Below are positions 1 through 25,381 of a stretch of 25,381 nt of DNA, one piece after another (the first letter of the stretch is position 1; each line of letters opens with the position of its first letter). The position numbers were made by a program, and so were the translations under genes. The notes under the pieces were generated by a model. It worked only from the letters and a program-made list of their open reading frames with translations. It was not told where the DNA came from and made no database searches. The stretch lies in IMG/VR virus record IMGVR_UViG_3300027728_000083, positions 1 to 25,381 of that record. One strand, 5' to 3'. Source of the DNA: a virus (lineage: Duplodnaviria; Caudoviricetes).

Positions 1-71
1 TCTTTGGCGCCGGTGGCCAATGCGATGAGCCCCGTGAGGACGCCGAGTGTAGTAGTTTTCCAGTTGTTCAT
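1..71 (-). CDS. Holin-like small membrane protein (5' part; continues off the window)
   Basis: ATG at 71 reads MNNWKTTTLGVLTGLIALATGAK; NWKTT followed by a hydrophobic helix is typical of small phage holin-like proteins; starts 4 nt after the previous stop. Confidence 0.55.
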   Translation of the reverse strand, partial: MNNWKTTTLGVLTGLIALATGAK

Positions 72-75
72 AATG

Positions 76-282
76 TTATTTGTTCTCCTTCTGTTTTTTC
101 CGCAGGTCATGGTAGACCGAAAGTAATGTGATCACGCCGACAGCGAGGCCGACGCATAGCCCGGCAACGCGTAAGTATAGTTCGACATGGGCGACCATAG
201 AAACCGCCGCCGAGCCGAGGCTGGCAAACGTGCCGAGGGCGCCGCGCTCGACGGTCGTTAAATGTTGGTGCCAGTAGTTCAT
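76..282 (-). CDS. Holin-like membrane protein, 68 aa
   Basis: MNYWHQ... start overlaps the upstream stop (ATGA, 279-282); two hydrophobic segments and a basic C-terminus (RKKQKENK). Confidence 0.55.
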   Translation of the reverse strand: MNYWHQHLTTVERGALGTFASLGSAAVSMVAHVELYLRVAGLCVGLAVGVITLLSVYHDLRKKQKENK

Positions 283-665
283 GGCATTGCGTCTATTGCG
301 GTCCATGCCGCCAAGAGGCCGTCCCGCAGTTCGGTGGGCAGGCTCTCGCTGGAATAAACTACGGAGCGCGACCCGGCGGCGGCGTGCGCGGTCACGGCGG
401 CGGAGAGTTTGGGGCGGCTTGAAGTCACAGATTGTGATTCGTTGCCGTCGGCGTCCACCTGCGTCTCGTAATCCGAGTGCGTGCCGTCTGGTTCCAAAAA
501 CACTTGGCCGACTGACTCGCCTTCGGTGAGTTGCGATTGCAGCCATGACAGAAGGGTCTGCGCGGTGAGGGCCAGTTCGCCGTCAAGCGGGATGGCGGTG
601 GTGGTGGCGTAGTCGCCGCTTTTGCTGTAGCGGGTTAGCTGGTTGTTGGAGAGTAGGAGTTTCAT
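279..665 (-). CDS. Hypothetical protein, 128 aa (possible fibre chaperone by position)
   Basis: ATGA-coupled to both neighbours; directly downstream of the fibre-like gene. Confidence 0.7.
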   Translation of the reverse strand: MKLLLSNNQLTRYSKSGDYATTTAIPLDGELALTAQTLLSWLQSQLTEGESVGQVFLEPDGTHSDYETQVDADGNESQSVTSSRPKLSAAVTAHAAAGSRSVVYSSESLPTELRDGLLAAWTAIDAMP

Positions 666-1825
666 GGGGCAAAAAACACGGCATTATTTAGTCCGACAAT
701 TTCAAAACTTCCGCCAGTGTTGGTGGAGAGGCCGACTAGTCCAAACGTAAAGCAGGTTTGGTTTGTCGAAGCAACCATAGGGCCGTTGCTATATGTGACA
801 GTGGCGTTTGTTGGTTTCTGTAAGGCCGCGCTAGTTGCGGAATTTCTTTCGGCATAATAAATGTCGCCCGTCCCGTTGGTTTTGTGGTCAATCCACAAAC
901 CGAAGCCTAATGGCGATGCCGAAGTGGTAATTGTGGCGGCGTTGGTTGTGACTACATTTGCCTTGGAAACTAGAACTTCAGCGTTGGTGGCATCAACCCA
1001 GTTAAGAGCAACCCAATGGCCATTGGTGGGCAGATCGTTGTCGCCTGCGCCAGCGCCAAAAACCAAAAAAGCGCGCGCAACGTTGTTGGTTACTTGGTTC
1101 TTGGCGCCCATAACAGCTAAACTCATTGGGCGAGACCAATCTATACCAAAGGTTCCCTCCGTTCCGTTCCACGGCCCTTGCCTGTTGACTCTGACCGAGG
1201 CAAAGCTGTTGGTGCTTCCATTTACAATCCTCACATTGATTCGACCTTCGGTAATGGGGCCAGCGTGGACAGCGGTTCCGGGGCCGCTTATATGCGAGGC
1301 CATAGCGTATGCCAAATCTCTAAACCGATTCGGCGCGTGCATAATGTAGTCAACCATGCGCGTGTCGGTTAAATCCCGCGTCATCAAACTGTCCGCACTG
1401 ATCGCCGTCTGATGCGGTGCGATGTTGCCCACGCCGTTTAGGGTGGCGTTGCCGTTTATGGTGACGTTGGTGGCGAAGGTGGCGGCGTTACTGACTCCGA
1501 GGGTTCCGGTGGCCGTGATGTTGCCGAATGTGACGGCGTTGGTTGTGCCGAGGCCGAGGTTGGTGCGGGTGGTGGCGGCGGCATTGCCAGAAAACAGAAT
1601 ACTTCCCTCATCCACAAAAACCGTGCCAGCATCCACTTGGACAAACTGAACGTGATTCCACTCCCCAAGGCCGATCGCCGTAGCAGCCGCCGCAGCATTG
1701 GTCGCCGTGAGCACCGCACGCCCGGTCGCCGTGGCGTCCGTGATATTGACCGAGGTCGGCGGGTTGTCGATCTGGCCGTAGGCGGTGCCGGCGGCCAGCA
1801 GTAGGATGGTGAGCAGGCGGTTCAT
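662..1825 (-). CDS. Tail-fibre / receptor-binding-like protein, 387 aa, with predicted signal peptide
   Basis: Start ATG 1825 lies 2 nt after the upstream stop; ATAIGLG and TRTNLGLG fibre-type motifs; G/T/N/A-rich beta-type C-terminus; located in the structural cluster. Confidence 0.65.
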   Translation of the reverse strand: MNRLLTILLLAAGTAYGQIDNPPTSVNITDATATGRAVLTATNAAAAATAIGLGEWNHVQFVQVDAGTVFVDEGSILFSGNAAATTRTNLGLGTTNAVTFGNITATGTLGVSNAATFATNVTINGNATLNGVGNIAPHQTAISADSLMTRDLTDTRMVDYIMHAPNRFRDLAYAMASHISGPGTAVHAGPITEGRINVRIVNGSTNSFASVRVNRQGPWNGTEGTFGIDWSRPMSLAVMGAKNQVTNNVARAFLVFGAGAGDNDLPTNGHWVALNWVDATNAEVLVSKANVVTTNAATITTSASPLGFGLWIDHKTNGTGDIYYAERNSATSAALQKPTNATVTYSNGPMVASTNQTCFTFGLVGLSTNTGGSFEIVGLNNAVFFAP

Positions 1826-1827
1826 CT

Positions 1828-2145
1828 TTAGATTCCTTCTTTGGCGACGAACTTTTTGGATGTGCTGCTGCAACGGACAAAAAGCTCCTGCGATGGCACC
1901 CAAGCAGCATTGAACGTCACGGAGCCACCGGGTTGCACCTGAATGCCTTCGTCGTCCGAGGCGGTTTGTCCAAAGTCGATGCGCATCAGCGTGTCGGAAA
2001 TGTTCTGGAACACTAAGTAAGTCCGGCTTGCGTTAGCGGGCATAACTGATTGCGTGCCAGCGGCTGCCGTGGTGACGGCCGTGCTGCTGCTGTAGTCAAT
2101 GACATTGCCGGTGGATGGTTTAGTTTTTACGTTAGGGAAGCCCAT
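1828..2145 (-). CDS. Putative virion structural protein, 105 aa
   Basis: PANASRTYLVFQNISD...IDFG...GIQVQPGGS pattern resembles small beta-sandwich phage proteins; structural cluster. Confidence 0.65.
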   Translation of the reverse strand: MGFPNVKTKPSTGNVIDYSSSTAVTTAAAGTQSVMPANASRTYLVFQNISDTLMRIDFGQTASDDEGIQVQPGGSVTFNAAWVPSQELFVRCSSTSKKFVAKEGI

Positions 2146-2161
2146 AGGTTTTAGTAGTTGG

Positions 2162-2782
2162 TTAGTATTGCGAGACCTGCGCGGTCCATCGGCGGGTTTG
2201 CTTTTGCTGGTAGGTGAATTTCTCGGTCTCCTTGACGATGCTCAGTTCGGCCCGGCCATACATGACCTGCGCTTTGTCGAGCTGACCGTCCTCGGTCAAA
2301 AGGTCGCCGGTGAGGGAGAATTTGAGGTAGTCGGCCAAAATCTGCGGGACCGTCTGCGCGAGGGCCGTGGCGAGCACGGTCGATATGACCGTGGGCGGCA
2401 GCCGGAATTTGACGTAAATGGTGTCGGGGCAGTCGCTGGGCAACCGGATCTTATCGAGGTCGAGACTGAACGCGATTTCTCTCGGGGCTGCGTGTGTATG
2501 CGGATTGTCTTGAAACACGCTAAACACGTCGCCGATCTCAGTCTCGCTGGCTTGCGCGAGGTCGATATAAATGTCCTCGTCCACTCCGGTCTGGGTGGTC
2601 CGCTCTTCGGTGCGCGTGAGGTCGGGCCAATCGTAAAACTCCCACGCATCCCGAAGGTGGCTGGCAAGGTTATCCACCATGATCGTCTTGGTGGTCGTGG
2701 GCAGATTGTCGATGCTGCTGCCATCCAAGCCAGCGCGGCTGGCGGCGTTGGTCACGATGCTGGAGACGGTCACGGTTTTCAT
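2162..2782 (-). CDS. Head-tail adaptor / tail tubular protein A-like, 206 aa
   Basis: Start MKTVTVSSIV is ATGA-coupled; helical N-terminus, WEFYDWPDL, C-terminal VPQILADYL...GQLDKA as in podovirus adaptors; downstream of portal. Confidence 0.65.
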   Translation of the reverse strand: MKTVTVSSIVTNAASRAGLDGSSIDNLPTTTKTIMVDNLASHLRDAWEFYDWPDLTRTEERTTQTGVDEDIYIDLAQASETEIGDVFSVFQDNPHTHAAPREIAFSLDLDKIRLPSDCPDTIYVKFRLPPTVISTVLATALAQTVPQILADYLKFSLTGDLLTEDGQLDKAQVMYGRAELSIVKETEKFTYQQKQTRRWTAQVSQY

Positions 2783-3060
2783 TGCGCGGCCTCCTTGATC
2801 ACGATGATCTGCGCGGCCTTCCCGGCGAAGGTGTAGTCGCTGTCGCGGTTGACGTTGCCAGCAGCCGACCGGACGTAGACTCCGGGCGAATGCCGGTTGT
2901 AGAGCGGGATGCCGGAACCAGCCAGAACACGCCAAGCCGAGCCAACCGGCGCCGAGGAATCCAGCGGCAGGTCAGCGTAGGTGCCCACCTCGCGGGCCAG
3001 CGGCGCGGTGGCCGATGGTGCGCTGGGAGCAAAGCCGCCGGTTAGAGCGTTGTAGGTCAT
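2779..3060 (-). CDS. Hypothetical (structural cluster) protein, 93 aa
   Basis: Tightly packed ORF; YNALTGGF N-terminus, V..YADLP motif. Confidence 0.65.
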   Translation of the reverse strand: MTYNALTGGFAPSAPSATAPLAREVGTYADLPLDSSAPVGSAWRVLAGSGIPLYNRHSPGVYVRSAAGNVNRDSDYTFAGKAAQIIVIKEAAQ

Positions 3061-3061
3061 A

Positions 3062-3295
3062 CTATGGCGAGGCCAAGCGGGTCACGGTGGCCAGCGGCGT
3101 GTTATCCACGGTCGGCGGTTGGGTCACATAAGTGAAAGTCACATAGGCAACGATGGTGCCGGTGCTGCCGCCTTCACGGTAGGTCACGGTCTGGGCGTTG
3201 TTGGTCGCGCCGTGGTAGGTAAAGGCGATGTAGTCGTGCTGCGGGATGTTTAATCCGGCGACATTTCGGACGGCGACGTTGGGGGAAAAGGCCAT
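3062..3295 (-). CDS. Hypothetical small structural protein, 77 aa
   Basis: IPQHDYI.FTY...TVTYREGG.TGT.VA pattern recalled from small phage proteins; tightly packed. Confidence 0.7.
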   Translation of the reverse strand: MAFSPNVAVRNVAGLNIPQHDYIAFTYHGATNNAQTVTYREGGSTGTIVAYVTFTYVTQPPTVDNTPLATVTRLASP

Positions 3296-3298
3296 AGG

Positions 3299-5416
3299 TT
3301 AAGCCGCTGCCTGCGGACCTCCGAGTTGTTGCTCCTGCGCCATCTGCTGGAGCGCGGGCTGCGCGCCGACCCGGCCGATGACGGCGTTTTGCGACTGCTG
3401 GAGCTGGAAGGTGAATGCCTGCATGCGGGCGTCCAACATGCGGCGGAAGATTTCGTCCTGCTGGTAGCGTTGGCTGACGGCGGGGTTGCTTTGGATGATT
3501 TGCTGGAGAGTCTGCAAGCGGACTTGGGCGTTTTGGCCGCCCTCTTTCATTGGGGGCTCGGTGCCGGCGGCGATCTTGGCAAAGGCGCCCTGCTCGTCTT
3601 CGATCTCCTGCTGGGTCGCGGCGCCGATGTCTTGGACCAGCATGCTCGCCATGTTGGGATCGACGGCTTGGAACATGTATTTGATGAGGCCAACGCGGTC
3701 GATGACGCCGAATGAATCCATCGGGACGAGGATCTTGGCGAGGTAGTTCAACTTGGCGCCGAGGGCTTCGGCATCGAGCATGCGGGCGTCGAATTCGGCG
3801 GTTATGTCAAACCTGCCGCGGATGTCCTGCGGGCTGGCGTTAAAGGGGAGCTGGTTGCCGGTCACCCGGGCGACTTCCTCCGGCGACATATACTGCTGCG
3901 CAAGGGCCATCGTCTGGACAACGCAGAGCTTCATGTCGAGGAGCCAGGTGTCGATTAGCTCTTGGGTGTGCAGCATGGCGAGCTGGGGCGGGACGCCTTG
4001 GGACATGCGGCCGAAGTAATTGTCCACGTCCAGCCGGGTGGCGGCTTCAACTTCGATGCTGCCCTGGCTGACCCGCGGGGGCTCCATGAAGCTGACCTCA
4101 CCTTGCCTCCGCTCGGGGATCTGGACGCCGGGGCCGAGGACGAGGTCGAACTTGCCGCGGTTGGCCGGCACGCGCACTGGGGGGAGCACGCTGAGGCTGG
4201 CGGCGTCTACGCGGAAGTCGCGCTGGGTCTTGATCTCGTTCTGAGCCGTCTGGCAGATCTCCGGCACGCCGCGGGACTCGAGGAGCGGGCGGGTGGTGCG
4301 CTCGCGGGCTAGCTCGACAAAAGGATAAAGGCCGTGGGCGTAGGGCAGGATCTCATGGCTGGCGACCGTGTCAGGGACGTGGAAGGACATGATGCTGCGC
4401 GTCACGCGGACGGCGCCGGTCTTCTCGTCGATCTCTTTTCTGTAAACGTGCCAAACTTCTACCATGTCGCGCAGCTGCTCGTAGAGGTATTGGTCGGTGC
4501 GGTGCAGGTTTGCCGTGATCCGGCGCATCTCGCCCTTGTGCTTGCTGGTGCGCTCAACCCAGTCCTCGTCCCAGCCTTCGATCATGCCGCGCTCGCGCAG
4601 TTCAACCTCGGTGAGCAGTTCCCGGCGGGCCACGAAGGCAGCGCGCTGCAGGCTGAAGGTCTGGATTGGGAAGATGATGTCCTCGAAGGCTTCCAGGGCG
4701 GTCCACACCGGCTTGTTCTCAAAAATATAAGGGCTGTCCCACTCGACGACACCCTTCTCGCGCAGCTCGCGCACCTTGGCCGGCTTGCCGAGTTCCGGCA
4801 CGATCTCACCGAGCAGCTGGGCGGCGAGTTCTTCCTGCAGAGGATCAAGGACAACCTCGATGAGGGCTTGGATGTTGGCCGCCTGCTCGGGGTCTTGCTG
4901 CGCCGCGGCCTCAAGCATACCCATGGCGTCGTCCAGCGTGAAGGTCTTGACCTCGGTGCGGGTGGTGGTCTGCCAGTCGATGGCCATGACGGCGAGGCCG
5001 TAGGTTTCCCGAAACTCAGCGGCTAGGCGGACCTCGCGCTGGAGGTCAGAGAGGCAATGCTGAAAGAGGAGCCATTTGAGCACAGCCTCCGCGGCGTTGC
5101 GCTTGTCGATGTCCATGCTTTCGACCGGCTGGACCTGCACGCGGGACTTGAAGAACGCGGAGGTCAGCATGGCGACGTGGTCGCGGACGATGTTGTCGCT
5201 GAGGAAGATCTTACAGTCGCTTGAGCCGTCCCAAGGGAATGGCTGGGCGCCGAGGCTGCCCTTGCGCTTGCGGCCGTCTTCGTTTTGCCCGGGCCAGATG
5301 CAGTAGCGGGTGTTCCAATTGCGCAGCTTGCGCTGGATGTAGGTGCTGGCGTCGCTGTCAGCCTGCTCAACCTCGCCGAGGATTTCTACGATCTTGTCGC
5401 GGTCGATGGGTTTCAA
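3299..5416 (-). CDS. Portal protein, 705 aa
   Basis: Size; PFPWDGSSD, VQPVESMD, ETYGLAV, SRGVPE...QNEIK..RD..VD motifs; Q-rich C-terminus; head cluster. Confidence 0.88.
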   Translation of the reverse strand: MKPIDRDKIVEILGEVEQADSDASTYIQRKLRNWNTRYCIWPGQNEDGRKRKGSLGAQPFPWDGSSDCKIFLSDNIVRDHVAMLTSAFFKSRVQVQPVESMDIDKRNAAEAVLKWLLFQHCLSDLQREVRLAAEFRETYGLAVMAIDWQTTTRTEVKTFTLDDAMGMLEAAAQQDPEQAANIQALIEVVLDPLQEELAAQLLGEIVPELGKPAKVRELREKGVVEWDSPYIFENKPVWTALEAFEDIIFPIQTFSLQRAAFVARRELLTEVELRERGMIEGWDEDWVERTSKHKGEMRRITANLHRTDQYLYEQLRDMVEVWHVYRKEIDEKTGAVRVTRSIMSFHVPDTVASHEILPYAHGLYPFVELARERTTRPLLESRGVPEICQTAQNEIKTQRDFRVDAASLSVLPPVRVPANRGKFDLVLGPGVQIPERRQGEVSFMEPPRVSQGSIEVEAATRLDVDNYFGRMSQGVPPQLAMLHTQELIDTWLLDMKLCVVQTMALAQQYMSPEEVARVTGNQLPFNASPQDIRGRFDITAEFDARMLDAEALGAKLNYLAKILVPMDSFGVIDRVGLIKYMFQAVDPNMASMLVQDIGAATQQEIEDEQGAFAKIAAGTEPPMKEGGQNAQVRLQTLQQIIQSNPAVSQRYQQDEIFRRMLDARMQAFTFQLQQSQNAVIGRVGAQPALQQMAQEQQLGGPQAAA

Positions 5417-5748
5417 GGGACGAGGATGGTGGTGTTGCGGGGTGTGTATTTAACGACCGTCTCGGGGTTCTTCTTCTTGAACCAATCGCGGAATCCCTTG
5501 TCCTGCCAGCAGCCGGGGTTGGTGCCGTGCCAAGCCCAGTAAGCGTCGGCGTCGATGCTCATCTCGCGGACGCCGATGCCTTCAATGGCGCAGTTCTCTA
5601 GACGGGCGTTGGCCTGGGCAATGCGTTGCTGGCGCGTGGCCGCTAGGACAGCGTCCGCATGCCAGCCGCGCAGCAATTCCTCCTTGACGAGGTGCTGCAT
5701 CTCATCGCCCAAATCGGCGACAAGATCGCTCCAAAGTGTTTCAGCCAT
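5413..5748 (-). CDS. Hypothetical protein, 111 aa
   Basis: ATGA-coupled to portal; YWAW..PGCWQDKGF..WF.KKNPE resembles the small conserved gene preceding portals. Confidence 0.75.
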   Translation of the reverse strand: MAETLWSDLVADLGDEMQHLVKEELLRGWHADAVLAATRQQRIAQANARLENCAIEGIGVREMSIDADAYWAWHGTNPGCWQDKGFRDWFKKKNPETVVKYTPRNTTILVP

Positions 5749-5756
5749 CCTAACTG

Positions 5757-5780
5757 CTGCGGCCCCCGGAGGAGCCGCAG
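5757..5780 (-). terminator. GC-rich stem-loop after the capsid genes (terminator or mRNA stabiliser)
   Basis: Minus strand CTGCGGCTCC-TCCG-GGGGCCGCAG, 10-bp stem with one G-U; no U-tract. Confidence 0.5.
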
Positions 5781-5795
5781 AGTGTTAGAACAGTC

Positions 5796-6254
5796 TTAGA
5801 TCGCGGACAGGGAAACGATCTGCAGATAGACATGCAGCTCGCCCTGAGTGTGATCGGCCAAGCTGTCGCCCGCCGTGCAGGCGAAGGCGGCTTGGATGTA
5901 TTTCGGCGAGGCGGAAGTGCCTGCGGCGAACACATAGGGGACCGTGGCTTCAACTTTGTAATCGACCACGGTGCCGCCCGGGTTCAGCTCTTGCGAGGTG
6001 ATGAACTCGTCAGCGTCAGCTACCGTGTCGTTGTGGCCAACCTCAACGGTGGTCGAGATGGTCGCAGCGTCAGAGCTGTCGAAGTCGGTAACAACCTTGG
6101 TTGCGGCGGACTTGACAACCGTGCCGGCGACAACCGGGATGAGGTTGATGGTCTGCGCAGCGTCGGTGTCGGTGAGGTCGTCGTGCGTGACGATAACCTT
6201 GTGGGTAAAGCCGGTGGCGGCTTTGGTTTCAGCGGGGAGTTCGTATGTTTTCAT
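5796..6254 (-). CDS. Capsid decoration / cement protein, 152 aa
   Basis: Immediately follows the major capsid gene; beta-rich, ends GELHVYLQIV. Confidence 0.6.
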   Translation of the reverse strand: MKTYELPAETKAATGFTHKVIVTHDDLTDTDAAQTINLIPVVAGTVVKSAATKVVTDFDSSDAATISTTVEVGHNDTVADADEFITSQELNPGGTVVDYKVEATVPYVFAAGTSASPKYIQAAFACTAGDSLADHTQGELHVYLQIVSLSAI

Positions 6255-6278
6255 TGAATTATATTCTCTGGTTTACGA

Positions 6279-7289
6279 CTAGGAAGTCGCGGCGAACTTG
6301 GCCAAGCCTTTGGGGTTCATGCAGACGAGCGCGGCGATTGCATCGACGAGCGCACGTTTACCACCGCCCATGTCTTCCAACTCTTGGAAGCGGGGGCGAC
6401 GGCCGTAACGGAGTTCGATCATGTCGGCGCTGAGGACATAGCCGCGGCGAAGCTGCGAGGCTTCGGCTTGGTCCTTGGCCAAGAACAGCGAGGGCACGAT
6501 GTCGAGCACACCGAAGTCGCCGTGGAAGCTGTCGATGGACGCCACAATCTTCTTCGACTCGGCGGACTGGCTGAAGGTGCGGATCGAGAGACCGGCCTTG
6601 TGGTCAGTTCCACCCGCGAAGCGAGTGAAGTTAGTGAAGGCGCGCTTCAGTTCGGGACCGCAGACGAGCATCATGCTGCTCATGGTGCCGGTGACTTGGT
6701 ACATGCTCTGCAGCACGGCCTGCACTTCGGTCTCGATGAGGGAGGCGGTGGCGGTCGTGTTGATGCTGGCGGCCGGCGTGCGGAACGCGGCAGGGACCGG
6801 GAGGTCAGTTTGCGCACTGTTGCTGATCCAACTGCCGAGACCGCGTGTGCGGTATGGGTTGGTGCTGGCCTGCTCTTGGCTGTCGCGGTCGGAACAGACG
6901 GCGGACTCAATGTCGCGCTTCAGTTCGACGAGGCTCTTGGAAACGCTGTGCGCAAACGCTTTGTTCTTGCCGATGCCGGCGATGTCGGAGATCTGCGTGA
7001 AGTCATCAACCTTGATTGAGCGGCGGAACTTCATCGCGCGGCCCGAAAGCAATGCGCGGGTGGAAGAGGCGTCGTCAAACGTGGCAACGTCGGCGTTGGT
7101 GAGCACGCCGTCAAAGGACGGGTCTTTGTACTCATCGGCCTGCCAGGAGAAAACTCCGGGATTAGTGATGTCGGCGCCTTTGCGGGCGGTCGAGGTGACT
7201 GGGGTGTTTTTGTTATCAACAATGCTGATAACGTCCGCGAGGTCTTCGCGAAGTCCCGAGAAATTCGGGAATACTGTGCCTTGTGACAT
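6279..7289 (-). CDS. Major capsid protein (DUF5309 / SU10-like HK97 fold), 336 aa
   Basis: GLREDLADVI...TP, W..D, ELKRDIE, RTRGLGSWI, SFHGDFG motifs; follows the scaffold gene. Confidence 0.9.
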   Translation of the reverse strand: MSQGTVFPNFSGLREDLADVISIVDNKNTPVTSTARKGADITNPGVFSWQADEYKDPSFDGVLTNADVATFDDASSTRALLSGRAMKFRRSIKVDDFTQISDIAGIGKNKAFAHSVSKSLVELKRDIESAVCSDRDSQEQASTNPYRTRGLGSWISNSAQTDLPVPAAFRTPAASINTTATASLIETEVQAVLQSMYQVTGTMSSMMLVCGPELKRAFTNFTRFAGGTDHKAGLSIRTFSQSAESKKIVASIDSFHGDFGVLDIVPSLFLAKDQAEASQLRRGYVLSADMIELRYGRRPRFQELEDMGGGKRALVDAIAALVCMNPKGLAKFAATS

Positions 7290-7319
7290 GATTGGTTGGT
7301 CTTTCTTGTTAGGGTTTCC

Positions 7320-8327
7320 TTACAAGAGCGCCGCGGAAACAAATGACTCAATGTCTTCCATCGAATCTCCCGTCAGTGCTCTCATCGCGCCTTTGGCGCT
7401 TTTGCTACTGGTGGAAGATTTCGTTGCGCTGACCGGCTTGGCGGGAGTGGGCGTTTTGGCGATTTCCTTCGACGAAGAGACTTTCTGTGCGGCCTTGGCC
7501 TTCGCGGCTTGAGCACCTTGCTTGGCCATGAGTGTCTGCTCTCCGAGAAGAGCAAGACCGACCCAGTATTCAGCCTGCGGGAGCTTCAGCAGCTCCGGCG
7601 CCTGCCTAACCGTGGCGGTGAACGCCTGGTGCATCTGGGTGCCTTTTTTGAAGATGTCTGGGAACAGGGACTTGGCGGATTCAAGCGCCGGCTGGCGTTG
7701 GGCAAGCCATTGCTGGCGGGCCGGCACGTACAGCGTAAGCACATCGTCGCTTTTTATGAGGTAGTCTTTGACCTGGTCGGCATCGAGGTAGACCTCTGTG
7801 CCGTCTGGGCGTTTGACTGTGGCGCCGTCCGTATTGCGCAGAGCCCATCGGCGGACCTCTTGGGCGGACTTGATTTTAGCATCAAGCGCCTCCTGCGTGT
7901 CCACGTCGGCCAGCGGGTTGTCGGCCGTGGGGGAGAGCACCGGGCGAGCGGCTTCATTGAGCTGCGCTTCGTATTCGGCGACCTTGGCCTTGGCCTCTTC
8001 CGCTTCAGCGGCTAGGGCGGTGGCTTTCTCCTCGGCGGACTTCCGGGCGGCGGTCAGCTTGTCGATGCGTCGCTGGACTTTCTCCCGCGGGACATCTTCG
8101 GCTTCCTCGTCCTGTTCTTCCTCGGCTTCTTCGGCCTCGGAAACATCTTCAGCCGGATCTTCAGTCTCCGGCTTGTCTTCTTCGTCTTGTGAAAGATCGC
8201 TATCGCTTTCTGATGCTTCGCTGTTGTCTGCCTTTGCCGGCTCGGGTGAAAAACCCAAGTCGCCTAGTGCGGACGACAAAACATCAACTTCTCCTGCCGA
8301 TTGATCGGCAACCGTAACTTCCTCCAT
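7320..8327 (-). CDS. Capsid scaffolding protein, 335 aa
   Basis: Acidic N-terminus, VQRRIDKLTAARK.AEE coiled coil, P/K/S-rich tail; directly upstream of the major capsid gene. Confidence 0.85.
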   Translation of the reverse strand: MEEVTVADQSAGEVDVLSSALGDLGFSPEPAKADNSEASESDSDLSQDEEDKPETEDPAEDVSEAEEAEEEQDEEAEDVPREKVQRRIDKLTAARKSAEEKATALAAEAEEAKAKVAEYEAQLNEAARPVLSPTADNPLADVDTQEALDAKIKSAQEVRRWALRNTDGATVKRPDGTEVYLDADQVKDYLIKSDDVLTLYVPARQQWLAQRQPALESAKSLFPDIFKKGTQMHQAFTATVRQAPELLKLPQAEYWVGLALLGEQTLMAKQGAQAAKAKAAQKVSSSKEIAKTPTPAKPVSATKSSTSSKSAKGAMRALTGDSMEDIESFVSAALL

Positions 8328-8432
8328 GGTCTAAACCTCCCAAGATGGTGCCAGGGTGAACGTCACCAAGACCGACCGACTAAAACAAACCACAGCCCCG
8401 ACACAGCGGGGCACTCCTTAATCGATAACCTG

Positions 8433-8461
8433 ATTATGCGGCATAGCTGAACATTTGTCCA
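8433..8461 (-). promoter_or_regulatory. Sigma70-type promoter for the head genes
   Basis: Minus strand TGGACA-17 bp-CATAAT, about 105 nt upstream of the scaffold ATG, which has a GGGAGG RBS. Confidence 0.6.
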
Positions 8462-8715
8462 GCACTTATTTCGCTGGATAGAAAAGGCACTACTTGTGCG
8501 CAAGTGTTGCGCGAAAGATGCTTTTGGGATCTTTGGGGGGAATGATGCGCATTGCTTGCAAATGGCTTCCGAGGACATTTGGCGAGAATGGCTTAAAGGG
8601 TATGCTGTTTGTGCTGGCGGCCGGAGATCGACTGAGAGTTCATCTGGGGGTTGTAAATCAAACAGCGGATTGCTGGTGTAGCGCGAAGACTACACCAGAC
8701 CGGTGTAGCGTTGCG

Positions 8716-8791
8716 TTCCCGAGCGGGATGTCGGCTATACCCGACATGGTATAAAGCGGTCGGGCGGCGGCTTTTTATACCCGAGCTGGAA
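8716..8791. repeat. Three imperfect 14-bp palindromes TWCCCGA.NNGGWW
   Basis: TTCCCGAGCGGGAT 8716-8729, TACCCGACATGGTA 8738-8751, TACCCGAGCTGGAA 8778-8791. Confidence 0.6.
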
Positions 8792-8792
8792 C

Positions 8793-9086
8793 CTACAGCT
8801 TCGCCGCCTCGGCCCTGCGCTGCTCAAGGTCGTCCCACAGCTCCTGCAAGGCATTCAGCTGGCCAGCGGCGTGGGCGACAAAGCCCGGCTCCTTCGCTGT
8901 CGCCATGGCGCTGACCAGCAAAACGGCATCGGCGATGCGGTCTTGGAGGGCGAGCATGACGGCCAGCCACGCAGCCGGCGCCTGCTCCCGCGGGAAGGCC
9001 AGCGCGGCGGACGTGTCGAAATCCTCGGGGTTTTTATACATGTCCATGACGACATGTTTACGGCGTGTACATATGTTGATCTGCAT
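8793..9086 (-). CDS. Hypothetical helical protein, 97 aa
   Basis: A/C-rich leader before ATG; HAAGQLNAL.EL motif; coding-like codon usage. Confidence 0.7.
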   Translation of the reverse strand: MQINICTRRKHVVMDMYKNPEDFDTSAALAFPREQAPAAWLAVMLALQDRIADAVLLVSAMATAKEPGFVAHAAGQLNALQELWDDLEQRRAEAAKL

Positions 9087-9119
9087 AGTTTTGGGTTAGT
9101 AGTTAAAGTGTGGCTTGAA

Positions 9120-9329
9120 CTATCGTGAAATTCGTATGCTGCGGAGCAGCTTGTCGGCGTTGATGACAAACGGCGCGCAGTCAATGCAGCACGGCCCCAG
9201 CTGCGGATCGCGGAGCCACTTGGGCGTAAGGGGCTGCTCACAGACCTGGCACAGCGGGTGGCCGCCCGGGGCGACCTTCCGGTCGTCCGGCGGTGGTGGC
9301 GGTGGTTGTCTGCGGTCGAGGGTTGTCAT
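9120..9329 (-). CDS. Small zinc-finger protein, 69 aa
   Basis: CQVC...CIDC; ATGA coupling. Confidence 0.7.
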   Translation of the reverse strand: MTTLDRRQPPPPPPDDRKVAPGGHPLCQVCEQPLTPKWLRDPQLGPCCIDCAPFVINADKLLRSIRISR

Positions 9330-9529
9330 CGCTTCCCAAAGATTTGCGAGAAGAAATCAGCACCTCCGGATGTCGGCATTGACCGCGCTACGTTGTATCC
9401 GTGGTTCCACGCCTTGTCGTAGACCGCATCGAAAAACTTGCGCATGCTCTTGGGTGTAAAGTGGGGATCTTCCAGCAGGCGCGGGTTTTTGCGCGTTAGC
9501 TCGCTCCAAAAGTATTCCTTGTCGCTCAC
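9326..9529 (-). CDS. Hypothetical protein, 67 aa
   Basis: GTG start 1 nt after an upstream stop; coupled to the next gene. Confidence 0.7.
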   Translation of the reverse strand: MSDKEYFWSELTRKNPRLLEDPHFTPKSMRKFFDAVYDKAWNHGYNVARSMPTSGGADFFSQIFGKR

Positions 9530-9530
9530 G

Positions 9531-9575
9531 CTACCACTTCACCTTGTCCGCCATCTTGGCTTTGTCGGTTTTCAT
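9531..9575 (-). pseudogene. 14-aa micro-ORF MKTDKAKMADKVKW, probable internally deleted gene
   Basis: ATG 3 nt after the TerL stop and TAG 1 nt before the next start, so it fills the gap exactly. Confidence 0.4.
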
Positions 9576-9578
9576 AAT

Positions 9579-11204
9579 TTAGTAGCTGCCGCCTCCGCGG
9601 GACTTCATGCTGCCGCCGTCGATGAACATCGCGTCGGAAAGGCAAATGTAGCGCAGCACGTCGATGGGATCTTTGGTCGGCGCCTTCTTGCCGTCCGCTC
9701 CGGTATAGGTCTGCAGCGCATAGATCGTGTTCTTGCAGTTCTCCGAGATGTAGAGCCGTGGCTGGTTGCGCGCGTCCACCGGCTGGTCCGGATTGTATGA
9801 CAGCATGTCGTTAATCATCCCAACACCCTCGTCGATGGAGTCGCCCGGCGTGGCCGTGAAGAACATGTCCAAGGACGCCATCTCATCGATGAGCGTGGTC
9901 GGCGCCTCCTTGCCGAGCGTCTTCGAATGGCCATAGCGGCTGTCCATCCACCGCTCGAAGATGGGCTCGCCGGCCTCAACGCGCAGGATCTCGTCTTTGT
10001 AGCGCTCAAGGCCGAAGCCGAAGTCCTGCATGGCGGGACCGGGGCGGCCGTCCATGCGTTTGCCATCGGGCAGCGCCCACTCGCCGGCGTAGCCAATGCC
10101 TTCAATGTATTCGGTCTGGCTGGGCCACTCGCGGTAGACGATGGTGCGGCCCGCGGGGTCAAAGACGGTCCAGAGCATGAACCAGTTCTTGCCGGACGCC
10201 GGATCGACCCAGTGATAGCGGGTGCCGTTCGGTATTTCTGAATGGCGAATGACGTGCACCTTGGGATTGAACAGCGGAAAGCGGCCGGCGATGGCTTTGG
10301 TGGGCACACCGTAGGCGCGGGTGAGGATTTTCTCCCGGGTCTCAGACTGCAGCTCGCGCTTCATGCGGGACCATCCGGCCCAAGGGTTTGACTGCGTGTG
10401 AAAGTAGAGAACTGGGCGGCCCTTGGGGTTGATCTGCTCGATGGGCACCTGCTCGTGGCCAATGACCTTGCCGTCTGCGTCTTTCCGCGGGAGAAGCTCG
10501 GCGTCGATCTCCTCCACGTTCTTGGCGCCGTTGAGGTAGTCGGCGACCGTGGGCGACCAGCCCTGCACCGGGGTGAAGGTCACGGCGAGCTTGCCGTTGC
10601 GGTCAACGAGGCGGAACCGGAGGGTTTCCAAAACATCAAGCGGCACCAACTCATCGCACCAGCACGCATCAATCTCGCCGCCTTCAATGGTGGACGGATC
10701 TTGGGCGTAATTGCGGAAGATGCAGACCGCCTGGTTGGGCGCGACAAACTTGGCCTCGGTAAAACCGCCCTTAACGCTGTAGGTGATGTTGGTGACCTGT
10801 CCCTTGCGCGCATTACGCCACTCCGGCGGCATGTACTTCCAGATTCGGGGCTGCTGCAACTCGATGGAGTTTGGCGCCGTGGTTTGGAAGCACCAGACGA
10901 CCGATCCGGGCTTGGAATACATGGTCTTGATGACTTCTTTCGCCGCCCATTCGGTTTTGCCGCTGCGATTTCCGCCCATGACAAGCAACTCGCGGTGTTT
11001 TTCCAGTAGTTCGGACGCGCGGCGCCACACGGGAGGGATGAAACCGTGACGGAATGGGTCATTGGACTCGCGGGCGATTAATTCCTCGCGCTTTTTGAGG
11101 TACGCCCAGCCCTCCTCGGCTCCTAATGAAGCGAGATAGTCATAGTCAACCTGCATCACGGGATGCGGAGCTGGCGTAAAGCGGGATTGGTGGGCGTTTT
11201 CCAA
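9579..11204 (-). CDS. terL: Terminase large subunit
   Basis: Walker A GGNRSGKT, Walker B CWCDE, coupling motif TFTP, RNase H-like WVDP and KDPID.LRY; TTG at 11204 chosen as start (frame open to 11282). Confidence 0.92.
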   Translation of the reverse strand: MENAHQSRFTPAPHPVMQVDYDYLASLGAEEGWAYLKKREELIARESNDPFRHGFIPPVWRRASELLEKHRELLVMGGNRSGKTEWAAKEVIKTMYSKPGSVVWCFQTTAPNSIELQQPRIWKYMPPEWRNARKGQVTNITYSVKGGFTEAKFVAPNQAVCIFRNYAQDPSTIEGGEIDACWCDELVPLDVLETLRFRLVDRNGKLAVTFTPVQGWSPTVADYLNGAKNVEEIDAELLPRKDADGKVIGHEQVPIEQINPKGRPVLYFHTQSNPWAGWSRMKRELQSETREKILTRAYGVPTKAIAGRFPLFNPKVHVIRHSEIPNGTRYHWVDPASGKNWFMLWTVFDPAGRTIVYREWPSQTEYIEGIGYAGEWALPDGKRMDGRPGPAMQDFGFGLERYKDEILRVEAGEPIFERWMDSRYGHSKTLGKEAPTTLIDEMASLDMFFTATPGDSIDEGVGMINDMLSYNPDQPVDARNQPRLYISENCKNTIYALQTYTGADGKKAPTKDPIDVLRYICLSDAMFIDGGSMKSRGGGSY

Positions 11205-11209
11205 AGTAA

Positions 11210-11482
11210 TTAGGACGCCGAGCCGGTGCCCTGCGCCGGGCCAGCTTCCCCAAGCTGTTGTTGAGCCGTCTCGGCGTCCCAAGGTTGCTTCCCAACGATG
11301 TCCATCGTCGGGTTTTCTAAAACTGTCACTTGATCCGACCGGAAGTGCCGGATCTTGCCGCCGTCCTCGAGGACAACGGCGAAAATGTCATTCGACAGCG
11401 GGCCGCCAGACTCAACGTAGAGCAGGCTGCCGTAGCCGACCGGTGTCTCCACTGGGACAATGCGCTGGAATTCGTGGATCAT
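11210..11482 (-). CDS. Hypothetical protein, 90 aa
   Basis: MIHEFQRIVPVETPVGYG...ND...G.IRHF resembles a common small phage family. Confidence 0.7.
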   Translation of the reverse strand: MIHEFQRIVPVETPVGYGSLLYVESGGPLSNDIFAVVLEDGGKIRHFRSDQVTVLENPTMDIVGKQPWDAETAQQQLGEAGPAQGTGSAS

Positions 11483-11490
11483 TAAAAATG

Positions 11491-11593
11491 TGACGGCGCG
11501 GAGGTTCGCTGCAGGCGCCTCCGCTCGCTCACACCACATGCTCTCGGCCGCCACACCACATCGCAGGCCGCTGCAGAGCGTTTGATGCCGTCA
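11491..11593 (-). ncRNA. Candidate structured RNA (three-stem junction)
   Basis: Closing stem TGACGGC/GCCGTCA; inner stems GCGGAGG/CCTCCGC and GCTCT+CGGCC/GGCCG+AGAGC; fills an intergenic gap with A/T-rich flanks; strand assumed from the operon. Confidence 0.55.
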
Positions 11594-11600
11594 GATAAAT

Positions 11601-11756
11601 TCATCGGCGCGCTTTCTTCGCTGCCATTTCGGCACACAGAGCGTCGGCCTTTTTCTTGGCCGACTTGGCGACCATCGTGGCGCGCAGACCCTTGAGACGC
11701 ATGATCTCGTTGTCGATGGCCTCAATCTCGGGTGTCATCGTTTTATATTTTTCCAT
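11601..11756 (-). CDS. Small basic coiled-coil protein, 51 aa
   Basis: MEKYKTMTPEIEAIDNEI...; starts 4 nt after the upstream stop. Confidence 0.6.
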   Translation of the reverse strand: MEKYKTMTPEIEAIDNEIMRLKGLRATMVAKSAKKKADALCAEMAAKKARR

Positions 11757-11760
11757 AAAG

Positions 11761-11916
11761 TCAGGGTTGGCCGGCGACGCAAATATAAAGGAATCCGAAA
11801 TTCGCGAAGCTGTAGCCAAGGAAGGCGACGGAAAGACCGACGTTGCCCTCGCGGTAGAAGCCGGCGGCCGTCACCAGGTAACAGACGGTCGTGATGAGGA
11901 GGGGCGTGAAGGTCAT
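11761..11916 (-). CDS. Small membrane protein, 51 aa
   Basis: MTFTPLLITTVCYLVTA...AFLGYSFANFG; two hydrophobic helices; ATGA coupling. Confidence 0.7.
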   Translation of the reverse strand: MTFTPLLITTVCYLVTAAGFYREGNVGLSVAFLGYSFANFGFLYICVAGQP

Positions 11917-12170
11917 TGGTCCCATCCTTCCCGCAGGTGCCCAAAGTCTCGCGGCTCCGTAACCTCGATGCCGCCGGTGCCGCACACGCCGCACCGCCCG
12001 ATATGGTAGGTGGCCACGGACCTGCCCTCGGGGCGCTTGCCGTGCAGACGGCCGCACCGATTGCATATCCAGTCGGGATACTGTTTGGGTTTCATCATAA
12101 AAATTCCGTCCCAGTTGCGGCGAAAGAGGGTGCCATTCACCGCACGCGGGGTATCGCCTTTGCCGCTCAT
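11913..12170 (-). CDS. Small zinc-ribbon protein, 85 aa
   Basis: GKGD.PR...NWD.IF N-terminus, then WICNRCG...H.G.CGVC...TEPRDFGHL. Confidence 0.75.
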   Translation of the reverse strand: MSGKGDTPRAVNGTLFRRNWDGIFMMKPKQYPDWICNRCGRLHGKRPEGRSVATYHIGRCGVCGTGGIEVTEPRDFGHLREGWDQ

Positions 12171-12412
12171 TTCTTTACGTCCTCCCAGAATACCTGCCGG
12201 TAGTGCTCCTCGATTTTCGCCACGTTCTCCAAGGCACCGGGCTCGGCAACGATGCTTTTAAGATCCCAAGACATAGGCATGTGCTTGAGACGGTTGCGGG
12301 CTTCGCGGCGGACCTCGCTGGGCACCCGCTTGATCTTACCGGGCACGCACAGCTCCGACAGGAAGTGTCGGGCTTGCGCGATGGCTCGGGCTTGTTCAAG
12401 CGGGGTGCTCAT
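12167..12412 (-). CDS. BPSL0761-like protein, 81 aa
   Basis: MSTP.EQ.RA...A..FL.EL...RVP.EVR.EA...LKH.P pattern. Confidence 0.65.
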   Translation of the reverse strand: MSTPLEQARAIAQARHFLSELCVPGKIKRVPSEVRREARNRLKHMPMSWDLKSIVAEPGALENVAKIEEHYRQVFWEDVKK

Positions 12413-12780
12413 GGTTGGTTTTTCGGTTTCTTGTTGAGGCGAAGCCACGCTTCGCGGAAAAGGTATTGCTGGATATAAGCGCCGGTCTCTTCGTCGTTGC
12501 TCTCGATGTGACGGAGGACGTGGGCCGTGACGTGGTAGAGTTCATGCACAAGCGAGCCGATGTCTGTGGCGTCCTCGATCCAGACAACGGCGTGCGAGTT
12601 GAAGCACATGGCCCAGGCGGCGTCGCCTTCGTCCGGGGCGTTCTCCGGATCGTTGGGGTCAAGCTGAAGAAGCGCCACGCACCGCCGCAACGCCGTGCTC
12701 TGAGGGGTGCCGCAAAAGAACTCAACGGCTAGGCCGAAAGTCTGTTCGCGCACGGTGAAGCGGCGGGCGAGGCGTTTCAT
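12409..12780 (-). CDS. Small HExxH zinc metallopeptidase-like protein, 123 aa
   Basis: LVHELYH followed by DEETGAY (candidate third ligand E). Confidence 0.7.
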   Translation of the reverse strand: MKRLARRFTVREQTFGLAVEFFCGTPQSTALRRCVALLQLDPNDPENAPDEGDAAWAMCFNSHAVVWIEDATDIGSLVHELYHVTAHVLRHIESNDEETGAYIQQYLFREAWLRLNKKPKNQP

Positions 12781-12781
12781 G

Positions 12782-13540
12782 CTAGGCGGCTTTCTTGAGG
12801 CGCGAGTTTGCGTAGTGCAGGAACAACCGCGCCTTGAAGACTTCCCAGTACGGCTCGGCGCTGAACATCCAGGCGATCTCAAAGTCATCTGGGCTCTCCT
12901 TGCCGATGCGGACGATGCCGCGCCGCTGGATCTTCATGTCGGGCCGGTTCTCGTTCCACAGTTGCTCGTAGCCGGCGAGCTGCACCTTGTGGGCGCCCAC
13001 GATGGCTTTGCTCGTCTTCCAGTCAAGAAGGACGATCTTGCCGTCGCGGTCGCGGCTCGGGGCGTCAATGGTGCCGCCGAAGAGGTAATCCTCGGAGACC
13101 AGCTGGACCTCGGGCTCAATGACCGTGAAGCCCTCCGCGTCCCACCACTTGCGGAAGTTGCCGAAGGCGATGTTGGCCTTCTCAATGTCCGCCGCGGAGA
13201 ACTCGGCGAGGTCGGGTTCGTGATTGTGCAGGAAGCACTCGATCATGAAGTGGGCGGCCGTGCCGATGTCGGCCGCCTTGTCGCGGACCTTCCGGTAGTC
13301 TTGGCCTTCCATGCCGAGCTTCCATGCCCAATGGATCAGCCCGCTGGTGTCCTCGCCAATCTTGGCGATGGTTGAGGCACCAGGAACGTCGGTGCCGTCT
13401 TTCAACGGATACTTCTGGTGAGCGCGGGTCTTCTCAAGGCGGACGATTTTGCGTCCGTCCTCGGTGAAGCGGTCGGGCTCGGCGGGTTTAACCGCCTTGG
13501 CCTTGCGCGGAGCTGCCTTGCGTGGTGTTTTGGCAGGCAT
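12782..13540 (-). CDS. Cas4-like / PD-(D/E)XK exonuclease, 252 aa
   Basis: VPGASTI, GTAAH..IE, E..L.S, GGTID, LLDWKTS, QLAGY motifs. Confidence 0.85.
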   Translation of the reverse strand: MPAKTPRKAAPRKAKAVKPAEPDRFTEDGRKIVRLEKTRAHQKYPLKDGTDVPGASTIAKIGEDTSGLIHWAWKLGMEGQDYRKVRDKAADIGTAAHFMIECFLHNHEPDLAEFSAADIEKANIAFGNFRKWWDAEGFTVIEPEVQLVSEDYLFGGTIDAPSRDRDGKIVLLDWKTSKAIVGAHKVQLAGYEQLWNENRPDMKIQRRGIVRIGKESPDDFEIAWMFSAEPYWEVFKARLFLHYANSRLKKAA

Positions 13541-13545
13541 AGCGG

Positions 13546-14118
13546 TTACCAGCTGATCTCTTGGTCGTCGGTGCCGGTCTTGGTCGCGGGGGCTTTAGCC
13601 TCGCTCACGTCAAAGCCGTAGGCTTGCGCGCTGCCGCCGTCGCCCCAGGTGACGAGGTCGAGGACTTGGACCGCCTTCGGCTGCAGGGTGATGCCAGCGC
13701 CGAGGGACGCGGTGTACCAGCAGTAGGGAACTACGGCGACTTTGATTTTGGACCCGCCGCCGATGTTGTCGGTGATGGGCTGGCCGTCTGATCCGAAGAG
13801 CTTCGGCTGGCGGCTGAAGGTTTCGCCCTCCTTGTTCTTGCCCATGGCCTTGACCTTGAGCTTGAGCTGGGTCATGCCGTCGTTGTCTTCCCACGGCGCA
13901 GCATGGAGCTTGAGCTTGTCCTTCTTCAGTTCGCGCTTCTTGTCGTCGAGGAACTCGGCGAAGAGGGCTTCGATTTGTTTGATGAACGGCTCGGCGTCCT
14001 CGGAGGACATTTCGAGGTTCACTTTGTAGACGCCAATCTCGTCAAACTTGGTGTCGGCGCGATTGAGGCTGGGATAGCGGGCGATGCCCACGGGTGTCGT
14101 GATGGTTTTTGTTGCCAT
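13546..14118 (-). CDS. ssb: Single-stranded DNA-binding protein, T7 gp2.5-like, 190 aa
   Basis: TTPVGIARYP...DTKF...G.YKV.L, IGGGSKIKV, GITLQ..AVQVLDLV, acidic tail ending in an aromatic residue. Confidence 0.85.
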   Translation of the reverse strand: MATKTITTPVGIARYPSLNRADTKFDEIGVYKVNLEMSSEDAEPFIKQIEALFAEFLDDKKRELKKDKLKLHAAPWEDNDGMTQLKLKVKAMGKNKEGETFSRQPKLFGSDGQPITDNIGGGSKIKVAVVPYCWYTASLGAGITLQPKAVQVLDLVTWGDGGSAQAYGFDVSEAKAPATKTGTDDQEISW

Positions 14119-14122
14119 GATG

Positions 14123-14482
14123 TTATTTGGTTTGTGGTTGTGTTGTTGTTGGTACTAAGAAATCGGAGCGTCGAAGAATGGTGAGGAAGTCGGCCGCGCG
14201 GAGGGTGATGAGCCAGTCCTCGCCGGTGCGCTTGTGGGCAACGACCGGGAACAACTTGTCCTTGGCGTCGCGGATGGCCTGGGCGATCCAGTCTTTGACC
14301 TTGGTGACTTGGCAAAACTTGACCTCCCAGTGGATGTCCGGCAGGCAGGGGCAGACGACATCGGGGGAATCGCCGAGGCCCGAGAACTGCTGGCCGCGGC
14401 GGATGCCGGAGTCGCCGAATGCTTCGCGTAGTTGGTCGCGCCACATGCGTTCTCCGCGGGCTCCTTTTGCGCGGGAGTTCAT
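14123..14482 (-). CDS. Holliday junction resolvase (Hjc-type PD-(D/E)XK), 119 aa
   Basis: NSRAKGARGER, RRGQQFSG..SPDV, HWEVK, QA.RDA, PVVAHK. Confidence 0.85.
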   Translation of the reverse strand: MNSRAKGARGERMWRDQLREAFGDSGIRRGQQFSGLGDSPDVVCPCLPDIHWEVKFCQVTKVKDWIAQAIRDAKDKLFPVVAHKRTGEDWLITLRAADFLTILRRSDFLVPTTTQPQTK

Positions 14483-15867
14483 TTGTAGAAGACCTCCTGC
14501 ACTTGGCGCGATGGTGCGTAGACGGAGTCGCCGCCGTCTGTGGTGCGGCCCCCGAGGGCGGCGTCTTGAAAGCGCGTGAGGCGCGGACGCCAGATCAGAT
14601 TGACCTTGCCGGTGGCGCCGGCCCGATGTTTCGCAATGTGCAACTCGGCGTCTTGGGGATCGGGCTCAGTTTCTTGGTCCGCGGCGTAATACGCGGGGCG
14701 GTGGAGGAGAAGCACCAGGTCGGCGTCCTGCTCGATGCTGCCGGACTCCCGGAGGTCGGACATCTTGGGGCGATTATCGCTGCGGTCTTCGCTCTTGCGG
14801 TTGACTTGCGCGGCGGCGATGACCGGGACGCCCAACTCCATGGCCATGGCTTTGAGGCCGCGGGAGACGAAGCCGACCTCGTTCTCGCGGCTTTGGGCGC
14901 CGACATGCGAGACGAGCTGCAGGTAGTCAACGAAGATGGCTTTGACGCCCCAGCGGCGGACGGCCAAGCGGGCACGGCCGCGGATGTCGAGCATGGTTAA
15001 GCCTCCGCGGTCATCCACGTATAAGGGCTCGCTGGCGAACTGGTCGGCGGCCTCGGTGATGCGGAGCTTCGATGCGTGGTCGAGGAAGCCGTTGCGAATG
15101 ACTTCAATGTTGGTCTCCGCGCGCCCGAGGACGACGCGGCAGCCCAGTTCGTTGGCGGGCATCTCAAGGCTGAAATAGAGGGCAGGTACGCCGCGGCGGG
15201 CCATGTTTTCGCACATGTTGAGCATGAACGCGGATTTGCCCATCGCGGGACGGCCGGCGATGATGGTGAGCTGGCCTGGGCGCAGACCGCCGGTCATGAA
15301 ATCGAAGGCTTTGAACCCGGTTTCAACGCCGAGCTTCTGCCCCGGGGTCATGAGTTTTTCCAACTCGTCAAGCAAGCCAGGCACGATGGCGCTGGCGGGG
15401 CGCATGCTGTCCGTGGATTGCCCGAGGGAGAGCGACAAGACGGACTCTCCGGCGTCCTGCAGCACGTCGTCGGCGGGTTGGGAAAGGTCACTGGCGGCAG
15501 ACTGCAGGCGGCCGGCGGCAGTAAGGATCGCGCGGCGGGCGCGGAGGTCGCGGAGGGTCTGCACATGGTACTCCACTGCGGCGGGACCGCCGGCGGTGTG
15601 CGAGACCATGTCGGTGACGGCGCCGGCACCGCCGACAAACTCAAGGCGGTCGTGGCTGGCGAGCACCTGCGTGACGGCCACAATGTTCGGCACGCCGCCA
15701 GCCGCGCGGATGTCGCGGATGACGCCGAAGACCTGCGCGTTGGCGGGGGTGAAGAAAAGGTCGGCGTTCAGACCGGCGATCTCGTCGATCATGTTGGGCT
15801 CGCTCATCAAAGCGCCCAGGACGGCGGATTCGACCTCGGGGGAGTTTGGTGTGACTTGCTTTTTCAT
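14479..15867 (-). CDS. dnaB: Replicative DNA helicase DnaB, 462 aa
   Basis: P.S.E.E.AVLGAL, GRPAMGKS, FSLEM, VDYLQL, SDLRESGSIEQDAD, AKHR.G.TG. Confidence 0.95.
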   Translation of the reverse strand: MKKQVTPNSPEVESAVLGALMSEPNMIDEIAGLNADLFFTPANAQVFGVIRDIRAAGGVPNIVAVTQVLASHDRLEFVGGAGAVTDMVSHTAGGPAAVEYHVQTLRDLRARRAILTAAGRLQSAASDLSQPADDVLQDAGESVLSLSLGQSTDSMRPASAIVPGLLDELEKLMTPGQKLGVETGFKAFDFMTGGLRPGQLTIIAGRPAMGKSAFMLNMCENMARRGVPALYFSLEMPANELGCRVVLGRAETNIEVIRNGFLDHASKLRITEAADQFASEPLYVDDRGGLTMLDIRGRARLAVRRWGVKAIFVDYLQLVSHVGAQSRENEVGFVSRGLKAMAMELGVPVIAAAQVNRKSEDRSDNRPKMSDLRESGSIEQDADLVLLLHRPAYYAADQETEPDPQDAELHIAKHRAGATGKVNLIWRPRLTRFQDAALGGRTTDGGDSVYAPSRQVQEVFYK

Positions 15868-15868
15868 G

Positions 15869-15961
15869 TTAGGCTGCGCCTCCGTCGTTATTTTCCAAGA
15901 TCGCTATGACAATCATGGCCAGCACAATCAGCAGCAGGTAGGTTGTCAGCAGTGCGTTCAT
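15869..15961 (-). CDS. Small single-TM protein, 30 aa
   Basis: MNALLTTYLLLIVLAMIVIAILENNDGGAA; stop 1 nt before the dnaB ATG. Confidence 0.5.
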   Translation of the reverse strand: MNALLTTYLLLIVLAMIVIAILENNDGGAA

Positions 15962-16145
15962 CGCGTTTCCTCCGCAGCTCTGCGCGGCGCTTCAACCAGC
16001 GCTCGCACGCGGCGTCCACTATGGGGATGCTTTCTTCGGTGAATGGGTCGAGCCATAGGTGTGGTGCGGTTTCCGGTTGTGGTAGGTCGGCGAATTTTTC
16101 CATGGCACTAAAGGGACTGCGTGTGGTGTGCCGCGGTGTGTCCAT
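15888..16145 (-). CDS. Hypothetical protein (start 16145 or 16102)
   Basis: ORF track; DAACERWL segment resembles HAACDRFL in 16400-16594. Confidence 0.5.
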   Translation of the reverse strand: MDTPRHTTRSPFSAMEKFADLPQPETAPHLWLDPFTEESIPIVDAACERWLKRRAELRRKRDERTADNLPAADCAGHDCHSDLGK

Positions 16146-16166
16146 GAGTGTCCCAAACCGTCCACG

Positions 16167-16400
16167 TCATGGCAAGAGTTTTTCTGCGGGCAGATCAAGA
16201 TTTTCCGGGTCGGTCACGAGCAGGGCTTCGTGCTTCTCTTGGGCGGCCGCGGGGGTCAGCGCGGCGCAGCCTTGGAGGGCTTGCCGGAGCAGCCGGCGAT
16301 GGCTCTTGAGGTCGGCGATCTTGGATTCCAAATCGCGGATCTTGATGGACTGAATGCTGGACTCCGCCTGGGCGGGGCCGAAGTTGATTTGGCCGAGCAT
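16167..16400 (-). CDS. Hypothetical coiled-coil protein, 77 aa
   Basis: MLGQINFG... start overlaps the upstream stop (TAATG). Confidence 0.65.
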   Translation of the reverse strand: MLGQINFGPAQAESSIQSIKIRDLESKIADLKSHRRLLRQALQGCAALTPAAAQEKHEALLVTDPENLDLPAEKLLP

Positions 16401-16594
16401 TACGCGGCCCTCCTGCGCTTCTCCGTCGCTCCGTGGCCGTAGAGCCAGGCGGACTTGCGGAAGGTCGGCTCGGTGATGATGCCGCGGGAGGCCAAGAAGC
16501 GGTCGCAGGCTGCGTGGACTTCGAGGTGGCGTATGTAGGGGCAGCCCGGGGTGCCGTCTTCGATGACCTCCGTCTTGCCGTTTTTGGTCATCAT
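16400..16594 (-). CDS. Hypothetical protein, 64 aa
   Basis: Coupled at both ends. Confidence 0.65.
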   Translation of the reverse strand: MMTKNGKTEVIEDGTPGCPYIRHLEVHAACDRFLASRGIITEPTFRKSAWLYGHGATEKRRRAA

Positions 16595-16761
16595 TGTAGT
16601 TCCTCCTTGAGGCTGATCTTTTCCCAGACATCTTGGAGGGCCATGAGGTTGGCGATGGTTTGCTCAAAGAGGTCGTCGATGGCCTCCGCGTTGATCGTGG
16701 GACGGCCGTTCTCGCGGGTGACCGCGGGGAGCTTTTTCTTGGTGGTTGCTTTGGTTTTCAT
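16591..16761 (-). CDS. Hypothetical protein, 56 aa
   Basis: MKTKATTKKK...; first gene after a promoter-like gap. Confidence 0.65.
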   Translation of the reverse strand: MKTKATTKKKLPAVTRENGRPTINAEAIDDLFEQTIANLMALQDVWEKISLKEELQ

Positions 16762-16777
16762 ATAGGTGGTCAAATGT

Positions 16778-16806
16778 ACAGTAGGGGGTGGGACATTGGC
16801 TGTCTT
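16778..16806 (-). promoter_or_regulatory. Putative internal sigma70 promoter
   Basis: Minus strand AAGACA-17 bp-TACTGT in the 16762-16809 gap. Confidence 0.35.
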
Positions 16807-16809
16807 AGG

Positions 16810-17295
16810 CTACAAGGGGTTTTGATTTGCGGTTAGGGCTTCTGCGACCTCGTCAAGGAGGTTCCAGTTGCCGGGCTGGCGGTGGCGGTCAGGGCTGTAG
16901 CGGACGGACTGCCGGTTGCGAACATGTTCAAACGACCAGAAAACGAACTGGTTGCGGTCCGGCAGGTAGGCAGCGAGGACATCGAAGTCGCCGGCAGCGT
17001 AAGGCCGGGTGGTTTCGCCGCCGCCGCGCTTGGTGCCGATGAGGTAGTCGCCGCGGTCGGTCAGCCTAGCCGTCTTGACCTGTACGGTCAGCCTAAAGGC
17101 TCCCCGGACGAGCACCCAGTCGGCGGTGTGGTCGTGGCCAAACGCCTTGAACGTCTCCCAGTCGTAGACGATGCAGCCGGCGATGAAGAGGGCTTCGGTG
17201 AGGTCGCCGCGGCGGCAGTTTGATAGGCTGCGGGCGGCAGCTTCGGGCACCGGGGCGTTGAAGCCCTCGCAGATGGCGAAGATTGCCTGGGTCAT
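16810..17295 (-). CDS. PD-(D/E)XK endonuclease (PDDEXK_5 / group I intron-like), 161 aa
   Basis: RGDLTE..F, ADWVL, VQVKTA, Y...DFDVLAAY. Confidence 0.8.
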   Translation of the reverse strand: MTQAIFAICEGFNAPVPEAAARSLSNCRRGDLTEALFIAGCIVYDWETFKAFGHDHTADWVLVRGAFRLTVQVKTARLTDRGDYLIGTKRGGGETTRPYAAGDFDVLAAYLPDRNQFVFWSFEHVRNRQSVRYSPDRHRQPGNWNLLDEVAEALTANQNPL

Positions 17296-18119
17296 GCGGC
17301 TCCCTTCATGCGGTCAGCTTGCAGGGCTTCCAGGGCGAGCATGCGGCGTTCGGCCTCGGAGGGCTGCACGGGTCCGGTGCGGGGGATGTGGAGGACTTTG
17401 GGGGCGTCCTTGAGGCTGTCGAGGAAGACGCCGCGCCAGCCGTGCTTGACGGACTTGCGGAGGGCTTCGACGGCGTTGGCCTCGTTGACGGCGGCCAGAT
17501 CGGCGACAATGCGCTGGGCGGCGGTTGGGGTTAGGGGAGCCTTGATCTCTCGGCGGTGTTGGGCAAACTCGGCCCAGGCATTGGCGAGGCCGGCGCCGTG
17601 GGGCAGGGAAATGGTGGCGGGGTCGAACTTGGGCGGCTTTGGACGCGGAACTGCTACAGGGGAAGAAGAAGGGAGCGAAGGCTGCGAAGCGGCCGGAGCG
17701 GGCGCGTCAGCGTCATTACTCTTTCTTAATGTTGTCTTATAGTTGGGGTGACGCAGCGTCACCTGTACAGAGGACGCTGTGTCACCTGTACAAGGGACGC
17801 TGTGTCCTAGATGACGCTCTGTCACCGGTGACGCTGCGTCACCCATACCGGTAAACTGATAGACGGCAGCCATGCGCATACCGTTCTTGATGCGTGCCGT
17901 ATTGACCCTGCTGATGTAGCCGCCGGCGATCAGCCGGTTGAGAATGTCAGTGATGCGCCGGGTGCTGATGCCGGTCATTTCGTGGAGCTTGTTGCGGCTG
18001 GCAAAGACGCCGCGGTCCTTGGCTAGGTCTGCCAGGGCGACCAAGACAAACTTGTCGCGGGTTGGCAGCTTCTGCGCGTAGGCGTATTCGCGCTCCGGTT
18101 TTTGGCGCTTTGGTTCCAC
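17292..18119 (-). CDS. Phage replication initiator (lambda O-like architecture), 275 aa
   Basis: N-terminal wHTH (KFVLVALADLA...S...L..MTGIS.R.I...L..L...GYI), central iteron-encoded linker, C-terminal WAEF..HR.EIK.PLT...S..HGW.G. Confidence 0.82.
   Translation of the reverse strand: MEPKRQKPEREYAYAQKLPTRDKFVLVALADLAKDRGVFASRNKLHEMTGISTRRITDILNRLIAGGYISRVNTARIKNGMRMAAVYQFTGMGDAASPVTERHLGHSVPCTGDTASSVQVTLRHPNYKTTLRKSNDADAPAPAASQPSLPSSSPVAVPRPKPPKFDPATISLPHGAGLANAWAEFAQHRREIKAPLTPTAAQRIVADLAAVNEANAVEALRKSVKHGWRGVFLDSLKDAPKVLHIPRTGPVQPSEAERRMLALEALQADRMKGAA
17714..17844. repeat. Replication origin: five iterons plus AT-rich tract
   Basis: GACGCWSYGTC(ACC) at 17750, 17773, 17796, 17813, 17830; AT-rich 17714-17744; inside the initiator gene. 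Confidence 0.8.
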
Positions 18120-18487
18120 TAGCTGCGCCTCCCAAATTTGTTCCGGTGGGCGCCCTTGGGGCCATCGAACTCGAGGACGCCGTCCGGGCGCACCCGCGCA
18201 AATCGAACCTTCATGCGGTCGTTGGTTCGCCAGTCCTTCTTCTCTTGGACATAGGTGACCGCGGGGCCGTCGAAGCTGGGGGGCAGGATGAAGAGCATCT
18301 TGGGGTGGGGGCAGGACTTCGCCGAGACGGCCGCGGTGACTTCCTCGCCCACGGCGTAGGGGGCGCCGGGAGGCTTGGGCGTGGCATCTTGGGCTGCTGC
18401 GGGTGGGGGCTCTGGGGCGGCTTCGGGTTGCGGGCTAGGTTGCCCCCTGAGGGTGTCGGTGGCTTTTTTGATTAGTTCGTTGATCAT
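18119..18487 (-). CDS. Hypothetical protein, 122 aa
   Basis: Coupled to the HNH and initiator genes; Pro-rich linker and small beta domain. Confidence 0.7.
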   Translation of the reverse strand: MINELIKKATDTLRGQPSPQPEAAPEPPPAAAQDATPKPPGAPYAVGEEVTAAVSAKSCPHPKMLFILPPSFDGPAVTYVQEKKDWRTNDRMKVRFARVRPDGVLEFDGPKGAHRNKFGRRS

Positions 18488-19518
18488 AAGGGGCAGGTGG
18501 TTGTGCTGTGGATGGTTAGGGGCAGGTGGAGTTGGGGCTCAGTGAGTTTGGCGCCCTTGCTCATGTTTTTGCGTGGCGCCAAAGGGCGCATGTTCTGCCA
18601 GTTGCAGGCGACTTTGAGTTGCTCTGGATTGGCAAGATCCAAGGCGGCGAGGGGAACAATGTGATCGATGTGAAAACTGCCAGGGTTATCCCACGACATC
18701 TTGCCCTTAAACTGCCGCTCAATGTGCTGGCGCAGGAAGTCAAAGGAACAGCCGATTAGTTCCTCGGTGCGGCCGGTCTTGGAGGCGCCGCCCTTTTGGA
18801 TGGCTTGGTAAACGCGAGCGCGGACCTTGTAGGCCAATGCAAACTGTGGGTCTTGGGCGTAGCGGCGCTTGACGTATGCCTTGGCAAGTTTATTCCGCCG
18901 GCCGGGATTGCGCGCAGCCCACTGGCGCTGCAGTTCCTTACATCTTTCTTGGTTGTTTTGCTGCCATCTGCGCGTCCTTTCGCGAATCTTGGCCACCCAT
19001 GCGGGGTCATGCTTTAAGCGCTGATATCTATTTATTTCCGCTGCCCTTTTCTTTTCTGCAACTCCTGGGCGCTGCCTGTATTTCTTGGAGTAAGCGCGCC
19101 GCCGCTCTTTGTTCTCTGGCTTCTGCCGGCCGATCTTGGCGCGCTCCCTTCCCCGCTCAGACTGCGCCCACCTCTTCGTGGCTTGCGCCCGGTCCACGGC
19201 CCGTGCCTTAAACGCCTCTCCGTTCATATATCGGGCGGCAACCAGCTTTTTCCATTCGCGCTGTGCGGCGTATCTCTGTAACGGCATCCAGCGCTCTCTG
19301 ACATGAACACTGCCATCAACCCTCCTGTCGCGTTCGTAGCACCAGAAAATCGTTCCATCAGAAGGGTTTACATCGCCTCTTCGGAATCGTTTTTCTTTGG
19401 ACAGTGTCGGAGCCGAATCGGTGGGGGTGTTTGAAGAAATTGAGAACACGCAACCCCCTCCCCCCCCATCCGACAGAGGAACATGCGTTGTGATGTTTAA
19501 TTCTGAGTCATTATACAT
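18484..19518 (-). CDS. HNH homing-type endonuclease (start uncertain)
   Basis: ELIGCS...L..HIE.QF..MSWDN...HIDHIVP...NW.N.RPL...N.SKG; basic helical repeats; N-terminal FRRGD...DG.IFW.Y...E.W. Confidence 0.85.
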   Translation of the reverse strand: MYNDSELNITTHVPLSDGGGGGCVFSISSNTPTDSAPTLSKEKRFRRGDVNPSDGTIFWCYERDRRVDGSVHVRERWMPLQRYAAQREWKKLVAARYMNGEAFKARAVDRAQATKRWAQSERGRERAKIGRQKPENKERRRAYSKKYRQRPGVAEKKRAAEINRYQRLKHDPAWVAKIRERTRRWQQNNQERCKELQRQWAARNPGRRNKLAKAYVKRRYAQDPQFALAYKVRARVYQAIQKGGASKTGRTEELIGCSFDFLRQHIERQFKGKMSWDNPGSFHIDHIVPLAALDLANPEQLKVACNWQNMRPLAPRKNMSKGAKLTEPQLHLPLTIHSTTTCPL

Positions 19519-19554
19519 GATGGATCTTGTCTTTAGTTATAGTGTAAGTCGTTG

Positions 19555-20154
19555 CTAATCAAGGGTGATAATGTCACGATTGGTCACTATCGGTGCTGGA
19601 GGTAGGCTCGGCGTCTCTGTTTGTGGCGGCCGCTCCTGACCCTCGACCGGTATAAACGCCACATCCACGACCTCAGAGCCCTTCCGCAGGCCAGCCACGA
19701 ATGTGATCCACTCGTCAGCCGCTGGGGCCAGCACGTGTTCAACCCGCTGTGTTGCACCGCCGGACAGCAGCTCTGCCTTCTCGCTTGCCACAGCCGACAT
19801 GATGACTAGGCCGTGGTCCTTCATATCCGGCACGCGGTCAAGAAGTTCTGCCGTGCCGACAGCCGCGAGGGTTTTCCAATTGTTGGCAGCCGTCTGGCGG
19901 GCCTTGTCTAGTGCCTCGGGACGGTTGCGGATGAGCGCAATGATGGTGTGGTAGGACGTGTTGTAGGCTCGGGCAATGCGCGTGGCTGGCATCCCTGAAA
20001 CGTGCGCCGCGAGGATCTCAGCGACCTTGCCCGGGGGCACATCTTGGCCGGTGTGGCCCTGGACACTGACCAGTTCTTTGCCCTCGTCATCCTTGATGAT
20101 CTTGACGCGGTGTCCGCCGGCCTTGGGCTTTGATCGTGTTTTAGGTCTCGCCAT
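19555..20154 (-). CDS. terS: Terminase small subunit (putative), 199 aa
   Basis: HTH (G.PATRIARAYNTSYHTI), helical middle, AVASEKAELLSG.AT.RVEH, disordered tail; followed by a pac-like G-tract region. Confidence 0.6.
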   Translation of the reverse strand: MARPKTRSKPKAGGHRVKIIKDDEGKELVSVQGHTGQDVPPGKVAEILAAHVSGMPATRIARAYNTSYHTIIALIRNRPEALDKARQTAANNWKTLAAVGTAELLDRVPDMKDHGLVIMSAVASEKAELLSGGATQRVEHVLAPAADEWITFVAGLRKGSEVVDVAFIPVEGQERPPQTETPSLPPAPIVTNRDIITLD

Positions 20155-20158
20155 AAGG

Positions 20159-20419
20159 TTACCTCAAAATCCTCCCCTTGTGCCGCCTCAAGAGCGGCCT
20201 CACCGCTTCAACCCCCTGGTCCGTCTCGAAAATGTTTAGGTGCGGCCCCCTGACCGCCCTCGCAATCTTCTTCATGCCCATGTCCAGCAGCACGCCACTA
20301 AGCCACGGGTCACGGCTCTGGACATGCCAGTAGTCGCCGACTTGCCATGCGCATAAAGTGGACGTGCCGGGATTGGAACCCGGCGCGGGCTTAGGTTTGC
20401 GCTGCTGCACGGTGGCCAC
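20159..20419 (-). CDS. Hypothetical protein, about 86 aa (GTG start assumed)
   Basis: LCAWQVG..WHVQSRDP; fills the gap between neighbours. Confidence 0.55.
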   Translation of the reverse strand: MATVQQRKPKPAPGSNPGTSTLCAWQVGDYWHVQSRDPWLSGVLLDMGMKKIARAVRGPHLNIFETDQGVEAVRPLLRRHKGRILR

Positions 20420-20430
20420 GTCCGAATGAG

Positions 20431-20637
20431 TTAAGCCAGCGAGTAGCAAGCGAACCGCTTGCCGTTGCGTCGCATCATCCGGCTCTGCACACGGATGCCG
20501 GCTTCGCGCATCTCCTCGATGCGTGCCGCCAGCCGCATGCACTTGAAGCGGGTGGAGGCTGACAGCGGCGTGATCCCGCGGCCGGTGCGCAGATAGCGCA
20601 GGATGCGGTTGGTCTGGTTCTTGGTGTTGGTGCTCAT
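20431..20637 (-). CDS. Winged helix-turn-helix protein, 68 aa
   Basis: Q..RIL.YL..G..ITPL.A...F.CMRLAARI..MR..G..V....NGKRFA.Y.L. Confidence 0.85.
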   Translation of the reverse strand: MSTNTKNQTNRILRYLRTGRGITPLSASTRFKCMRLAARIEEMREAGIRVQSRMMRRNGKRFACYSLA

Positions 20638-20756
20638 GGTTTGGTCTTGGTTAGTTTGCTAAAGATCCGCTGGCACATGGCCATCAGCGCATCCACAGGG
20701 ATGCATGGGCGTGTGCCGTGGTAGTTGCGGGCGTGGAGTTGGCTTGGGACGGTCAT
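20634..20756 (-). CDS. Small hypothetical protein, 40 aa
   Basis: MTVPSQLHAR...KTKP; ATGA-coupled at both ends. Confidence 0.5.
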   Translation of the reverse strand: MTVPSQLHARNYHGTRPCIPVDALMAMCQRIFSKLTKTKP

Positions 20757-21919
20757 GGCTGGTGCTCCATCAGCTCACTAACAAGAAGCCTAAACGCTCG
20801 CTCTGCGACGGCTGGCACAACGCCATTCCCGAGGAGTCGCAACTCGTCGGTGCGGTTGTCACAGGATTCACACAGCTGGGCATAGTCCAGCCCACAGGGA
20901 GACCCATCAACGTCTCGACCCAGCGGGGGTTCAGCCTGCCGCTCTGCCGTCTCTCCACCATGTTCTTCGCCTTGCGGGCTTCCCAAGATTCTGCTGACTC
21001 GTCTTGCTGCCACGGCGTCGGCGTTGCCCACTGCTTCTGATTCTCCAACATTGCTTTCACGTGCAGAAGGTTTGTGTGATTCCCTCCCTTCGCTTGGAAC
21101 GGAGTTATACCGCTTTGTTTCCCATCCTGCATTGTTGGTGTCGGCCACTGCTTCTTTATCTCCTCCGCAAACACTTGATCCCCGGTAATGTGGTCGCGGG
21201 CTGTTGGGGTTCCGCATTTCGCTTCGGATGCTCGCGGGGTTCCCCACTGTTCTCGGCGGCTCCCATCCGTGCTGCTGCTCGCCTGGGCGGCTTGGCCAAA
21301 CATCACACTCACTGCTTGCCCAAGCGTCTGCTCCGACATATTCGGTCGGCTCGGTGGGTGTGTTCCGGTTATAGAATCCTTCCAGTCCCTTGCATTCGCG
21401 GTAGGCCAAGATAAAGACCCGCTTCCTCTGGTGAGGCGCGCCGCATTCACGCGCTGACGCCACGCACCACGTCGGTCGGTAACCCAGTCCGACCAGGTCT
21501 TGCAAAACGTCGGGCAGCCCCAGCGAGATATGTCCTTCGACGTTTTCAAAGAAACAGACACCCGGTCGCATGAGAGCAATTCCGGCTGATATGTGAGGCC
21601 AGAGGTGTCTGGGATCTTCTTTGCCAAGCCGCTTTCCTGCTGTGCTGAAGGGCTGGCAGGGATAACCTCCAGAGAGGATGTCCACGCGGTCACGAAAGTC
21701 TGACCATGGGAAGGTTTTAAGGTCCGTCCAGATAGGCGCGCAGTCCAAGAGTCCCGCTTCCATCTTTGCGACCAGGTTCGCGCAGGCGAAGGCTTCGATC
21801 TCGCTAACAGCGATTGTGCGCAGATTTCGGATTGCTCGGTGGAGTCCGAGATCAATGCCTCCGTATCCGGCACAAAGGGAGACGTGTGTAACTGGCGAGG
21901 CAGAACCCACATGGCTCAT
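20753..21919 (-). CDS. C5-cytosine DNA methyltransferase, alpha chain (motifs I-VIII, X)
   Basis: SLCAGYGG, GGYPCQPFS, FFENV, HQRKRVFI, LRLLGNGV. Confidence 0.9.
   Translation of the reverse strand: MSHVGSASPVTHVSLCAGYGGIDLGLHRAIRNLRTIAVSEIEAFACANLVAKMEAGLLDCAPIWTDLKTFPWSDFRDRVDILSGGYPCQPFSTAGKRLGKEDPRHLWPHISAGIALMRPGVCFFENVEGHISLGLPDVLQDLVGLGYRPTWCVASARECGAPHQRKRVFILAYRECKGLEGFYNRNTPTEPTEYVGADAWASSECDVWPSRPGEQQHGWEPPRTVGNPASIRSEMRNPNSPRPHYRGSSVCGGDKEAVADTNNAGWETKRYNSVPSEGRESHKPSARESNVGESEAVGNADAVAARRVSRILGSPQGEEHGGETAERQAEPPLGRDVDGSPCGLDYAQLCESCDNRTDELRLLGNGVVPAVAERAFRLLVSELMEHQP
20770..21912 (-). CDS. C5 methyltransferase beta chain in an overlapping frame (WxTP repeats plus motif IX)
   Basis: WPTA/WGTP/WPTP/WATP repeats and RLNPRWVETLMGLPVGWT; 380 codons open inside the alpha gene. 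Confidence 0.75.
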   Translation of the reverse strand: MWVLPRQLHTSPFVPDTEALISDSTEQSEICAQSLLARSKPSPARTWSQRWKRDSWTARLSGRTLKPSHGQTFVTAWTSSLEVIPASPSAQQESGLAKKIPDTSGLTYQPELLSCDRVSVSLKTSKDISRWGCPTFCKTWSDWVTDRRGAWRQRVNAARLTRGSGSLSWPTANARDWKDSITGTHPPSRPNMSEQTLGQAVSVMFGQAAQASSSTDGSRREQWGTPRASEAKCGTPTARDHITGDQVFAEEIKKQWPTPTMQDGKQSGITPFQAKGGNHTNLLHVKAMLENQKQWATPTPWQQDESAESWEARKAKNMVERRQSGRLNPRWVETLMGLPVGWTMPSCVNPVTTAPTSCDSSGMALCQPSQSERLGFLLVS

Positions 21920-22056
21920 GCGTCCTCCTCGTCGCCATCATCATAGGGATCGTAGGGCACGCCATAGGCCGCCATGCAGTCAGCCGAATGCGCCCGGCTG
22001 ATGTCGGCCTCACGCTGTTCATCGTCGCACCGGTCGTCGTAGTCGGGGTCGATCAT
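21916..22056 (-). CDS. Small acidic protein, 46 aa
   Basis: MIDPDYDDRCDDEQ...DDGDEEDA; ATGA-coupled at both ends. Confidence 0.55.
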   Translation of the reverse strand: MIDPDYDDRCDDEQREADISRAHSADCMAAYGVPYDPYDDGDEEDA

Positions 22057-22178
22057 CGCCGGCCTCCAATCTTGTTGATTGCGTTGAGGGCGATGGAGCC
22101 GACGACGAGTAACCCGACGAGCGACATGAAGGTCGCATCGGTGAGGTAGCTAAGGACGTCCAGTGGTGTGGGTGTCAT
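22053..22178 (-). CDS. Small single-TM protein, 41 aa
   Basis: MTPTPLDVLSYLTDATFMSLVGLLVVGSIALNAINKIGGRR; first gene of the leftward operon. Confidence 0.55.
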   Translation of the reverse strand: MTPTPLDVLSYLTDATFMSLVGLLVVGSIALNAINKIGGRR

Positions 22179-22213
22179 AGTTGTGAGGGCGAGATGGGCG
22201 CGCACCTGGGTGG

Positions 22214-22242
22214 ATAATTGCAGACATGCGCGGACAGCGCAA
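22214..22242 (-). promoter_or_regulatory. Leftward promoter with overlapping TGTC repeats
   Basis: Minus strand TTGCGC-17 bp-AATTAT with TGn extension. Confidence 0.45.
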
Positions 22243-22279
22243 GACATATTTTTCACCACCCGTGGGGCCAAGACCCTAT

Positions 22280-22309
22280 TTGACAAATGTCCCGAAGTGT
22301 CCCTAAGTG
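22280..22309 (+). promoter_or_regulatory. Possible rightward promoter 1
   Basis: Perfect TTGACA at 22280-22285; weak -10 (TAAGTG); ATG at 22316 would be leaderless. Confidence 0.3.
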
Positions 22310-22419
22310 CATTTTATGAAAACCAACAAACGACGCCCTAGAAACCTGTCTAAAAAACGCAAAAACTTAAACACGTTGCTCGGCGTTTTTGCGGTAAAAC
22401 AGGCCATTTTACTCTGTAG

Positions 22420-22479
22420 GAAAAAAACTTTCAGAAAATTGATCTTTTTTCTTGCATTCCCCAGCGTCTGGCGTATAGT
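22420..22479 (+). promoter_or_regulatory. Rightward sigma70 promoter with UP-like A/T tracts
   Basis: TTGCAT (22452-22457)-16 bp-TATAGT (22474-22479); A/T tracts upstream; ATG at 22489. Confidence 0.6.
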
Positions 22480-22488
22480 AGGGGAGTA

Positions 22489-22872
22489 ATGAAAACACAC
22501 ACCACAACGGGCGCGGGGAATTCCGCCGCGCAAATCACCACCCGCTACACCAACGCCGGAAAAATGCCCGACGAAACTCAGTTTGACTACGTAATTGAGG
22601 TTTCCGCATGGGCGGACACCGGAACGGCCGGATATATCGGCGTCAGCGGGCAGCCCACGAACGATGACTTGAGAGCCATGCTCTCCGAGGAAGTGGCCGA
22701 GTTGCAGCGATGGATCGATGCGGAAGCAAAAAAGGGGAACATGGACGAGCGCACCGACGAGCCGCAGGTCGCCGAGGTTCGTCAACGCCCCGCGTCCGCA
22801 GACGGCGATTGCCCGCCGTCCCATGAATGGCCGGTTGTCATTGCCGAACTCATGGCGAAGGAGGTCGCATGA
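22489..22872 (+). CDS. Hypothetical acidic early protein, 127 aa
   Basis: Follows the promoter; GGAGG and ATGA coupling to the next gene. Confidence 0.75.
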   Translation: MKTHTTTGAGNSAAQITTRYTNAGKMPDETQFDYVIEVSAWADTGTAGYIGVSGQPTNDDLRAMLSEEVAELQRWIDAEAKKGNMDERTDEPQVAEVRQRPASADGDCPPSHEWPVVIAELMAKEVA

Positions 22873-23039
22873 ATCCGCCAACCACACCGGAGCAACGCGA
22901 GGCAATGCGGCGAGCCGATAGAATTGCTGCTGGTCTCATCAACTCCGAGAAACGCCGCGAAAGAATTGCCGATCGACTCAAGTCGTTCGGTCTGTCCGAC
23001 GATCAAGTCTCCAGCGTCATGGAGATTGTCGCCTACTAA
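22869..23039 (+). CDS. Hypothetical protein, 56 aa
   Basis: MNPPTTPEQREAMRR...; AGGAGG RBS. Confidence 0.65.
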   Translation: MNPPTTPEQREAMRRADRIAAGLINSEKRRERIADRLKSFGLSDDQVSSVMEIVAY

Positions 23040-23075
23040 CAAACAAACACACACGAACACACAAAAATACACACA

Positions 23076-23483
23076 ATGAAAACCGCCTACTACCAACACC
23101 ACATGACGGGCGAGGAACTCAGCGTTGCCGTCGCTGCGATAAAAGAAACTAAAATGGAGCGTGCGCTCCGCCGTCTTCCGAATGGCTGGACACACTCATT
23201 TCACGACGACGGGAGCGACGGTTACCCAACCTACCGCTATAAGGCCGTCCCGGTATGGGGCGTGAGCATATACGACGAAAACGAGGTTCAGGTGGCGTAT
23301 GCCAGCAAGCCCGAAAAAGGATCGCGGACGCGGACTCCGCACGGAGAACTTATGGCGGATGGAGAGCCGGCGGCCAAGCGCAATGCGGCGCGGGTCGCCG
23401 TTAACCGGTTCGCCGCGGCGATGTGGGGACAGCACCCTATTTGGGCCGCGAACTGTTATTTCACGGAAACGGAAAATGAATAA
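23076..23483 (+). CDS. Hypothetical protein, 135 aa
   Basis: Long A/C-rich leader before ATG. Confidence 0.7.
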   Translation: MKTAYYQHHMTGEELSVAVAAIKETKMERALRRLPNGWTHSFHDDGSDGYPTYRYKAVPVWGVSIYDENEVQVAYASKPEKGSRTRTPHGELMADGEPAAKRNAARVAVNRFAAAMWGQHPIWAANCYFTETENE

Positions 23484-23643
23484 AGCCGCCCAAGCTCTCG
23501 GAAAACTCGCCGCTGGAAAGCCTAAAAACTTTTCTGCGGCTGAGCTGGCCCGCCGAAAGAAACGGCTTGCTGCCGCCCGCGCAAAACGCTGGCCCAAGAA
23601 AGACGCCAGTTCCTCGAACACAGACAAAGGACACACACAATGA
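23476..23643 (+). CDS. Small basic protein (N.AA.ALG...A...RW type), 55 aa
   Basis: MNKAAQALGKLAAGKPK.FS..E..RR..RLA.AR.KRW. Confidence 0.7.
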   Translation: MNKAAQALGKLAAGKPKNFSAAELARRKKRLAAARAKRWPKKDASSSNTDKGHTQ

Positions 23644-23720
23644 AAACAGAATCAGAGATCAAAGCCGCCCGCGAGCTGCACAAACGGCGGCGCTCACGCC
23701 AGTGCGAGGATGCGGTATGA
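23640..23720 (+). CDS. Micro-ORF, 26 aa
   Basis: MKTESEIKAARELHKRRRSRQCEDAV; A/C-rich leader; ATGA-coupled at both ends. Confidence 0.45.
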   Translation: MKTESEIKAARELHKRRRSRQCEDAV

Positions 23721-23899
23721 TGAAATGCCCCCACTGCAATAAAACCCTCCGCGCGCACATCGTGGACACCCGCGCCACCGGGAGCAAGGGCGGCAAAGTC
23801 AGGTCGCCGCTCAAAGCCCGCACCAGCGAGCAGGCCCGCGCGGCGGTCAATGCGCGCTGGGCCAAGGCTAGGTTAGCCGCTCGGCCAAATACTTTTTGA
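23717..23899 (+). CDS. Small basic CPHC / KGG / ARW protein, 60 aa
   Basis: MMKCPHCNK...GSKGGK...SEQARAAVNARW. Confidence 0.7.
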   Translation: MMKCPHCNKTLRAHIVDTRATGSKGGKVRSPLKARTSEQARAAVNARWAKARLAARPNTF

Positions 23900-24048
23900 A
23901 CCGCGCCAACTCGCCGGCCGCAGCTTCACCGGCAGTGCCGTGCTCGCCCTGCGCCGCGCCTACGGCGAGCACCGCCTGCGGAATGCATGCTTGGCCCTCG
24001 ACACGCTGCCCTATGATGACAACCTCAAAGCCATCGCCGACCGGTGCT

Positions 24049-24420
24049 ATGAAGACGATCACGTTCCTTGCTAGTCTCGCGCTCGCCGCCTGCGCCACAA
24101 CGCCGGAGCCCAAGCCCGAGCCGCCTACCGCGCCGAAAGCTCGCGCCATGGCCGTCCACAGCGTGCCTACCGGCATGATGGTCGCGGTAGACAACGAGTG
24201 GGTCGGCATCACGCCGTGCGTCATCATGCTCCCTGACGACGGCGAGGGCGGATTCAAGGGACCGCTGCTCACCGTCATCGAAGCCGTGCCAGTCACCGGC
24301 GGCCTGCAGTCCACTAAGATGTGGTGGCCGGGCCAGAGGATCCCTTCGAGGGTGGTCTTCACGCTGCCCTGGGCGCCGCAGCAGCCGGCGAAGAAGGCGG
24401 ATCTGGTGGTCGCGCCGTAG
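24049..24420 (+). CDS. Lipoprotein with PEGA-like domain, 123 aa
   Basis: Signal MKTITFLASLALAA-C (lipobox LAAC); S.P.G..V.VD...VG.TP PEGA pattern. Confidence 0.75.
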   Translation: MKTITFLASLALAACATTPEPKPEPPTAPKARAMAVHSVPTGMMVAVDNEWVGITPCVIMLPDDGEGGFKGPLLTVIEAVPVTGGLQSTKMWWPGQRIPSRVVFTLPWAPQQPAKKADLVVAP

Positions 24421-24461
24421 CGTCCGCTGTGGGGGTATTGCCGGAAAATTCTCTGATTTGG

Positions 24462-24505
24462 CTACAGAGAGGAATTGCGGCGGTTCCGAGGTGCCCTCTC
24501 TGTAG
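24462..24505. terminator. Inverted repeat between convergent genes
   Basis: CTACAGAGAGG (24462-24472) / CCTCTCTGTAG (24495-24505), 11-bp perfect arms. Confidence 0.45.
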
Positions 24506-24515
24506 GATTGTACCG

Positions 24516-24809
24516 TTAATCCGGTAGTTCGACCCGCTGATCCATGGTCGCGTAGTGCCGCTCAGTCGTTGAGCTGGTCGTGTGCCCGAGGAACCTTGAG
24601 ACGGTGCGCAGGACCGAGCTATCAAAAAGGGTGCCGTAAACGTCGGTTATTGTGTATAGCCATTGACGTTTCATAAATGCCGCGCGGCCCATGGCGAGGT
24701 TGGTCTTCTGCGAGGCCGGCGCCAGCTGTGTCTTGCGCAGGAAGTCCGAGACCAGCTTCCGGTTGAGGCGGGTGAGGGGAAGCGCGCGGAGTTTCTCCCG
24801 GTCGGTCAC
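24516..24809 (-). pseudogene. int: Internally deleted tyrosine integrase (97-aa open remnant)
   Basis: C-terminal VSRFLGHTTSSTTERHYA (LGH...Y); N-terminal part resembles core-binding-domain helices; catalytic R, K and HxxR absent; adjacent to a tRNA fragment. Confidence 0.75.
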
Positions 24810-24862
24810 ACGGACCCTTACAAGCGCCTACAGAACAGCCTTTACAGAGTAACTTTCCAGAC

Positions 24863-24901
24863 GCCGGTATAGCTCAGCTGGTAGAGCACCTGATTTGTAA
24901 T
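24863..24901 (+). tRNA. 5' half of tRNA-Thr(UGU), probable attP identity block
   Basis: GCCGGTA-TA-GCTC-AGCTGGTA-GAGC-A-CCTGA-TTTGTAA-T, then diverges (AAGC instead of CAGG); no T-arm or 3' acceptor strand. Confidence 0.85.
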
Positions 24902-25044
24902 AAGCTGCTGTGCCCAGCATTCATGCGGGTCTTCGAGGGGCGTGGCTGGCGGTGTGGCAAGGCACTCCTCTGTATTCCGATCATGCAACGCCGCACGTCA
25001 TTCTGCGCAAATGTCCCGCGAGAACACTTAGTGGTAATGACGAA

Positions 25045-25061
25045 GCCCGCCGTAGCGGGCT
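25045..25061 (-). terminator. GC hairpin after the incoming minus-strand genes
   Basis: AGCCCGC-CGTA-GCGGGCT on plus (UACG, a UNCG-type loop, on minus); short T tail. Confidence 0.45.
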
Positions 25062-25135
25062 CCGAGTCTCCTGCACCGCGCTTGGCGGGGGAGCGTTAAG
25101 CTGTCTCTGCTTCCAGCTCCCGGTCCAATGCCGTG

Positions 25136-25381
25136 TCAAAGCACGCCACCTTGTCCATGAGCTTGCCCTCGCGTCACCTTGCGCGTCTTTTTGCGGGCGC
25201 GGGCAGAGAACTCGGAAGCTGTTTGCTGCTGAGAAAATTGTTTTTGCAGGATAAGGTTTTCTCCTTTTTTTGTAATTTGCGCTTGGAATATGCGAAAAAC
25301 TCCATCTTCGCCCCTGTCTTCGGAAGACACCTGCTTAATTGTCGCCAAGCCACGCCTCTCAAGGGATTTCCAAACTCCAAC
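25136..25381 (-). CDS. 3' end of a gene entering from outside the window
   Basis: Frame is open to the window edge: VGVWKSLERRGLATIKQV...GGVL*. Confidence 0.55.
   Translation of the reverse strand, partial: VGVWKSLERRGLATIKQVSSEDRGEDGVFRIFQAQITKKGENLILQKQFSQQQTASEFSARARKKTRKVTRGQAHGQGGVL

Follow-up and report, generated by a model that had tools for sequence, protein, structure and literature searches.

A predicted 103-nt structured RNA, encoded on the minus strand of a phage genome fragment, carries a loop that is the exact complement of a tag at the phage's own early-gene starts. The element represents a real, apparently undescribed RNA family. We consider it probable that it is a trans-acting antisense RNA from the lytic operon, which would pair with early-gene starts, block initiation and provide delayed feedback.

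The window (the whole stretch of DNA analysed, 25,381 nt) is a 25-kb phage piece with nearly all genes on the minus strand and a short rightward unit that begins at 22489. Its genes match a terminase large subunit, an SU10-type capsid protein, a DnaB helicase and an ssDNA-binding protein, and further a RusA-like resolvase, an O-like initiator and methyltransferases; family matching detected no antirepressor family among the 55 window ORFs. Two ORFs of 388 and 380 codons at 20753-21919 (minus strand), which overlap almost fully in different frames, both match DNA methyltransferase families. The element is flanked by a 72-codon ORF, whose end is at 11601, and a small gene that begins at 11482, with the terminase frame ~200 bases on, and its downstream neighbour varies freely among relatives. 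Terminase relatives among genome bins belong to Verrucomicrobia in 4/4 cases (best 77%, in a Chthoniobacterales bin); the sequence matches make Verrucomicrobia the likely host group, and the element carriers form a mostly temperate freshwater phage family whose hosts probably belong to this phylum. The features of the RNA and its neighbour are as follows.

11491..11593, minus strand: predicted 103-nt structured RNA, a pseudoknotted three-way junction with P1 as closing stem (covariation, 35 variants)
11587..11593, minus strand: 5′ strand of P1, pairs with 11491-11497 (243/245 cells Watson-Crick, 2 positions compensatory)
11577..11580, minus strand: 5′ strand of P2a, pairs with 11526-11529 (134/140 cells paired, 18 G-U)
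11571..11576, minus strand: 5′ strand of the pseudoknot, pairs with the P3 loop at 11509-11514 (210/210 cells paired, all 6 positions covary)
11566..11570, minus strand: 5′ strand of P2b, pairs with 11545-11549 (173/175 cells paired)
11550..11565, minus strand: apical loop with guide copy 1 (AUGUGGUGUG at 11561-11552; CAUGUGGUGUG invariant in 20 subtype-II variants)
11530..11544, minus strand: internal loop with guide copy 2 (CAUGUGGUGUG at 11540-11530; guide copy in subtype I only)
11498..11524, minus strand: P3 hairpin of 7+2 bp with AA bulge and 7-nt pseudoknot-forming loop, adjoining the P1 3′ strand (315/315 cells paired, 14 G-U)
9579..11282, minus strand: terminase large subunit gene, downstream of the RNA (PHROG 2, Pfam Terminase_6N)

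The fold runs from P1 (7 bp) through a 6-nt linker, P2a (4 bp), a 6-nt strand and P2b (5 bp) with the apical loop to an internal loop of 15-17 nt, a single A and P3, and the pseudoknot joins the 7-nt loop of P3 to the 6-nt strand between P2a and P2b. We scored 31 pairs in 35 distinct variants (15 of subtype I and 20 of subtype II). On the minus strand, 1075 of the 1085 cells pair, 1039 as Watson-Crick and 36 as G-U, and none of the 10 others is A-C; at least two Watson-Crick types occur at 20 of the 31 pairs. An alignment of 25 rows is 97.7% paired, with two-sided changes at 19/31 pairs and at 6/6 in the pseudoknot; five subtype-I rows in it are one column off in P2b, which lowers the P2b count. 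Its covariation score was reached by 0 of 500 shuffles, and slid controls gave 32-46%.

The initial annotation, a reading of the window's letters, had paired TGACGGC (11491-97) with GCCGTCA (11587-93) and GCGGAGG (11498-504) with CCTCCGC (11518-24); both helices lie where it had put them, P1 covaries and P3 is fully paired in the 35 variants. It had made conservation and covariation of the stems a test of its proposal, and the stems and the pseudoknot covary in these variants. The pseudoknot that it had suggested for the self-complementary CTGCAG (11509-14 and 11571-76) forms 6 bp and covaries at all six positions. Its second stem held in the inner part, P2b, paired in 173/175 cells, whereas the outer GCTCT/AGAGC is an alternative helix and the best-conserved neighbour pairing is CGCT 11526-29 with AGCG 11577-80. 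Given this conserved P2a pairing, the guide copy at 11530-39, which had been assigned to the junction, has to be relocated to the internal loop. The alternative helix is 86.7% paired in the 15 subtype-I variants, competes with P2a and the pseudoknot, and is not seen in subtype II. In subtype II (L376, L380, L032 and others) the internal loop can fold into a small hairpin whose own loop contains or adjoins CAU, and CAU is also present in the internal loop of the sister-clade RNA described below.

Covariation of the pseudoknot does not separate intramolecular from intermolecular pairing. The phi29 pRNA is a three-way junction with two complementary single-stranded regions, encoded near packaging genes, and an RNA of this kind, whose loop and internal loop pair between molecules to form a prohead ring, would account for the three-way junction, for covarying complementary single strands that are self-complementary in the window, and for a position just upstream of the terminase. 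We regard this as very improbable: the phage is of the terminase type, with an ordinary terminase large subunit and an SU10-type capsid protein, and its motor is presumably not phi29-type. Rfam gives no match, and the match of the exposed loop to mRNA starts would be left unexplained.

The 36 wobble cells, which fall at nine positions, are all G-U when read on the minus strand; on the plus strand, each would become an A-C mismatch. The RNA strand is therefore the minus (operon) strand, and the operon-strand reading of the guide given in the initial annotation, AUGUGGUGUG, stands. Folding of the single sequence favours the plus strand (z = -3.5, versus z = -1.1 for the minus strand). Together with the appearance of CACACCACAU in mRNA sense on the plus strand, this would suit a decoy, a CsrB-type sponge for a tag that is itself a protein-bound or strong initiation signal. 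The wobble cells contradict this reading, no plus-strand promoter was called and most variants are single-copy, which leaves it with a very small probability; unlike CsrB or RsmZ, the structured strand carries the complement rather than the same-sense site, mostly in one copy. On the minus strand, the consensus fold is calculated at -32.8 kcal/mol versus a minimum of -48.3 kcal/mol, and other structures are preferred by the folding software, in which the pseudoknot cannot be scored. The software predicts parts of both guide copies as paired, so that access to the loop is argued from comparison only.

Searching with the downstream gene returned 68 loci, and the element beside close relatives of the window yielded the 15 distinct subtype-I variants and one further locus. 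The model built from these variants (R1) revealed the second subtype near terminase relatives, of which the best 80 of 234 were kept, 60 of these at 82-85% identity. The element lies upstream of the terminase in 56 of these 60 (46 match R1 and 10 more match a second model, R2); three are cut by contig ends, and the four relatives with no element match offer 250-2,074 bases of upstream sequence. The guide is lost at locus L354 and the 3′ half at locus L347. Rfam gave no meaningful match on the window up to E 5 (one hit, a human lncRNA at E 3.9) and none on six homologue loci of three subtypes up to E 10 (three hits, E 4-10). The element is unmatched in the GenBank phage collection. Of three sequence-pattern searches, a loose DNA pattern (100 loci scanned with R1) gave one new homologue and otherwise noise, a second loose DNA pattern (120 loci, nhmmer) only known copies, and a metagenome pattern (116 loci) only subtype-II copies among chance hits. 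With only 25 candidates scored in each of 151 genomes from the likely host order, R2 gave no match there, and no RNA holder was among the runs listed in a sequencing-run lookup. We found no account of the element in the literature searched, and four supplement files of Fremin 2023 (PMC10690425) held no match. On two unrelated viral contigs (L005:2990-3090 and L008:2950-3050), repeated CACACCACATCG or CACATCG units sit in GC-rich stems that neither model matches.

Every variant of subtypes I and II (n = 35) keeps GUGGUGUG. GTGGTGTG is kept in 35/35 (28 once, 7 twice) and CATGTGGTGTG in 23. The initial annotation had noted CACACCACAT twice in the window, at 11530-39 and 11552-61, where it indeed occurs; the duplication it emphasised is non-essential, since 28 of the 35 variants have a single intact copy. 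One copy may drift in two-copy variants, and the single subtype-II copy is invariant. The covariation between loop and targets that it had proposed to look for did not materialise base by base inside subtypes I and II, where the guide barely varies, and apical loops that have drifted to GGAUGGUGUG have no correspondingly altered targets.

We counted the complement of the guide in 16 RNA-bearing records, leaving out duplicates and one record with no control region. Starts were defined as ATG opening at least 40 codons, from crude calls in genomes that are related. Outside the RNA, 44 of 47 occurrences of CACACCACA lie within 16 nt of an ATG, in 16/16 genomes; near-start positions make up 12.8% of the sequence and 125 letter permutations give 30%. 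Leaders rich in A/C are frequent, with AAAACCAAA close to a start in 15/16 genomes; CACACCACA ranks 1 of 512 A/C 9-mers at starts, above every other, which bears out the start-codon enrichment on which the initial annotation had staked its proposal. The tagged ORFs form 25 protein clusters with differing frames and offsets, and the tag is thus not a by-product of one conserved protein. The full 11-mer CACACCACATG, which includes the start codon, occurs 16 times in 571 kb, always opposite to the operon strand and always opening an ORF of at least 30 codons; in the window, it is at no annotated start. It occurs only three times in 11 Mb of host bins (four Verrucomicrobia bins) and so is not a general host signal. 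In these terms, the element has a conserved seed complementary to the initiation regions of several unlinked mRNAs, which points to a putative multi-target antisense small RNA.

In the window, CACACCAC was observed 5 times versus 0.92 expected, and 1 of 100 shuffles reached 5. The candidate targets, with predicted guide-target duplexes of -17 to -23 kcal/mol, are listed below.

22498..22506, plus strand: CACACCACA, candidate target in the first rightward ORF (ATG 22489), position +9 (predicted duplex -18.4 kcal/mol)
22162..22170, minus strand: CACACCAC, candidate target in the first leftward ORF (41 aa, ATG 22178), position +8 (predicted duplex -18.1 kcal/mol)
16122..16130, minus strand: candidate target upstream of the DnaB gene, in the leader of an internal promoter-like site flanked by probable operators (predicted duplex -23.4 kcal/mol)
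23096..23105, plus strand: candidate target ACACCACATG around the in-frame ATG 23103 of ORF 23076-23483 (10 bp, predicted -17.2 kcal/mol)

Three sites for CACACCAC had been named previously, at 22498 (plus), 22163-70 (minus) and 16123-30 (minus), each shortly after a start codon. The coordinates are right; the third site probably does not follow a start but lies 27 nt upstream of one, the likely start ATG 16103, and the near-complete fourth site, ACACCACATG at 23096-23105 (plus), had been overlooked. On the DnaB side, the start is probably the in-frame ATG 16103 because ATG 16145 is only 2 nt below a -10-like hexamer (by eye). This third site follows an internal promoter-like sequence that bears the direct repeats of the control region (by eye). 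The leftward carrier of the tag is an HTH_17 gene, or the 41-aa gene where the HTH_17 gene is not in front: the 41-aa gene is tagged in 8/8 genomes with no tagged HTH_17 gene ahead of it versus 0/7 with one. We abandoned the rule that the tag is always found on the gene heading the leftward operon, as five genomes have another small gene in front. A duplex scan that set the entire apical domain against every start region was uninformative, GC-rich chance pairing dominating. Promoter-like hexamer pairs were seen by eye at 16147-16175 (minus), 22214-22242 (minus) and 22452-22479 (plus); the promoter scan called none of them. In relatives, short direct repeats overlap such promoter-like sites, and the repeat sequence differs between phage groups in step at all sites; these repeats are probable operators.

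In the mechanism that we propose, the minus-strand element would be transcribed within the leftward lytic operon, ~11 kb in, and a small RNA would likely be cut out of the operon transcript. By analogy with c4, our guess is release by RNase P at the 7-bp P1, stacked on P3 like the acceptor and T arm of a tRNA. The released RNA would likely pair in trans over or beside the AUG of early genes and block their translation, the rigid scaffold presenting the loop without Hfq, which was detected in 1 of 61 genomes of the likely host order. In five records, 10.6-12.0 kb separate the RNA from the first leftward target upstream of it; the replication genes precede the RNA and the packaging genes follow directly. 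Being so far downstream, the RNA would appear after a delay, as negative feedback; damping the rightward early unit, the leftward operon at its head and the leader of the internal promoter, it would amount to an RNA-based early-gene shut-off. The scan called no promoter near the RNA on either strand, having also missed the by-eye promoter-like sites, and no terminator was called for the RNA.

The family is temperate: a full-length integrase is present in 14 records, and 15 of the 16 RNA-bearing records have a repressor-like gene with divergent promoter-like sites on either side. The label repressor-like refers to this position and to ribbon-helix-helix look-alikes at score 0.94; the protein has no Pfam or PDB match. 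Remnants of this temperate equipment are found in the window.

22316..22335, plus strand: first codons of the repressor-like (ribbon-helix-helix-like) gene, whole in relatives, missing here
24516..24809, minus strand: internally deleted tyrosine-integrase remnant (two pieces match a relative's 381-aa integrase)

At 22316-22460, the repressor-like gene is replaced after six codons. The window lineage appears to derive from a temperate family and to be non-temperate itself; it lacks the repressor-like gene and has a deleted integrase, yet retains the RNA and its sites. Next to the integrase remnant, 24863-24901 (plus) looks by eye like the 5′ half of a tRNA-Thr(UGU) gene, which several relatives also have beside their integrases, and is a probable attachment core; ARAGORN found no whole tRNA in 12 genome stretches.

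The same pairing might have another outcome, either premature termination or decay of nascent early transcripts, or lysogenic immunity and superinfection exclusion. The sites lie within the first tens of bases after promoter-like sequences flanked by direct repeats, the family is temperate, and P4 CI acts by termination (PMC4825925). We nevertheless hold such an outcome to be unlikely: 16 sites include the AUG itself, as initiation blocking predicts, and the RNA lies ~11 kb into a lytic operon with no promoter called. This depth and the retention of RNA and sites after loss of the repressor-like gene and the integrase favour a lytic role. An immunity role is further countered by the finding that the guide is common to phages with different operator repeats and therefore cannot define immunity groups.

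Sister-clade phages, with 66-68% terminase identity (five tested), carry an element after the same upstream gene, with the same topology and a different sequence, at 26 of 30 loci (subtype III, found by eye). Five of these variants are 96.3% paired, with 6 two-sided pairs, one of them in the pseudoknot. The sister-clade RNA has no GUGGUGUG loop, and CACACCACA occurs 0 times in 7 records (219 kb); this joint absence of loop and tag links the one to the other, and retention of the scaffold shows that it can persist without that particular guide. In distant records with no detected RNA (8 records, 342 kb), CACACCACA occurs once. R2 matched nothing in 80 relatives of a 54%-identical terminase, though 26 of 30 in one subgroup hold the subtype-III element; because R2 missed these by-eye elements, failure to detect an RNA in records G021-G028 does not prove that they lack one.

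At starts, neither 8- nor 9-base complements of the sister-clade loops are enriched. CAUAAC lies in the internal loop. By our grouping, the repressor-position gene, the first rightward gene and the integrase each open with GTTATG in five records, as do two operon ORFs in six records apiece. GTT precedes the start in 10/235 contexts in the sister clade versus 3/608 in the other clade, counts taken from crude gene calls in related genomes. The CAUAAC/GUUAUG duplex has six base pairs and a predicted -6 to -10 kcal/mol. The sister clade may perhaps use this pair instead, which we treat as a lead. In the rightward early unit of the sister-clade records G029 and G030, another start tag, AAGGAGACACAC, stands before the ATG, and AAGGAGAC is near a start in 22/26 cases; no complement was found in their RNA.

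A frame runs through the RNA itself, and the element is to that extent not strictly non-coding, as the following feature shows.

11482..11604, minus strand: 40-codon frame spanning the RNA, with an ATGA overlap to the stop upstream and a TAATG overlap to the start downstream; peptide not conserved

This frame is open in 50/50 contexts versus 41/100 for other frames, and in the sister clade in 19/19 versus 2/38. Since the peptide and the register of frame to fold differ, what is kept is openness and not a protein, and the frame likely keeps the downstream genes translationally coupled. We also considered a scaffold that acts mainly in cis on the late operon, as a processing site, a stabiliser of the terminase message or a switch read by the ribosome, with the loop match secondary. 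Survival of scaffold and read-through frame in the sister clade without the GUGGUGUG loop would agree with this, as would the alternative helix of subtype I that excludes the pseudoknot. It fails to explain, however, a tag at distant unrelated gene starts that vanishes with the loop, and the downstream neighbour changes freely; we rate a mainly cis role as improbable.

A more far-reaching version of the preferred antisense reading, offered tentatively, would make the RNA a tRNA-shaped, pseudoknot-locked and re-programmable anti-start-codon device combined with a transcription-length timer. Such an RNA would fold after read-through ribosomes clear and silence the tagged regulon without Hfq, and lineages would swap guide and tag together (CAUGUGGUGUG/CACACCACAUG here, CAUAAC/GUUAUG in the sister clade). 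If true, the sister-clade tag on the repressor-position gene, the integrase and the first early gene would imply that the RNA also locks in lysis.

Two known phage RNAs invite comparison with the antisense RNA proposed here. The c4 RNA of P1/P7 is a multi-stem RNA in an operon, with antisense segments in loops, that pairs at the ribosome-binding region (PMC5320573, PMC12197685). The element resembles c4 (RF01695; c4-2) in its three-stem fold, its loop-borne guide in an operon and its predicted release from a longer transcript. It differs from c4 in several respects: (i) the covariance model gives no match, and the element, of ~100-115 nt, has a covarying pseudoknot, (ii) c4 has distinct a′ and b′ segments for a bipartite target, whereas the element has one motif, in single copy in 28/35 variants, (iii) the c4 target is a nearby antirepressor message in the same operon, whereas the sites of the element lie 4.6-11 kb off on both strands, and (iv) the guide of the element covers the AUG, and the element sits before the terminase and is kept in a non-temperate derivative. 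The 3′ flank of P1 reads CAT in 21/35 variants, not CCA, and a full CCA follows the stem only in the sister clade. P4 CI RNA has a cloverleaf shape with a 3′ CCA. It is processed from the operon whose head it regulates, and two single-stranded segments pair with targets (PMC4825925). In the lysogen, the targets of CI lie close on either side of it and bring about early termination; the element, in contrast, lies ~11 kb downstream and also matches a unit on the opposite strand, with no CACACCAC on the operon strand within 4.5 kb of it. The analogy with c4 and CI drawn in the initial annotation is thus likely sound for the mode of action; it does not extend to family membership, the c4 model having no Rfam match in the window or six homologue loci, or to role, given targets 4.6-11 kb away on both strands and retention after loss of the repressor-like gene and most of the integrase. 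The element likely works like c4 and CI and is a member of neither family.

Two further systems share single features with the element. In Cluster K mycobacteriophages, some unrelated genes carry an asymmetric tag at their starts, the start-associated sequence (SAS), for which binding of an RNA or protein is proposed (PMC3203893). Its sequence and host are different, and no partner was named for it, whereas here a complementary structured RNA lies in the same genome. The Gifsy-1 isrK orf45 is a frame conserved as nucleotides and not as peptide, AUGA-coupled to the gene that follows and overlapping a structured RNA region (PMC4825925). In that system, the RNA activates a nearby coupled frame; we found no such pairing here, and the frame crosses the RNA itself.

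For uncultured phage groups, the element provides a concrete, testable answer to how early genes could be shut off in the absence of an obvious protein switch. The model requires a single structured RNA together with a short tag, gained by new early genes as they join the genome. If the model is true, the c4/CI principle would reach beyond a single immunity target to a whole lytic regulon, in a phylum mostly lacking Hfq. It also suggests a type of binding partner for start-associated tags in other phages and adds a new pseudoknotted scaffold with an exchangeable loop.

Two minor observations concern the neighbourhood of the packaging genes and the operon. A second conserved stretch upstream of the sister-clade terminase (L627:7880-8000, L613, L634, L640) combines a GC-rich hairpin with an ATGA-coupled frame entry. 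A 199-codon ORF at 19555-20154 (minus) in the window, with no family match, resembles by eye a helix-turn-helix protein near the sister-clade operon head and, from its sequence, could be a small terminase subunit or a regulator.
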